NCBI GenBank assembly: GCA_963663035.1 | Contig: OY760074.1 | Location: 1,056,001-1,120,000, forward strand | Reading direction: 5' to 3' | DNA: 64,000 bases | DNA from: Acidobacteriota bacterium | GTDB lineage: Bacteria > Acidobacteriota > UBA6911 > RPQK01 > JADFOI01 | In this document: in pieces, positions 1 through 64,000 of the stretch | Layout: each line of letters begins with the position of its first letter | Position numbering within the stretch: the stretch's first letter is position 1 | Made by a program: the position numbers and the translations under genes | Notes under the pieces: generated by a model | Databases searched by the model: none | What the model was told of the DNA's origin: nothing | Seen by the model: only the letters and a program-made list of their open reading frames with translations

Positions 1-167
1 GGAATGCGGCTCAGCTCCTGGGCAAACTGGACGATCTGGGAACCCTGGAAGCCGGCAAGTTGGCCGATCTGATTGTTGTCGATGGAGATCCTTTGGCGGA
101 TATCTCCGTCATCCACAATATTGAACTGGTCATCAAAAATGGAAGCATTGTGGTGGATAATCGGTGA
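1..167 (+). CDS. 3' end of amidohydrolase family protein (partial)
   Basis: Frame 3 reads NAAQLLGKLDDLGTLEAGKLADLIVVDGDPLADI...IKNGSIVVDNR*, the typical amidohydrolase C-terminal motif. Not in the ORF track because it is truncated by the window edge. Confidence 0.85.
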   Translation, partial: NAAQLLGKLDDLGTLEAGKLADLIVVDGDPLADISVIHNIELVIKNGSIVVDNR

Positions 168-341
168 GCCCGGCCGCTGGTCCTTGGCCAGCACGTTTCA
201 CGTTTCAAGGCGGGCGTCCAATACTCAACTTCCATCGGACAACTGAGATATACTTACACACTCTTGGAAAAGCGGAGAGGGAAGCCATTGGGGTAATCCA
301 GGACACCACCTCTTCGTTAATCCATTAGAAATCAACAATAT

Positions 342-414
342 GGGCCGTTAGCTCAGGCGGTAGAGCATCTGCCTTTTAAGCAGAGGGTCGCTGGTTCGAG
401 TCCAGCACGGCTCA
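342..414 (+). tRNA. tRNA-Lys(UUU)
   Basis: Acceptor GGGCCGT/ACGGCTC, D arm TAGCTCAG..GGTAGAGC, anticodon stem TCTGC/GCAGA with loop CT-TTT-AA, T arm GGTTCGAGTCC. CCA not encoded. Confidence 0.95.
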
Positions 415-522
415 TTTCCCTAACTCCCTATTTATCAGTTGATTAGCAAACTGCACTCAGAGGCCATCAAGGCGTCGTTTTTGGCCAGGCTGAGGTCTCC
501 TGTGCAAGGGAAGAATTTCTGA

Positions 523-1362
523 TTATCGAGGATGAGGCTGCTTTGCTGTTTCAAGCTGTAAGCCAAGAGTGTAGAACTTTCTGGCCCTGGAGGAGCCGGA
601 CAAACGGGCTCGGTAGCGCCCTTGTTCCTCCAACAGAATCGCATACAGGGAGCTCACTTCAGGGTCGGACAGTAGTAGTTCTACAATACGCTCCGGATGC
701 ACAAAGGCTTCTGGAGGGTCAGCATGGTGAGTCAGTTTTCTCTGCCACTCGATCATTTCGATGACCTGATCCCCCGAGAAGTAAAGAGGGTAATAGGTAT
801 CGGAGATTAAGACTCGGCCTCGAGGCTCGAGCAGGCTACCCAGGCGCCTGAAAAAGTCAGGGAAAAACTCGTCAGGCCCGCTCCCGGAATGGAGATGGAT
901 TTCGTGGAGTACGCCATGAAGGACGATCAGGTGGTAGCGCTCTTCTTTTCCCAAGAAGGTGAAGAAATCTTCCTGTGTGAACCTCCAGGATATCTTTCGG
1001 TCATCGCTTAGGGACTCAAAATGTCCCTCTGGGGCGGCCTGACAGTCGGCCACGAGAGTAGACTTCTCCAGACAAGCGGGTTCGATGTGACCCAGCGGTT
1101 CGGGGTCTACAAAGTGGACCTGGATCGCCTGTGGGCAAGTGCTCTCCCTTTGGGTTTCCTCAAGACCTCGAAGCAGGACCGATTTGGCGCCTGCGCCCAC
1201 TTCAAGCAGCTCCAGCCGATCCTCGGCTTCCTGGTAGGACTGAAGCAGGAACTGCTTGAGCAGCTCATTGAAGTGGTCGTAGTGACCACGCCAAAGTTCC
1301 TGTAAATTGCTGTAGGTGTCGGGCAGTTCGTAGCCGCGACGGTCGGTGGTTTCAGAACTCAT
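523..1362 (-). CDS. putative class I SAM-dependent methyltransferase
   Basis: Motif I-like LEVGAG, VHFVD, YHLIVLHGVLHE, LEPRGRVLISD. Confidence 0.6.
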   Translation of the reverse strand: MSSETTDRRGYELPDTYSNLQELWRGHYDHFNELLKQFLLQSYQEAEDRLELLEVGAGAKSVLLRGLEETQRESTCPQAIQVHFVDPEPLGHIEPACLEKSTLVADCQAAPEGHFESLSDDRKISWRFTQEDFFTFLGKEERYHLIVLHGVLHEIHLHSGSGPDEFFPDFFRRLGSLLEPRGRVLISDTYYPLYFSGDQVIEMIEWQRKLTHHADPPEAFVHPERIVELLLSDPEVSSLYAILLEEQGRYRARLSGSSRARKFYTLGLQLETAKQPHPR

Positions 1363-1386
1363 GAGACTTCTTTCCCAACCTTCATC

Positions 1387-2619
1387 TTAGTTCGTCGGCA
1401 CCAGGCGTTTGAGTTCTTCAAACCAGTTCAGGACGACGTTGATTTGGCTTTGCTGGGAACCCTCTTCACCTTTGAGCATCACAAACCGCTGACCGTCCGG
1501 AGAGACGTCGTAATTCACCGACCCTCCAGCAAGGGTAGTGCCGTTGAGGTAGGGTCCCTCGAATAACAACGTGGGTGTTTGCGCCTGGAATGATGGTCCC
1601 GTCTGAACGGAAGCAGCCATGACCCTGTCTTCGTTGCGATAGAAGAGCTCTTTGCCATCATGCGCCCATACTGGCTCAATTCCTCCATCCGTGGATACCT
1701 GTATACTCCCGTCCTCACCAGAAAAGGATTTGACATAGATTTCATCAGATCCGGACGGATCAGAGCTAAAAGCAATCCATCGACCATCCGGCGAGAATGC
1801 GGGGAGTACCTCATCAAACTGAGTTCCAAGGAATAACTGTGATTGCCTTTCGCCGGCGATTGGGAGCAGCCAAATGTCATCTTTGTTGGCAACGGAAAAG
1901 GATTGCACGAATGCCAACACTTGACCGTCCGGGGACCATGAGCCGGGAGTCTGAGGATTCTTGCCGACTGTTAGCTCCTCAACCTCACCACTCCCATCGG
2001 TAGGCATCCAGGAGATGTTCCATTCATCATTTCGATTTGAACTGAACGCGACCCGCTTGCCATCTGGCGTCCAGATAGCGCTTTTGCTTTGGCCTTCAGA
2101 GGTCAGTGGAGTCAATATTCCACGAGCAGTTTCGTAGATCCAGATGTTACTGTCCTCACCCCCCCCAACTGTAACGGACACACGGCCACCGTCAGGCGAA
2201 AAACGCGGTTCTTGGAAGTTGCGTTGAATCTCGTATAGGGCCTCTGTTGTTCCCCGACGATCCACCCAGACGAGCTGGGTCTGCTTTTCTGTCTCACTGG
2301 AGACATAAATGAGCGTTCCGTTACGTGAAAGGCTGAAATCTATGCCACCGCCCCGTGACCCTCGGACCCCTTCAAGAAGAGTAATCGGATCGCCGGTGAC
2401 TTCGAGGGCCTCAAGATCAAAGGGCGCTGCCATGAGGTTTTCCGTCTTCGCATAAACCAGGTGTCCTGTGGGCAAATAGTGAGCCTGTCTACCTTCGTCC
2501 AATACGATTTTCTGCTCACCCGTCTCCAGAGACAGCACCGCCGTCTGATAGTCTTCCCCCTGGCCTCCAGCTCCCAGCTTTTCGATGATTTTGTAATGGC
2601 TGATGGTTTTGCCGACCAT
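1387..2619 (-). CDS. TolB-like/PD40 beta-propeller protein derived from a Ser/Thr kinase gene by internal deletion
   Basis: Repeats PRFSPDG, AIWTPDG, GSWSPDG, PAFSPDG. C-terminus VVLNWFEELKRLVP is typical of kinase-TolB proteins. N-terminus MVGKTISHYKIIEKLGAGGQG is kinase subdomain I only. Confidence 0.8.
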   Translation of the reverse strand: MVGKTISHYKIIEKLGAGGQGEDYQTAVLSLETGEQKIVLDEGRQAHYLPTGHLVYAKTENLMAAPFDLEALEVTGDPITLLEGVRGSRGGGIDFSLSRNGTLIYVSSETEKQTQLVWVDRRGTTEALYEIQRNFQEPRFSPDGGRVSVTVGGGEDSNIWIYETARGILTPLTSEGQSKSAIWTPDGKRVAFSSNRNDEWNISWMPTDGSGEVEELTVGKNPQTPGSWSPDGQVLAFVQSFSVANKDDIWLLPIAGERQSQLFLGTQFDEVLPAFSPDGRWIAFSSDPSGSDEIYVKSFSGEDGSIQVSTDGGIEPVWAHDGKELFYRNEDRVMAASVQTGPSFQAQTPTLLFEGPYLNGTTLAGGSVNYDVSPDGQRFVMLKGEEGSQQSQINVVLNWFEELKRLVPTN

Positions 2620-2654
2620 TGAAGTCTCCCTCGCTGTGGGTGTGATTCTTGTAG

Positions 2655-2683
2655 ATATTAGAACGTTAGGGGGTTGAAGGCAA
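2655..2683 (-). promoter_or_regulatory. sigma70-like promoter TTGCCT-17-TAATAT
   Basis: Nearly the same element (TTGCCT-17-TAACAT) precedes the intact kinase at 8097-8125. Confidence 0.55.
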
Positions 2684-2775
2684 TGGGGAAGAGTTTAGTG
2701 GGTTGCAGCGGGCAGTAAGTGGACCAACTGTTTGGCTCTATGGCAAGGACAAGCGGGGGGCCGATCTCCCTGAAT

Positions 2776-3222
2776 TCACTGTCTTAGCAGCCGATCGGTG
2801 GCGGTAGCTGGACGGTCTTCTTCGGTGTATTGGATGACGCGGGACGACTCCCGAGCGTAGAAGCTGCGAGTCCCAGTAGAACCATAAGCAAGGGGTCTGG
2901 CAGTGATTGTGTAGCTGCTGTTTCTGTTCCTGAGTGTGACGACAAACGAATAACCATTCTTTTCGCCTGAGGCCAGAACACTGTCCACCAATCCTGTGTC
3001 TTCCAACTCAGTCAGAGTTGCATAGATCCCCTCGCCTACGGTGTCGGAGTAAATCCCCTGAGCAGCCACAATATTACGTAGGGAAGTGATGGCGGAGGCT
3101 TCATTGAGAGCTTCCGGAGGCGATGGGGCACAGCTGAGCAGCATGGACGCCAGAGTGGTCATGCTCATGGCCCATAGCCAGTAATGGTCAGCTGTGGGCT
3201 TTTGCAAAGCTTGCTCAGGCAT
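2776..3222 (-). CDS. type IV pilin/pseudopilin-like head domain with lipoprotein-like N-terminus
   Basis: NEASAITSLRNIVAAQGIY...LVDSVLASGEKNGYSF...ARPLAYGSTGTRSF resembles pilin-like heads. No prepilin G/F..E motif. LLSC lipobox-like site. Confidence 0.55.
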   Translation of the reverse strand: MPEQALQKPTADHYWLWAMSMTTLASMLLSCAPSPPEALNEASAITSLRNIVAAQGIYSDTVGEGIYATLTELEDTGLVDSVLASGEKNGYSFVVTLRNRNSSYTITARPLAYGSTGTRSFYARESSRVIQYTEEDRPATATDRLLRQ

Positions 3223-3290
3223 CGTCTCCGGTATTTGTGGTGAGCTGAAGGTATACTATATTAAATCCGCAAAAATGACAGGAGCAACAA

Positions 3291-3848
3291 ATGAGTGATG
3301 TAAAGAGGTTCCTGGTGTGCCTTCTCCTTGTGACCTTCCTGGTCATTCCTCAGGTGAGCGTGGTCTTGGCCCAGGATGATGAAGACGCACCAGAGCGTCA
3401 AAGAAGAGGCTTGGTCGCTTCGCTGAACGGTTTTCAGGAAGTTCCGGCTGTTGTGAGCAGTGGACGGGGAAGCTTCCGGGCCCGGATCAGGTCGGATCGG
3501 ACCGAGATTCATTACCGCCTGCGCTATGGACGCCTGGAGGGTGAAATCACTCAGGCTCACATCCACATCGGCCAGCGCGGTGTCAACGGAGGAATAGCGG
3601 TCGTGCTGTGCACCAACGTGGCCGTATCCCCGGCTCAAGCGTGCCCAATCGGGGAAGGAGACATCTCCGGTACCATTTTGGCTGCCGATATCCTCGCCAT
3701 TCCTGACCAGAGTGTGGAAGCTGGAGATCTGGTTGACTTGATACGAGCCCTGCGAGCCGGTGCAGCTTACGTCAATATCCATTCCATTCCTTTCCCTGAT
3801 GGTGAGATTCGCGGCCAGATCCGCTGGCAGACACTATCAGATCGCTAG
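3291..3848 (+). CDS. secreted CHRD domain protein
   Basis: Signal peptide; LNGFQEVPAV, QAHIH, YVNIHS, FPDGEIRGQI motifs; RBS AGGAG. Confidence 0.9.
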   Translation: MSDVKRFLVCLLLVTFLVIPQVSVVLAQDDEDAPERQRRGLVASLNGFQEVPAVVSSGRGSFRARIRSDRTEIHYRLRYGRLEGEITQAHIHIGQRGVNGGIAVVLCTNVAVSPAQACPIGEGDISGTILAADILAIPDQSVEAGDLVDLIRALRAGAAYVNIHSIPFPDGEIRGQIRWQTLSDR

Positions 3849-3883
3849 GCATGGATCAGCCATCCAGCTGAGAGAGAGGCGAG

Positions 3884-4884
3884 TTAATCCGGACGGGCCA
3901 GGAAGCCCGAAAGGTCGTGATAGCTCACCGCACCGTGGGCGAAGTAGTGGCAAACAACCGACTTTCTGGAGAGCCCTCGGGCCTTGCGCGGCGTACCGCC
4001 GTGGAGGAGATTGGCGTGCCAGATGAGCATGTCTCCCTTCTTGGGAGTGAAGACCACCCTTTCCAGACCTTCCTCTTTGATCAACTCCTGCATGAAGGGC
4101 TCGTACCTTTGGCTGTAAGCGGCGGCGTGATTAGGAGGCACTCACGGGGCGAAATGCCGACGTCGTTCGATAGGTAGTAGGGCAGCTTGTGGCTACCCGG
4201 GTAGTAGACAAGTGGTCCTGACTCTGGACTGACATCCTCCATTGCCGTCCAGGTTGCCGCCAGGTAGCCTTCCGGGTAGGTCGTCATGTGCACCGAGTCG
4301 GAGTGATCCTGCTGCTCGCTGCCCTTGAAGAAGAGGAGCGTCTGAAAAGGACGGATCTCCCGTCCCAGGAGAAGCTTCAGAACATCCACGGTGGGCGAAT
4401 GCCGGAGCACCTCCTTGACCTCCGGCACTCGGGAGTGAAGGTCCTGGAAGCGCTCTTCGTAGTCTCCCTCGGTCATCGAGTCCAGCGTCACGGGCAGGCC
4501 ACCGCTGCGAACGGCCCTCTCGACAGCTTTCCAGGTGCTGTCCAGAAAGTCCGGATCGTGGAAGCGCTCGAGGATCAGATAACCGTTTTTGCTATAAAAC
4601 CGGCACTGCTCGGCCTGTTCTTCCGATAGGTCACCTCGAGCAAGCTTCTTGTCAATACTCTGATCGGCGTCCGGCCGGTCGAGCCACGGAACGGGCCCCC
4701 CGCTGGGAAAGTATTCGCGGCGGTACAGCTTCATCCTGCGCAGGTCGACGGGCTTCTCAGCAAAGAACGTCGACTGGTCGTAGGTCTTCAGGAATTTGCG
4801 CGCTTTCAAGGACCGGTGCGCCAGAATCACAGCGCTAGGAAGCCTTTTTCTCAGGGCGGTAAGAGTAGAGCTGGACAGCTGCAT
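3884..4884 (-). pseudogene. phytanoyl-CoA dioxygenase (PhyH) family Fe(II)/2OG enzyme, frameshifted near 4130-4141
   Basis: HxD (DHSDSVH) and GPLVYYPGSH lie in ORF 4081-4884. KKGDMLIWHANLLHGG and the RKS motif lie in overlapping ORF 3884-4141 in another frame. Confidence 0.8.
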
Positions 4885-4966
4885 ATCAGCTCCCGGTTGA
4901 GGGACTTGGTTGGAATCGAACTCCTCCGGTCATGAGCCGGCTTTACCCGATCCTCGAAGAGGGCAG

Positions 4967-5530
4967 TTAACGCGAGAGCCTGCGGATCGTTCTTGGGAGT
5001 AGGCCTTCCAGTCTGGCTTTCCTTTGGAGATCCAGGAGGGATTTCCTGGCGGTTTCAAGGTCTTTCCGATTGCTTTCAAACATCTGCGGGACATCCTGTA
5101 CCTGTTGGGACCACTCTCGTTCCAGTGTCGTACCTGCTTCATAGGGATTCACGCGTACTACACCACTGTTCAACTCGGTCATTCTTTGCTCGAGTACCCG
5201 GTCTCGACTGACGGCAGCCTGCAGGGTCCGAGTAGCCTCATTGAACAGGGCCTCCCACTCGGCCAGCTCCCGTTCGCTATTTTCAGATCCGGGAGACGCC
5301 CCTTCGGCATTCTCTCCTTCTGTCCCAGCAGATGAAGGTGCTGTGCTGTCACTCACCGTACCCCGGATGTTCTTCAGATTGGCATTGGTAATAATCTGAG
5401 CTGGCTGTTCCAGGCCGGCCCTGCGCTCACGCTCTCGGCGAGCAATCTCGGCCAGAGAAGGTGCTTCGGCGTCCTGGGCAAGGCTCCATGCAGGAGTCAA
5501 CAGTAAGAGTAGAAGAAATAAAACAATCAT
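4967..5530 (-). CDS. secreted hypothetical coiled-coil protein
   Basis: Signal peptide (AWSLA/Q), SLAEIARRER, ITNANL. Confidence 0.7.
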   Translation of the reverse strand: MIVLFLLLLLLTPAWSLAQDAEAPSLAEIARRERERRAGLEQPAQIITNANLKNIRGTVSDSTAPSSAGTEGENAEGASPGSENSERELAEWEALFNEATRTLQAAVSRDRVLEQRMTELNSGVVRVNPYEAGTTLEREWSQQVQDVPQMFESNRKDLETARKSLLDLQRKARLEGLLPRTIRRLSR

Positions 5531-5575
5531 GGCTATTTCCTGCGCATTATAGAGCTATCCTGAGGTACTGTCTAT

Positions 5576-5653
5576 GGGGAAATGTGGGGACAGACTACCC
5601 GTTCACCTCATTTTGAAATGAGGTGAACGGGTAGTCTGTCCCCACATTTCCCC
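5576..5653. repeat. perfect inverted repeat, 38-bp arms with 2-nt loop
   Basis: GGGGAAATGTGGGGACAGACTACCCGTTCACCTCATTT-TG-AAATGAGGTGAACGGGTAGTCTGTCCCCACATTTCCCC. Confidence 0.95.
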
Positions 5654-5679
5654 CCGTGGGCTAAAGCCCACGGCTCTGA
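5654..5679. repeat. REP family A, single unit
   Basis: CCGTGGGC-TAAA-GCCCACGG-CTCTGA; same unit in the doublets at 8168, 10156 and 16119. Confidence 0.85.
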
Positions 5680-5696
5680 CTGTTTTCGTAAGCTGG

Positions 5697-8057
5697 TTAG
5701 GGCTCCAGCTTCATGCGCCTCAACAGCTCAGTGAAGCGAGGGTCGGCACGAAGGGGGTCATATTCAAAATCTGAAGATCGAAGCCAAAAGTTCTCGAATT
5801 CAGGCCATTCAAGAACTTGGTTTAGCCAATCAAAGGCCTGATTAAACTCGCCCAGGGCGGCATAAACTTTAGCCGTTTCACTGCGCCGAAGGAAAGACGC
5901 TTGGGCTCTTTCAAGTACTTCCAGGGCTTCACTCTTTCTTTCGGTTACCGCATATAAATACGCAATGGAGTAGAAAGCCTCAATTTCCTCAAACTTGGCC
6001 AAGGCGTCCTCATAGAGCCCCTTTTTTAAAAAAGCTCTCCCGAGCTCGACATGGGCAGCTCGAAAATCCGGCTGCAACTCCACGCTTTCCCTGAATTGCT
6101 GGATGGCAAGGTCGTACTGGCCATTGGTGAGCAAATCTATTCCCAGGTCAAGGCGTATACGAGGCGCCAGCGGATCAAGCACTTGAGCCTGTCGATGCTC
6201 AGCCAGGGACTGCTCGAAGCGTCCCTGTCCTGTCAGGTAGATGCCATAGAAGTGGTGGGCTGATGGATAGTGAGGATTGAGCTCGATGGCACGCAGAAAT
6301 TCGGTCTCTGCAGCAGCCCAGTCGTGGTTGAACAGATCATGGATGAACCCTAGGGAGGCATGAGCCTCAGCCAGGCGATCATCCAACTCTGTGGCCCTTG
6401 TTGCCGCCCTTTCTGCCGCTTCTATGACCTCCACCCCCGTCACATAAGTGTAGGCAGCCTGAAGACTGTAGGAGTCGGCCAATCCTGCGTAAGCCAGGGC
6501 ATAAGCTGGATCCAGGTCAATGGCTTGACTGAAGTAGCTGACGGCTCTCTCTAATCCTTCCCGTGACCTCTGCTTCCAGTAATAGCGACCCCTGAGATAC
6601 AGCTGATAGGCCTCGGTGTTTTCCGTGTATCGTTTGGTGAGTTCCTCGGTCTGCTCTCCTGTCAGTTGAAGCCCCAGGGCATCCGCAATCTCGGTGGCAA
6701 ACTGCTCTTCGATCTCGAGAATGTCTGCTCGGGTTCGGGTGAATCTATCGCCCCAAAGATTCTGGTTGTCTCTGCCGTCCACCAGCTCCACGTAAAGGGC
6801 AATCTGTTCCCCAACCTGCCGTAACTGACCTCTTACAATGCCTTGCACGCCTAGTTCATCTGCTGCGACGTTAAGGTCAACGCCTTCCTGCTTGTATCGC
6901 TCCGAGGTGATGGCGGAGACAACCTTGTCCAGCTGCTCCAATTGTGAGAGTCGATTGAGGGCACCCTGGGCTATTCCCTCGGCGAAGAAGTCCAGTTCGG
7001 GATCACCGGTTTGATTTTCAAAGGGCAGCACGGCAATAGAATCGATAGCCTCCCCTGGTGCAGTGGCGGTGAAGGGCAAGACCAAGGCTAAAAGTAACAG
7101 GACAACGACGACCGCTCCTCCAGCTACCACAGGCCACAAGTAGCTCCTCTGTCTGGCTGGAGTCGCTGCCGGTACGGCTGCGCTGACGGACTCACCTGAG
7201 GTGTCTCTCCTGAGCCGCTTCAGTTCACTTCGCAGGTCTGAGGCTGTCTGGTAGCGAAGCTCGGGATCCTTCTCGAGCGATCTGTTGACAATCTCCTCCA
7301 ACTTGTCAGGCAGTTCCGGATTGAGTCGTACGGGAGCAGTGGGGACTTTGTTGAGAATCTCGTCAAACAGCACTGCGGTTGTCGTCCCTTTGAAGGGCAG
7401 ACTCCCGGTGGCCATCTCGTACAACACCACACCCAGGGAGAATAGATCCGTTCTGTGATCCAGTTCCTCACCTCTGGCCTGCTCTGGCGACATATAAGCC
7501 ACTGTCCCCAGAGCCGTTCCAGGATTGGTGAGAGCCTCCTCCGAAACCTGCGCCGTGGGCATTCTGGAATCCACTCCGGTCTGCTCCTGGGTCAGCTTGG
7601 CCAGACCAAAGTCCAGCACCTTGGCATCACCTCGCTGGGTGATGAAGATGTTGCCAGGCTTGATGTCTCGGTGAACGATGCCCTTGGCGTGAGCAGCATC
7701 CAAGGCATCTGCAATCTGAATCCCCAGATCCAGGATTTCATCAGTTTGCATCGAGCGGCCCTGGATGCGGTGCTTCAGGGTCTGGCCCTCCAGGTACTGC
7801 ATGACGATGAAGGGTTGTCCCTCATGCTCACCGATGTCGTGGATGGCGCAGATGTTGGGGTGATCCAAAGCCGACGCAGCCCTCGCTTCTCTCTGGAAGC
7901 GCTCCAGTGCCTGGCGGTTTTGGGCGAACTTTTCAGGCAGGAATTTCAGGGCCACATTGCGGCCGAGGCGGCTGTCCTCGGCCTTGTAGACGACACCCAT
8001 ACCACCGCCTCCGAGCTTTTCTGTGATCTTGTAGTGAGAGACGGTCTTGCCAATCAT
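5697..8057 (-). CDS. Hanks-type Ser/Thr protein kinase with TM, TolB_N-like and TPR domains
   Basis: [27 protein letters not shown]; SIAVLPFEN; TPRs. Start placed at ATG 8057 after RBS GGGGGAG. Confidence 0.95.
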
Positions 8058-8096
8058 CGTTTGACTCCCCCTCAAAGCGGGCGTGACTTGGCCTAG

Positions 8097-8125
8097 ATGT
8101 TAAGTCTTAAGGGGAAGGAAGGCAA
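8097..8125 (-). promoter_or_regulatory. sigma70-like promoter TTGCCT-17-TAACAT
   Basis: Correct spacing; shared with 2655-2683. Confidence 0.55.
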
Positions 8126-8167
8126 TAGGAAGAGAGCAGTCAGGAGGTAGGAGTCAGAAGATAGGAG

Positions 8168-8257
8168 GCCCGCAGGCTAAAGCCTGCGGCTCTGACGGAG
8201 CTGATAAGGCTCAAACAGAGCCGTGGGCTTCAAGCTAGCCTGTTCAGTCCACGGGCC
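8168..8257. repeat. REPIN-like doublet of REP family A
   Basis: CCGCAGGC-TAAA-GCCTGCGG-CTCTG...CAGAG-CCGTGGGC..(extended loop)..CCACGG. Confidence 0.85.
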
Positions 8258-8280
8258 TATTTCCTAAGATCCTGCCCCTG

Positions 8281-10047
8281 TTACCGAGAACTCATGGCCG
8301 GCTCGGACGGAGTCTTGCCGATATCGGACTCTTGCGCCGTCCTGACGTAATAGCTCTCACCCATCGTGCTCAGCAGGTTCTCCTTGACCAGGTCGGAGGT
8401 GACCTGAGTGACACAGTCCACATAGCTCTGGTGTGTGAATTCCTCTCCGGGAGCAAGAGCTCCGTAGCGTTCACCCTCACGCCACCTTCGCTGCCAGGCC
8501 TGTTTGATGCTCTCTCTGGTGTCGCGAACCCCGTTTTTGTTCATGTCCACCAGGTATCCTCGGCGATCGACAGGTTCCAGCCATGCAGGGTCGTATCCGG
8601 CAGGAAGCTCGAACACGTCCGCGTTAATCGACAGCCGCGACTGCTCCATGTAGGTGACAAAGGTTGTTCGGCCGGGTTGAGGGGCCTCCTGGGAGTACTC
8701 GATATAGATCCCGGTGGGGCAGGCCATCTCAGGAAGCTGCACGGCAGGATGATCTCCCAGAAACTGGGCATCGGAACGTGTGGGACTCGGTTCGACTCCC
8801 TCTTCGACCCAGCGATCCAGCGTCTCAATAAGGGCATCGAACAGTCCGCTCATATCGAGATTGCCCGGCGCTCCCGAGTCGCTATGGCTGACGCCGGCAA
8901 CTTCATAGGTACGGCTCCTGGCGTCAAGTCCCTTTTCCTTTAATAAACGCGCGTTCTCGCGTTTGACAAACAGGTACTCGCCCTGCACGTGATCGGCCCC
9001 GGTATAGGCCTGGTGGGCGATATCAATCTGGTAAGCAAAGGACTGTCTGTAGGCGTCATCCACAATCAGGGTGTCTTCTTTCTGGGGCTCCAGAGCAAAA
9101 ATGCCTGGGCCCATATCCACCCGGTTGAAGCGAACCACCGGCCAGTACCAGCCGCCTCCGGCATCATTGATCAGCATGCCGTCGTACATCGGATTTCCCT
9201 GGTGGTCCAGATTGGCTCCCGGCTTGTAATTAGTGATCCGGCCGAGGGCGGCTCCTCCCGATTTGCCGTACCAGTAAGTCCGTTCCGGCCGGCGGCCCAG
9301 ACGATCCTCGACGATATTCTTGGCAATTTCGGTCCAGTCGATCAGCAATCCCACGTGATAACCAAAGGTTTTGTCTCGAAGTATGGTCCCGTCGTCCAGC
9401 CGGACCTCCTCGTCTCTTGTTCTGGGATTATCGGGATTGGGAGGCCGAGTGCCACAGCAGGCAGGCCGCCGAGTATAGGCCACGGCATACCCGTCATCGA
9501 TCATGGGTCCTGCGTAAGAATTAGCCCCCTGCCGCATCGGGTACTGGCCCGGCTCGCGTGGCGGAATTTCACCGATACGCGAATAGTTGCCGGAACCATG
9601 CGAGAGGACGAAGAGCTTTCCATTCCAAGCCTCTGCGGACTGTGGGAGAAAGAGGGTCATGCCGCTGCCCTTGGCGTCGATATAGTAGCCGATGCCGTGA
9701 TAATAGGGACCCAGGTTGCCTCTTTGGGCCAGGGCAAACTCGGGCGCATCGGTGAACATTTCTTTTCTGGTGCCCTCCTTGGGTGTATAGCCTTCGATCG
9801 TTCCGCTAATGCCGATCTCCAGCCGCCCATAAATATCGCCATTGATACTTCTGACGGAACTCTCCGCCAAGATGGTGCACTTCTGGGGGCCTACGGACGT
9901 GCCCGCGACCTCCTCCAAAGGACCGATAAAGGAGCTGCAGTCATTTGACCGCACCAGTTGGGCCGAAGCAGATCCAATGGAAGCCACTGCCACAACCAGG
10001 ACAACAGCCGAAGCCGCCGTCAGCAGTTTTGCGCCACGAGTTTTCAT
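8281..10047 (-). CDS. secreted alpha/beta-hydrolase domain protein (tannase-like clan)
   Basis: Signal peptide from MKTRGAKLL (ATG 10047, RBS GGAGG); WNGKLFV, nucleophile elbow YWYGKSGGA, YEVAGVSH, LDRWVEEG. Confidence 0.75.
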   Translation of the reverse strand: MKTRGAKLLTAASAVVLVVAVASIGSASAQLVRSNDCSSFIGPLEEVAGTSVGPQKCTILAESSVRSINGDIYGRLEIGISGTIEGYTPKEGTRKEMFTDAPEFALAQRGNLGPYYHGIGYYIDAKGSGMTLFLPQSAEAWNGKLFVLSHGSGNYSRIGEIPPREPGQYPMRQGANSYAGPMIDDGYAVAYTRRPACCGTRPPNPDNPRTRDEEVRLDDGTILRDKTFGYHVGLLIDWTEIAKNIVEDRLGRRPERTYWYGKSGGAALGRITNYKPGANLDHQGNPMYDGMLINDAGGGWYWPVVRFNRVDMGPGIFALEPQKEDTLIVDDAYRQSFAYQIDIAHQAYTGADHVQGEYLFVKRENARLLKEKGLDARSRTYEVAGVSHSDSGAPGNLDMSGLFDALIETLDRWVEEGVEPSPTRSDAQFLGDHPAVQLPEMACPTGIYIEYSQEAPQPGRTTFVTYMEQSRLSINADVFELPAGYDPAWLEPVDRRGYLVDMNKNGVRDTRESIKQAWQRRWREGERYGALAPGEEFTHQSYVDCVTQVTSDLVKENLLSTMGESYYVRTAQESDIGKTPSEPAMSSR

Positions 10048-10155
10048 GATTTTTTCCTCCGCAGGTTTATACGAGTTCTGGATAAAAATTTGAGTCACTC
10101 CTTAGTATCACTTGGCTGGCTGTAAGTCAAGAATAAGCGAGGTGGAAGTAGGGAT

Positions 10156-10232
10156 GGCCCGCAGGCTAAAGCCTGCGGCTCTGACGGAACTGAAGAGGCT
10201 CAAACAGAGCCGTGGGCTTTAGCCCACGGGCC
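10156..10232. repeat. REPIN-like doublet of REP family A
   Basis: Two hairpins with inward-facing CTCTG/CAGAG tails and a conserved spacer ACGGAACTGAAGAGGCTCAAA. Confidence 0.9.
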
Positions 10233-10234
10233 CC

Positions 10235-12610
10235 TTACGGTTCGAGATTCATTCGACGCAGCAGATCCGTGAAGCGAGGGTCGTCGCGGATGGGGTCGAA
10301 CTCAAAATTTGATGATTGGATCCGAAAGCTATCCAGCTCCTCCGGTTCAACGGCCTGGTCGAGCCACTCAAAGGCCTGATCAATCTCTCCCAATCCAACA
10401 TAGACGGCTGCGATTTCGCTGGGCCGGGCATTCGATCCTTCGAGCTCCTCGAGCAACTCGAGGGCTTCCTCTCGTTGATCTGTCACTGCCAGAAAATAGG
10501 CAAGCCGAGCAGCTCCGATAACAAAATCGAGATCCGTGCCCCTTCGAAGACTGGCCAATGCCTCCTGGTGGAGTCCCTTGCGGAAATAGGCTCTTCCAAG
10601 ACTGGCATGGCCGACTGCAAAATTGGGTTGCAACTCCAGCGCGTTGCTGAACTGCTCGATGGCAAGGTCGTACTCTCCTTTTTGAGTCAGTTCGAGTCCC
10701 AAGTCCAAAGTGATGCGAGGCGACAGTGGATCCAGTGCTTGAGCTTCACGAAGCTCAGCCAAGGCCTCGTCGAAATAGGCTTTCGACCTCAAGTACAAAC
10801 CATGGTAATGGTGGGCCGTTGGATAGTTCGGCTTCAGTTGAAGGCCCCGTAGTAACTCTCTTTCTGCAAGCTCCCAGTTGAAACGGAACATTGCCTGAAA
10901 ACCCGTTGAGACATGGGCTTCAGCGAGACTTTCGTCCAGACCCCGGGCGTTGGTGGCGGCTTTCTCCGCCGCTTGCAAGGCCTCCTGGCCAGCCACATGA
11001 CGGTACACACCCTGAAGGAGAAAGGTATCGGCCAGTCCTGCATAGGCCAGGGCATAGTCTGGATCGATCTCAATGGCTTGATTGAAGTGGCCGATGGCTT
11101 GCTCAAATCCTTCCTTCGATCTCTGGTTCCAGTAATAGCGTCCTCTTATAAAGAGTTGATAAGCCTCGACGTTCTCGGTGTAGCGCTTGGTGAGTTCCTC
11201 CCTCTGCTCTCCTGTGAGCTGCAGCCCAAGAACGTCGGCAATCTCAGCTGCGAACTGCTCTTCGATCTCCAGCAGATCAGAACGGGTGCGTATAAACCGC
11301 CCTCCCCATAGACTGCGATTGTTCCTGGCATCAACCAGCTCCACATAAAGGGCAATCTCATCCCCGGTTTGCCGCAGGTAACCCGTTATGATCCCTTGAA
11401 CACCTAACTCCTCTCCTACCATGTCTGGATCAACCCCCTTTTGGCTGAAACGTTCTATGGCTATTCCGGGAACCACCCTCTCCAACTGCTCCAATTGCGA
11501 CAAGCGATGGATGGCACCCTGGGCAATGCCCTCGGCAAGAAAATCCAATTCCGGATCGTCGGTGCGATTTTCAATGGGAAGGACCGCGATGGAGTTGATC
11601 ATTTCCGAGGGCGGAGCCGATGAGAAGAACCAGAACCAGGCCAGAGCCAGAACAACAATGGAAACTATTCCTCCAGCTACGGCTGCCCAGAAGGAACTGC
11701 GCCGTCGCACTGTATTTTCTTCGGGAACCTGGGCACTGGCTGCTGGTCCTTCCGCTATGTCTTTTTGCAGCCTCTTTAGATCAACCATCAACTCTATCGC
11801 CGTCTGGTAGCGAATCTTTCTATCCTTCTCCAGGCACTTGATGATGACAGTCTCTAACTGGTCTGGGAGTTCCGGATTCAGTCTTACAGGGGAGGTGGGG
11901 GCCTTGTTGAGAATTTCATTAAAAACCGCAACAGAGTTGTCACCCGTGAAAGGCAACTTACCCGTTGCCATCTGATACAGCACGACTCCCAGCGAGAAGA
12001 CATCTGTACGGGAATCGAGCAGCTGCCCCAGGGCCTGCTCCGGGGACATATGGCTTACCGTTCCCACAGGTTGCCCTGAATCGGTCGTGAGCTCCGCTGC
12101 TGGCTGGGCTGTAGAACTGTCTGAGTCCACTTCTGGCTCCTCGGTCAGCTTAGCCACACCGAAGTCCAGGATCTTGGCAGGACCTCTCTTGGTGATGAAG
12201 ATATTGGACGGTTTGATGTCGCGATGGATGATTCCTTCCCAATTAGCAGCATCGAGAGCGTCGGCGATCTGAATTCCCAACTCCAGAACTTCATCTGTTT
12301 CGATGGGAGTGCCCGTCAGTCGATCCTTGACTGTCTGGCCCTCCAGAAGCTCCATCACAATAAAAGGCTGACCCTTGTGGTCCCCGACGTCGTAAATGAC
12401 GCAGATATTGGGATGATTCAATGCAGAGGCAGCACGGGCTTCTCTCTGGAACCGCTCCAGCGCTTTTTCATTCTCAGCCAGTTTCTCCGGAAGGAGTTTC
12501 AGGGCGACGTTGCGACCGAGCCTGGTGTCTTTCGCCTTGTAGACCACGCCCATGCCACCGCCACCAAGCTTCTCCAGGATCGTGTAGTGGGAAATGGTTT
12601 GGCCGATCAC
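10235..12610 (-). CDS. Hanks-type Ser/Thr protein kinase with TM, TolB_N-like and TPR domains (paralog of 5697-8057)
   Basis: HRDIKPSN, DFG, HMSPEQ, SIAVLPIEN, TPRs; GTG start with RBS GGGGGAG. Confidence 0.95.
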   Translation of the reverse strand: MIGQTISHYTILEKLGGGGMGVVYKAKDTRLGRNVALKLLPEKLAENEKALERFQREARAASALNHPNICVIYDVGDHKGQPFIVMELLEGQTVKDRLTGTPIETDEVLELGIQIADALDAANWEGIIHRDIKPSNIFITKRGPAKILDFGVAKLTEEPEVDSDSSTAQPAAELTTDSGQPVGTVSHMSPEQALGQLLDSRTDVFSLGVVLYQMATGKLPFTGDNSVAVFNEILNKAPTSPVRLNPELPDQLETVIIKCLEKDRKIRYQTAIELMVDLKRLQKDIAEGPAASAQVPEENTVRRRSSFWAAVAGGIVSIVVLALAWFWFFSSAPPSEMINSIAVLPIENRTDDPELDFLAEGIAQGAIHRLSQLEQLERVVPGIAIERFSQKGVDPDMVGEELGVQGIITGYLRQTGDEIALYVELVDARNNRSLWGGRFIRTRSDLLEIEEQFAAEIADVLGLQLTGEQREELTKRYTENVEAYQLFIRGRYYWNQRSKEGFEQAIGHFNQAIEIDPDYALAYAGLADTFLLQGVYRHVAGQEALQAAEKAATNARGLDESLAEAHVSTGFQAMFRFNWELAERELLRGLQLKPNYPTAHHYHGLYLRSKAYFDEALAELREAQALDPLSPRITLDLGLELTQKGEYDLAIEQFSNALELQPNFAVGHASLGRAYFRKGLHQEALASLRRGTDLDFVIGAARLAYFLAVTDQREEALELLEELEGSNARPSEIAAVYVGLGEIDQAFEWLDQAVEPEELDSFRIQSSNFEFDPIRDDPRFTDLLRRMNLEP

Positions 12611-12648
12611 TCTTTGACTCCCCCCGCGAAAGTAGGCGGATTTCCTCT

Positions 12649-12677
12649 ATTGTAGCGTCCGCTCTGTGAGCGGACAA
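12649..12677 (-). promoter_or_regulatory. sigma70-like promoter TTGTCC-17-TACAAT containing an 8-bp-arm palindrome
   Basis: GTCCGCTC-TGT-GAGCGGAC overlaps the -35 element and spacer. Confidence 0.5.
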
Positions 12678-12693
12678 ATCAAAGTCGAGGTGT

Positions 12694-12777
12694 GCCGCCC
12701 TTACAGGGCTCCAATCAGTTGCTGCGTCCTACCCAGGGCTTACGCCCTGGGCTATTTCATGGCACCCCTTCGGGGCT
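12694..12777. repeat. three-hairpin REP/MITE-like repeat
   Basis: GCCCT-TAC-AGGGC ... CCCAGGGC-TTAC-GCCCTGGG ... CCCC-TTC-GGGG. Single copy in this window. Confidence 0.6.
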
Positions 12778-12791
12778 CCGGAGGTAACCCG

Positions 12792-12816
12792 TTCGGCACC
12801 TGAGGTGCCTCCCACG
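12792..12816. repeat. REP family B (GTGGGAGGCACCTCAGGTGCCGAA, reverse orientation)
   Basis: Same 25-mer at 21327-21351 and 30021-30045; near-identical at 27534-27559. Confidence 0.9.
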
Positions 12817-12859
12817 TTCTGTTCCCCCGCATTCTGTCCCCCCCATTTCTCTCATTTCA

Positions 12860-13477
12860 CTACCGGCTGTCGGTCGTGCCCAACAGCCGCTCTATAGCAC
12901 TTGGAATGTCGGTGATGATCAGCGTATTGGTCCGGATATCGACGTTGATGCTACCCCTGGGGCTCAGCTGTGACTCCAAAATCGGAAGTATTTCCGTGGC
13001 GGTGGCATAATTCAGACGTCTGCTCACCGTGATGGTCTGCGCAGCCTGAACTTTCGCCTCTTTCAACTGCCGCTGGATTTCCTGCTCCTGTATCAACTTT
13101 GTTTTAGTGGAGATGCGCACCAGAGCACCCTCAATACTCCTGACCAGGCCCTGACTCTGGAGGACCGAATCCAAGAGCTGGTCCCAAGGCACCTGTTCGA
13201 CATTGAGTGTCAGTGATCCGGTGACCTCCGGGTCAATCAAAAAGTTCAGGCCGCTCAACTCCGATAGGGTTCTCAAGAAATCTACCAGAGAGATTCCGAC
13301 CACTTTCAGTGAAACGGGCTCACCTTCGTACTGGCTCTCCTGTACCGCCTGGGGTGAGGGGGTCAGAGAGCTTGCTTCAGGACCGGAGCTTGCTGAGCAA
13401 AGGGGAAGTCCGCACGCGAAAACCAGAGTTACGATCGGCAACAGGATCTTGTCATGGCTGATGGTGGTTCCGACCAT
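12860..13477 (-). CDS. PilQ/secretin N-terminal (STN/N-domain)-only protein
   Basis: YEGEPVSL, SGLNFLIDPEVTGSLTLNVEQVPWDQLLD, LNYATA, LSPRGSINVDIRTNTLIITD; stops before the secretin barrel. Confidence 0.75.
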   Translation of the reverse strand: MVGTTISHDKILLPIVTLVFACGLPLCSASSGPEASSLTPSPQAVQESQYEGEPVSLKVVGISLVDFLRTLSELSGLNFLIDPEVTGSLTLNVEQVPWDQLLDSVLQSQGLVRSIEGALVRISTKTKLIQEQEIQRQLKEAKVQAAQTITVSRRLNYATATEILPILESQLSPRGSINVDIRTNTLIITDIPSAIERLLGTTDSR

Positions 13478-13502
13478 ACTTCTGTCTCCCTATTTTACCC
13501 GA

Positions 13503-15236
13503 TTAATCCAAATAGGAATTTCTGACCGGTGGCCGAAGGTAATCCACCTTCTGCATCGGATCCTGATTGGGATTGACGTAGACAAACTTTCCATGGGTCA
13601 TGGTCATCAGGATGGGAATATCTTTGATCTCCAGGGGATCGATAGAGAGGATGTCCCGTCCCAACACCACCAGGTCGGCATATTTTCCTGCCTCTATGGA
13701 ACCTTTGACATCCTCTTCAAAGAAGGTCCAGGCCGATGTGATGGTAATGGCCCGGATGGCCTCTTCCAGTGTCAGTCTTTCTTCCGGTTGAAACACCCTG
13801 CCTGACTTGCGCACCCGGTTCACGGCCGCCCACACGCTGAAGAGGGGACCAACCGGCGACTGATCGCTGCTGAGAATCACCGGAATGCCCGCATCCCGAT
13901 AACTCCCCACGGGCTTGGGGCCCAGATCGGGCCGCTGCTGGTTGATCATGTAGTTTTCTTCCGTGTCATCGGCCAGGTGATACACCGGGCCCGCCTGCAA
14001 GTCGGCAATAATGCCCAGCCGTTTCATGGTCTGGAGGTTTTCACGGGTGGGCTGATTGATGTGTGTAAAGACGTGGCGGGCGTCTTCTCGGGGATAGAGC
14101 CGAAAGGCTTCCTCCAGCGCCTGGACGGCATAATCGAAAGTCTCGGGAGTTCGGATGTGCACGTAAAGCTGCCATCCTTGCCTGTGTCCTTCAATGAGCA
14201 CCTTGGTCGCTTCTTCAGCCGGGACAATGTAGGGCGCAGCCCCGGATTGCCCCTTGTCCAGGCTGAGCTTGAAGGTTCCTACCCGCAGGAAATCGCTTCT
14301 GAAGGGCGGTGCAAAGAGGAGATTATCAATCAGCTCCAGACAGTCCTGGGCCGAGAAGGCGCGCACCGGAATCCGAACCATCAAATTGATGCGTACGGGC
14401 AATCCTTCCTTGCTGTTGGCCAGTCTTTGATAGGCGTGTTGAGCGGGCTGATTTTCGGTGGAGGTCAAGGGATCGGAAAGGCTGGTGATGCCGGTGGGAA
14501 GAATGTCCCTGTGAAGCGCGCGATCGATGTTTTGCTCCAGTTTTTCTGCGGGCCAGACCTTCAACGTCCCCTCCCTCAGGAGGTTGAAGGCGGCAAACCC
14601 GCTTGCCACTCCCGTGAGATCCCCACTCCTGGGATCTATTTCAAACTCGCCGAAAAGTCCTTGCTTGTAGGGCTGGGGGGTATTCCGATTGATTTGGGCA
14701 GCGGCCAGGGCCAGGCTATTGGCGACGTTCACCAGGTCGCCGCCAAAGGCAAGAATGACAGGGTGTTCCTGTGAGACGGGGTCCAGATCGTGGCGCGTGG
14801 GCCAGCGCTGCTCTGCGATCCGTTGAAGGGCAGGCCCGCGGGGAATCCAGACCAGTTCTCCTGGAGGTGTAGCTGCCACTTTCTGGCGGACCACTTCCAC
14901 GATTTCCCCAATGGATCTGGCGTTGCTGAATTCCTGGATCAAGGGCTCAGGAGGTTCACCCACCCGGTGGGCCAGGTGAACGTGGGAGTCGTTAAATCCC
15001 GGTAAAACGGTTTTCCCCTCTAAATCCACCTTTTCTGTTTGGGCTGCGGCCAGTGCCAGGATCTCGCTATCGGAGCCCACCGCTACAAAGCGCCCATCCT
15101 TGATGGCCACTGCCTGGGCCAGGGAGAAATCCCCGTCCACCGTCACGATCCTCCCGTTGTGCAGCACCATGTCGGGTGCCAGAGCCTCTGGAACATCAGA
15201 GGCACATCGGCTGAAGAGGAGTAGTGCAAAAAGCAA
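13503..15236 (-). CDS. amidohydrolase-3 (YtcJ-like) putative lipoprotein
   Basis: PDMVLHNGRIVTVD, PGFNDSHVH, SSD, GSIEAGKYADLVVL. Start placed at TTG 15236 behind GGAGG; the longer track ORF overlaps the SRAP gene. Confidence 0.85.
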   Translation of the reverse strand: MLFALLLFSRCASDVPEALAPDMVLHNGRIVTVDGDFSLAQAVAIKDGRFVAVGSDSEILALAAAQTEKVDLEGKTVLPGFNDSHVHLAHRVGEPPEPLIQEFSNARSIGEIVEVVRQKVAATPPGELVWIPRGPALQRIAEQRWPTRHDLDPVSQEHPVILAFGGDLVNVANSLALAAAQINRNTPQPYKQGLFGEFEIDPRSGDLTGVASGFAAFNLLREGTLKVWPAEKLEQNIDRALHRDILPTGITSLSDPLTSTENQPAQHAYQRLANSKEGLPVRINLMVRIPVRAFSAQDCLELIDNLLFAPPFRSDFLRVGTFKLSLDKGQSGAAPYIVPAEEATKVLIEGHRQGWQLYVHIRTPETFDYAVQALEEAFRLYPREDARHVFTHINQPTRENLQTMKRLGIIADLQAGPVYHLADDTEENYMINQQRPDLGPKPVGSYRDAGIPVILSSDQSPVGPLFSVWAAVNRVRKSGRVFQPEERLTLEEAIRAITITSAWTFFEEDVKGSIEAGKYADLVVLGRDILSIDPLEIKDIPILMTMTHGKFVYVNPNQDPMQKVDYLRPPVRNSYLD

Positions 15237-15465
15237 TGAAAAACGCCTCCCTGTGATTGCGGGTTTCCTGGGACAGAAAGCTCTCAACGATACCCTTCCT
15301 TGTCTTCCCCTCAGGGGGGGGTGTGTCTTTCCAAATCTTAGATGGGAAGGGGGCCAAAGGCAAGGGGTGACAGGCAGATGAACAAGAAGATTTTTAGCGT
15401 CCAGGCCTTCAATGTCTAGCTTCTGTTGAGAGCTTGGAGTACCCTGACTGAAAGGGATCTCCTCA

Positions 15466-16119
15466 ATGTGTGGAAGACTTTCAATCGCTACCGGCTCGGA
15501 TATCTTGAGTGTCAGGTTTAACGTCGAGATCACGGAAGATCTGCAGCCCAGGTACAACGCAGCTCCCACTCAATACTTGCCGGTCATCTTGAATGATGAA
15601 CCGAGGACTATCAATCTCTGCAAGTGGGGACTCATTCCCTATTGGGCAAAGGAAGCAAAAATAGGAAGCAGGATGATCAATGCGAGAGCAGAGACATTGC
15701 TGGAGAAACCATCCTTTAGAAATGCTTTCAAGAAGCAGAGATGTCTGGTTTTGGCGGATGGTTTCTATGAATGGAAGAAAACTCCGGATGAAAAGAGACC
15801 CTATCGGATAACTATGAAAAATAATGAGCCCTTTGCCTTGGCTGGCATTTGGGATGCGTGGAGAACTCCCGAGGGTGAGGAACTGAGATCCTTTTCGATC
15901 ATCACCACAGAGCCTAATGATCTGATGAAAGATTTGCATAACAGAATGCCGGCGATATTGGACAAAGAGAATGAGGAGCGATGGCTGCAGGATATCGACC
16001 CTTCTGCTGCCCAGGACATGCTGGAACCCTATCCCGGTGATGATCTTCAGGCCTATCCAATCTCAACCCTGGTCAACAGTCCCAGGAATGATTCTGAGGC
16101 GATCATCACGCCCGTGTAG
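15466..16119 (+). CDS. yedK: SOS response-associated peptidase (SRAP/HMCES family abasic-site processing protein)
   Basis: N-terminal MCGR, RYNAAPTQ, WGLIP, INARAET, GFYEW, HNRMP. Confidence 0.95.
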   Translation: MCGRLSIATGSDILSVRFNVEITEDLQPRYNAAPTQYLPVILNDEPRTINLCKWGLIPYWAKEAKIGSRMINARAETLLEKPSFRNAFKKQRCLVLADGFYEWKKTPDEKRPYRITMKNNEPFALAGIWDAWRTPEGEELRSFSIITTEPNDLMKDLHNRMPAILDKENEERWLQDIDPSAAQDMLEPYPGDDLQAYPISTLVNSPRNDSEAIITPV

Positions 16120-16209
16120 GCCCGTGGGCTAAACAGGCTCGCCTGAAGCCCACGGCTCTGATTGAGTTCCGTCAGTTCCGACAGAGCCGCAGGCTTTAGC
16201 CTGCGGGCC
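16119..16209. repeat. REPIN-like doublet of REP family A (inverted relative to 8168)
   Basis: CCGTGGGCT-AAACAGGCTCGCCTGA-AGCCCACGG-CTCTG...CAGAG-CCGCAGGC-TTTA-GCCTGCGG. Confidence 0.85.
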
Positions 16210-16311
16210 CATCTTTCCCCTGGAACTTGCCTTTGCCCTGGTGAAGACTTAGGATGCTGCCCAAAGCATAATCTTTATGACGCTGCTGAAAGCAAAGAAG
16301 GGAAGGGAATT

Positions 16312-17967
16312 ATGAAGCGCGTAGTGTTCTCGATGGTCGGTTTATCCTTGGCTTCTGTCCTGGTTTTGGTTGGTTGCAGTGGAGTATGGGGGGATCAGGC
16401 ACTGTCGGAGGCAGAGCTGGCCTGTCTGGCTTTGACCGGTGTGAGAAATCTCACCATTACATCGGCTGAACTGGTCGATGCCACGGAGTCGACTCCCCAA
16501 TACTGCTATGTGAAGGGAACCATTCTCCCTGCCATCAAATATCATGTCCAGTTGCCCCTGCCGGAGAACTGGAATGGCCGATTTTTGAAGTCGGGAGACG
16601 GCGGCAAGGACGGGGATCTGGATTTTTCCAATGCCCGTCTGGCCCAGGGCTACGCGGTGGCCAACAGCAATACCGGTCACGACAGCGGAGCGGAACCGGG
16701 GTCAACCTTTGGATATAACAACCGCCAGGCGGAAATCGATTTTGGTTACCGAGCGGTGCATCTCACCGCCAATGCAGCCAAGACAGTGATTGATGCCTAT
16801 TACGATCAGGCTCCCGAATATTCCTACTTCGAGGGCTGCTCAACGGGTGGGATGCAGGCTATGACGGAAGCCCAGCGCTTCCCCTATGATTTTGACGGAA
16901 TTGTGGGCGGTGATCCCGGGTTCTTCTATCAGGCGCTCAACATCACCCATGTCTGGTATTTGCAGCGGATGTTCATGAATGACTATGCAGGCATGTTGGC
17001 CTTTGATAAGGACGGGGATGGTGCTTTTGACAGCATCAGAAAACTGGAGATGCTGGCGGAAGCGGTCATGGACAAATGCGACTCCAACGACGGGATCAGC
17101 GACGGGGTCATCGACAATCCGGCGGCTTGCGACTTCGACCCGGATGTGGACCTGGCCGGAATGATGTGCGCCGGCAACGTCAACGCCGATGAATGTCTCA
17201 CCACTGCACAACTGCAGACCATCAAGGATTTTTATGGCGGCGCTCACGACAGCAAAGGGGTTTCGATTTTAAATGGGAAAGCCTTCGGTACGGAACTGGC
17301 CTGGGCCCGTCGCTATATCCCCTATGAAGGGAACTCCTTTAGACCTTCCCAACTGGGCACTTCGGGTGATCACATCAACTACCTTTTCTACGAGACCGAT
17401 CCGGGTGTGGCAATGCAAGATCTTTCCGATCCCTCTCTTGCTCCCGATAAAAACCAGCTTCCTCCAGAGTGGTCTCTGTGGGACTTCAACATCGATGATT
17501 TCACCTCGGGCAAGGGCGATCTGATGAGATCCATTACCGATGCGACTGACGCTGATTTAACCCGATTTCATAGCAAAAACGGCGGCAAGATGATTCTCTA
17601 CACCGGTTGGGCTGATCCCTCACCTCCTGCTGCCAGACTGATCGATTATTACAACGAAGTTGTGAGTACCACCTTTGAAGGTGATCTGGAGACCACCAAA
17701 GAGAATCTACGCCTGTTCCTGGCGCCTGGGATGGGTCACTGCAGCGGTGGGCCCGGTCCCAACACCTGGGATAAGCTGGCCCCGCTGGTAGATTGGGTGG
17801 AAAATGGCAATGCGCCGGAGTTTGTGGTTGCCACCCACAGCACCGATGGGGTGGTGGACAATGAGCGGCCCATTTGCGCCTATCCGGAAATTGCCGTCTA
17901 CTCTGGACCGGCTGGCGGAGGAAACGATCCTGCCAATTGGGTGGCCAGCAATTTTACCTGCCAGTGA
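16312..17967 (+). CDS. tannase/feruloyl esterase family lipoprotein
   Basis: LVGC lipobox after MKRVVF (ATG 16312); WNGRF, GCSTGG, GWAD, PGMGHC. Confidence 0.9.
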   Translation: MKRVVFSMVGLSLASVLVLVGCSGVWGDQALSEAELACLALTGVRNLTITSAELVDATESTPQYCYVKGTILPAIKYHVQLPLPENWNGRFLKSGDGGKDGDLDFSNARLAQGYAVANSNTGHDSGAEPGSTFGYNNRQAEIDFGYRAVHLTANAAKTVIDAYYDQAPEYSYFEGCSTGGMQAMTEAQRFPYDFDGIVGGDPGFFYQALNITHVWYLQRMFMNDYAGMLAFDKDGDGAFDSIRKLEMLAEAVMDKCDSNDGISDGVIDNPAACDFDPDVDLAGMMCAGNVNADECLTTAQLQTIKDFYGGAHDSKGVSILNGKAFGTELAWARRYIPYEGNSFRPSQLGTSGDHINYLFYETDPGVAMQDLSDPSLAPDKNQLPPEWSLWDFNIDDFTSGKGDLMRSITDATDADLTRFHSKNGGKMILYTGWADPSPPAARLIDYYNEVVSTTFEGDLETTKENLRLFLAPGMGHCSGGPGPNTWDKLAPLVDWVENGNAPEFVVATHSTDGVVDNERPICAYPEIAVYSGPAGGGNDPANWVASNFTCQ

Positions 17968-18006
17968 TGGCGTTGATGGGTCGTGACCAGCTCATTGAGA
18001 TTCTGT

Positions 18007-18201
18007 AGCCCGCATTATGCATAAATTTTCTGCTACAGTGTCGCAATCATCCGCGCTGACGGCGTTGTGTTTCCTTGCGCTCCTCGGCGTACTGCATGAG
18101 TACGCCTGCGGGGCGCGACCCGCAAGCGGGTACCCCTCACACGCCTTGTCATCGCGGCGCTTGCGCCACTTCGCTACGAAAACCTATGCATAATGCGGGC
18201 T
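18007..18201. mobile_element. MITE with IS1380-like terminal inverted repeats
   Basis: AGCCCGCATTATGCATA...TATGCATAATGCGGGCT (17-bp perfect IR). Left end matches the IS left end at 41129 in 17 of 19 nt. Internal hairpins, no ORF. Confidence 0.75.
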
Positions 18202-18298
18202 GGTGACGATTGTCACGGCAGTCCCCATCAAATAGTGCCAGAGTAGGGATCAGGAAAAATAAGAAGTCCAACGTCTTCTGCGCCCGTTTCGAGAAAAG

Positions 18299-18859
18299 AT
18301 GAAGAGTAGAGTTGTGAAAGTGATTGCTGCTGTTGCCTTCTCTCTCGTCCTGGCGGGCATGGCCAGCAGCTACTTTCTGGTGAAGATTCTGATGTGGGTG
18401 TGGCCTGGATTTCGAGACTCTGTTTTTCGAGAGGCGAGCAGAGGCCCATATGATCTGCACTCCTTGATTCTCCTCTCAATCTCGACACTTGTTCTCCTGA
18501 TGGCTGTTTACCTCTTTTTTGGGGTTGCCCACTACTTCCTCAAGCGGACCGGCTTCCATCAGGCACTGCACAGACTTTTCCACTGCACAGGCCACCACGC
18601 TTTATTTAACGCGTTGGCCCTGTCCGTCCTGCTTGCCTGTGTGATTCTGAACATGTGGGTCGTTGCTATCCAAAGTGTGACCCTGTACTCCCTGGGTTCT
18701 ATTGAAATCCTCGCATCTGAGATCCCACTAGACACGCGTTTGCGCCTGAGAGTGGATTTCTTCTGCATGAGAAACGCCGATGATTTTGACCTGCTCCACC
18801 AGAAGCTCCTGGTCCTCTCCAGGGCACTGAACGTATCACTGCCGGACTTTGACCTGTAA
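18299..18859 (+). CDS. hypothetical membrane protein (about 3 TM)
   Basis: Three hydrophobic segments; no family motif recognised. Confidence 0.5.
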   Translation: MKSRVVKVIAAVAFSLVLAGMASSYFLVKILMWVWPGFRDSVFREASRGPYDLHSLILLSISTLVLLMAVYLFFGVAHYFLKRTGFHQALHRLFHCTGHHALFNALALSVLLACVILNMWVVAIQSVTLYSLGSIEILASEIPLDTRLRLRVDFFCMRNADDFDLLHQKLLVLSRALNVSLPDFDL

Positions 18860-18919
18860 CCCTGTAGGTTGAACTTCTTGCGAAAAGTTTGAAATATAGT
18901 AAAAGGGCTTCAATAAGTT

Positions 18920-19909
18920 ATGCGTCATAAAAAGAAGATTACAGCTGCTTTGGGCCAGCGTGAATTGGCCAGCTCGGTTCTGCTGAAAGACGTCGAGCTC
19001 GACCCCATCATGGAGATCCTCCAGGAGGGGGTTGTGAAGGAATTCAAGAAGGGCGATGTGTTGATTGAAGTGAAGCAATCGAACCGCTGCCTTTATATGA
19101 TCCTTGCCGGTCGTGTCAGTATCCAGCTGGAACCTCATTTGAATCCGATAGCCGTACTGGGTCCTGGAGATGTGGTGGGTGAGCTGTCTCTTATCGATGG
19201 GCAGCTGACCACGGCTTATGTGGTCACTGAGGCCTCTACCCGGGTGCTGGAACTTCAAGAACCAACCATGTCGTCCCTTCTGTGGGCTTCGCCTGGTGTG
19301 GCTCGTAATCTCTTATTTATCATGGCGCGGCGGTTGCGTCATTTGACCAACCAGGAGTTGCGGCGCGAACATGCACACTATGCGGTCCGTCAATACGCAC
19401 AGGATACGGTCATCGACACTCTCACGGGTCTGTATAATCGCCGCTGGCTGGACAGTATGCTGGTGCGCGAGTTGAATCGTTCTGAGCGGGACCACCGGCC
19501 CCTATCCCTGCTGTTAATCAGCATCGACGCTCTCGAAGAAGAGGCTGAGGACGCTGGCGAACTGGAGAGCGAGCAAATCCTCAATACGATCGCCTCGGTG
19601 CTTCAGGAAATCACGCGTCCCGGTGAGATGCTGGCTCGCTATGGGAAGGACGAGTTCCTGGCCTTGCTGCCGGACACTGATGCTTCCACGGGTCAGGAGG
19701 TCGGAGAGCGCTTGCGGGGGGCCATTCATCAGGCCGAGATAACCGCCTCGGACGAGGACTCCTCTTCTTACGTGACCGTCTCGATTGGGGTGGCTGAACT
19801 GACGGATGGGGATACGGCGGACACGCTTCTCTCTGCCGTTGACTCGGCTCTCCACGCGGCGAGACAGGGTGGGGGTAACCAGGTGTTTCTTATCCCCCGA
19901 CCCTCTTGA
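18920..19909 (+). CDS. cNMP-binding domain plus degenerate GGDEF domain protein
   Basis: GPGDVVGELSLID (cNMP); DTLTGLYNRR, ARYGKDEF, VTVSIGVA. Confidence 0.9.
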   Translation: MRHKKKITAALGQRELASSVLLKDVELDPIMEILQEGVVKEFKKGDVLIEVKQSNRCLYMILAGRVSIQLEPHLNPIAVLGPGDVVGELSLIDGQLTTAYVVTEASTRVLELQEPTMSSLLWASPGVARNLLFIMARRLRHLTNQELRREHAHYAVRQYAQDTVIDTLTGLYNRRWLDSMLVRELNRSERDHRPLSLLLISIDALEEEAEDAGELESEQILNTIASVLQEITRPGEMLARYGKDEFLALLPDTDASTGQEVGERLRGAIHQAEITASDEDSSSYVTVSIGVAELTDGDTADTLLSAVDSALHAARQGGGNQVFLIPRPS

Positions 19910-19955
19910 AGCGGCACCTGAACCCGCACTTCCCAGGGCCGCTCTCAGTTCACCT

Positions 19956-21314
19956 CTACATCCAGAAAAGATAATACATGAGAGCCAGAATCAGTCCGGT
20001 GCCCAGGTTCATGAGCACCCCGTTCTTGATCATCTCGCTCACCCGCACCAGCCCAGTGGAGTAAGCAATGGCATTGGGCGGGGTCCCCACAGGCATCATG
20101 AAATCGAGGGAGACCCCGATGGCTATCAGGATTGCCATGGCTTGCACTTCAATCTCCAGTGCCTGAGCAACCGGAATCATCAGCGGCACCAGAATGGCTG
20201 CAGAAGCGGTATTGCTGAGCATCATGGTGATGAAGATGCCGAAGAAAACCAGAATGAGTACGATGAGGAAGAGCGGGACTCTACCCAGGGACCTGGCCAG
20301 CGTTTCAGCCATCAGAACATCGATCTTCACCGTCATGAGAGCACTGCCCAGTGAGAGGCCCCCGCCGAACAGAAGCAGGGTCCCCCAGCTGATCTTTCCC
20401 AGGTCGGTGTCATCCAGGAGTCCCAGTCCGTACAGGAGAATGATGGGGCAAAGAGCGACGGTCGCTGAAGCCAACCCGGTCAGTTGTGTTGTGAGCCATC
20501 CCAGGGCAGTCAGGAGGAACACACCCAGGATGATCCACTGCTCTCGTGAGAGCCCCGCTTCGCCTGTGCTGACCCTGATCTGGTCGACCTCCGGCTTATT
20601 GAGCAGGCACAACATGAGCCACACGTAAAGGAGAGCGACGATGACAAAAGGAAGGGTCTGGACCATCCAGCCCACAAAGCTGAGCTCAATCCTCTCGATG
20701 TTGTTTTCAGCCAGGAACCTGACCGCGATCGCATTGGGGGGGCTGCCCACAATGGTGGCGACGCCGCCGATTGTGGCAGCGTAGGCTACCGCCAGAACAC
20801 AACCCTTGGCAAACTTGGAGGTGCCTGACAACAGCCCATTTTCTTTCAGTACCACAAGGCAGATGGGAATCATGATGGCGGAAGCAGCGGTGTTGGACAT
20901 CCACATGGAGAGAAAGGCAGTCACCAGCATGAGTCCCAGGATGAACAGATAGGGATTGGTGCCAATGCGCCTGAGCAGGGCACTGGCTATGGTAGAATCC
21001 AGGCCGTGCTTCTGCATGCCCCGGGCCAGGATGAACCCCCCCAGGAACAGAACGATGACGGGATCAAAATAGGGCTGGAAGATCTCTTGAGTTCCAAACC
21101 CGGCCACAACGATCAGGAGAAAGGAAGAGATGAGAGAGGTGATGTACAGGGGAATCACCTCGGAGACCCAGAGAACCACAGCTACCGCTACGATGGCCAG
21201 CACCACCCTCTGGCGGGACTCCAGGACGGCTGACCCAAAGTGGACCAGGAACGCCGCCACTCCGGCCGCAAGGAAATAACCCACTCTCCTCTTGGTGGAT
21301 ATCCTCTCTTCCAT
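19956..21314 (-). CDS. SLC13/DASS family Na+/di-tricarboxylate or sulfate symporter
   Basis: MSNTA twice, GSPPN, GTPPNAI; start at ATG 21314 because the track ORF start lies inside a REP. Confidence 0.9.
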   Translation of the reverse strand: MEERISTKRRVGYFLAAGVAAFLVHFGSAVLESRQRVVLAIVAVAVVLWVSEVIPLYITSLISSFLLIVVAGFGTQEIFQPYFDPVIVLFLGGFILARGMQKHGLDSTIASALLRRIGTNPYLFILGLMLVTAFLSMWMSNTAASAIMIPICLVVLKENGLLSGTSKFAKGCVLAVAYAATIGGVATIVGSPPNAIAVRFLAENNIERIELSFVGWMVQTLPFVIVALLYVWLMLCLLNKPEVDQIRVSTGEAGLSREQWIILGVFLLTALGWLTTQLTGLASATVALCPIILLYGLGLLDDTDLGKISWGTLLLFGGGLSLGSALMTVKIDVLMAETLARSLGRVPLFLIVLILVFFGIFITMMLSNTASAAILVPLMIPVAQALEIEVQAMAILIAIGVSLDFMMPVGTPPNAIAYSTGLVRVSEMIKNGVLMNLGTGLILALMYYLFWM

Positions 21315-21326
21315 GTTTCTTAGGAA

Positions 21327-21351
21327 TTCGGCACCTGAGGTGCCTCCCACG
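21327..21351. repeat. REP family B
   Basis: TTCGGCACCTGAGGTGCCTCCCACG fills the short gap between the PIG-L and SLC13 genes. Confidence 0.9.
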
Positions 21352-21353
21352 CG

Positions 21354-24050
21354 CTACTTTCCCAGACTCAGCAGATTGGCCAGAAGACGATAAGCTCCTG
21401 GCACACCGGCCGGCAGTTGTCTCCACAGTCCAAGACCGACATAAATCCATCGGCCCTGCCCGTAGTCGGCCTCCACCAGGGAACCCAGCTTGACGCCCTG
21501 ATTGTACTCAAAGGGGTCCTGGGTGGAGATGAGGTCCCGGTAGCGGGGATCCTTCTCACCCATAAAGTAGAGGCCACGTTCCTGAACCCAGTCTTCCCAA
21601 TCCCGCCCGGAAATCTCATTGGGGGTAGAGAAGACGGGATGGGCAGGTTCCAGGATTCTGGCAGGCGCGTTTTCATCCGTCACCCTCCCGCTCCCCACCT
21701 GGGCGGGATAGGGGGCATAGGGACTGTCCAGCATCTGGCGGCGGCCGTCAGGTCCTCGGGCAGTTTCGTTGAATTCGAATTTGTTGTATTGAACGATCAT
21801 GGTCCCGCCGTCCTTGACCCAATCCAGCAGCCGGTAGTTGTAAGCTTTCAGATCTTCTCGATTCAGATAGGCGCGGATCCCGGTGACGATGACGTCGTAC
21901 TGGTCGAGATCACCAAACGCCAGGTCATCCTCGCTGAGGAAGGTGAAGTCCACTCCCAGTTGCTGCAGCGCTGCCGGGACCTTGTCGGCAACACCCAGAA
22001 TGTAGGCAATCTTCAAATCAGGTGTGACCTGGACATCGACGGCTTTTACCTGAATGGTGGAGGGATGATAGAGGAGACGGCGCTGGATATGGTGGTAGTC
22101 GATCACCTGATAACCCTGTTGATAGGTCTGACCCTGGAAGTTCCCGACTGCGCGAATCTCAAAGTCGCCGGCTGAGAGGTCTTGGGGAGCGATGATACGG
22201 AATCTTGTGGTAATAGATTGATTCTCGCGAGTAAAGGAGAGGGGGGCTTCCCGGGGAATCACCTCCCAGCCCGGAGGGACCTCCAGCCCGACACTTCCCG
22301 AGGTGGGCTCGCGGCCATTGTGCAAGGCAATTACGCGCACTTCGTGTCCCTGGGCGGCCTGAGCCAAGGGTACGATGTTGATCTCCGGGTCGACTCTTAA
22401 GGAGATGGCCGGCACCACCATCAGCTCATGCCGCTGTTCGCCGCCCACCCAGGGGCCTTCGTAGCGATGGCGAGCTGCAGACTCGAGTGTGGATGGAGTT
22501 CCGTTGGTCTCATAGATGACCCTGACATTGACAGAGGGCGGGCTCCACGGTTGAGTTGGATCTTGCGATCTGATGGATTCATAGCGATCCGCCTTGGGAT
22601 TTCTCTGCCAGTAGGGCTGCGACAATGCGGCTCCGGCTGGTACGGTCACTCGAAAGCTGTGGTTGACCACCGCTTTGGGGGGAACATGACTGGGGGTTTT
22701 CTCTGCGCTTCTGATCAGCCAACCGGGTGGCGCATCGATGTGGATGACGTTGATATCCAGGGGGCTGGGACCCCCGTTGGCGAGGGTTGCCACCAGCTCG
22801 AACTCCTGTCCTGGAATGACCATTCCGTCATCCACCAGTGTCTCAAGTGAGAGTTGGCGGGCAAAGTGGAGTGCTTCCATGAAGTCCTCCTCCTTGCGGT
22901 CCAGCAGGAAGAGAATCTGGAATTTCGCAGAGGCCTCGAGGCTGGCGGTTGCAATTTTGTTGCGCAGATCTCGTACGCCACTCAGACCTTTGGCCAGAGG
23001 TGGAGCTGTCTGCTCAGGAGTCGCCGGATGGTAGGCGGCCATTGCGGCATCAATGTGCCCTTGAATCTCCAGTAGATCGTGGTGAAGAAAGGAAACGTTG
23101 CTCCCCTCTCCCTGGGCGTAGGCTTCGATGGCAAAGAGAGTGGTATCGATGCCATCAAAAAGATCCTCCTCCTGGGTTTCTATTTCCATGGCCTCGTCGA
23201 ACCTTCTCCACTGGGAGGAACGTTCTCCCGGCAGGGCAAGCATCTGCGACATGCCCTGACATCGGTGGTAGGCGCGTTCCTGGGCTCCGACCTGGAAATA
23301 GGTTTTGCCCAGTAAAGGATCATAGATGCCCGTCTCCATTTGCAGGACCTTGAGTTGATCCTCCTGGCGTCCGGCTTGTGAGCCTCGCTGGCGGTACCGC
23401 TCGTAGATTTTCTTGGCCTGCCAGGGCTGCAGTCCCTCTGCGATTTGCTCGGGGAAGCGAGCAGGATCGGCTGCCGCACGAAAGGCCTCCTCGGCGATTA
23501 AGGCCGATGCCTGATGGTGCTGGCCGCCGCCTGTCCCGGTGCGTGAAAGGGTGGTGATGACGTCAGGTCGAAAGGTTCGAATCACCCGCACCACGTCCTT
23601 GAGGATTTCCTCCTTCCCCCATTTTTCCAGTGTCTCCTCCACGCTAAAGGAATAACCAAAGTCGAAGGCGCGGCCAAAGAACTGGCGAGTGGCATCATAT
23701 CGATGCATGGACATCAGTTCTTCGGTGCGCAGGATACCCAGCGCTTCAAACAGTTCAGGACCGATTTCGTTTTGACCGCCACCCCCCCGCGTCAAGGTGA
23801 GTAGGCCGGTCCGTGCTCCGCGACCGCGGCTGAGCATCATCAGCAGTCCATTGTCCTCGTCATCGGGATGGGCGGTTACCTGGAGGAAAGTTCCCGTGAC
23901 GGGGAGTTTCCTGAGTGCGAAGGCAAGTCCCAGAGCTCCCTCATCGAAGGAAACCGGGGGTAGTTGTGCGGCCAGGGGAGATATCCACAGGGACAAATTG
24001 ACCAGGGCCAGGACCACAGTAAAGAAAGGGGAGAGTGATTTTGATCTCAT
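21354..24050 (-). CDS. secreted PIG-L family deacetylase with NEW3-like Ig and C-terminal glutamine-amidotransferase-like domains
   Basis: Signal peptide; AHPDDE, LTRGGGGQN, GQHHQ; WVQERGLYF. Confidence 0.85.
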   Translation of the reverse strand: MRSKSLSPFFTVVLALVNLSLWISPLAAQLPPVSFDEGALGLAFALRKLPVTGTFLQVTAHPDDEDNGLLMMLSRGRGARTGLLTLTRGGGGQNEIGPELFEALGILRTEELMSMHRYDATRQFFGRAFDFGYSFSVEETLEKWGKEEILKDVVRVIRTFRPDVITTLSRTGTGGGQHHQASALIAEEAFRAAADPARFPEQIAEGLQPWQAKKIYERYRQRGSQAGRQEDQLKVLQMETGIYDPLLGKTYFQVGAQERAYHRCQGMSQMLALPGERSSQWRRFDEAMEIETQEEDLFDGIDTTLFAIEAYAQGEGSNVSFLHHDLLEIQGHIDAAMAAYHPATPEQTAPPLAKGLSGVRDLRNKIATASLEASAKFQILFLLDRKEEDFMEALHFARQLSLETLVDDGMVIPGQEFELVATLANGGPSPLDINVIHIDAPPGWLIRSAEKTPSHVPPKAVVNHSFRVTVPAGAALSQPYWQRNPKADRYESIRSQDPTQPWSPPSVNVRVIYETNGTPSTLESAARHRYEGPWVGGEQRHELMVVPAISLRVDPEINIVPLAQAAQGHEVRVIALHNGREPTSGSVGLEVPPGWEVIPREAPLSFTRENQSITTRFRIIAPQDLSAGDFEIRAVGNFQGQTYQQGYQVIDYHHIQRRLLYHPSTIQVKAVDVQVTPDLKIAYILGVADKVPAALQQLGVDFTFLSEDDLAFGDLDQYDVIVTGIRAYLNREDLKAYNYRLLDWVKDGGTMIVQYNKFEFNETARGPDGRRQMLDSPYAPYPAQVGSGRVTDENAPARILEPAHPVFSTPNEISGRDWEDWVQERGLYFMGEKDPRYRDLISTQDPFEYNQGVKLGSLVEADYGQGRWIYVGLGLWRQLPAGVPGAYRLLANLLSLGK

Positions 24051-24055
24051 GAGTC

Positions 24056-25183
24056 CTATGACCTCTCGTTTAAGATTTCTTCGTAGAAAGATTCATATTG
24101 GGGAATAATCAATTGACTGTCAAAAGAAGAGGCCGCTCGTTCTCGGGCCTCTTTCTGAAAAGCAGCATAGCGTTCAGCCTGGGTGAGGAGTTCCAGGGCT
24201 TTTTTTGCCATCCCGGAAACTTCTCCCACGGGAAGCAGAAAACCTGTTTCCCCGTCCACGACCACCTCCGGCAAGCCGCCAATGGAGGTGCCGATGACGG
24301 GGACACCGCAGGACATTGCTTCCAGAGCAACCAGCCCAAAGCTCTCCTGCTCACTGGGCAGAAGAAACAAGTCAGTGCAGCACAGCAGCTCTCCAAGATC
24401 ATCCTGTTCTCCCAGAAACCAAACGTCCGCTGAGAGTTTCAGCTCCTTCACCAGTTGCTGGACAAATAATCGTTCAGGTCCCTCACCGACCAGAAGCAAC
24501 TTCACGGGAATCTGCTCTCGAATGCGAGCGAAGATTCGAACCACGTCGGTGACCCTTTTCACAGGGCGGAAGTTGGAGGCGTGCATCAAGATCTTTTCTC
24601 CTTTGGGAGCGAAGTGTTCCCTGGTGCAATCGTTGGAATCCCGGTCGTATCGCCGGGTGTCGACGAAGTTATGGATCACCCGGATTTCACGGCCGATCGC
24701 AAACTCCTCCATGGTCCGCTTTTGAAGATACTTCGAAACAGCCGTCACCCCGTCCGATTGCTCAATGTTGAACTTGATCACCTGGTAAAAGGAGCTGTCC
24801 ATCCCGACCAGCGTGATGTCGGTTCCGTGCAGGGTTGTGATGGTTTTGACCTTCTGAGAGCCGAGTATTTGCTTGGCCAGATAGGCACTGGCCGCGTGAG
24901 GGACGGCATAGTGAGCGTGAAGGAGGTCCAGTCCGTATTCTTTGCTCACATTGACCAGCTTGGTGGCCAGGGAGAGAGCGTAAGGGGGGTATTTAAAGAG
25001 GGGATAAGAGGTTGCCTCAACCTCGTGGATGAAAACATTTTGATGAAAGGATCCCAGTCGAAAAGGAGTGGCGTAGCTGACGATGTGAACCTCGTGGTCC
25101 CGCTGGGCCAGGCCCAGGGCAAGTTCCGAGGCGACAACCCCGCTTCCACCATGGGTTGGATAGCAGATAATCCCGATTTTCAC
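24056..25183 (-). CDS. bshA: N-acetyl-alpha-D-glucosaminyl L-malate synthase
   Basis: MKIGIICYPTHGGSGVVA, HAHYAVPHA, TTLHGTDITLVG, SNFRPVKR, ESFGLVALEAM. Confidence 0.95.
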   Translation of the reverse strand: MKIGIICYPTHGGSGVVASELALGLAQRDHEVHIVSYATPFRLGSFHQNVFIHEVEATSYPLFKYPPYALSLATKLVNVSKEYGLDLLHAHYAVPHAASAYLAKQILGSQKVKTITTLHGTDITLVGMDSSFYQVIKFNIEQSDGVTAVSKYLQKRTMEEFAIGREIRVIHNFVDTRRYDRDSNDCTREHFAPKGEKILMHASNFRPVKRVTDVVRIFARIREQIPVKLLLVGEGPERLFVQQLVKELKLSADVWFLGEQDDLGELLCCTDLFLLPSEQESFGLVALEAMSCGVPVIGTSIGGLPEVVVDGETGFLLPVGEVSGMAKKALELLTQAERYAAFQKEARERAASSFDSQLIIPQYESFYEEILNERS

Positions 25184-25194
25184 TTGAACAACTC

Positions 25195-25932
25195 TTAAAG
25201 AGATCCTTCCCAGTAATCTGTTCCAAAGGAGCTGACAGGATCATCCAGTCGAATCGGCTCTCGGACCAGGAAAGCCTCACCGTAAGTGGTTCCAATGGAG
25301 ATACCGTAGTGCTTGGCCCGGGTGATGATCGTCTCCAGAAACTGAGGGGCACTAATCAGGGTCTCCTCATCACCAAATTGGCTCTTTTCGGGGTGATGAA
25401 ATTGAGATTTATAGGCCTGAATCGCCTCTATTTTGCGATCGTGACACTCGGTGATGTCCACCACGAAGGAAGGCTGGAATTCGAACCAGCACTGATAATA
25501 GATCACCCGAGAGGGACGGTGAGCCTCCTGGTCGGTGTCGATCTTTTTTAATCCGGCCAGGAAGGCTGCTTCACGGATCAGCGTTGAGGTGTTGGCGTGG
25601 TCTGGATGCCGGTCTTCCCAGTAGGGCGCGAAGACAATTTTCGGTTGATATTCCCGAATTTCCCGGATGATCTTGAGTTTGTTTTCCCAGCTGACGGAAA
25701 CGTTGCCATCGGGGATGTCCAGCATCTTGTGAGCCGAGAGACCCATGATGCCGGCCGCCTCCTGGAACTCCTGGTTTCGAATTTCCGGGGACCCGCGTGT
25801 CCCCAGCTCGCCACGGGTTAGGGAAATGACGCCGGTTTTGTATCCTTTTGAGGCGAGTTTGATCAGAGTTCCGGCACAGCACAGCTCGATATCGTCTGGA
25901 TGAGCGCCGAAGGCCACAGACTCAAGCTGCAT
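25195..25932 (-). CDS. bshB1: bacillithiol biosynthesis deacetylase
   Basis: GAHPDDIEL, LTRGELGTRG, DRHPDH; adjacent to bshA. Confidence 0.9.
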   Translation of the reverse strand: MQLESVAFGAHPDDIELCCAGTLIKLASKGYKTGVISLTRGELGTRGSPEIRNQEFQEAAGIMGLSAHKMLDIPDGNVSVSWENKLKIIREIREYQPKIVFAPYWEDRHPDHANTSTLIREAAFLAGLKKIDTDQEAHRPSRVIYYQCWFEFQPSFVVDITECHDRKIEAIQAYKSQFHHPEKSQFGDEETLISAPQFLETIITRAKHYGISIGTTYGEAFLVREPIRLDDPVSSFGTDYWEGSL

Positions 25933-25971
25933 GGCATGCTGAAAGGCCTGGTGAAATTCTCTGAGGAGGAG

Positions 25972-26337
25972 TTAGTGTGCAGCGCTGGAAGGGTCGGCCA
26001 GAGCGCTGCCAAATTTTTCCTCTTCCTTCTTCTTCACTGCATCTATGTCCAGGGCGCCATCCAGGGACCCTTTAGTTTCAGTGATGCGGTTGTCGTCCGT
26101 ACAGAGGTCGGCAGCATTCTTCTCGATCCATTCCTCATGTTCCTCAGGAACTTCCGCCTCGGGATAGATGGCGTTGACAGGACACAGAGGAACGCAGGCA
26201 TCACAATCGATGCACTCATCCGGGTTGATGATCAACATGTGGGGATCCTGAAGCTCGTAAAAACAGTCCACCGGGCAGTCAGCCACACAGTCCGTATAGC
26301 GGTTGTCAGAACAGCGTTCCGTGACAATGTAAGTCAT
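25972..26337 (-). CDS. 7Fe-type ferredoxin (FdxA-like)
   Basis: MTYIVTERC...YTDCVADCPVDCF...CIDCDACVPLCPVNAI. Confidence 0.9.
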   Translation of the reverse strand: MTYIVTERCSDNRYTDCVADCPVDCFYELQDPHMLIINPDECIDCDACVPLCPVNAIYPEAEVPEEHEEWIEKNAADLCTDDNRITETKGSLDGALDIDAVKKKEEEKFGSALADPSSAAH

Positions 26338-26429
26338 TGAATCTCTCCTCCTGTCGTCCTTATCAAAAAATCCTTGTTACCATACCAAGCCTGTACAGGC
26401 GGGTGCAAGTTTGAACGTTACCACAAGTA

Positions 26430-27431
26430 CTATGTCGAAATTCCTGACTCCATTGGCAAGTCAATCGCTTCTGCATTGACCACATTTCCTGTTCTGGGCA
26501 TGGTTCCCCTCAGCACAGCTTTGATGTCTTCACCCAGAGTGCGGAGCATACGCTCCTGTGCCCGGCCCGTTCTGGCGGCCACGTGGGCTGAGAAGAGCGC
26601 ACGTGGGTGCTGGAAGATAGGATGTGTGAGATCGGGTGGTTCCTGAATCAGGGTGTCCAGGGCGACGTAGCCCAGCCGGCCGCTTTCCAAGGCCGCCTGG
26701 AGAAGGTCGTAGCTCTCCACCAACTCACCGCGGGCGGCGTTGATGAGAATTGCGCCCTTCTTGAAGTTTTCAATATTGGAGGCGTTGATCAGGCTTTTGG
26801 TGTTCTCCTGAAGAGGAGTATGCAGCGTGACCACATCGCTCTTTTCCAGCAGTTCCTCCAGGGGGACGGAATGAAGCTTCTCCTGGGCGAGATCTGAGGG
26901 TTCCAGGTAGGGATCGGTCACCAGCACATTGAGGTCAAAGGGCTGCAGGAGATGCAATACCTGTCGTCCGATGCTTCCCAGTCCCACAATGCCCACTGTG
27001 GCTGCTTCAAGATCCAGGTTCAGGCGATGATAGCGCTCTTGCCAGTTCCCTTGGAGTACTGCTTGGTGCCAGCCGCGAAGGTCCTTGGCGGCTGCCAGAA
27101 TGAGAGCGACGGTGTGCTCAGCCACCGCCCGCGACATGGCTCCAGGTGTATACAACACTGCAATATTGCGCAAAGATGCGGCCTCGACATCAACCGTGTT
27201 ATAGCCGGCTCCGGTGCGTGCAATGATTCGAAGAGCGGGGGCTGCCTCCATGACCTCGCTGTCGATCAGAGTGGAACCCCTGGCGACGATGGCGACCACC
27301 TGTGCGTCCAGGGCGGAGAGAAGGGAACTGCGGGAGGGTTCCTCCACTATCACCACCTGTTCATCGGAGAAGAACTGCTCGATGACCCATTCGGGAAGGT
27401 GTCCCAGGGTAACGATTTTGTGTCCTGACAT
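26430..27431 (-). CDS. D-isomer-specific 2-hydroxyacid dehydrogenase
   Basis: GIVGLGSIG, LHTPL, INAARG, D..EP, AHVAA. Confidence 0.9.
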   Translation of the reverse strand: MSGHKIVTLGHLPEWVIEQFFSDEQVVIVEEPSRSSLLSALDAQVVAIVARGSTLIDSEVMEAAPALRIIARTGAGYNTVDVEAASLRNIAVLYTPGAMSRAVAEHTVALILAAAKDLRGWHQAVLQGNWQERYHRLNLDLEAATVGIVGLGSIGRQVLHLLQPFDLNVLVTDPYLEPSDLAQEKLHSVPLEELLEKSDVVTLHTPLQENTKSLINASNIENFKKGAILINAARGELVESYDLLQAALESGRLGYVALDTLIQEPPDLTHPIFQHPRALFSAHVAARTGRAQERMLRTLGEDIKAVLRGTMPRTGNVVNAEAIDLPMESGIST

Positions 27432-27485
27432 GATGTGCTCTATTTTCCTTAACCGGGTGAGAAATTCAAGTGTTTATGAGTTGGT

Positions 27486-27559
27486 GCGTGGGAGGGTTTG
27501 TGCGTGGGAGGCACCGGCAAGTTTCTATTCATCCGTGGGAGGCACCCTCAGGTGCCGAA
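27486..27559. repeat. cluster of one near-complete and two truncated REP family B units
   Basis: GCGTGGGAG (27486), GCGTGGGAGGCACC (27502), CGTGGGAGGCACCCTCAGGTGCCGAA (27534). Confidence 0.75.
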
Positions 27560-27626
27560 TCCGTGCCTCCTCCGGCCTGTGGACAGTTTCTGCAGGCACG
27601 TGCTAGAATGCCCCGCTTTATCCCCG

Positions 27627-27701
27627 GTCCCTATCGTCTAGCTTGGCCTAGGACACCGCCCTTTCAAGGCGGAAACACGGGTTCAAATCCCGTTGGGGAC
27701 G
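27627..27701 (+). tRNA. tRNA-Glu(UUC)
   Basis: Acceptor GTCCCTA/TGGGGAC, anticodon stem CCGCC/GGCGG with loop CT-TTC-AA, T arm GGTTCAAATCC. Confidence 0.95.
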
Positions 27702-27715
27702 CACCTTCCAACGAT

Positions 27716-28954
27716 CTACTTGGCTAGTGCGGCAAAAGACTGCTGCGCCGTCAGGACTTGCTCCAGGCGTGCCAGCCGCTCTGTGAGTTCGGCAAGCTGG
27801 TCCTTCTGCACCTGGGTCTGCCGGTGCTGTTTCTGGAGTTCGTTGAGCAACATTCCACCTAACTGTTGATACAAGACTGTCTTGACTCTTTCCTGGTCGT
27901 CATACACAACCAGTTCGGGATACACCTCGGCGACTTCCTCCGCAATAAGACCGTATTGCAGCCGGCCATCACCCGCGTCGTACTCCTTCTTGTAGTGAAA
28001 GGTGACCGGACGCAGGCGCATCAGGCTGGTGCTGGCTTCGCCCATGTCGTGGATGTCCTCCTTGAACCGCTTTGAGGAGGAAGGAACCACCTGAACACCA
28101 GCGATGAAGGCACTTGTTTGACCGTCGCCGATTCTGATGGTGTTCGATTCCGCCGCAAAGCCCTGGTGGCCGATATAGATGTTGTTGTCGCCAGTCGTCG
28201 CGGCAGCTCCTGCGTCCGCACCAATTGCGATGTTGTTATCGCCAATGGTGTTGCTGCCGAGCGCAACGACCCCACTCGCCGTGTTGTTATCGCCTTCGGT
28301 GTTTCTGAAGAGCTCCTGGACTTCACTCGCTGTGTTGTTTATGCCCGTGGAATTTCTGAAGAGCGCGATATATCCGCTGGCAGTGTTATTTTTTCCCGTG
28401 GTGTTGTTTTGGAGCGCAACGACCCCACTCGCCGTATTGTTAGTTCCTTCGGTGTTTAAGAGGAGTGCACTGAAACCAATCGCTGTGTTGGATCGGCCGG
28501 TGATATTCTCTCGGAGCGCACCGCTCCCAGTCGCTGTGTTGCCTCGGTCGGTCGTGTTCTCTCGAAGGGTATTGAAACCCATCGCTGTGTTGAATGCGCC
28601 GGTGGTGTTGTTCTGGAATGAATTGCCTCCCAGCCTGCTGTTGTTGCCAACGGTGGCGACCCTTGGACCAAAGGTCACATCCATCGAAGACATTCCCATA
28701 TCAGTGGAGACAACGACCAGAAAGGTTCCTCGGGGGTCTGTGAATGACAGCGCAGCCTCTATGGACGTACTGGTTGAAGAGTTGACTCCCAGCTCCTCCA
28801 GCGTACCGAGGTCGGTGCCCATAAAGACTTGGAGGCCAGCACCGAAATCGTCGCCGAAGATGGTAAGCGTTCCCTCATCCAAATTCACTACTGCGTTTGT
28901 CAGGAAGGGCGCTTGCCCAAAACTCGGCACTGTCCACAAAAAAAAGATCACCAT
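27716..28954 (-). CDS. trimeric fibre/adhesin-like protein with 14-aa Asn/Thr/Gly repeats and C-terminal peptidase S74 chaperone domain
   Basis: About 10 repeats NTTGxxNTAxGxxAL; SSKRFKEDI..LRPVTFHYK..QYGLIAEEV; coiled-coil tail. The original start is probably 28988, now out of frame. Confidence 0.85.
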   Translation of the reverse strand: MVIFFLWTVPSFGQAPFLTNAVVNLDEGTLTIFGDDFGAGLQVFMGTDLGTLEELGVNSSTSTSIEAALSFTDPRGTFLVVVSTDMGMSSMDVTFGPRVATVGNNSRLGGNSFQNNTTGAFNTAMGFNTLRENTTDRGNTATGSGALRENITGRSNTAIGFSALLLNTEGTNNTASGVVALQNNTTGKNNTASGYIALFRNSTGINNTASEVQELFRNTEGDNNTASGVVALGSNTIGDNNIAIGADAGAAATTGDNNIYIGHQGFAAESNTIRIGDGQTSAFIAGVQVVPSSSKRFKEDIHDMGEASTSLMRLRPVTFHYKKEYDAGDGRLQYGLIAEEVAEVYPELVVYDDQERVKTVLYQQLGGMLLNELQKQHRQTQVQKDQLAELTERLARLEQVLTAQQSFAALAK

Positions 28955-29204
28955 TAATAAGGGTTGGTTGGGTAAATTGTCGTTTCATGATCCTTTCTTT
29001 TCTTAGGTCCTTTGACATTTCTTAGATGGCGTCTTCTGGTGTGATATGCACCTTCACTGGCTTCACGTCTCGGTGAATGACGCCCTTCTGCTGAGATTTC
29101 CGTGAATGCTTACCTTCAGGAGATGAAAGGCAATGCAGAGGTCAGGTAGGGTCACTGGATTTGGAGTACACAGTACCGACAAGTCCAGCAAACGTTCCGA
29201 GTGC

Positions 29205-29849
29205 TTACAAAGAAGAACAATATAACTTTGCGGATTCTTCAAGAATATACGACAAAGTCGTTGCCGGCTCTTGCGTCGAGTCAATGATGGTATGGATCCC
29301 ATAGAAGCTAAAGGCTATGACGAGAATCTCGAAGACTCTGGGATAGCGCAACAGGGATGGCAGAAAGTAGATCATGAAGAAGAGGGCGGGTATGCTATAG
29401 CTAATCACTACAACATCATTCCAGTTGCGGAAGATCCCAAAGGGAGCTTCACCTGAGACTGATCTGTAGTTGAGGTAGCGTCCCATTTCCTCATGAAACC
29501 CGACTAATTCGTCCAGTGATAAAAACCCGATGGCCATGGCCATTAACAGCCAAAAGTACCTGTGCCGGTTCTCTTGATCAGGTGACATAAAAAAGGAAGC
29601 AAAAGCAAACCCTCCTCCCATCGCCAGGAAAATAGCAGACAGCGCCGTAATCATCCCCCTCTCGGACCTGAAATGAAGCGAGAGTGGTTCATCTGCCGGG
29701 GTCATTGCTAGGGCAAGTAGAATGTACAACAGGACGGAGGTGACCAGAGTCGCCGTTAGCCATCCGATCCGGGGAGGTGGTGTTGTGCGGCGTATAGCCA
29801 GGGACTCTCGCACAAGACTCTGGTAGCGACTAGTAGGGTTATAAGTCAT
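29205..29849 (-). CDS. multi-pass membrane protein, possibly truncated by a premature TAA
   Basis: SERG.IT, LSLDE..GFHE, EESAKL motifs; start uncertain (ATG 29849 or later). Confidence 0.6.
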   Translation of the reverse strand: MTYNPTSRYQSLVRESLAIRRTTPPPRIGWLTATLVTSVLLYILLALAMTPADEPLSLHFRSERGMITALSAIFLAMGGGFAFASFFMSPDQENRHRYFWLLMAMAIGFLSLDELVGFHEEMGRYLNYRSVSGEAPFGIFRNWNDVVVISYSIPALFFMIYFLPSLLRYPRVFEILVIAFSFYGIHTIIDSTQEPATTLSYILEESAKLYCSSL

Positions 29850-30020
29850 AACTAGTGTAAGGGCCCCACAGCTGTAAGACACATACGCTCTATATCTTAC
29901 CACCCTTTGGGGGGATGAGGTGTTGAGTGGGAGACACACAGATCCACCTTCGCCGCACTGAGGCGGCTCCCAAATTCTCCAAGCAACAAGGACCAGAACG
30001 TGAAAGGCCGCCGAACTGAG

Positions 30021-30045
30021 CGTGGGAGGCACCTCAGGTGCCGAA
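30021..30045. repeat. REP family B
   Basis: CGTGGGAGGCACCTCAGGTGCCGAA. Confidence 0.9.
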
Positions 30046-30105
30046 TTAGACAGGTGTCAGTGGTCAGAGGTCAGCGGTTAACGGGGTACCTCTCCTGCCT
30101 CTGGT

Positions 30106-30918
30106 ATGCTGGAAATAGTGCAAGAGGTAGGCGGGATCATAGGCATCGTATTCCCGGTACTGGTCGCTTTTGTTCTGAACAGGTTCCGGCCGGTGCTCGA
30201 GAGTGATGAAGGAGGGCAGCTACCCAAGGGAAGTGATGCTGTGCCTGCTGGAGACCCATCGCTTTCTCAACGTGAGCACCTGAGCAGTGTCGGAACTTTT
30301 TTCCTGTTCTTCTTAGTGCTCGCAGTTCCCCTTGCCTGGCTGCAGTGGCACGCCTTCCACCTCGCTTCAGAGAGCAGTCAGTGGCTTTTTTCATGGCGGG
30401 TCACGGATCTCTGGCTCTACCCGATGATTCCGGGATTGTTTCTGGGCTTGATCCTTGCATTCTGGGTACAGTGGCATTACTTGCGTCGGTATCGGCCCAA
30501 GAGGTTCTGGTATCTTCTGGATCGACGTTACAAGAATCAGCCGTCCTTACGGCAGAACTTTGAGGCCTGGCCATGGATCACCTGGATTCTTGCTGGGGGA
30601 CTCGTGGTGTTGAACTGGGCTTGTTTTGACACCTTTCTACAGGTCGGTACAGACAGGATTCGCTATAGTTCTTTTTTCAGCCCGTCTTCCTATGAACACT
30701 CGATTGATGAGATCTCGTGTGTGGTTGTCTATTCGCTCCGACAGGCACCCAACGGCAAAATCAACGAGAAGCCTTACTTAGAGCTGGAACTGAAGGGTGG
30801 CCAGGTGGTCGATACCTATTACCTGATGGAGCCTGAGCACATCCCGGTTGTGGTGGATCTCCTGTCAGCGGTATCGGACTCGAAGGTCTCAGTTGTGCGG
30901 AAGCGCGGCCCAAAATAG
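30106..30918 (+). CDS. hypothetical membrane protein (about 4 TM plus soluble C-terminal domain)
   Basis: 270-aa ORF with hydrophobic segments, flanked by GTCAGNN heptamer repeats. Confidence 0.6.
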   Translation: MLEIVQEVGGIIGIVFPVLVAFVLNRFRPVLESDEGGQLPKGSDAVPAGDPSLSQREHLSSVGTFFLFFLVLAVPLAWLQWHAFHLASESSQWLFSWRVTDLWLYPMIPGLFLGLILAFWVQWHYLRRYRPKRFWYLLDRRYKNQPSLRQNFEAWPWITWILAGGLVVLNWACFDTFLQVGTDRIRYSSFFSPSSYEHSIDEISCVVVYSLRQAPNGKINEKPYLELELKGGQVVDTYYLMEPEHIPVVVDLLSAVSDSKVSVVRKRGPK

Positions 30919-30962
30919 CAGCCTGTCAGCTGTCGGGGGTCAGCTGTCAGCGGTCAGCGGTG

Positions 30963-31457
30963 TCAGTGGCTTACAGCAGCGGAGACTTCCGAACAACTCA
31001 TGTGCAGGATGGCCGCATGGGCGCCAATTTCAGTCAGACCCAGGCTTGTGCTCCCGATCTGATGGCACACCGTGCAGCCGAAGCGCTCAAAGTCGACGCG
31101 GGTTGTCCTCTGTTGCTCGTTCCATTGCGCTTCCGGTACCGAGAGAGTCTCCCACACGGTTGTGAGCATCCCAGGACAGCCTTGAAAGTCTCTGGCCATC
31201 ACTTCACCGTAAGCTGTGAGTCCAAAAACGCCCGTTTGGGTGAGCGAATGGCAAGTCTCACACCCGTAAGAATCATAAACCCACTGGGCAACCTCCCGTG
31301 AGCTTTTTCCCTGGGTGTCGTACTCCAACAGCGAGGTGACCTCAGAGGGCGCGGGAAGTTCGTCCGATTCGGTTCTCTGCCAGAAAAGGAAGCCGAGTAC
31401 AAGAAGAAACGCAATGGAAAAGGGTATCACCCGCATCAAGAGCTTGCGCTTTTCCAT
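30963..31457 (-). CDS. membrane-anchored di-heme cytochrome c
   Basis: N-terminal TM; CETCH and CTVCH in two internally similar halves. Confidence 0.8.
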   Translation of the reverse strand: MEKRKLLMRVIPFSIAFLLVLGFLFWQRTESDELPAPSEVTSLLEYDTQGKSSREVAQWVYDSYGCETCHSLTQTGVFGLTAYGEVMARDFQGCPGMLTTVWETLSVPEAQWNEQQRTTRVDFERFGCTVCHQIGSTSLGLTEIGAHAAILHMSCSEVSAAVSH

Positions 31458-31478
31458 AGAGCTGAGCTGTTCTTGAAA

Positions 31479-33840
31479 TTACCTATCTTCATACATCTCG
31501 GGCAGGGAATAGGTTAGCACCGCATTCACCCACTTGTCCGAGACGATAACGGTCTTACTCTCCGGGTCCAGTACCACGCCACGGGGCTGTTTCAACATGC
31601 CGTTTGGTCCTCCGATCCTCCAGCGAGGCGGGACATCCCCGTTGTCGTCAATACTCCATACGCCCACGAAGGCGCGATTGGATACCGGTTCTTCGCCGCC
31701 CGAGTCCCCAACCACGATCCATCCTCCGGGAGGATGAACGCGGACGTGCTCCAGGCTCTTGAGCCCTGATTGTGGACCCGCGATGACGGATCGCGGTTTC
31801 ACGTTTCCTTCGTCGGTACGATTGAAGATCAGTATGTGTTGTCTTCTGTCTGCTCCACTGCCTCCTGAGCCCACCACGATGAGCAGGTCATGGACCGGAT
31901 CAACGGCGACCGAGAAGGCCCCCAGTTGGGTGTCAGGACCTCGCAGAATTCGAATTGGGGCCACGTCCCCCTCTCCGTCCCGCGGAAACACTAATACGGA
32001 ATCTCTTTGGGGAACAAAAATCTCGTTGTTCACTGCATCGACGGCCAGCTTATCCGGATGGGTCAACTGGGTCAGAGGACCCTGAATGATGCGGATGGGT
32101 GCCTCTTCTCCATCAGCCCCTCCCCGGAAAGTGAGCAGCGCCTGGGCGAAAGGCTGCGGGACGATAATCTCATCGTGAATTTCATCATAGTTGATGGCAT
32201 GCATGGTTCGACCCAAGCGAGTTGCCTGTCCCTCGATCACCCGATTTGCTTTAACTGATCCGTTCGCCATCCTGGCGAATGCCGCAATCTGCGGATGGGC
32301 CACTCAATTGGGAACCAGGATCTCTTTCCGTTTGGTGTCAAATCCTACTGCACCCGGGTTGCCAATCATGAGAGAGGGTTCACCCATGGGGGCGCTGCGG
32401 ATGGTGCGCAAGGGCGGCGTATCGCCTCCAGCCCCACTCGGATAAACGGTCACCGTGTGATTCCCGAAGTTGGTGACCCAAAGCTCGTTGTTCTTGCTGT
32501 CCAGAAAGAGCCCGGTGATCCTGGCGGTTGGTGACCACAAAGCGACGGTTGAACCCGCCCGTATTGACACCCCCTAGAATGCGGATAGGTGCTGTATCTC
32601 CATCGGCGCTGGCATCGAACTGTCGGGGATTCTTGATGCCCGTATTGACACCCCCTAGAATGCGGATAGGTGCTGTATCTCCATCGGCGCTGGCATCGAA
32701 AACCAGTACGGAATCGAGCATGTCGTTGGCCACAAACAGTTCACCGTTCTCCGAGTCAACGACTATTCCAGTGGGCCAGTTCAGCTGAGTTCTGGGGCCT
32801 TCGATGACACGAAGCGGCGGCGTATTCCCGCTAGCGTCCTTTGGATAGACCGTAATGGAAGGCGAGACGAACTGGCCCGAACCGGGAACAACCATATCGC
32901 GTCCCAGTGGCCAATTTTCCTTTCGCGAACCGCTTCCTGAATCTGAGGGGCTGGTTCGGCGCACCGAGCCATGGTTGGCGACGAAGATCAAATTGTTTTT
33001 GGTGTCCAGTGCCATCCCGTGTGGATCTGCCAGGCCCGTCCGGTCACCCTGAAGCAAACGGATGGGGGCCTCCTGTTGTGAGGCCTGCTTGTGAAACACC
33101 ACCACTGCGTTGTCGTGCTGAACGCTCAGGAAGAGTTCCTGGGCTTCTTCGTCTACCGCTATGCCAAAGGTTCCCTGTGGAGTCGCGAGTTCCCGATCGG
33201 GGGCGACGTCTCCCTTGGCTTCACGGGAGAAAACCAGGAGGGTTCTCATGGTGTCGTTATTGACTGCATAGATGTCGCCTGTTTCCTGGTCAATGTAAAG
33301 GCCGCACTGAAACTCGATTTTTGTGTTTAATCCTGCGATAACGCGTTTGGGTTCAGTCATGGCGTTGGGAGAACTATTGGCCAGACGGTCATAGACGAGA
33401 ATCTGAAAGAGATTTTCGTCTGTCACGGCGACTTCATTCCGTTCCAAATCGACCGCCACGGAGCTGAAACCTGCATAGGGATCTCGAATCACCCGCAGGG
33501 GCCTTCGAGTTGAGGTCCCCGCTGTCCCGGCCTGCAAGGCCTCGGTCGTGACTGCCCGAGCTGAGAACTGAGTTTGCTGCCAGAGAGCTGAAACGAAGTT
33601 CGGACTGACTGAGGCTGAGACGGGGAGGCAAGCCTCCCCTCCTTGCATCTCTGGAAAAGGCTGGTAAGAAACGAGTTGAGCGTCACCGGCCAGGTGGCCT
33701 TCAGGAGCCTTCATGGCTGCAGCCAACTCACCGTGGCCAGCTGACGGCCCATAAAAACCCCATCCCGCCACGGCCCCCAGGAGAGCCGAAAAGGCGATCA
33801 CCCTGAGACTCTGAAAGGTGCTGGATTTTTGAGTCATCAT
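31479..33840 (-). CDS. exported NHL/YncE-like multi-repeat beta-propeller protein with in-frame UGA (32304-32306) and a 109-bp frameshifting insertion (32517-32625)
   Basis: Track ORFs 32380-33840, 32304-32570 and 31479-32303 join into one 750-codon frame once the insertion is removed and the UGA is read through. Repeats of type GDxAPxRxIxGxxTxLxxPxGxxVD run throughout. Confidence 0.75.
32263..32294 (-). promoter_or_regulatory. candidate SECIS-like hairpins 3' of the UGA
   Basis: mRNA: UGA GUGGCCCAU CCGCA-GAU-UGCGG CA UUCGCCA-GGA-UGGCGAA. G-initiated loops lie 14 and 31 nt after the UGA. Confidence 0.4.
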
Positions 33841-33847
33841 GAACTCC

Positions 33848-35746
33848 CTAGTTTGAGGACCCCGGTCGGCGGGCCACCAAATCCTCGCGGGTGCTGATGG
33901 TGGCGCCCTCTGGTCTCAGATTGTATTCGTTGGCGAAGTCGTTGTGCAGGAAGATGAACTTGCCTCCCATCATGGTCATCAGCGTCTGGATCTCTGAAAT
34001 CTCCTCCACCGGAATGCTCATGTAGTCACGATCCAGGATGAGTAAATCGGCGAACTTTCCGGTCTCGAGAGAGCCGAGCTGGTCCCCCTTGAGGACGTAA
34101 TTGGCCCCGTTCTGGGTGGCGATCCTCAGCGCGGTTTCCCGGTCCACTCGCTCAGGGGCTCCCCAGACCTTGCCGTCCCTGTCCTTTCGGGTGATCAAGA
34201 GCTGAATTTCGCCCCAGAAGTTGTCGGCCCCCTCCAGGGAAACGTTGATACCGGCGTCGAGCATTGTCTTGATAGGGGCCCAATAGGTATGAGCAACCTC
34301 CTCGCCAAAGGCCTCAGCCACATCTCCCAGGCCGCCCCGGCCGGGGGGAGCGCAGCTCCACATCAGTCCGAGCTTGGCCGCCCGAGCAATATCAGCGGGC
34401 TCGATCAACCGGCAGTGGTCCATGGCCCAGTCCTTGACAGCTCCCGGCCGGGCCCGGTCGATACGCTCATAGGCCGCCATCAGGCGGGAGTGGGAGTCAT
34501 CCCCGGCCACGTGAACATTGGCGGTGCGCAGGCCAGCCTGGGCAAGCTCGTTGTAAAACTCCATGAAGTAGTTGGCCTTGAGGCTGGCTCCAGTCGTGCC
34601 TCCACCGTACTCAATGTCCAGACTGCACTGGCCGCGCGGCCACCACTCGGAGGATGCCGAAAGGGCCGTCACCGAAGCACCTCCGTCTTCGCCCACCGCC
34701 TGGGAGTCTCTCTGGAGGTTGGTGCACATTCTGGAGCCCGACCCATCGACTGCCCGGGCACTTATGGAAGAGATAAAGAGAATGTCGGTACCGTCGCCCA
34801 TCTTGAAGGGCGTCAGGTCCGCACCTGGAATTCCAAAGGTGGACATCTCCCCATAGGCATATCTCAGCGGCATCTGGCCTCGGGAGTCGAGCCATTGATA
34901 GGCCCGTACCGTGGAAGTGTGCAGAGCTCCCGAAATCGTGGTGATACCCGCTGCCGCAAATTCCTCGAGAAGCTGCCTGTACACCATGGCCACGTCTTCT
35001 GGTTCGGGAGCCAGCAAAAAGTCCTCATCCTGATGGAGGATACGTACGGCCGGAGGTTCTATAACGCCCGTCGGCCGGCCACTGGAGTCAATCCAGTAAC
35101 GCCCGTAGGTTTCAACGAAATCTCCGTGCTTGGCCCACAGCGCTTCAATGCCTTTGCTGTTGAGCATCATCCCGTTCACGTACGGTATCCCTATGGTCAG
35201 AGCGATGGGGTTGTCGGGAGCGGCCTTGTCCAGTTCCCATCGGTTCAGGTCGTTAAAGACCAGCTGAGCTTGCTCAGGACCCCTCGGGTTGGTGATGAAG
35301 AAGAGCCACTGGTCTGGCGGGAAGTTAAAGGCCGCAATAATGTCCCGGATCTGCTTGACAACGTCGTCCGTGGTTTTCACCAGTCTAAAGTTCAGAGCAT
35401 ATCTCTGGAGCGCGGTGGCGGACAGCCCACGGGCATAGCTGTTGGCCCCATCCAGATGCTGCTCTTCTATATGCTCGTGCGTGTTGATCAGCCCGGGAGT
35501 CACCGTCTTCCCTTTCAAATCGATCCTGAGCGTGTCGGGGCCGGCCAGGCGGAGCACGTCGTCGTTGCTTCCCACCGCCGCGATCCGGCTGCTGCGAACT
35601 GCCACGGCTTGGGCGGAGCTGAAATTCGAATCCACGGTGAGGATTTTCCCGTTGTACAAAATCGTTTCAGGAGCCTCCTGGGCAGTCGCCAAATGGACAC
35701 TTCCGAAGACACAGAAAATCACTAGGAAAAGACTTGTTAGACGCAT
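33848..35746 (-). CDS. secreted amidohydrolase-3 family protein (divergent)
   Basis: Signal peptide; PETILYNGKILTVD, INTHEH, HVAGD, MDHC, GSLETGKFADLLIL. Confidence 0.85.
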   Translation of the reverse strand: MRLTSLFLVIFCVFGSVHLATAQEAPETILYNGKILTVDSNFSSAQAVAVRSSRIAAVGSNDDVLRLAGPDTLRIDLKGKTVTPGLINTHEHIEEQHLDGANSYARGLSATALQRYALNFRLVKTTDDVVKQIRDIIAAFNFPPDQWLFFITNPRGPEQAQLVFNDLNRWELDKAAPDNPIALTIGIPYVNGMMLNSKGIEALWAKHGDFVETYGRYWIDSSGRPTGVIEPPAVRILHQDEDFLLAPEPEDVAMVYRQLLEEFAAAGITTISGALHTSTVRAYQWLDSRGQMPLRYAYGEMSTFGIPGADLTPFKMGDGTDILFISSISARAVDGSGSRMCTNLQRDSQAVGEDGGASVTALSASSEWWPRGQCSLDIEYGGGTTGASLKANYFMEFYNELAQAGLRTANVHVAGDDSHSRLMAAYERIDRARPGAVKDWAMDHCRLIEPADIARAAKLGLMWSCAPPGRGGLGDVAEAFGEEVAHTYWAPIKTMLDAGINVSLEGADNFWGEIQLLITRKDRDGKVWGAPERVDRETALRIATQNGANYVLKGDQLGSLETGKFADLLILDRDYMSIPVEEISEIQTLMTMMGGKFIFLHNDFANEYNLRPEGATISTREDLVARRPGSSN

Positions 35747-36041
35747 AGGTTCCCCCTCTTTGAAACAGAACTAGACTTGAAAACTAAGACGATCTGGATA
35801 GCTAAGGAATACCCTCTCGACACCAGCATGTCAAGTAGGGACTTTTCAACTGTTCGGCTGGTTTTGAAAAGCTCGCCGGATCAGCGAAGCAATACTGTCT
35901 GTAGGCCAACAGCCTGTTGGAGCGCTACTCCTGTAAGTGATCAAGTGCTGATGAAAAATTGCTGCACTTGATGTATAATCTAAAAACACAGAGAGACCGA
36001 ATAGTTAGGCAACAGCTCAAACGATCAGGTAAGGAAAAACA

Positions 36042-37637
36042 ATGGTAAAGATGCTCAGAACTTTTCTATTTGCCGCCGCGGCTTCCTCCTTGTTTTTTGG
36101 CTCGATTGCAGCTCAGTCGAGGGAAGAGGAAGAGGTGGATTATTTCCAAAAGTGGCTGAAGGAGGACGTGCTTTATACCATTACCCCGGAAGAGCAAGAT
36201 GTCTTCAACAAACTTCAGACCATCGAAGAGAAGGAGAGATTCATCGAGCAATTCTGGACTCGACGCGATCCCGATCCTCGAACCAGGTACAACGAATACA
36301 AAGAAGAGCACTACCGGCGCATCCAGTATGCCAATGATCACTTCGAATCAGGCATTCCTGGTTGGAAGACGGATCGGGGGATGATCTACATCAAGTTCGG
36401 TGAACCCGATCGTCTTACAGAGCATCCCACCGGGGACTATTACATGCGGCCATCCTATGAAGGTGGTGGGTCCACCAGCACCTATCCTTTCCAAATTTGG
36501 GAATACCGATACCTGGAAGGCGTTGGGGATGATGTAGAGATAGAATTTGTCGATCCCGGCTTGACCGGCGAGTACCGAATCACAACCAACCCCTGGGACA
36601 AGGATGCTTTGCTGCTGATGCCCGGTGGCGGACTGACAGATGCAGAAATGCTGGGAATGGCAGACCGCATAGATCGAATCGTGATCAAAACCAACCCTCA
36701 TGGGCACAATCCGCTGCTGCTTGGGTATGGAAGGGCCAAGGATGCACCCTTTGCGAAATTGTACACCCTCACCAATCTGCAACGAGCACCCAGTATTGAC
36801 TTTGCGGATTTTCGACGACCCGAGGTCCTCACCAACATCCGCTATGAGCTTCTGCCATTTGAGGTGGGGGTCAGCCATTTTTCCGTGGACGAGGACGAAT
36901 ACGTGGTTCCTGTGACGATAGTGGTTCCCCTCAATCATCTCGATTTCGTGGCTGCGGGCGAGGTGTACCGGTCCTCCATTGACCTTTTTGGTCAGGTGAG
37001 TGCTGTCAACGGGAGAATCATCACGACTTTCGAGGAGACCATCGGCAGCGTAAGGGCCTCCGGAGACCCTTCTGAAGATGCTAACCAGAGGTCCATGTAT
37101 CAGAAGTCACTGCGGCTGGCTCCCGGTCGCTATAAGCTGGATGTCATCCTGCACGACGCAAATAGTGAGAAGGTGGGTACCAGGAGCACGGGCATTATCC
37201 TACCCCCGGTTTCAAGTGAAGACCTGACCATAAGCTCGGTTGTACTGGCTGACCGCATTGAACTTCTAACTGAAACGGCCGAGGCAAGTCCCTATGGCCC
37301 GGCAATGGTATTTCCAAACGTCTCGGGATCGTTTCGGCCCGATCAGAGTCTCCTCCTCTTTTTCGAACTCTCGAACATCCAGATCGACAGCGCCTCCCAA
37401 TCGGGCTATCTAGTGAGCGTAGCTGAAGTTTTGAAGGGTTCCGAGAAGATCTTCAGGGAGCAGCTAAAGATTGACAATGAGAATGCGGCAAACCGAGACC
37501 GGCTGCATTTGGTGCACACCTTCGACCTGGCGGGTCTGAAACCGGGTGACTATGAAGTGGTTCTTCAGGTCCAGGATCAGATTTCCGAGCAGAACGTCGA
37601 GCGCCGGATACCCTTTAACATTGTACCTTCGAACTGA
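36042..37637 (+). CDS. GWxTD domain-containing protein
   Basis: WLKEDV.Y.IT, FIEQFW, EHYRRI.YAN, GWKTDRG.IYI.FG. Confidence 0.9.
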   Translation: MVKMLRTFLFAAAASSLFFGSIAAQSREEEEVDYFQKWLKEDVLYTITPEEQDVFNKLQTIEEKERFIEQFWTRRDPDPRTRYNEYKEEHYRRIQYANDHFESGIPGWKTDRGMIYIKFGEPDRLTEHPTGDYYMRPSYEGGGSTSTYPFQIWEYRYLEGVGDDVEIEFVDPGLTGEYRITTNPWDKDALLLMPGGGLTDAEMLGMADRIDRIVIKTNPHGHNPLLLGYGRAKDAPFAKLYTLTNLQRAPSIDFADFRRPEVLTNIRYELLPFEVGVSHFSVDEDEYVVPVTIVVPLNHLDFVAAGEVYRSSIDLFGQVSAVNGRIITTFEETIGSVRASGDPSEDANQRSMYQKSLRLAPGRYKLDVILHDANSEKVGTRSTGIILPPVSSEDLTISSVVLADRIELLTETAEASPYGPAMVFPNVSGSFRPDQSLLLFFELSNIQIDSASQSGYLVSVAEVLKGSEKIFREQLKIDNENAANRDRLHLVHTFDLAGLKPGDYEVVLQVQDQISEQNVERRIPFNIVPSN

Positions 37638-39858
37638 AATAGAACAGATTTTTCCCTCTGCTTCCTTCATCGCTCACGCAAGAGCGGTTTGCACCGCAGC
37701 TCTGACCTTTATCATAGTATTTTTCGGGTGCCTGCCGGTCACGGCACGGGGTCTTCAACAGGCGAATCCTGAGGAGGAATCTCCGAAACTGGAGCTCTTT
37801 GCCCGCCGTACGGACGCGCCCATCAATCTGGACGGCGTCCTGGACGAGCCCATCTGGGCGGAAGTTGAGCCCGCCACCGATTTTATCCAGCGGGAACCTG
37901 TTCAGGGAGATCCTGCCTCGGAGAAAACCGAAGTGAGGGTTGTCTATGATGAGGAAGCCATTTACTTCGGGGTGTCCGCTTACGATTCCGAAGCGCCTAA
38001 ATTCATCATCAATAGTCTCAAGCAGGATTTTGCTCATACCAACAGTGATGGGGCCTCCTTTTACATAGACACCTTTGATGATGACCGCAACGCCTTCGGT
38101 TTTTACATCAACCCTGCCGGAGCCATGAGGGAAATGCAGTCCTTCGATGAGGGGAGGGAGCAGAATATCGCCTGGGAAGGTGTGTGGGACGTTAAGACGA
38201 CAATCACAGAAGAAGGATGGTTTGGAGAGGTCAGAATCCCTTTCAAGTCGTTAAGATTTCCAAGATCGAAGGTGCAAACCTGGGGCCTCAATCTGCAAAG
38301 GCGCATCCGACGGAAGAACGAGCAGAGCTTTTGGGCTCCGATGCCTCGCCGTTTTACCGCCTTTTATATGTCTTACGCTGGAACCTTAAGAGGGATGGAG
38401 GATGTTGAACCCGGACAGAATTTCAAGGTGAAGCCCTATGTGAGTACAGAGTTCCGTAAATTTAGTGGAGATGATTTTGACACCTTCGGCGATGCCGGGC
38501 TGGATCTCAAGTACGGCCTCACCTCCAATCTCACCCTGGATGGCACGGTCAACACCGATTTCTCGCAGGTGGAGGTGGATCAGCAGCAAATTAACCTGAC
38601 CCGGTTCAGCTTGTTTTTCCCCGAGAAACGCGACTTTTTCCTGGAGAACTCGGGTCTTTTCCTCTTTGGTCAGATTGACCGGCGCGCCCAGGGTTCGCGC
38701 GACTTCCTTGCCTTCTTCAGCCGCCGTATCGGTCTTTCTTCTGACAGACAGCCGGTGCCCATTCTGGCAGGAGCCCGCCTGAGTGGACGTGCCGGGAAAT
38801 TCAGCGTGGGCATGTTGAATATGCAGACTCGGGAAGCCCGCTCCGATCCCGCCAACAATTTCTCCGTGGTGAGTATTAAAAGGAACATTCTGAGTCAGTC
38901 GGAACTGGGGGCCTTGTTCGTTAACCGCCAGTCGGATCAGTCCGGAGACTTCAATCGAACTTTCGGTGTGGATGCCAATTTCCATTTCTGGAACCAGCTT
39001 CGAGTGAGCGGTTTTTTGGCCGCCACCAGAACGCCGGGGCTGGAGACCGAGGACATGGCCAGCCGGGTCTGGGTCGAGTGGAGAACCAACGATTGGCAGG
39101 CACGCACCGGCTACCTGGATATTGAAGAAAACTTCAATCCCGAGGTGGGATTTGTACCCCGCCGGGACATGCGAAAAAGTGATAGCGCACTTGCCTGGAC
39201 TCCACGTCCCAGAAGCATTTCCTGGATCAGGCAGTTTAATCCCAACCTCCGGATGCAATACATCGAGGACCAGGAGGGCCGTCTGGAGACTCGAATCGTT
39301 AATCTGAACTTTCAGATCGGCTTTGAGGATGGAGGAAGCTTTCAGGTGGGTCGGGCACTCAGGTTCGAGAGGGAGGATGCGCAGTTCAGCATTGGTGGGC
39401 TGGACCTTGATCCTGGAGATTACCATTTCAACGATGTGTCCATCCAATATCGCTCCAATCCCAGTTCTACCCTGTCGGGAAGTGTGCGATATCAATCAGG
39501 TGATTTCTGGAATGGTACCCGTAAGGGCGTGCAGATCAGCCTCGCCTACAAACCCCATTACAAATTCACTATGACGGGCAGCTTTCAGAGGGACGACCTG
39601 AAGTTGAGCCAGGGCGACGTGACCACTCGACTGGTCAATACGCGCCTGGACTACTCCTTTAGCACCCAGATGTTTCTGAGCGCCTTGATTCAATACAGTA
39701 GTCAGCAGCGCCAGGTGACCTCAAACCTTCGCTTCAACCTGATCCATCGTCCCCTGAGTGATATCTTCATCGTTTACAACGAAGCGCGAGACGCTTTCCA
39801 GGATGGTGAAGCAGATAAGTCTTTGACTCTCAAGTACACCTATATGCTCGACTTTTAG
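37621..39858 (+). CDS. DUF5916 / CBM9-like outer-membrane beta-barrel protein
   Basis: LDGVLDEPIW, NTDFSQVEVD, NLTRFSLFFPEKRDFFLE, terminal F. Start uncertain (TTG 37621 chosen). Confidence 0.85.
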   Translation: MYLRTEIEQIFPSASFIAHARAVCTAALTFIIVFFGCLPVTARGLQQANPEEESPKLELFARRTDAPINLDGVLDEPIWAEVEPATDFIQREPVQGDPASEKTEVRVVYDEEAIYFGVSAYDSEAPKFIINSLKQDFAHTNSDGASFYIDTFDDDRNAFGFYINPAGAMREMQSFDEGREQNIAWEGVWDVKTTITEEGWFGEVRIPFKSLRFPRSKVQTWGLNLQRRIRRKNEQSFWAPMPRRFTAFYMSYAGTLRGMEDVEPGQNFKVKPYVSTEFRKFSGDDFDTFGDAGLDLKYGLTSNLTLDGTVNTDFSQVEVDQQQINLTRFSLFFPEKRDFFLENSGLFLFGQIDRRAQGSRDFLAFFSRRIGLSSDRQPVPILAGARLSGRAGKFSVGMLNMQTREARSDPANNFSVVSIKRNILSQSELGALFVNRQSDQSGDFNRTFGVDANFHFWNQLRVSGFLAATRTPGLETEDMASRVWVEWRTNDWQARTGYLDIEENFNPEVGFVPRRDMRKSDSALAWTPRPRSISWIRQFNPNLRMQYIEDQEGRLETRIVNLNFQIGFEDGGSFQVGRALRFEREDAQFSIGGLDLDPGDYHFNDVSIQYRSNPSSTLSGSVRYQSGDFWNGTRKGVQISLAYKPHYKFTMTGSFQRDDLKLSQGDVTTRLVNTRLDYSFSTQMFLSALIQYSSQQRQVTSNLRFNLIHRPLSDIFIVYNEARDAFQDGEADKSLTLKYTYMLDF

Positions 39859-39869
39859 AGGAGGCCGCT

Positions 39870-41093
39870 ATGGCTAAATGTCTACTCCTTGTCTCAATGC
39901 TCCTTTGCTTCTCTTCGAACTGGGGACTGGGTCAGCAGGGGGGAGGAGAGGAGCCTCGCCAAAACCGGGGCGGTAATACGGGGACTCAGGAACGTCGTCG
40001 GACTATCAGGAACGGCAGGCCCATGTACCTCACTGGAACAGTCATCCTGGACGATGGCGGGAAACCCGGGGAGCCGGTGCAGATCGAATTACTCTGCCAG
40101 AGTGAAGTAATCGCACAGGTCTATGCCTCCAGCGGAGGCACTTTCATCCTTCAGGCTAACGCGACCCGAGGTTCTCCGGATACCCTGCAGCCATTGGATG
40201 CTTCAATCTCAACCCTCTCTGCCGTCCCCCTCAACTCCACCATGGACAGGAACAACTCCTTCTTTGGGGAGGGCCTGGGGCCAGGGCGTGACGAGTCACT
40301 GAATCTCAGCGGCTGTGAATTGCAGGCAAAATTACCGGGTTACCGCTCGGACAGGATTCTCCTCGGTGCTCGGCGACTTCTGGATAGCCCCGACGTAGGC
40401 GAGGTGGTTTTGCACTCGAACACCAGAGCGAAGAGTGCCACCGTCAGCGTAAAGAGCCTGGCCGCACCAAAAGAAGCCAGAAAAGCTCACCAGGAAGCCC
40501 TGAAAGAGTTGGGCAAGGAGGAAATAAACTTCTCCAAGGCCATTGAAGAGCTGGAGAAGGCCGTGCAGATTTATCCCGAATTTGCCAACGCCTGGTTATT
40601 GCTGGGTGAGATTTCGCTGACCCAGGAAGATCAGGCTGCCGCCCGCAAGTACTTTGAGCAGGCGCTGGCCGCTGACTCGGAGTACGCTAACCCGTATATC
40701 TCCCTGGCTATGTTGGAACTGGAGGAGGAGCGGTGGGAAGAAGCGGCGCAGTGGTGTCGCCAGGCTCTCGAGCTCGACTCTCAATTGGTCAGGGCCCATT
40801 ACTACAATGCTCTGGCCCATAGCTCTTTGGGCAAATTGGATGTCGTGGAAGAGTCGATCTTGCTGATCCACCAGAGCAGTCAAGCCCAGGACTACCCTTT
40901 GACCCACTACATACTGGCCTGGATTCTGTCAGAGAAAGGAGACTTTCTCTCCGCCGCTGCTCAGCTGCGTCACTATCTGGATAGCAACCCCATCCCGCAG
41001 ATTGCAGCGGAGCTGAAAGACCAATTGGCCCAGTGGGAGGAGCAGGGCCTGATTCCCCTTGCAGAGAGTGCAGAGCCACAAGCACAGGATTGA
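39870..41093 (+). CDS. secreted TPR repeat protein
   Basis: Signal peptide; TVSVKSLAAPKEARK followed by TPRs. Confidence 0.8.
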   Translation: MAKCLLLVSMLLCFSSNWGLGQQGGGEEPRQNRGGNTGTQERRRTIRNGRPMYLTGTVILDDGGKPGEPVQIELLCQSEVIAQVYASSGGTFILQANATRGSPDTLQPLDASISTLSAVPLNSTMDRNNSFFGEGLGPGRDESLNLSGCELQAKLPGYRSDRILLGARRLLDSPDVGEVVLHSNTRAKSATVSVKSLAAPKEARKAHQEALKELGKEEINFSKAIEELEKAVQIYPEFANAWLLLGEISLTQEDQAAARKYFEQALAADSEYANPYISLAMLELEEERWEEAAQWCRQALELDSQLVRAHYYNALAHSSLGKLDVVEESILLIHQSSQAQDYPLTHYILAWILSEKGDFLSAAAQLRHYLDSNPIPQIAAELKDQLAQWEEQGLIPLAESAEPQAQD

Positions 41094-41128
41094 GTACGCC
41101 TTTCTTTTGAGCCGCCCGTCCCTTCTAG

Positions 41129-42767
41129 CCCGGATTATTCATAAATTCTGAAGAAGGGGTCTGATCGAGGGCACAAAAAGATGCCGTACCTCTTTGATAT
41201 AAAAGGGGTTATGAAACAACTCCAAACCAAAAAGGTACGGCCCAGCGATGCATCAGTCTGCCAGATCAACTTGCCATCTCACCCTGACAGAAAAGTGGTG
41301 GCTCGATTCGATGGAGGCCGGCTCTCCTCCGATGCCGGGCTGCTGTGTCTGTACGCCCTGGATCAACAGCACGGACTGACGGCTGGCTTTGCCTCCTGCC
41401 TGAAGGACGCTCGAGATAGCCGCTACGTCCGCCACCAGATTCGCGAACTGCTCACCCAGCGCAGCTTTCAGATCGTGGCCGGCTATGAGGACTGCAACGA
41501 TGCCGACAGCTTGCGCTCGGATCCCATCTTCAAGACCGTGTGTGATCGGCTGCCGGAAAGCGATCCGGATCTGGCTTCTCAACCCACGCTGTCGCGACTG
41601 GAGAACTCGGTGGACTCGAAGGATCTCACTCGCCTGGGACAGTGGCTGCTGGAGACCTACTTGAAGCACCGCAAGAAGAGCCGGCCCGAGAAGATCATCC
41701 TGGACATCGACAGCACGGATGACGTCACGCATGGGCAGCAGGAGTTCAGCTTTTACCACGGCTATTATCGCGAGCACATGTATCATCCGCTGTTGCTATT
41801 CGATGGCGAGACGGGCGATCTGGTATGTGCGCTACTGCGGCCCGGCAACCAGGGGGCGGCCGCCCACGCGGTGGCGGTTCTCAAACGGGTGGTGGCCCGG
41901 ATGCGCCAGGTTCTGGGATCCGATGTTCCGATCGAAGTGCGAGCCGACAGTGGCTTTGCGACGCCGGCACTGTACGAGTTCTGTGAGGAGGAAAAACTGC
42001 AGTATGTGGTGGGCTTTGCCCGCAACTCCCGGCTGGCGGCCACCGTCGAGCCCTTGGTTGAGCAGGTGCAAGCAGACTATGACGACTCAGGAGAAAAGCA
42101 ACGCCAGTTCACCGAGCTCGTCTATCAGGCCGACAGTTGGGACCGGGAGCGGCGCATGGTGGCCAAGGTGGAAGTGAGCGAGCGCGGGTTCAACCGTCGC
42201 TTTGTGGTCACCAACCGCCAGGATCTCACGGCCGGGCAGCTGTATGACCACTACATCGGACGGGGCCAGTGCGAGAACTTCGTGAAAGCTTTCAAAAAAG
42301 ATCTGGCCATGGATCGCTTGAGCTGCCACCGTTTCCTGGCCAACCAGTTCCGACTCTTCATCCACGCCCTGGCCTATGTCTTAATCCTGCGCCTGCGGGA
42401 TTACCTGTGCGGGACTCCCTGGCACAACCTGGAGATTGAGACGCTCCGCCGCCGCCTGTTCAAAATCGGTGCCCGGGTTCGGGAAACTTCTCGTCGCATC
42501 TGGGTGCACCTGGCATCGTCTTATCCCGAACAAAAGCTCTTCGCATTACTGATGCACCGTCTGTGTCCCACCTGACGGTCCCCTGACTCCCTGCGCCAAC
42601 ACAGATATACAGCCCCCTGCGGGCCGAGCTGTTTCCGGAAGGGGCTCTCGCTTCATCTCTATTCGGCTCAACAAGCTTGGACGCCTTGTAATCGCACCTG
42701 AACACACTCTCAGCCCTGAACTTCCGCAGAAAATCGACACTCACCCCAAACTTATGAATAATTGCGG
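41129..42767 (+). mobile_element. complete IS1380-family insertion sequence
   Basis: TIRs CCCGGATTATTCATAAATT / CCGCAATTATTCATAAGTT (15 of 19 match); CTAG on both flanks (41125-41128, 42768-42771). Confidence 0.9.
41181..42575 (+). CDS. IS1380-family DDE transposase
   Basis: FDGGRLSSDAG, GYEDCND, LASQPTLSRLEN, LDIDST, RADSGF, RGQCEN. Confidence 0.95.
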   Translation: MPYLFDIKGVMKQLQTKKVRPSDASVCQINLPSHPDRKVVARFDGGRLSSDAGLLCLYALDQQHGLTAGFASCLKDARDSRYVRHQIRELLTQRSFQIVAGYEDCNDADSLRSDPIFKTVCDRLPESDPDLASQPTLSRLENSVDSKDLTRLGQWLLETYLKHRKKSRPEKIILDIDSTDDVTHGQQEFSFYHGYYREHMYHPLLLFDGETGDLVCALLRPGNQGAAAHAVAVLKRVVARMRQVLGSDVPIEVRADSGFATPALYEFCEEEKLQYVVGFARNSRLAATVEPLVEQVQADYDDSGEKQRQFTELVYQADSWDRERRMVAKVEVSERGFNRRFVVTNRQDLTAGQLYDHYIGRGQCENFVKAFKKDLAMDRLSCHRFLANQFRLFIHALAYVLILRLRDYLCGTPWHNLEIETLRRRLFKIGARVRETSRRIWVHLASSYPEQKLFALLMHRLCPT

Positions 42768-43514
42768 CTAGGAGCCCATACGGGATAAGAGCACCAACCC
42801 GGTGAGTGCCAAAACCGACAGCACGATCTTACGAAACAGTTGCTCGTTGATCCTTTTCTGGAGTCCAAGGGTCAGAAAAACCATGGGGCCCGCCAGAGCC
42901 GCAGCGGCAAAGGCCAGAAGGAAGAGACGGGGCGTATAGATTCCGACCCAGATCAGCGAACCCACTTGAATAGTGTCCACCATCACAAAAAAGATGTTAA
43001 TCAAAAAGAGAAAGGCTGCCCTGGGCAGCTGCAGCTGGTAAAAGAAGACGGTAACCACGGGAGCCGAGGTTCCCGTTGCTCCCTGCAGAGTGCCGGCCAA
43101 CAAGCCGACCACGGCCCCCCATCGGGTGGCAAAGCGATCACTCAGACGGGGCAGGAGATGAAACCAGGAAATGACCACAAAGAGCAGTACACCCAATCCC
43201 AGCCCCGCTTTTAACAGCCCCTGGTCGACACGAATAAGAATTTGAGTGCCGATGAGGACGCCGGCCATTCCTGCCACAATCATGGGAATAAAGCGGAGTG
43301 CCTGACGCCACTCGCTGCGGTAGGAATAGAGAATGGGCATGTCCGAGAGTGCGGTGGGGAGAATTGCCACGGCAATAGCAGTGGGAAGATCGTAAAGCAC
43401 CGCGAGGATGGGTGTGGCCACCACGGGCAGACCAATGCCACTAATGCCCTTGGTGGCCCCCGCCAGCAGAATAGCAAGTGCCCCAATTAGCAATCTGAAA
43501 TCGATTTGATCCAT
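42768..43514 (-). CDS. sulfite exporter TauE/SafE family protein
   Basis: KGISGIG..VATP, GLLAGTLQGATG; about 8 TM. Confidence 0.85.
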   Translation of the reverse strand: MDQIDFRLLIGALAILLAGATKGISGIGLPVVATPILAVLYDLPTAIAVAILPTALSDMPILYSYRSEWRQALRFIPMIVAGMAGVLIGTQILIRVDQGLLKAGLGLGVLLFVVISWFHLLPRLSDRFATRWGAVVGLLAGTLQGATGTSAPVVTVFFYQLQLPRAAFLFLINIFFVMVDTIQVGSLIWVGIYTPRLFLLAFAAAALAGPMVFLTLGLQKRINEQLFRKIVLSVLALTGLVLLSRMGS

Positions 43515-43535
43515 CGGCAGCAGGCGGCTAAAGCC

Positions 43536-45191
43536 TCACTGACAGGTAAAATTACCCTCCACCCAGTTGGCGGGATCGTTCTCCCCACCGGCAGGGCCGG
43601 TGTAGACAGCCAGTTCCGGGTAAGCGCAAAGGCGCCGCTCGTTATCGACGACCTCATCAGTGCTGTGGGTGGCGACCACGTACTCAGGGGCATTGCCATT
43701 CTCCACCCAATCCACCAGCGGTGCTAACTTATCCCACTCGTTGGGGCCCACTCCACCCCGGCAGTGCCCCATCCCCGGGGCCATAAACAGCCTGGTGTGG
43801 TCCCTGGCCGCCTCGATATCTCCCTCGAAAGTGGTCGTGACGACGTCCTTATAGTAATCAACAGTGGGCTCAGCGTGGCAGCCGGGATCGCTCCAACCGT
43901 GGTAGAGGATCAGCTTGCCGTTGTTTTTCAGAAGAAATCGCTCTAAATCCGGGTCGGTGGCGTCGGTGATGGATTTCATCAGATCGCCCAGACCTGCTGT
44001 GTAGTCGTCAATATTGAATTCCCACCAGGACCACTCGGGCGGCATCCTGGACTTATCCGGAGTCTGGGAGAGATCAGTGGGGTCCGGCATGGAGACACCC
44101 GGGTCGTTTTCATAAAAGAGGTAATTGATGTGAGTACCGGCATAGCCCAGGTGGTCAGGCAACCTTTCGTTGCCCGCATGGGGAATGACGTTAGCCGGCC
44201 ACCCGAACTCCGAACCCAAAGCTAAGCCCTTTAAAACGGAAACCCCATTGGAGTCGTAGGCACCGGAATAGATATCCTTGATGGTCTGTAGCTGCACGGT
44301 GGTGAAACAGTCGTCGGCGTTCACATTACCGGCGCACATCATGGCAGCCAGATCCGCCTCCGGGTCAAATTCGCAGCTGAGTGGATTATCAATGACGCCG
44401 TCAGTGATCCCGTCATTGGCATCGCATTTGTCCAGCACTGCTTCCTGCAGCATCTCCAGCTTATTGAGGCTGTCAAAGGAGCCATCACCGTTGGTGTCAA
44501 AAGCCAGGTTGCCCTCAAAGTCATTTTGAAACACCTTCTGCAGCATCCAGGCATGGCTGACATTCAAGGCCTGGTAATGATTCACCGGAGCTCCGGCCAC
44601 GATCCCGTCAAAATCATAGGGGAATCGTTGCGCTTCTGTCAGGCCCTGCATTCCACCCGTTGAGCAGCCCTCGAAGTAGGAATATTCAGGAGCCTCATCG
44701 TAATAAGCCTCAATGAGGGTCTGGGAGGCGTTGGCGGTGAGATGAACCGCCCGCCAGCCGAAATCAATTTCCGCTTGCCGGTTGTTGAAGCCAAAGGAAG
44801 CTGCTGGTTCTGATCCGTTGTCGTGACCCGTATTGCTGTTGGCTACCGCATAACCTTCGGCAACCCGGTGATCGGCGAAATCCAGGTCTCCGTCTTTTCC
44901 GCCATCTCCCCATTGTAAGAACCGGCTATTCCAGTTCTCCGGCATGGGAAGCTGGACGTGAAAGAGAATGGCAGGCGAGATGCTCCCTTTGACATAGCAG
45001 TATTGCGGTGTCGACTCGGTAGCAGGGACCAAGGCAGCCGAGGTAATGTTCAAATTACGTATCTCGGTGAGTGCCAGGCAAGCCAATTCGTCTTCCGAGA
45101 AGGCCTGATCTCCCATCAGACCACTGCAACCAACCAGAACCCAGGCAACGGCTACTAACAAAAGCGATGTGACGTACCCGCTCCATCTCAT
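43536..45191 (-). CDS. tannase/feruloyl esterase family lipoprotein (paralog of 16312-17967)
   Basis: LVGC lipobox, GCSTGG, HGWSD, PGMGHC. Confidence 0.9.
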   Translation of the reverse strand: MRWSGYVTSLLLVAVAWVLVGCSGLMGDQAFSEDELACLALTEIRNLNITSAALVPATESTPQYCYVKGSISPAILFHVQLPMPENWNSRFLQWGDGGKDGDLDFADHRVAEGYAVANSNTGHDNGSEPAASFGFNNRQAEIDFGWRAVHLTANASQTLIEAYYDEAPEYSYFEGCSTGGMQGLTEAQRFPYDFDGIVAGAPVNHYQALNVSHAWMLQKVFQNDFEGNLAFDTNGDGSFDSLNKLEMLQEAVLDKCDANDGITDGVIDNPLSCEFDPEADLAAMMCAGNVNADDCFTTVQLQTIKDIYSGAYDSNGVSVLKGLALGSEFGWPANVIPHAGNERLPDHLGYAGTHINYLFYENDPGVSMPDPTDLSQTPDKSRMPPEWSWWEFNIDDYTAGLGDLMKSITDATDPDLERFLLKNNGKLILYHGWSDPGCHAEPTVDYYKDVVTTTFEGDIEAARDHTRLFMAPGMGHCRGGVGPNEWDKLAPLVDWVENGNAPEYVVATHSTDEVVDNERRLCAYPELAVYTGPAGGENDPANWVEGNFTCQ

Positions 45192-45237
45192 GATAATCCC
45201 CCTTCGAAACGTTTAGAAATGCTGTTGTAGATGCTAG

Positions 45238-45267
45238 ATGATAGAGACGAGTTCAGGAAATTGTCAA
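45238..45267 (-). promoter_or_regulatory. sigma70 promoter TTGACA-18-TATCAT
   Basis: Near-consensus hexamers about 47 nt upstream of the tannase start. Confidence 0.6.
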
Positions 45268-45349
45268 CAGAAACTCCTGGCGGTGGCGGGAGGCGACACG
45301 GGAAGGGATCGTTCATCCGTGCTGTGCCAGCTTATCCTGTTGCCTTTGA

Positions 45350-47602
45350 GTGCCTGAGCGCTTAACATGGCACCTAATGATCGACTTACTGTCTGGCGGG
45401 ATAGCACGGTCGGTTAAACCATACTCCATCACCCAATCCGGGAGACACCTCGGTCTCCTGCTTCTGGCCACAGTGTGCTGTTCCTTTGTTGGGGCCAGAG
45501 CCGCCACACAAAACGTCGAGCCTCAAACTGACAGGACAGCGACAGCCCTGCGCATCGACTCAGAGATCAGAATTGATGGCGAACTGGATGAGGCGGCCTG
45601 GAGTCGAGTCGAGCCTGCCACCGGTTTCATCCAACAAGAGCCACAGACGGGAGCGCCCAGCACCGAACGCACTGAAGTGCGATTTCTCTATGATGACGAA
45701 AATCTTTACGTGGGAATCAAGTGTTTTGATTCAGACGGAGAGAAGGGAATCGTGGTCACCAATGTGCGCCGGGATTTCAGCCCATTTGAAGGGGATTACT
45801 TTGGGCTGCTTCTGGATACTTTTGACAATGATCGCGACGCCTTTGTGTTTGGAGTCAATCCCAGAGCTGCCAAGAGAGACGGGCAAATGGCTGGAAATGG
45901 CGAAAGCTCCAACTTTGACTGGGACGGCATTTGGTCTGTGAGGAGCAAAATCACCGAAGAGGGTTGGCAGGCAGAAATGGCAATCCCTTTCAAGACCCTG
46001 CGCTTCCGAGAAAGCGAGCGTCAGGTGTGGGGGCTGAATCTCACGCGAAAGATTCGCCGTAAGAACGAGGACGCTCACTGGGCACCCATTCCCCGGCCCT
46101 TCCGAATCAACCGGATCTCATTGGGCGGTGCTTTGGAAGGCCTCAGCAGCATTCGTCAGGGCCGCAATCTCTATGTCAAACCTTACATCTCCATGCCGGT
46201 GCTGCGCCGGGAGCAGGACGACGTCGATCTTGTTCCGGAGGCCGGCCTGGATCTCAAGTATGGGGTAACCTCGGGTGTCACCCTCGACCTGACTGTGAAC
46301 ACGGACTTTGCACAGGTGGAAGCGGATCAGCAACAGATCAATTTGACTCGATTCAGCCTCTTTTTTCCCGAGAAGCGTGAATTTTTCCTGGAAAATCGCG
46401 CCATTTTCGAATTCGGAAAGTCGATCAGGGAATGGGGTGCGAGCGGGCGTGATGTCATTGCTTTCTTCAGTCGCCGGATTGGAATTGAAGGGGGGCAGTT
46501 GGTTCCTATCCTGGCCGGCGCCCGCCTCAGCGGGACCATAGGAAAGTATCGCGTGGGGTTCATCTCCATGCAGACAGATCACTTTCAAGCCACTCCTTCA
46601 ACCAACTTCTCAGTCACTCGTGTCCGTCGCGACATTTTTGGAACTTCAAACATCGGCGGGTTGCTGGTCAATAAGCAAGTTGGAGCCGGACCCATGAACC
46701 GCACCTTCGGTGTGGATACCAATATGAAGTTTGATGCTCTCAATATCTCTTCCTATCTCCTGAAAACCGAGACCTCAGGGGAAGACGGACAGGATATGGC
46801 TGGTGACTTCAGTGCGTCATGGAGGGATCGGCTTTTTGACGCTCGTGCTGAATTTACCTCTGTCCAGGAAAAGTTTAACCCTGAAGTGGGGTTCGTACCC
46901 CGCGTGGGGATTCGAAAAAGCAGAGGCAGCTTGACTTATAAACCCAGACCCGGGGAGCGGATCCCCTGGATTCGCGAAATTCGGCCTTCCCTTCAGATCA
47001 ACTACATCACCGACCAGGACAATGTGCTCGAGACTCGAGTGTTACAGGGGGGTCTCAATATTGATTTTCAGAACAGCTCAGTTTTCAGCGTGAGTGCTGA
47101 AGACAATTTCGAACGATTGGACCAGGAGTTTCCCATCCGCAGCGGTCAAGCTATTGATATAGGAGATTATCAATTTCACGAGTACTCCTTCTCCTATACC
47201 AGCGACCGGAGTCGATTCTTTAGCGGTAACGCACGCGCGTCTACGGGTGGTTTCTGGGACGGCGACAGGGATTCCTACAGCTTGGGACTGCGTGTCCAGC
47301 CAGCCTATCAAGTCAGAGCCGATGTGTCCTGGACTCACAATGACATTGACTTGCCTTCCGGCGACTTTACCACCGATCTGGTGAATACTCGGCTGAGCTA
47401 TTCCTTTAATACAGATCTGTTTCTCAACGCTCTGATCCAGTACAACAGTACCCGTAAAGAAATCTCCAGCAACATCCGCTTCAATTTCATTTACAAGCCT
47501 TTGAGTGATATCTTCCTGGTTTACAACGAGAGGCGAGCTACCACTGGAGAAGTCATAGAGAGGGCCCTCATTACCAAGATCACCTATATCTTCAGCTTTT
47601 AG
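45350..47602 (+). CDS. DUF5916 / CBM9-like outer-membrane beta-barrel protein (second paralog)
   Basis: IDGELDEAAW, NTDFAQVEAD, NLTRFSLFFPEKREFFLE, terminal F; start uncertain. Confidence 0.85.
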   Translation: MPERLTWHLMIDLLSGGIARSVKPYSITQSGRHLGLLLLATVCCSFVGARAATQNVEPQTDRTATALRIDSEIRIDGELDEAAWSRVEPATGFIQQEPQTGAPSTERTEVRFLYDDENLYVGIKCFDSDGEKGIVVTNVRRDFSPFEGDYFGLLLDTFDNDRDAFVFGVNPRAAKRDGQMAGNGESSNFDWDGIWSVRSKITEEGWQAEMAIPFKTLRFRESERQVWGLNLTRKIRRKNEDAHWAPIPRPFRINRISLGGALEGLSSIRQGRNLYVKPYISMPVLRREQDDVDLVPEAGLDLKYGVTSGVTLDLTVNTDFAQVEADQQQINLTRFSLFFPEKREFFLENRAIFEFGKSIREWGASGRDVIAFFSRRIGIEGGQLVPILAGARLSGTIGKYRVGFISMQTDHFQATPSTNFSVTRVRRDIFGTSNIGGLLVNKQVGAGPMNRTFGVDTNMKFDALNISSYLLKTETSGEDGQDMAGDFSASWRDRLFDARAEFTSVQEKFNPEVGFVPRVGIRKSRGSLTYKPRPGERIPWIREIRPSLQINYITDQDNVLETRVLQGGLNIDFQNSSVFSVSAEDNFERLDQEFPIRSGQAIDIGDYQFHEYSFSYTSDRSRFFSGNARASTGGFWDGDRDSYSLGLRVQPAYQVRADVSWTHNDIDLPSGDFTTDLVNTRLSYSFNTDLFLNALIQYNSTRKEISSNIRFNFIYKPLSDIFLVYNERRATTGEVIERALITKITYIFSF

Positions 47603-47612
47603 GAGGGAAATT

Positions 47613-48653
47613 ATGCATAGGTTTTCTACTGCACTAGCTGTGATCATCTTCGTCGGGGTCACCGTCGACCCGGCTCTAGGCCAGGAAAAACAGCTGATTA
47701 AGGTTGTGGCTATGGGGGGGACAATCTCGCACACCGTAGATGGTCGTCCCGCCTTCGAACAGGTCATCTCAGACATCCGCGAAAACTATCCTGAGACCAC
47801 AGAGCTGCTGGATAGTGTGCATATCGAGGTCGTGAACGTCCACAGTGTGGCGAGTAGTTCTATGTCCGGTGACCAGATCCTGGAAATCGTACGGGTAGTC
47901 AATAAGACGATCCAAGAGCCCGAGGTGAGGGGCGTCATTGTCACTCATGGTACGGTTGTTTCAGAGGAGACGGCTTATTTTCTCCACCTGCTGGTCAAAA
48001 GCAACAAACCCATCGTTCTCACCAACTCCCAGCGTCGACACGGTACGGTTGGTAACGATGGTGACAAGAACTTTCTCGATTCCATAAGAACCGTGCTTTC
48101 GCCGGAGTCGGCCGGCAAAGGGGTACTGGTTGTCCACAATGAGACCATTAATTCTGCACGCGAGGTCATCAAAACAAGCGGTCGTCCCGGTGCCTTTCGA
48201 TCCGGAGAATTTGGGATCCTTGGGTTAGCGGGCAGAGGAGTGGCGTTCTATCGTGGGCCGACTCGCCGGCACACCATCAATTCCGAGTTCGACATTGATT
48301 CCATCACAACACTTCCCAAAGTAGAGGTGATATCGGCCTACTACGACGCGGATCCTGCACTGATCCAGGCGGCAGTCGATGCAGGAGTCAAAGGGATCGT
48401 GTTGAGTGGCTTTACCAGTGCCGGTATCCCCTTTAGAAGCCAGGTTCCCCTATTAGAGTCGCTAGCGGATAAGGGCCTGCCTATCGTATTGACGGCGCGT
48501 GGGGGTATGAATGCGCGGATCGGGCCACGCTCAAACGATAACTTTATCGGTGGCGACACTCTGGTGGCCTACAAGGCGAGACTTCTGTTGCAGCTGGCCC
48601 TGACCAAGACCTCTGATTTGAAGGAGATCCAACGGATCTTCAACGAATATTAA
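47613..48653 (+). CDS. secreted asparaginase/glutaminase family protein
   Basis: Signal peptide; GGTI, VTHGT, KPIVLT, AREVIKT, KARLLLQLAL, EIQRIFNEY. Confidence 0.85.
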   Translation: MHRFSTALAVIIFVGVTVDPALGQEKQLIKVVAMGGTISHTVDGRPAFEQVISDIRENYPETTELLDSVHIEVVNVHSVASSSMSGDQILEIVRVVNKTIQEPEVRGVIVTHGTVVSEETAYFLHLLVKSNKPIVLTNSQRRHGTVGNDGDKNFLDSIRTVLSPESAGKGVLVVHNETINSAREVIKTSGRPGAFRSGEFGILGLAGRGVAFYRGPTRRHTINSEFDIDSITTLPKVEVISAYYDADPALIQAAVDAGVKGIVLSGFTSAGIPFRSQVPLLESLADKGLPIVLTARGGMNARIGPRSNDNFIGGDTLVAYKARLLLQLALTKTSDLKEIQRIFNEY

Positions 48654-48666
48654 CGGGCTTCTTCTT

Positions 48667-49191
48667 TCATTCGGGGAGATATTTCTCCGGCAGCCAATAT
48701 TCCTTGGAAGACGTCCCCCCCATGAATGGTGTGAAGAATACGGTCACGGGTTCGAAAAAATCTATCTCTCCCTCGAAGCTTAAAAGGAACTCTATCTCAA
48801 TGCCCGGAAATGATCTGGGCCCTTCCAGCATTGTTGCCAGGTCAAAATAGAATTCTTTGCCCTCATGGAGCATGGAAGTACGTGAGGCGGTGTCGACTAG
48901 ATCCATGGAATGTGGACCGCCTATCCAGAAGAAGTGTCTGTCGGGATGCTCTTTCACCAGCCTGACAACAAACTTATTGTAATACTCTTCTCCCAGGAAG
49001 CAGACGCCCAGCTGGGAGGGATTGAGATAGCTCACGAACATGGTTGCCCTCCTGGCGGTATTGACCTCAATGACACTCTCCTCGGCTAGAAGCTCCTCCC
49101 AAGTGGGGCACTCAGCGTAGGCAAAACTGAGCGCAGCGCCAAAGGTCAGGGCAAAGGATAGGAGAAATGAAGTAATTTTCATCATGGTCAC
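48667..49191 (-). CDS. secreted hypothetical protein
   Basis: Signal peptide (AYA/E); no family recognised. Confidence 0.55.
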   Translation of the reverse strand: MTMMKITSFLLSFALTFGAALSFAYAECPTWEELLAEESVIEVNTARRATMFVSYLNPSQLGVCFLGEEYYNKFVVRLVKEHPDRHFFWIGGPHSMDLVDTASRTSMLHEGKEFYFDLATMLEGPRSFPGIEIEFLLSFEGEIDFFEPVTVFFTPFMGGTSSKEYWLPEKYLPE

Positions 49192-49215
49192 ACCACTTTG
49201 GCTAAAACCGATTGA

Positions 49216-49806
49216 CTATTCACTATTCGCTTCTTCTTGTTCTTCCAAGAACTGTTTTACTATCTGGCGGGCTCCTTTTCTGATAGATCTTGTGGCGCTG
49301 CCGATCGACATTGTGGCTCGAGTGACAGCATCGATGTCTCTTCCCATTCTGAAGCGATCGCGTAAGCTTTTGCCCTTAAATTGCTCAGGAAACCTTTCGC
49401 GATCAATTGAAAAGTAACCGTACGGCTCGCGGTGGGCGACAACTTTTATCTGAGTGATCACACCTTGCAAGTTTATACCAACAGCAATGTTTATGGGTCC
49501 TTCGTAGCCCCGCTCTCGCGGTGAAGCATCTACGGTGAAAAAAACAAGACCCACCACCGTCCTGCGGTTGCTTTGTGGGTCAGTCTTGTAGGCCTTATAG
49601 TAGGGAGGATCTCCATCCTTTGCTGAGAAGGCATCCGCCTCGGGGAAAACATCTCTGATGTGACCTTCCTCCGCCTTTGAGGTTAAGGGGATAAACTGGC
49701 TGACAGGAGAGGAAGCAGCTGAGATGGATGGTTGAAGCTCGGTCTGAAAAACAAGGAGAAAAAGCCCCAAAAGAATAGGCAGAACTCTCTTTTTCTTTGA
49801 AGTCAT
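49216..49806 (-). CDS. FMN-binding (RnfG/NosR-type) extracytoplasmic protein
   Basis: RGYEGPINIAVG, HREP, F.EQFKGKS, IDAVTRATMS. Confidence 0.85.
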   Translation of the reverse strand: MTSKKKRVLPILLGLFLLVFQTELQPSISAASSPVSQFIPLTSKAEEGHIRDVFPEADAFSAKDGDPPYYKAYKTDPQSNRRTVVGLVFFTVDASPRERGYEGPINIAVGINLQGVITQIKVVAHREPYGYFSIDRERFPEQFKGKSLRDRFRMGRDIDAVTRATMSIGSATRSIRKGARQIVKQFLEEQEEANSE

Positions 49807-49924
49807 GGTCTATATTTTGAGGGATATCGAGTCAAGAGATGTCAAATCGAAAGCCATCATGCTAGTATTAAAGAAAAATTATACTCTTGTATGCTTAATA
49901 TAGCCGATATATTATAAGTTCACC

Positions 49925-52351
49925 ATGGTCCTTTTGGTCGGCCCTCATCATTTGTCACCTCAAATCCTTAAGATTCTGAGGTTGATTGCCAGGTTCAGAA
50001 CCCTCCTGGGCTGGATGGGAATCGCCTTGCTGGGGGTGGCTTCGTTTCCGGCGGCCAGGGGGCAGTCCTTGAGTCCGGTCCCGTCACATGCCTCCGAACA
50101 ACGGGCGGTCCTGGATCGCTACTGCGTGGTGTGCCACAACGAACAGGCCCTGACGGCCGGACTGGCGCTTGACAGGCTGGACATCGAGCAGGTCAGCGAA
50201 GGAGCGCCGCAGTGGGAGAAGGTGTTGCGCAAACTTCAAGGCCGGGCCATGCCTCCTGCGGGTATGCCCAGGCCCGATGAGGCCACCTACGAGTCCCTGG
50301 CCAACTACCTCGTAGGGGAACTGGATGGCGCCAGGCCCAACCCCGGCAGGCCCGTCCTCCATCGCCTCAACCGGGCTGAGTACACCAACGCCATCCGCGA
50401 TTTGGTGGCCTTGGAAATAGATGGAACGTCACTTCTTCCCGCCGATGACTCGGGCTATGGTTTTGACAACATTGGCGACGTCCTCTCGGTGTCGCCCATG
50501 CTGCTGGAAAGATATATGTCAGCGGCACGAAAGATCAGTCGTCTCGCCATCGGAAGTCACACGGGACGTCCCGACTCACAGACCTATGATGTTTCAAGGT
50601 TCCTGGGCCAGGAGGACCGCACCAGCGACGAACTGCCCTTTGGCTCGCGAGGTGGAATTGCAGTTCGCCATTTCTTCCCTCTCGATGGCGACTATCTCAT
50701 CAAGGTCCGCCTGAAAACCAACTATAGCGGCCAGTCTATTCTCGGCATCGCCGAGCAGCACCAGCTCGATATCCACCTGGATCGACAGAAAGTGGGACAG
50801 TTTACAGTTGGTGGGGCTGCCAGGGATGCGCCGCGAGACGCTCCGGTTGAGGAGGAGGCGCCGGATGCCCACCTGGAAGTCCGCATCCCGGTCACGGCTG
50901 GTCCGCACCTGGTCGGGGTCTCGTTTCTGAAGGAAGTATGGGTACGTGAGCAGATGATTCTACCGACCTTCACCAGTGTGGAGCGTGAGGAGGCTGGCGT
51001 GGGCAGTGTGACCATCGTTGGGCCTGACAATCCTCAAGGCCCGGGGGAGACGCCCAGTCGGAGCAGAATTTTTGTGTGCCGCCCCACCAGCAGCCAGGAT
51101 GAGGAAGCCTGCGCCGGGAAGATTATCTCCGCCTTGGCACGTCTGGCCTATCGCCGTCCGATCGCGGATGATGAGGTCCCCAACCTGCTCATTCCCTACC
51201 ATGCCGGCCGCAGCGAGGATGGCTTTGAGGCGGGAATCGAATTGGCGCTTCAGAGAATCCTGGTCTCCCCGGAATTCTTGTTTCGCATCGAACAGGATCC
51301 GGAGAACGTGGAGCCGGGTACCACCTATCCCATCAGCGATCTCGAGTTGGCCTCCCGCTTGTCGTTTTTTCTGTGGAGCAGCATACCCGACGACCCGCTT
51401 CTGGATGTAGCGGTCCAGGGACAACTCAAAGACTCCACCGTGCTGGAGACGCAGGTGGGTAGGATGCTGCGCGATCCCCGCTCCAGGGCTCTGGTGAGCA
51501 ATTTCGCCGGACAGTGGCTGTTTCTGCGCAATATAGCGTCAGTGGCGCCCGATTTGGGGGAGTTCCCCGAATTCGACGAGAATCTGCGGGAAGCGCTCCA
51601 GCGGGAGACAGAGCTTTTCTTTGAAAGTATGCTGCAAGAGGACCACAGCGTGGTGGATCTGTTGGATGCCGACTACACCTTCCTGAACGAACGTCTGGCC
51701 CGCCACTACGGCATTCCCAACGTCTACGGCAACCACTTTCGGCGGGTGACGCTGGAGCATGAGGAACGGAAAGGATTGTTGGGCAAGGGAAGTATTTTAA
51801 CGGCCACCTCCTATGCCAACAGGACCTCCCCGGTTCTGCGAGGCAAGTGGGTCTTGGACAACGTTCTGGGCACACCGCCGCCGCCGCCGCCGCCCAACGT
51901 TCCGGAGTTGGAGGAAGCCAGCAGCGATGGCCAGCCTCGCACCATGCGCCAACGCATGGAAGAGCACCGTGCCAATCCCGCCTGTGCCGTTTGCCATGCG
52001 CGTATGGACCCGCTGGGCTTTGCCCTGGAGAACTTTGATGCCATCGGTGGGTGGCGGGCCACTGAAGCGGGCAGGCCGATTGATTCCTCGGGAGTTCTGC
52101 CTGACGGAACCCAGTTTGAGGGCGCCTCAGGACTGCGCGAGGTGTTACTGAGCCGCCGCGAGGAGTTCGTCAGGAACGTCACCGAAAAACTCCTGACCTA
52201 CGCCCTGGGCCGAGGAACTGAGTATTACGATGCTCCGGCCGTGCGCTCCATTATGCGGGAGGCTGCTCCCAGCGACTACCGCTGGTCGTCGCTGATTGTG
52301 GGCATTGTCAAGAGCACGCCATTTCAAATGAGGAGGTCAGAAGAGCCATGA
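49925..52351 (+). CDS. DUF1592/1587/1588/1585/1595 domain protein with cytochrome c motifs
   Basis: CVVCH, RLNRAEY.NAIRDL, ELASRLSFFLWSS.PD, RTSPVLRGKW, CAVCH; start uncertain. Confidence 0.9.
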   Translation: MVLLVGPHHLSPQILKILRLIARFRTLLGWMGIALLGVASFPAARGQSLSPVPSHASEQRAVLDRYCVVCHNEQALTAGLALDRLDIEQVSEGAPQWEKVLRKLQGRAMPPAGMPRPDEATYESLANYLVGELDGARPNPGRPVLHRLNRAEYTNAIRDLVALEIDGTSLLPADDSGYGFDNIGDVLSVSPMLLERYMSAARKISRLAIGSHTGRPDSQTYDVSRFLGQEDRTSDELPFGSRGGIAVRHFFPLDGDYLIKVRLKTNYSGQSILGIAEQHQLDIHLDRQKVGQFTVGGAARDAPRDAPVEEEAPDAHLEVRIPVTAGPHLVGVSFLKEVWVREQMILPTFTSVEREEAGVGSVTIVGPDNPQGPGETPSRSRIFVCRPTSSQDEEACAGKIISALARLAYRRPIADDEVPNLLIPYHAGRSEDGFEAGIELALQRILVSPEFLFRIEQDPENVEPGTTYPISDLELASRLSFFLWSSIPDDPLLDVAVQGQLKDSTVLETQVGRMLRDPRSRALVSNFAGQWLFLRNIASVAPDLGEFPEFDENLREALQRETELFFESMLQEDHSVVDLLDADYTFLNERLARHYGIPNVYGNHFRRVTLEHEERKGLLGKGSILTATSYANRTSPVLRGKWVLDNVLGTPPPPPPPNVPELEEASSDGQPRTMRQRMEEHRANPACAVCHARMDPLGFALENFDAIGGWRATEAGRPIDSSGVLPDGTQFEGASGLREVLLSRREEFVRNVTEKLLTYALGRGTEYYDAPAVRSIMREAAPSDYRWSSLIVGIVKSTPFQMRRSEEP

Positions 52352-53694
52352 TTATTACCAAGAAAGCCTTACCTCGCCGCACCTTTTTACGCGGTGTCGG
52401 CGCCACCCTGGCTTTGCCGCTGCTGGACTCCATGGTTCCGGCACTGGCGGCCGCACCCGCGGTCCAATCGCCGACCCGCCTGTCCGTTGTCTATGTTCCC
52501 AACGGAATGATCATGGACAAGTGGACTCCGGCGGCGCTGGGCTCCAATTACGAGTTGACGACGATTATGGAGCCCCTGGCTCCCTTTCGGGATGACATAA
52601 CGGTGATGAGCGGACTGGCCCACAATACGGGTTGGGCGTTAGAAGGCGAAGGCCCGGGGGAACATGCCCGCGCCAGCGCCACTTTCCTGACGGGCGTTCA
52701 CCCCAAGAAGACAGAGGGCGCCGATCTTCGCGCGGGGACTTCGATTGACCAGATCGTGGCCCGGGAATTCCGTCAGCACACCCAACTGGCGTCACTCGAG
52801 GTGGCCCTGGATTCCACCGATGTGGTGGGCACCTGCGACACCGGCTATAGCTGCGCCTACAGCAATACGCTCTGTTGGAGCAACCCCACCACGCCGGTAC
52901 CGATGGAGAACAAGCCGCGCGCGGTATTCGAACGGTTGTTTGGCGACAGTGACAGTACCGACCCGGCCCAGCTGCGTGCCCGGCGTCGGACCGACCGCAG
53001 CATTCTGGACCTGGTGAGCCAGGATGTCTCTCGTCTCCTGGGGCGGCTGGGGTCCAGGGACCGCGCCAAGCTGACCCAGTATCTCGATTCTATCCGTGAT
53101 ATCGAACGCCGCATCCAGATTGCCGAGGAACAGCCGGCCCGCGAGCTGCCCTCCGTGGAGCGGCCCGTAGGGGTTCCCCCGACCTTTACCGCACATTGCA
53201 AGCTCATGATGGATCTGCAGGTCCTGGCCTACCAGACCGATATGACCCGCGTCATCACCTTCATGATGGGCCGCGAGCAGAACACCCGAGTCTATAACGA
53301 GCTCGGCATCAAGGACGCCTACCACCCCCTGTCGCACCATCAGAACGATTCTGCCAAGATCGCCCAGGTACTCCAGATCGACATCCTTCACAGTGAGATG
53401 TTCGCCTACTATCTGGAGAAGATGCGATCGACGCCTGACGGCGATGGCTCCCTGCTGGACCATTCGATTATTCTCTACGGCAGTTCCTTGAGCGACGGCA
53501 ACCTCCATGTCCACAACGATCTGCCCATCATGCTGGTGGGTGGGGGAGCCGGCCAACTCAAAGGAGGTCGTCACGTCCGCTATCCGGACGACACGCCGAC
53601 CACCAATCTGTTCCTGACCCTGCTGGACAAGTTGAATATTCCCCTGGAGAACTTCGGCGACAGCACGGGAAGGCTCGATCTGCTGCCCGTCTAG
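52348..53694 (+). CDS. DUF1552 domain protein with twin-arginine-like N-terminus
   Basis: RRTFLRG.GATLALPLLDSM, YVPNG, SIDQ, CDTGYSCAY, HPLSHH, GNLH. Confidence 0.9.
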   Translation: MIITKKALPRRTFLRGVGATLALPLLDSMVPALAAAPAVQSPTRLSVVYVPNGMIMDKWTPAALGSNYELTTIMEPLAPFRDDITVMSGLAHNTGWALEGEGPGEHARASATFLTGVHPKKTEGADLRAGTSIDQIVAREFRQHTQLASLEVALDSTDVVGTCDTGYSCAYSNTLCWSNPTTPVPMENKPRAVFERLFGDSDSTDPAQLRARRRTDRSILDLVSQDVSRLLGRLGSRDRAKLTQYLDSIRDIERRIQIAEEQPARELPSVERPVGVPPTFTAHCKLMMDLQVLAYQTDMTRVITFMMGREQNTRVYNELGIKDAYHPLSHHQNDSAKIAQVLQIDILHSEMFAYYLEKMRSTPDGDGSLLDHSIILYGSSLSDGNLHVHNDLPIMLVGGGAGQLKGGRHVRYPDDTPTTNLFLTLLDKLNIPLENFGDSTGRLDLLPV

Positions 53695-53711
53695 AAGAAA
53701 GTGAGAGGAAG

Positions 53712-55208
53712 ATGAGTCACAAGATCAAAGGCCCCAAAGCCTCCTGCATGATTATGCTGCTGACCCTGTCGCTGGCCAGTCTGGTGGCAGCCAGCAGTGA
53801 TCTTCAACTGGTGGAGGCGGTCGAGAGGGGAGACCGGGAGGGCGTGCGTTCGCTGCTGGAGCAAGATGCCGATGTCAATACCCCTCAGGCCGACGGCACA
53901 ACGGCACTGCACTGGGCGGCCCACCGGGACGATCTGGAAACGGCGGAACTTTTAATGGCTGCCGGCGCAGACGTAAACGCCGCCAACAACTATGGCATCA
54001 CTCCACTCTCCCTGGCCTGCACCAACGGCAGTGCGGCTATGGTCGCCAAGCTGTTGACAGCCGGGGCCAATGCCAACGCCGTCCGACAGACAGGAGTGAC
54101 GGTTCTCATGACAGCCGCCCATACCGGCGACCTTGAGGTGGTGAATCTGCTGCTGGCCCACGGAGCAGACGTCAACGGGCGGGAAACCCGGCGGGAACAG
54201 ACGGCTCTGATGTGGGCAGTGGAGCAAAAGCACACGGGAGTGGTGCGTGCATTGATCGAGCGTGGAGCAGATGTTCACGCCCTTTCCAGGGGTGGATTTA
54301 CGCCCTTGCTTTTTGGCGCCCAGCAGGGCGATCTGGACTCTGTTCAGGCGTTGCTGGGAGCGGGTGTGACCGTCAATGAGACCTCGCCGCAATGGGGCAG
54401 TGCCCTGGTGACAGCGACCGCCCGCGGCCATGAGGAGCTCTCATTATTTCTACTGGAGAAGGGCGCCGATCCCAACGCGGCGGACGGCAACGGGATCACC
54501 GCTTTGCACTACTCGGTGCTGAGAGGATTGGCCGCCATGGCCAATGCCTCCCAACACCTGGGCGTCAACTCCCTTTTCTATCGGCCCAACATGAGTGAGC
54601 TGGTGAAAGCGCTCCTGGCAAGTGGAGCCAACCCCAACGCTCGAATCAAGAAGGAGGCAAGGATTGGAGTCAGCGGCGGCGGGGTCCATGTGAAGATGGC
54701 CGGAGCGACACCGCTTGCGCTGGCCAGCATAGCCGCCGATCCCGACCTGGTTCGGCTTCTGATTGAAGGGGGAGCCGATGTGGGACTGGCGACCGAAAAT
54801 GGTCTGACCTCGCTGATGGCAGCGGCGGGTCTGGCCCATAAGATGGACCGCCCAAACAAACAGGAGTACGAGAACGCTGTGGAAGTCGCCAAGTTCTTGG
54901 TCGAGAACGGTGCCGACGTCAATTTCGTCGGCGAGAAAGGGTGGACGGCACTGCACGGAGCTGCCTATGTTGGAGCCGACGCGATGGTGCAGTTGCTGGT
55001 GGATAGCGGTGCCAGGCTGGATGTGATTGACGTTTTCCTGCAGACGCCGTGGAGTATCGCAGAGGGAATTATCGGGGCAGCCAGCAAGGGTGTTGCCGAG
55101 CAGCCCGGCGGCCCCCACCCCAGTACAGCGAAGCTGCTTCTCGAACTGGGCTCCGATCCCCTGGTCGTTCCGGAGCTGCCGGCCAAGTACAGACAGTTGA
55201 GCCGGTGA
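53712..55208 (+). CDS. secreted ankyrin repeat protein
   Basis: Signal peptide; repeated G.TALH/TPL...GADVN units. Confidence 0.9.
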   Translation: MSHKIKGPKASCMIMLLTLSLASLVAASSDLQLVEAVERGDREGVRSLLEQDADVNTPQADGTTALHWAAHRDDLETAELLMAAGADVNAANNYGITPLSLACTNGSAAMVAKLLTAGANANAVRQTGVTVLMTAAHTGDLEVVNLLLAHGADVNGRETRREQTALMWAVEQKHTGVVRALIERGADVHALSRGGFTPLLFGAQQGDLDSVQALLGAGVTVNETSPQWGSALVTATARGHEELSLFLLEKGADPNAADGNGITALHYSVLRGLAAMANASQHLGVNSLFYRPNMSELVKALLASGANPNARIKKEARIGVSGGGVHVKMAGATPLALASIAADPDLVRLLIEGGADVGLATENGLTSLMAAAGLAHKMDRPNKQEYENAVEVAKFLVENGADVNFVGEKGWTALHGAAYVGADAMVQLLVDSGARLDVIDVFLQTPWSIAEGIIGAASKGVAEQPGGPHPSTAKLLLELGSDPLVVPELPAKYRQLSR

Positions 55209-55217
55209 CCTTGGAGC

Positions 55218-55282
55218 AAGAGCTTCGGGTTGGAACGTTCCCTAGGCGGGGAGCCTAGGAAACGTTCCAACCCGAAGCTCTT
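55218..55282. repeat. long inverted repeat (30-bp arms, one mismatch, 5-nt loop) between convergent genes
   Basis: AAGAGCTTCGGGTTGGAACGTT-C-CCTAGGC GGGGA GCCTAGG-A-AACGTTCCAACCCGAAGCTCTT. Confidence 0.9.
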
Positions 55283-55305
55283 CATCTCCATCTTCTAGAA
55301 CTTCA

Positions 55306-57252
55306 CTAATTCCCGCTTGTTCCCAGGTACTGAGCCTCAATCTCCGCATCTGAGAAGTTGTAGACGGGTCCTATCGGTTGAACGCCAAGCTGACTTGCCA
55401 GGGATGACTGCAGCTGGATAATCCTGCCTCCCACCATGGTCAGGGGAGTGCGGACCTTCAAGATGTCATTGACCGGGACGGTAAAGTAGTCACGGTCCAA
55501 GACCACCAGATCTGCAAACTTGCCCTCTTCCAGGGTGCCGAGCTCGTCTTCCTTCAGAACGTATTCGGATGCCCAGGTCGTCCACATCTTCATGGCCTGC
55601 ACCCGGTCAATCCGTTCGTCGGGCTGCCAGACTTCCCCATAATGGAGGCGGGTCACCGCCTGCCACAGCGTCCTCATGGGTGGTGTCCGCCCATAATGCT
55701 GGCCCACCAGCTTCACACCTGCCTCGAGCCAGGTCTTGAAGGGCAGGATAAAGGGCTGGATTTGTTCGCCGTAGTCGCGAACCCAGGCAGGTGACTCACT
55801 GACGATGTCGGGTCCGCAGCTCAGATAGACCCCGTAGTCAATCAATCCCTGAATGACCTCGGGTTGCTGTCCGATCAGATTGCAGTGCTCGCCGGTAACT
55901 CTCATGTCACGCACCTGCTGCATCGTCCAGCCGTTGACTTCGCGGGCCTCATCGATCATACGGAAGAAGGCTCGCGCGCTTTCGCTGCCGCACATGTGCA
56001 CTCCCGCCAGGCGCCAGCCGGCGGCGGCGGCGTTTTCAAGCGTATCCCAGGGCAGTTCCCCCGGTACCGGGCAAACCTCTCGAGACTTGATGTTGGGTGG
56101 AGCGATGGTATCGGCTCCTGTGCACGATTCCGGGTAGACTGAATCCCAGCGTTCCGAGGCCACGCCGTCAATCCACAGGTAGTCGTCTCCTATGCCCTGC
56201 AGCACTCCTGTTCTGCGATAAATTTGACGGGTCTGTTGGGGATCGGTCGGCATGCGATGGATCTCGTAATGGGCAGAAAAACGAATCGGCATTTGACCCA
56301 GACCAGCCAGGGTGGCATACCCGCCCATGATTTTGGGGAACTGAACACGGCTGGAAAAGGTGGTGATCCCTTTGGTAGTGGCCTCTTCAGAAATGATCCG
56401 GATAGCCTCGGCCAGAGTTGCCAGAGGAACTTTTTCCAGAAAGAGCTCCCAGGTGATGACGGACATCTCCTGGCTGCCCACCCATCCGATCTCTTGAATG
56501 TCCTCTCCGATAACGTCTCCGTGCATGGTCTCGTGGATGGAGGCACCATATCCGGGGAGAAACTCCTCCATGACCTCCAGGGCCTTGGAGTTGAGGTTGC
56601 CTCTCAACCCGGGTCGCATCAGCACCGGGTTGTCCGGAGCCCACTGATCGAGAGTTCTCCGGTTGGTTAAACGCCGGGTCATTCCCCACAGGCTGAGCTG
56701 GCGGGGCGCTTCATCAGGATGACCTTGCAAACTGAGTACGATCCAGTCACCCGGGTCGACCTCCTTGACCGCATCCTGAAGAGCATCGCGCAGAATGCCT
56801 TGAGTGAGTTCCAGGTCAGTGGGGTGGGCTTGGGCCGAGGTAAGATAGACTCCCTCGGGGGGATACTGAAAGCCCAACCGACCCAGATGCTGGACGGCAC
56901 CGCCATACATGTGGCTGTGGGACTCAATAATGCCAGGTATCAGGGTCTTCCCCTCCAAATCGAGGACCGTGGTGTTCGGACCTGCCATGGCCCTCACCTG
57001 GGAGGTGGTTCCCAGTTTCATGATCCTGTCGCCCTTGATGGCAATGGCTTGATAGATGTTCCCCACGTCAGTTGAGATGGAACGGTCGTCCATGCTCACC
57101 ACCTTGCCATCGATAAAGATGGTGTCAGCATACCCCTGCTGGGCCACTTCGGGAGCCACCTGAGCGAACGAGTCGCTCACCTGGATCAGAAACAGCGAGC
57201 TGAGGGCCAGGGAAAAAACAAGAGATTTGACGGCCCATTGATCGGTTCTCAT
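55306..57252 (-). CDS. secreted amidohydrolase-3 family protein, tandem copy 1
   Basis: Signal peptide; PGIIESHSH, HMCGS, GEHC, GTLEEGKFADLVVL. Confidence 0.9.
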   Translation of the reverse strand: MRTDQWAVKSLVFSLALSSLFLIQVSDSFAQVAPEVAQQGYADTIFIDGKVVSMDDRSISTDVGNIYQAIAIKGDRIMKLGTTSQVRAMAGPNTTVLDLEGKTLIPGIIESHSHMYGGAVQHLGRLGFQYPPEGVYLTSAQAHPTDLELTQGILRDALQDAVKEVDPGDWIVLSLQGHPDEAPRQLSLWGMTRRLTNRRTLDQWAPDNPVLMRPGLRGNLNSKALEVMEEFLPGYGASIHETMHGDVIGEDIQEIGWVGSQEMSVITWELFLEKVPLATLAEAIRIISEEATTKGITTFSSRVQFPKIMGGYATLAGLGQMPIRFSAHYEIHRMPTDPQQTRQIYRRTGVLQGIGDDYLWIDGVASERWDSVYPESCTGADTIAPPNIKSREVCPVPGELPWDTLENAAAAGWRLAGVHMCGSESARAFFRMIDEAREVNGWTMQQVRDMRVTGEHCNLIGQQPEVIQGLIDYGVYLSCGPDIVSESPAWVRDYGEQIQPFILPFKTWLEAGVKLVGQHYGRTPPMRTLWQAVTRLHYGEVWQPDERIDRVQAMKMWTTWASEYVLKEDELGTLEEGKFADLVVLDRDYFTVPVNDILKVRTPLTMVGGRIIQLQSSLASQLGVQPIGPVYNFSDAEIEAQYLGTSGN

Positions 57253-57317
57253 AAAGACCTCCTTGCTAAAATTGACGGTTTTCTGACAGTCTCCGCAAAG
57301 TAGCTGTATTACAGAGA

Positions 57318-57346
57318 ACTATACAACTAAAAACCCAGAACACCAA
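57318..57346 (-). promoter_or_regulatory. duplicated promoter TTGGTN-17-TATA(G/A)T (also 59415-59443 and 61507-61535)
   Basis: Hexamers and 17-nt spacing are conserved upstream of all three copies while the surrounding sequence diverges. Confidence 0.6.
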
Positions 57347-57437
57347 AGGAAAGTTATTAGGAGAAATAAACCAATGCAGTGTTAGGGCGCACGGCTTTAC
57401 ACGGTGCGCCCCTACCTACATGAGTTCCCTGAGAGCT

Positions 57438-59378
57438 TTAATTGTCTCCCAGGAATCGTTCCGCTACGTCCTCATCTGAAAAGTTGTAGCTGGGTCCTAT
57501 CGGGCGGACGCCAAATTGGCTGGCCAGGGCTGCCTGCAACTGGACAATCCTCCCTCCCACCATGGTCATGGGAGTTCGGACCTTCAGGATGTCATTGACC
57601 GAAACGGTAAAGTAATCTCGGTCCAAGACCACCAGATCCGCGAACTTGCCCTCTTCCAAAGTTCCGATCATGTCCTCCTTCAGGACATATTCGGCTGCCC
57701 AGGAGGTCCACATCTTCATGGCCTGCACCCGGTCAATCCGTTCGTCGGGCTGCCAGACGACACCATCAAACTGGCGAGTCACCGCTTGCCACTGCCTATT
57801 AAAGGGTGGTGTGCCGCCAGAACTCTGCCCGACCAGCTTGACACCCGAGTCAAGCCAAGTCTTGAGAGGAATGATAAAGGGCTGGATTTGTTCGCCATAG
57901 TCTCGAATCCAGGCCGGTGAATCTCCGGCATTGCCGGGATTACAGCTCAAGATGATGCCATAATCCTTCAAGCCCTGAATAATATCGGGCTGCTGTCCGA
58001 TCACATTACAGTGCTCGCCTGTCAATCTCAGGTCACGCACCTGCTGCATCGTCCAGCCGTTGACCTCGCGGGCTTCATCGATCATCCGCATGAAGGCTCG
58101 TGCACTTTCGCTTCCGCAGATGTGCACTCCCGCCAGCCGCCAGCCGGCAGCGGCTGCATTTTCAAGTGTATCCCAAGGCAGTTCCCCGGGTACCGGGCAG
58201 ACCTCTCGAGACTTGATATTGGGTGGAGCGATCGTATCCGGTCCTGTGCACGATTCCGGATAGATTGAATCCCAGCGCTCCGAGGCCACGCCGTCAATCC
58301 ACAGATAGTCGTCTCCTATGCCCTGCAGCACCCCTGTTCGGCGATAGATTTGACGGGTCTGCTGGGGATCAGTGGGCATGCGATGGATCTCGTAGTGGGC
58401 AGAGAAACGAATCGGCAGTTGGCCGATACCGGCCAGGGTGGCATATCCGCTCATGATCTTGGGGAATTGAATGCGGCTTGAAAAGGTGGTGATTCCCGTG
58501 GTCGTGGCCTCTTCTGAGATGATCCTGATGGCCTCGGCCAGAGTGGCCAGAGGCACTTTTTCCAGAAAAAGCTCCCAGGTGATGACGGACATTTCCTGGC
58601 TGCCCACCCATCCGATCTCTTGAATGTCCTCTCCGATGACGTCTCCGTGCATGGTTTCATGGATGGAGGCACCATATCCGGGGAGAAACTCTTCCATGAC
58701 CTCCAGGGCCTTGGAGTTGATGTTGCCTCTTAAGCCGGGATTCATCAGTACCGGGTTCTCCGGTGCCCACTGGTCGAGGGTCCTACGGTTGGTCACGCGT
58801 CGGGTCATGGACCACAGGCGAAGCTGCTGGGGAAGCTCGTCAGGATGACTCCCCAGCCGGAGCACGATCCAGTCACCCGGGTCGACCTGCTTGACCGCCT
58901 CCTGGAGGGCATCGCGCAGAATGCCCTGGGTTTGTTCCAGGTCGGAGGGATGCGCCTGAGCCGAGGTAAAGTACACTCCTTCGGGGGGATACTTGAATCC
59001 CAAACGATCCAGATGCTGTACGGCTCGACCGTACATGTGGGTGTGGGGCTCAATAATGCCAGGTATCAGGGTCTTTCCTTCCAAGTCGAAAACCTGGGTA
59101 TTGGGACCTGCCATGGCCCTGACCTGGGATGTGGTTCCCAGCTTCATGATCTTTTCGCCCTTGACCGCTATGGCCTGATAGACGGTTCCCAAGCTGGTTG
59201 AGTTGGAGAAATCGTCCATGCTCACCACCTTGCCGTCAATAAAGATGGTGTCAGCATAGCCCTGCTGGGCCACTTCGGGGGCCACCTGGGCGAAGGTGTC
59301 GGTTACCTGGACTAAAAGCAGGGTGCTCAGGGCCAGGGAAAAGATAAGGGGTTTGACATGCCATTGATCGGTTCTCAT
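57438..59378 (-). CDS. secreted amidohydrolase-3 family protein, tandem copy 2
   Basis: Start MRTDQW at 59378 with RBS AAGGAGG; PGIIEPHTH, HICGS, GEHC. Confidence 0.9.
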   Translation of the reverse strand: MRTDQWHVKPLIFSLALSTLLLVQVTDTFAQVAPEVAQQGYADTIFIDGKVVSMDDFSNSTSLGTVYQAIAVKGEKIMKLGTTSQVRAMAGPNTQVFDLEGKTLIPGIIEPHTHMYGRAVQHLDRLGFKYPPEGVYFTSAQAHPSDLEQTQGILRDALQEAVKQVDPGDWIVLRLGSHPDELPQQLRLWSMTRRVTNRRTLDQWAPENPVLMNPGLRGNINSKALEVMEEFLPGYGASIHETMHGDVIGEDIQEIGWVGSQEMSVITWELFLEKVPLATLAEAIRIISEEATTTGITTFSSRIQFPKIMSGYATLAGIGQLPIRFSAHYEIHRMPTDPQQTRQIYRRTGVLQGIGDDYLWIDGVASERWDSIYPESCTGPDTIAPPNIKSREVCPVPGELPWDTLENAAAAGWRLAGVHICGSESARAFMRMIDEAREVNGWTMQQVRDLRLTGEHCNVIGQQPDIIQGLKDYGIILSCNPGNAGDSPAWIRDYGEQIQPFIIPLKTWLDSGVKLVGQSSGGTPPFNRQWQAVTRQFDGVVWQPDERIDRVQAMKMWTSWAAEYVLKEDMIGTLEEGKFADLVVLDRDYFTVSVNDILKVRTPMTMVGGRIVQLQAALASQFGVRPIGPSYNFSDEDVAERFLGDN

Positions 59379-59477
59379 AAAGACCTCCTTCAAAGATTGG
59401 ATGTAATACAGGTCACTATATAACCAAAAACCTGCAAAACCAAAGGGAAAAGTTAGGAGAAACAAACCAATGCAAAG

Positions 59478-59505
59478 GTAGGGGCGCACGGCCGTGCGCC
59501 CCTAC
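59478..59505. repeat. GTAG-type REP palindrome (degenerate copy at 57383-57415)
   Basis: GTAGGGGCGCACGGCCGTGCGCCCCTAC. Confidence 0.8.
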
Positions 59506-59526
59506 CTACATGAGTTCTCGGGAGCT

Positions 59527-61467
59527 TTAATTGTCTCCGAAGAATCGTTCCGTTACTTCCTCATCTGAGAAGTTGTAGCTGGGTCCGATCGGGCGGACGC
59601 CAAATTGGCTGGCCAGGGCTGCCTGCAACTGGACAATCCTTCCTCCCACCATGGTCATGGGAGTTCTGACCTTCAAGATGTCATTGACGGGAACCGTAAA
59701 GTAGTCACGATCCAAGACCACCAAATCTGCAAACTTACCAACTTCCAGCGTACCCAGTTCATCTTCCTTGAGTACGTATTCAGAGGCCCAGGAGGTCCAC
59801 ATCTTCATGGCGTGAACTCGGTCAATCCGTTGGTCTGGCTGCCAGACGACCCCATCAAACTCGCGAGTTACCGCCCGCCACAGCGGTGCCATGGGTGGTG
59901 TACCCCCATAACCCTGCCCGACCAGCTTGACACCCGCTTCAATCCAAGTCTTGAAGGGAGTGATAAAGGGTTGGATCTGTTCGCCGTAGTCTCGAATCCA
60001 AGCCGGTGAACCTCCGGCTATGCTGGTTCCGCAGCTCAGTATGATCCCGTAATCCAACAGACCCTGAATGACATCTGGCAGCTGTCCGATCACATGGCAG
60101 TGCTCACCCGTCATTCTCATGTCAAGCACCTGCTGCATCGTCCAGCCGTTGACTTCGCGGGCCTCATCGACCATCTGAAAGAAGGCTCGCGCGGCTTGGC
60201 TGCCGCATATGTGCACCCCCGCCAGCCGCCAGCCGGAAGCGGCCGCGTTTTCAAGTGTATCCCAGGGCAGTTCGCCGGGTACGGGGCAGACTTCTCGAGC
60301 CTTGATATTGGCTGGAGCGATGGTATCGGGTCCGGTGCAGGATTCCGGATAAACCGAATCCCAGCGCTCTGAGGCCACGCCGTCAATCCACAGGTAGTCG
60401 TCTCCTATGCCCTGCAGTACTCCTGTTCGGCGATAGATTTGACGGGTTTGCTGGGGATCGGTGGGCATGCGATGGATCTCGTAGTGGGCAGAGAAACGAA
60501 TCGGCAGTTGGCCGATACCGGCCAGGGTGGCATACCCGCTCATGATCTTGGGGAATTGAATGCGGCTTGAAAAGGTGGTGATTCCTGTGGTCGTGGCTTC
60601 TTCCGATATGATCCGAATAGCCTCGGCCAGAGTTGCCAGAGGAACTTCTTGCAGAAAAAGCTCCCAGGTGATCACGGACATTTCCTGGCTGCCCACCCAT
60701 CCGATCTCGGCAATATCCTCTCCGATGACATCCCCGTGCATGGTCTCATGGATGGATTCGGAGTATCCCGGGAAAAACTCATCCAGGATCTCCAGGGCCT
60801 TGGAATTGATGTTGCCTCTAAGACCCGGATTCATCAGCACCGGGTTCTCAGGTGCCCACTGATCAAGGGTCCTGCGGTTGGTCAAGCGCCGGGTCATGCT
60901 CCACAGGCCAAGATTCCCCATATTATCCTCGGGATTACGCTGCATCCGGAGCACGATCCAGTCACCCGGGTCGACCTGCTTGACCGCCTCCTGGAGGGCA
61001 TCGCGCAGAATTCCCTGGGTTTGCTCCAGGTCGGTGGGATGCGCCTAGGCCGATGTCATATAGACTCCCTCGGGGGGATACTTGAAGCCCAAACGATTCA
61101 GATGCTGTACAGCTCGACCGTACATGTGGGTGTGGGGCTCAATTATGCCAGGTATCAGGGTTTTTCCTGCCAAGTCGAAAACCTGGGTATTGGGACCTGC
61201 CACGGTCCTCACCTGGGATGTGGTTCCCAACTTCATGATCTTGTCGCGCTTGACCGCTAGGGCCTGATAGACGGTCCCCACGCTGGTTGATCGGGAGATA
61301 TCGTCCATGCTCACCACCTTGCCGTTGACAAAGAGGGTGTCAGCATAGCCCTGCTGGGCCACTTCGGGGGCCAGCTGAGCAAACGAGTCGGTCACCTGAA
61401 CTAAAAACAGCGTGCTCAGGGCCAGGGTAAAAACAAGGGGTTTGACATGCCATTGATCGGTTCTCAT
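59527..61467 (-). pseudogene. amidohydrolase-3 tandem copy 3 with in-frame TAG at 61045-61047
   Basis: TSA*AHP aligns with TSAQAHP of copies 1 and 2 (copy 2 has CAG). The frame is otherwise continuous. Confidence 0.85.
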
Positions 61468-61655
61468 AGAAACCTCCTCCTGAAATTATAGGTTCTCTGA
61501 CCGGGAATTATACAGCGTGAAACCCACAAGACCAAAGGAAAATCTCCAACGAAACGAAGAAAAGCGATTGTCCTGGCTGCCTTTGACAAAGGTTCAGGAC
61601 AGGAGTAGGTTGACCGTAGCAACCGTCAACTTCAGGACATCTTAGGGAGGGTTCC

Positions 61656-63431
61656 ATGAAATTTCGATTTGTGAGAATTGTTAGTACGAGTCTACTGGCA
61701 GGTCTTTTTCTTTTTGTGGTGAGCCACTGCGGGTCTGCTGTCCCTGCCGCGCTGGCCCCCGACAGCGTGCTGTATAACGGGAAAATTGTAACCGTGGACG
61801 AGGATTTCTCCATTGCTCAGGCAGTCGCCATCAAGAGCGGGCGTTTTGTGGCGGTGGGGTCCGACAGCGAAATTCTTGCGCTGGCGGGAGGCGACACTGA
61901 GAGAGTGGACTTGGAGGGGCAGACTGTTCTGCCTGGCTTCAATGACTCCCATCTTCACCTGTCCTGGCCCGTGGGAGAGCCTCCCAATCCTGCCATCCAG
62001 AAACTGGGGAGGGCCCAATCGATTGCTGAAATCGTGGAACTGGTCAAGGAGAGAGTTGCAGAGACCCCTCCTGGAGAAGTGGTCTGGATGCCGGGAGGTG
62101 GATCCAGGGTGGACCGGATCGAGGAAAAGCGCTGGCCCAACCGGCACGATCTGGATCCCGTATCACCCAACAACCCGGTGATTCTCATCTTCTCGGGTGA
62201 CCACGTTTATGTCACCAACAGCATGGGGCTCTCCAAAGCCAACATCGATCGCAACTCCGTCCAGCCTGATGCCAGAGGACTTTTCGGTACCTTTGAAATG
62301 GATTCCAGGGGGGAACCGACCGGAATCGTCACGGGACGGGCGGCGGCGCGCATCTTAAGGGAGGCCATGAATGTCTGGAATACCGAGGAGCTGGAGAGAA
62401 ACATGGCCAGCGCCATTGAGACCGAGGTGATACCTCACGGTATCACCAGTCTTTCGGATCCGCAAAACGGAGGCAGTGCTCCCAGGCCGGTTCAAACTGC
62501 CTATCAGCGCCTGCTCCAGCGCGAGGAGGGATTGCCCGCGCGCATTAATTTGATGATTCGCCTTCCTGTCCGTTCACTGGCAACCCAGGACTCACTGGAT
62601 CTGATCGATGGTCTGCTCTACTCACCGCCTCTGAAAACCCCCTTCTTTCGTGTGGGGAGTTTCAAGATTGCTCTGGATAAAGGGCGTCCTGGGAGCACGC
62701 CCTGGCAGGTGCCGACCGAGAGAGCGATGGCGGTGATGATCGAGGCCCACAGGCAAGGGTGGCAGCTGTACGTACACATTGGCACTCCTGAAAGTTTCGA
62801 TTTAGCCTGCGAGGCAGTGGAGGAAGCCTATCGACTGTATCCGAACGGACCGACCCGGCACATCTTTACCCACATCGGCCGGCCCACGAAAGAGAACCTG
62901 GAGACGATGAAGCGACTGGGAATTGTTGCTGATTTGCAGGTCAATGGCATCTATGGTACCTCGGATGATGCGGAGGAGAATTATCAGATGAGCCCCGACC
63001 GACCGGATTTTGGCCCCAGGCCGGTGGCCACCTATCGGGATGCCGGCATCCCGGTGATCATCAGCAGTGACCAGGCACCGATTGGACCACTCTTTTCCAT
63101 CTGGCAGGCGGTCAGCCGTGTGCGCAGGTCGGGCAAGATCTTTCGTCCGGAAGAGAGGCTAACACTGGAGGAGGCCATTCGCGCCGTTACCATCGGCCCG
63201 GCCTGGGCTTTCTTCGAAGACGATGTCAAAGGCTCCATCGAACCCGGAAAGTACGCGGATATGGTCGTGCTGGGTCAGGATATAATGACCATCGATCCCT
63301 TGAAGATTATAGAGATCCCGGTTTTGAAGACCATGACCAACGGGAAGTTTGTCTATGTGAATCCAAACCAGGATCCGGTGCAGAAGACCGAGTACTTCCG
63401 GTACCCGACTCGGGCTCCCTATATGAATTAG
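61656..63431 (+). CDS. amidohydrolase-3 (YtcJ-like) putative lipoprotein, paralog of 13503-15236
   Basis: C-GSAVPAALAPD, PGFNDSHLH, GWQLYVHI, SSDQ, shared C-terminus KFVYVNPNQDP. Confidence 0.9.
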   Translation: MKFRFVRIVSTSLLAGLFLFVVSHCGSAVPAALAPDSVLYNGKIVTVDEDFSIAQAVAIKSGRFVAVGSDSEILALAGGDTERVDLEGQTVLPGFNDSHLHLSWPVGEPPNPAIQKLGRAQSIAEIVELVKERVAETPPGEVVWMPGGGSRVDRIEEKRWPNRHDLDPVSPNNPVILIFSGDHVYVTNSMGLSKANIDRNSVQPDARGLFGTFEMDSRGEPTGIVTGRAAARILREAMNVWNTEELERNMASAIETEVIPHGITSLSDPQNGGSAPRPVQTAYQRLLQREEGLPARINLMIRLPVRSLATQDSLDLIDGLLYSPPLKTPFFRVGSFKIALDKGRPGSTPWQVPTERAMAVMIEAHRQGWQLYVHIGTPESFDLACEAVEEAYRLYPNGPTRHIFTHIGRPTKENLETMKRLGIVADLQVNGIYGTSDDAEENYQMSPDRPDFGPRPVATYRDAGIPVIISSDQAPIGPLFSIWQAVSRVRRSGKIFRPEERLTLEEAIRAVTIGPAWAFFEDDVKGSIEPGKYADMVVLGQDIMTIDPLKIIEIPVLKTMTNGKFVYVNPNQDPVQKTEYFRYPTRAPYMN

Positions 63432-63453
63432 CAATAAGAAGAGGAGGTGACCG

Positions 63454-64000
63454 GTGACGGTTCAGAAAAAGAATCCACCTGATGGCTTACTTCAAGGGCG
63501 TGCTCCGTCCACTCTAGATCGTCGCCGATTTTTGTCCACACTGGCCGCGAGCGGAGGAATTCTAGCTGCGACTCGGTCTGGATTTGGCTCGCTGCTGCAA
63601 TCGGGCGATCTTCCGGCTGGAGTCAGGGCGGGGGACTGGTCGATGATTGGTGCGGATATGCACAATACCCGCTTCAATCCCTCCGAGAGAACCATTGGTC
63701 CCAACAATGTCGAGAGCCTCCAGGTGAAGTGGACTTTTGGTTTGGCGGAAGATCACATCCAGAGTACACCCGTTGTGGTTGGGGATAGCGTCTATTTTTC
63801 ATCCTGGGATGGACATTACTATTCGGTTGACAGCCAAACCGGAGAACTCAAGTGGAAAATGGATGCCTGGGATCTCAAACCAGGCGAACCTGCTCCAGAC
63901 CTGCGTCCTCCCGCATCGCCAGGGGAGCAAAGGGGATCAGCCTTCTACGAAAATGGGCGTCTTTATTTTGGTTCCGGGACAGGGAAGGTCCATTGCCTGG
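63454..64000 (+). CDS. Tat-exported PQQ-binding beta-propeller protein (partial, runs off the window)
   Basis: GTG after GGAGG; DRRRFLSTLAASGG; DWSMIGADMHNTRFN..IGPNNVESLQVKWTF..STPVVVGDSVYFSSWDGHYYSVDSQTGELKWK. Confidence 0.8.
   Translation, partial: MTVQKKNPPDGLLQGRAPSTLDRRRFLSTLAASGGILAATRSGFGSLLQSGDLPAGVRAGDWSMIGADMHNTRFNPSERTIGPNNVESLQVKWTFGLAEDHIQSTPVVVGDSVYFSSWDGHYYSVDSQTGELKWKMDAWDLKPGEPAPDLRPPASPGEQRGSAFYENGRLYFGSGTGKVHCL

What the first reader, a model, noticed from the sequence alone, without database searches (positions are those of the whole stretch)
31479..33840. Candidate unrecognised selenoprotein: beta-propeller with in-frame UGA inside a blade, followed by SECIS-like hairpins
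Seen: the ORF ending ...FDTKRKEILVPN-TGA continues in the same frame with GTG GCC CAT... (VAHPQIAAFARMANG). The UGA falls inside a repeat: EILVPN*VAHPQIAAF aligns with ELFVANDMLDSVLVF and ELWVTNFGNHTVTVY, so a true stop would cut a blade in half. The downstream part has no signal peptide or clear RBS, while the upstream part has an N-terminal hydrophobic export segment. Two hairpins with G-initiated loops follow at 14 and 31 nt. Known: bacterial Sec insertion uses UGA plus an immediately 3' stem-loop. Inference: a 750-aa exported propeller with Sec in an inter-strand loop. I do not recall NHL-like propellers as a described selenoprotein family.
Basis: partly seen in the sequence, partly recalled or inferred. 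Interest (0 to 1): 0.88.

Follow-up and report, generated by a model that had tools for sequence, protein, structure and literature searches.

The report
Unrecognised beta-propeller selenoprotein family
A stop codon inside this exported beta-propeller gene is almost certainly read as selenocysteine, which points to a large family of selenium proteins in Acidobacteria that current annotation splits into two 'hypothetical' genes.

Summary
The in-frame TGA (window 32306-32304, minus strand) is real and conserved. In 80 related public loci I found 96 homologous sites: 88 TGA, 7 TGC, 1 TGT and nothing else. Of 109 full-length database homologues, 107 have Cys there.

Two hairpins follow the TGA. 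The second has an 8-bp stem and an AGGYU loop 30 nt after the UGA. It meets the published bacterial SECIS model, pairs in 99.8% of cells and shows compensatory changes. It is lost in all 8 Cys forms.

The genome carries selA, selB, selD (itself with a UGA) and tRNA-Sec.

The protein is a signal-anchored tandem of two six-bladed NHL propellers, with Sec between strands B and C of blade 7.

No NCBIfam model matches it. It is absent from a 2026 catalogue of 119 prokaryotic selenoprotein families.

Contigs from 4 of 4 public runs lack the insertion, so it is probably an assembly artefact.

Verdict: a genuine selenoprotein family, probably not yet described. Its biochemical function is unknown.

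The parts
31479..33840 (-). Whole gene for the tandem NHL-propeller selenoprotein, as assembled. It is interrupted by a 109-nt frameshifting insertion. The orthologue in G003 is a single 750-codon frame with Sec at residue 476.
33751..33840 (-). N-terminal basic plus hydrophobic segment (MMTQKSSTFQSLRVIAFSALLGAVAGWGFYG). I read it as a signal peptide or membrane anchor. There is no twin-arginine motif. In the model, residues 12-27 form a helix and the following linker up to about residue 110 has low confidence.
   Evidence: sequence; model; export is inferred, since no signal-peptide predictor was available
32304..32306 (-). In-frame TGA read as selenocysteine (residue 476 of the orthologue). 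It sits in the motif (I/L)LVPN-U-VxxP.
32282..32294 (-). Hairpin 1: CCGCA-GAU-UGCGG, 5 bp (6 bp in some relatives), loop starting 14 nt after the UGA. It is conserved and has compensatory changes (pair 28-34: CG in 70 rows, AU in 9; pair 29-33: AU 42, GC 18, GU 9).
32261..32281 (-). Hairpin 2, the candidate bacterial SECIS: 8-bp stem and 5-nt apical loop AGGAU (consensus AGGYU) at 32273-32269, 30 nt after the UGA. The six inner pairs are 99.8% paired in 87 rows. Compensatory changes: pair 42-54 CG 61 / UA 26; pair 39-57 GC 37 / CG 15 / UA 7 / AU 6.
32517..32625 (.). 109-nt insertion specific to this assembly; it frameshifts the gene. It is made of a 42-nt piece (32517-32558) identical to the interior of a high-copy IS transposase gene, plus 67 nt that duplicate adjacent gene sequence. 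It is absent from near-identical contigs in 4 of 4 public runs.
31479..32303 (-). C-terminal part after the Sec codon (274 codons; most of propeller 2). Gene callers annotate it as a separate 'hypothetical protein' that starts at the GTG right after the TGA.

Best explanation
The gene encodes a member of a previously uncatalogued bacterial selenoprotein family.

The product is an extracytoplasmic protein of about 750 aa. It has an N-terminal signal or anchor, a flexible linker, and two six-bladed NHL beta-propellers.

The UGA at window 32306-32304 is decoded as selenocysteine by the canonical bacterial route. SelB carrying Sec-tRNA(Sec) binds the hairpin that starts 23 nt downstream of the UGA (8-bp stem, AGGYU loop) while the ribosome sits on the UGA. 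A second conserved hairpin lies between the UGA and this SECIS.

Sec is the first residue after strand B of blade 7, which is the first blade of the second propeller. In NHL propellers this B-C loop is on the face that carries active sites.

I infer that Sec is a redox-active nucleophile (or possibly a metal ligand). It would work with the invariant His511 of the next blade. The nearly lone conserved Cys71 in the N-terminal linker would act as a resolving thiol.

Shown: the conserved UGA/Cys alternation, the SECIS-like structure, the Sec machinery and the fold.
Inferred: actual Sec insertion, export, and the chemistry of the site.

In this particular assembly the gene is also frameshifted by a 109-nt chimeric insertion. 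I judge this to be an assembly or consensus artefact (about 70%) rather than a real lesion.
For: 1. Conservation of the codon. All 10 strong matches (E <= 2e-87) in the window's genome and 60 relatives contain a TGA. In 80 loci from about 50 public assemblies, 96 homologous sites carry TGA 88, TGC 7, TGT 1.

2. Sec/Cys pair. 107 of 109 full-length database homologues have Cys at the site; 1 has W and 1 has a gap.

3. TGA is an ordinary stop in these genomes. 33 of 72 complete family genes end in TGA.

4. Hairpin 2 meets all four criteria of the published bSECIS model (PMC13188914, section 5, read). The loop is 3-9 nt and the stem 4-16 bp. There is a G within the first two loop positions, followed by G. 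The spacing is 30 nt (model: 16-37). The mean energy is -10.8 kcal/mol.

5. Pairing and covariation. 90.6% of cells pair, against 37-51% when the partners are slid; 0 of 500 shuffles reach the observed value; helix 2 is 99.8% paired. RNAalifold finds the same helix independently.

6. The hairpin tracks the codon. The Arg codon in the loop is AGG in 84 of 87 Sec forms and 0 of 8 Cys forms, against a genome background of 11.8% of Arg codons. Hairpin 2 energy is -10.8 in Sec forms and -3.8 in Cys forms.

7. Machinery in the same genome. selA 559 bits, selB 370 bits, selD 378 bits with its own in-frame UGA, and tRNA-Sec 66 bits with anticodon TCA. selA was over its cut-off in 7 of 7 TGA-bearing genomes tested.

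8. The part after the TGA is under coding selection. Between G000 and G003 there are 18/9/40 differences at codon positions 1/2/3, and 38 synonymous against 22 non-synonymous codon changes in 276 codons.

9. Fold. AF2 gives pLDDT 89.5 and pTM 0.85, with 12 four-stranded blades. Residues 119-434 match the TRIM2 NHL domain at Z 28.8, rmsd 2.4 A over 251 residues.

10. The insertion. Near-identical contigs in runs X1, X4, X5 and X9 (4 studies) all skip 32517-32625 and keep the TGA.
Against: There is no experimental evidence of selenium in the protein. No RNA or protein data were examined.

Rfam has no matching SECIS family. That is uninformative rather than contrary.

The covariation controls do not remove relatedness among the rows, and the structure I scored was first read from these same sequences.

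Cys forms also occur in genomes that have selA (G061, G062). So the Sec/Cys choice does not simply follow presence of the machinery.

As assembled, the window's own copy cannot give a full-length product. If the insertion is real, this copy is a pseudogene.

No conserved neighbour gene supports any particular chemistry.

The spatial relation of Sec476, His511 and Cys71 could not be measured, because model coordinates are not exposed. Cys71 lies in a low-confidence region and is missing in 10 of 65 homologues.
Confidence: 0.88

Rival explanations
1. A genuine two-gene split. The UGA terminates a roughly 475-aa protein, and a second roughly 272-aa protein is started at the adjacent GTG. The conserved hairpins would serve termination-reinitiation coupling, and the two halves would assemble into the propellers.
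For: Gene callers annotate it exactly this way. 3159 database protein clusters match the C-terminal half, and 6 of the 7 I read begin at the codon after the TGA. TGA-GTG is adjacent in the window.
Against: At the homologous site the only alternatives to TGA are Cys codons, which fuse the two halves (8 of 96 sites, and 107 of 109 full-length proteins). TAA or TAG is never used (0 of 96). The codon after the TGA is GTC or GTA, which are not start codons, in a number of rows of alignment A2. The break would fall between strands B and C of one blade. The hairpin decays whenever Cys replaces TGA.
Confidence: 0.04
2. The UGA is read through, but not as Sec. For example, a near-cognate tRNA inserts Trp, Cys or Arg, or an alternative genetic code applies.
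For: Two database entries show W (P0058) or G (P0133) at the site. This is what TGA would give if the gene callers had used codes 4 or 25; I could not check their DNA.
Against: TGA is the commonest terminal stop of the family's own genes (33 of 72). The complete Sec pathway is present, and selD itself uses a UGA. The strict alternation with Cys and the SECIS-type hairpin are the classical signature of Sec.
Confidence: 0.04
3. The family is a selenoprotein family, but the copy in this genome is a real pseudogene. On this view the 109-nt insertion is a genuine lesion (filler DNA copied from an IS plus a local duplication) in the sequenced strain.
For: The insertion stands in a single-contig 3.59-Mb assembly. 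Its 42-nt piece is identical to a sequence present 32 more times in the same genome, so a source for template switching exists.
Against: In 4 of 4 runs laid, from 4 studies, near-identical contigs join 32516 directly to 32626. In run X1 the contig shows 0 other differences. A 42-nt internal fragment of a transposase gene followed by a 67-nt local duplicate is not a transposition product. It looks like a chimeric join. The rest of the gene shows no decay, and the Sec codon and both hairpins are intact.
Confidence: 0.25

Closest known systems
Bacterial selenoproteins decoded by UGA plus an immediately downstream SECIS bound by SelB (for example formate dehydrogenase FdhF, SelD)
   Same: An in-frame UGA; a stem-loop in the coding region that fits the consensus bSECIS model (loop, G positions, 16-37 nt spacing, energy); Cys-containing homologues; selA, selB, selC and selD in the genome.
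   Different: The protein family and fold are not among the 119 families/subfamilies in Table 1 of PMC13188914. That review says most characterised selenoproteins have thioredoxin-like folds; this one is a tandem beta-propeller with an export signal. There is no UxxC or CxxU redox motif around the Sec (the motif is PN-U-VxxP). An extra conserved hairpin sits between the UGA and the SECIS.
Six-bladed NHL-repeat propellers (TRIM2/TRIM71/Brat NHL domains, NHLRC2, SOQ1, peptidyl-alpha-hydroxyglycine alpha-amidating lyase PAL)
   Same: Pfam NHL repeat at 62 bits (cut-off 20). VIA-align matches: TRIM2 NHL Z 28.8 (rmsd 2.4 A, 251 residues), NHLRC2 Z 27.8, PAL Z 26.9.
   Different: Sequence identity is only 14-21%. 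The protein has two propellers in one chain, and an N-terminal strand appears to close the second one. It is bacterial, exported and carries Sec. None of the listed structures is a selenoprotein, as far as their titles say.
Cys-containing members of the same family, annotated 'beta-propeller fold lactonase family protein' (NCBI) or 'DNA-binding beta-propeller fold protein YncE' (JGI)
   Same: Same length (about 730-760 aa) and architecture. They are 46-57% identical to the orthologue, with Cys exactly where Sec stands.
   Different: Cys instead of Sec, and no SECIS hairpin. The names are automatic. NCBIfam YncE scores 18 bits against a cut-off of 400, and 6-phosphogluconolactonase 18 bits against 370, so neither name is a tested function.

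Membership tests
Bacterial selenoprotein (Sec-decoding UGA) | In-frame UGA conserved at the same position in orthologues and paralogues | tested here: met
   88 of 96 homologous sites in 80 loci are TGA. All 10 strong matches in the window's genome and 60 relatives contain a TGA.
Bacterial selenoprotein (Sec-decoding UGA) | Homologues with Cys aligned to the UGA | tested here: met
   8 of 96 sites are TGC or TGT. 107 of 109 full-length database proteins have Cys.
Bacterial selenoprotein (Sec-decoding UGA) | bSECIS stem-loop: 3-9 nt loop, 4-16 bp stem, G in the first two loop positions, 16-37 nt from the UGA, MFE <= -7.5 kcal/mol (model quoted from PMC13188914, Fig. 2 legend) | tested here: met
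   Hairpin 2 has an 8-bp stem and loop A-G-G-Y-U, 30 nt after the UGA. Mean energy is -10.8 kcal/mol over 87 rows (range -14.0 to -6.9). It shows compensatory changes.
Bacterial selenoprotein (Sec-decoding UGA) | selA, selB, selC (tRNA-Sec) and selD in the same genome | tested here: met
   selA 559 bits (cut-off 268), selB 370 (242), selD 378 (125), tRNA-Sec 66 (47) with anticodon TCA.
Bacterial selenoprotein (Sec-decoding UGA) | Selenium demonstrated in the polypeptide (75Se labelling or mass spectrometry) | not testable with these tools
Any of the catalogued prokaryotic selenoprotein families | Match to a family listed in the literature or to an NCBIfam selenoprotein model | tested here: not met
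   The best NCBIfam score is 18 bits against cut-offs of 350-440, and no selenoprotein model is hit. Table 1 of PMC13188914 (119 families, section 7 parts 1-2 read) lists no NHL, propeller or lactonase family. Supplementary tables of BSepDB and deep-Sep could not be opened.
NHL-repeat six-bladed beta-propeller | NHL repeat profile match and six-bladed propeller fold | tested here: met
   Pfam PF01436 at 62.2 bits (cut-off 20). The model has 12 four-stranded blades. Z 28.8 to the TRIM2 NHL domain over residues 119-434.
YncE / 6-phosphogluconolactonase (names given to the Cys forms) | Score over the curated equivalog cut-off | tested here: not met
   NF052280 YncE: 18.2 bits against 400. NF008258: 18.4 against 370. 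Pfam Lactonase PF10282 passes only narrowly, 24.1 against 21.7.

The most novel reading that the evidence does not exclude
This would be the founding example of a beta-propeller selenoenzyme. It is an exported tandem NHL propeller in which Sec476, with invariant His511 and the linker Cys71 as resolving thiol, forms a new kind of extracytoplasmic redox (or metal-binding) active site. Sec with this SECIS would be the ancestral state of the family and would have been replaced by Cys at least eight times. With several paralogues per genome and thousands of copies in environmental data, it could be a major, so far uncounted, part of the selenoproteome of Acidobacteriota.
Probability: 0.45. Interest if true: 0.82.

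Novelty: new member of a known kind. Interest (0 to 1): 0.74.

Why it matters
A 2026 review counts about 119 prokaryotic selenoprotein families and says most characterised ones have thioredoxin-like folds. This family would add a different fold (a tandem NHL propeller) and a probable location outside the cytoplasm.

It is numerous. The 5.8-billion-protein collection holds 3159 database clusters matching the part after the UGA, and some MAGs carry up to six copies.

Because the Sec forms are split at the UGA, current annotation reports two 'hypothetical' genes. Selenoproteome sizes for Acidobacteriota are therefore underestimated.

The family offers natural Sec/Cys pairs: at least 9 switches on the tree. 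These could be used to study why Sec is kept.

It also offers a strongly conserved two-hairpin SECIS that could extend bacterial SECIS models.

The 109-nt insertion is a practical warning. A closed single-contig MAG can still carry chimeric lesions that mimic pseudogenes.

Tried and rejected
A cytochrome c partner. The neighbouring 164-aa dihaem cytochrome c (window 30963..31457, two CxxCH motifs) suggested a redox partner. A CxxCH ORF follows the gene in only 7 of 72 complete loci, and tblastn finds this cytochrome in 5 of 80 loci. I rejected it as a conserved partner.

The upstream amidohydrolase (Amidohydro_3) is found in 5 of 80 loci. It is not conserved either. The other neighbours tried (270-aa membrane ORF, 275-aa ORF, GWxTD protein) are in 0 of 80 loci.

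Rfam scan of 32150-32400 at E <= 10 gave only a chance match (PrrB_RsmZ, 9.2 bits). No SECIS family matched.

NCBIfam gave nothing near its cut-offs. A profile search of solved structures found only weak NHL-repeat matches, the best being TRIM3 at E 7e-9.

Foldseek with the whole model returned only tandem-propeller proteins (WD40 pairs, LRP6) with TM 0.25-0.31. That says nothing about function.

The selD SECIS of the same genome does not resemble hairpin 2, so I could draw no shared SelB-recognition motif.

Phylum sample: 0 of 200 other genomes (at least 80% complete) had a match at E <= 1e-60. The family is therefore patchy. It was not found in those genomes sampled, which does not show that it is absent from the phylum.

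selA was not found in G063, a 2.1-Mb assembly with a Cys form. The genome is incomplete, so this is not evidence of absence.

There is no evidence either way.

Read laying used contigs only, not raw reads, so rare variants carrying the insertion cannot be excluded.

The AF2 coordinates are not exposed, so distances between Sec476, His511, His274, His425 and Cys71 could not be measured. A metal-site reading was considered but not tested.

Supplementary files of papers are closed; the family lists of BSepDB (Additional File 1, Table S2) and deep-Sep (Table S2) may bear on the novelty claim and were not seen.
Full report
WHAT IS IN THE WINDOW

The feature lies on the minus strand. Three ORFs cover 31479-33840:
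- a 486-aa ORF (33840..32380) with a basic-hydrophobic N-terminus;
- an 88-aa ORF (32570..32304) ending ...FDTKRKEILVPN-TGA;
- a 274-aa ORF (32303..31479) that starts at the GTG directly after that TGA.

The last two are in one frame, and the TGA is at 32306-32304. The first ORF is in a different frame.

Aligning the gene with its 90.5%-identical orthologue from a genome of the same genus (G003, locus L025) gives a single gap. It is a 109-nt insertion in the window (32517-32625; 3n+1), which explains the frame change. In G003 the gene is one frame of 750 codons with one internal TGA at codon 476.

The claimed continuous 750-aa frame, however, does not exist in this assembly.

IS THE UGA CONSERVED?

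In the window's genome and 60 relatives, 7 of 61 genomes have the family. All 10 strong matches (E <= 2e-87; 92% down to 47% identity) contain a TGA. In the seven distinct loci I read, it always sits in (I/L)LVPN-U-V(A/V/S)HP.

A scan of one genome per species (185,579 species) found 135 relatives. The 80 that were kept come from about 50 assemblies. Most are labelled Acidobacteria, Terriglobia, Vicinamibacterales, Bryobacteraceae or Acidoferrum. Single records carry other phylum labels.

Searching both strands of these 80 loci gave 96 homologous sites: TGA 88, TGC 7, TGT 1. There was no other codon, no TAA or TAG, and no shift in spacing. Several loci hold two tandem copies.

The large protein collection has at least 1956 uninterrupted full-length homologues. 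Of the 109 that I aligned (out of 120 listed), 107 have Cys at the site, one has W and one has a gap.

Conversely, 3159 protein clusters match the part after the UGA. The best 120 are mostly about 270 aa long (118 of them 238-295 aa). Six of the seven that I read begin exactly at the codon after the TGA, and those that carry a name are mostly called 'hypothetical protein'. The Sec forms are therefore numerous and are annotated as split genes.

TGA is otherwise a normal stop in these genomes: 33 of 72 complete family genes end with it.

The sequence after the UGA evolves like coding sequence. Between G000 and G003 there are 18/9/40 differences at codon positions 1/2/3, and 38 synonymous against 22 non-synonymous codon changes in 276 codons.

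THE RNA ELEMENT

I stacked 87 Sec-form sequences (the window plus 86 distinct stretches) from 12 nt before to 69 nt after the TGA. They align without gaps. Nucleotide conservation is far higher than the protein requires.

The structure I proposed has two hairpins:
- Hairpin 1: window 32294-32282, CCGCA-GAU-UGCGG.
- Hairpin 2: UUCGCC-AGGAU-GGCGAA, extended by RNAalifold to 8 bp at window 32281-32261.

On this structure 90.6% of cells pair, against 37-51% when the 3' partners are slid by 1-3 columns. None of 500 shuffles reached the observed pairing or covariation score. The six inner pairs of helix 2 are paired in 99.8% of cells. Pair 42-54 is C-G in 61 rows and U-A in 26. Pair 39-57 is G-C 37, C-G 15, U-A 7, A-U 6. 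Hairpin 1 also shows compensatory changes (C-G 70 / A-U 9; A-U 42 / G-C 18 / G-U 9).

These controls do not remove relatedness among the rows, and I derived the structure from these same sequences. RNAalifold, however, predicted helix 2 on its own.

The published consensus for bacterial SECIS elements requires four things (PMC13188914, section 5 and Fig. 2 legend, read):
- a 3-9 nt loop on a 4-16 bp stem;
- a G in the first two loop positions, usually followed by G or U;
- 16-37 nt between the UGA and the loop;
- an energy of -7.5 kcal/mol or lower.

Hairpin 2 has a 5-nt loop A-G-G-Y-U on 8 bp, 30 nt from the UGA, with a mean energy of -10.8 kcal/mol (range -14.0 to -6.9). Hairpin 1's loop starts only 14 nt from the UGA. 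I therefore take hairpin 2 as the SECIS and hairpin 1 as an accessory element.

The element follows the codon. The Arg codon that forms the loop is AGG in 84 of 87 Sec forms and in 0 of 8 Cys forms. AGG makes up 11.8% of Arg codons in long ORFs of this genome. In the Cys forms hairpin 2 falls to a mean of -3.8 kcal/mol. One Cys form (L121) nests on the tree inside a clade of Sec forms (L098, L111, L113, L115, L116), yet it has substitutions in both hairpins.

In the four metagenome runs laid on the gene, many contigs from other organisms align only to 32259-32321, that is, to the UGA plus the hairpins. This raises summed depth there to 218-376, against 3-12 in most flanking bins. It is an independent sign of an island of nucleotide conservation.

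Rfam has no matching family.

MACHINERY

The window's genome is a single 3.59-Mb contig, 96.6% complete. It has:
- selA at 559 bits (cut-off 268);
- selB at 370 bits (cut-off 242);
- selD at 378 bits (cut-off 125), with its own in-frame UGA in ...VDCAGUASK...;
- a tRNA-Sec at 66 bits (gathering score 47), with anticodon TCA.

selA was over its cut-off in all 7 TGA-bearing genomes tested: G000, G003, G010, G014, G015, G064 and G065. Two genomes in which I saw only Cys forms also have selA. A third, a 2.1-Mb assembly, showed none.

THE PROTEIN

Pfam finds only NHL repeats (62 bits) and borderline lactonase/SGL matches. No NCBIfam model comes near its cut-off.

I folded the G003 orthologue with AlphaFold2, using the 110-row alignment. 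The result has pLDDT 89.5 and pTM 0.85. Confidence is above 90 for nearly all of residues 110-750 and low for residues 1-110.

The strands group into 12 four-stranded blades. VIA-align matches residues 119-434 to six-bladed NHL domains: TRIM2 at Z 28.8 (rmsd 2.4 A, 251 residues), NHLRC2 at Z 27.8. It matches a second set of residues spanning about 100-745 to six-bladed enzymes: PAL at Z 26.9, and gluconolactonases, paraoxonase and strictosidine synthase at Z 22-24.

I read this as two six-bladed propellers, with the first short strand (116-118) closing the second propeller. That last point is an inference from the alignment ranges.

Sec476 follows strand B (470-475) and precedes strand C (481-486) of blade 7, the first blade of propeller 2. 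By the general topology of beta-propellers (my own knowledge), B-C loops and D-A loops form the face that usually carries the active site. I could not check this on coordinates.

In 65 complete homologues the most conserved positions are:
- U/C476, V477, P480, H511 and D520: 65 of 65;
- H274 and E521: 64 of 65;
- H425: 58 of 65;
- C71, in the flexible N-terminal linker: 55 of 65.

These proteins contain only 2-3 Cys/Sec positions in 50 of the 65. I therefore propose a Sec-Cys71 redox pair with His511 as a catalytic partner. A Sec/His metal site is the alternative. This is inference only.

No neighbouring gene is conserved. The function is therefore open.

A FastTree of 59 Sec and 43 Cys forms needs at least 9 Sec/Cys switches, 8 of them forced by well-supported branches. 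Sec forms lie on both sides of the midpoint root. All Sec forms share the same two hairpins. I therefore think Sec is ancestral for the sampled set and Cys replaced it repeatedly. The tree is unrooted, so this is not shown.

THE 109-NT INSERTION

The insertion consists of two parts. The first is 42 nt (32517-32558) that occur 33 times, exactly, in this genome. The other 32 copies are internal to a high-copy IS whose DDE_Tnp_1_4 transposase is also present in the window at 41181..42575. The second part is 67 nt that duplicate adjacent gene sequence. This is not the structure of a transposition.

In contigs of four public runs from four studies, sequences with 0-5 differences from the window join 32516 directly to 32626 and keep the TGA. 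One of these runs may be the source sample, so it is not independent.

I conclude that the natural gene is intact and that the insertion is most likely a chimeric assembly or consensus artefact. A strain-specific lesion is not excluded, because only contigs were available, not raw reads.

IS IT KNOWN?

Four full-text searches found no paper on a bacterial NHL or beta-propeller selenoprotein.

The May 2026 review PMC13188914 lists 119 families and subfamilies in its Table 1. I read section 7, parts 1 and 2. None is an NHL, propeller or lactonase family, and the words NHL, propeller, lactonase and repeat do not occur in its text.

The main texts of deep-Sep (PMC12013277) and BSepDB (PMC13326102) also lack these words; I saw only the search passages. 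Their supplementary tables could not be opened, so prior listing under another name cannot be fully excluded.

VERDICT

This is a genuine and apparently uncatalogued selenoprotein family that uses the canonical bacterial Sec-insertion mechanism. It is a new member of a known kind, in an unusual fold and probable location. The specific copy in the window is disrupted in the assembly, probably artefactually.

Noticed in passing
window 41181-42575 (+) and 32 other places in the genome; fragment at window 32517-32558: A high-copy IS with a 464-aa DDE_Tnp_1_4 transposase (506 bits). A 42-nt internal piece occurs 33 times, exactly, in the 3.59-Mb genome. 30 of these copies share identical flanks over at least 70 nt on each side. 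One copy of the 42-mer sits inside the propeller gene as part of the chimeric 109-nt insertion.
   Followed up: partly
G000:C1:3111136-3112059 (locus L001) and G000:C1:3121533-3121627 (locus L004): The genome's selD is itself a selenoprotein (in-frame UGA in ...VDCAGUASKLAPE...). The tRNA-Sec gene (anticodon TCA) lies about 10 kb from it.
   Followed up: partly
window 30963-31457 (-): A 164-aa membrane-anchored protein with two CxxCH haem-binding motifs lies directly downstream of the selenoprotein gene. It is also present in G003 and a few other loci, but it is not a conserved neighbour (found in 5 of 80 loci).
   Followed up: yes
window 33848-35746 (-): A 632-aa Amidohydro_3 family protein with a signal-like N-terminus. 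Its stop codon ends 7 nt upstream of the selenoprotein start codon. The two are co-located in only 5 of 80 related loci.
   Followed up: yes
loci L047, L049, L056, L063, L073, L083, L091, L096, L099, L101, L103, L104, L112, L119 (and L081 for Cys forms): Many genomes carry two copies of the family within a few kb, and G010 has six strong matches on separate contigs. The family expands by duplication, and each copy keeps its own UGA and hairpins.
   Followed up: partly
proteins P0058 and P0133: Two database entries show W or G where the family has Sec or Cys. This is what gene callers using codes 4 or 25 would produce from a TGA.
   Followed up: no
window 27716-28954 (-): A 412-aa ORF with a Peptidase_S74 (endosialidase chaperone) domain, of the kind found at the C-terminus of phage tail-fibre-like proteins.
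   Followed up: no
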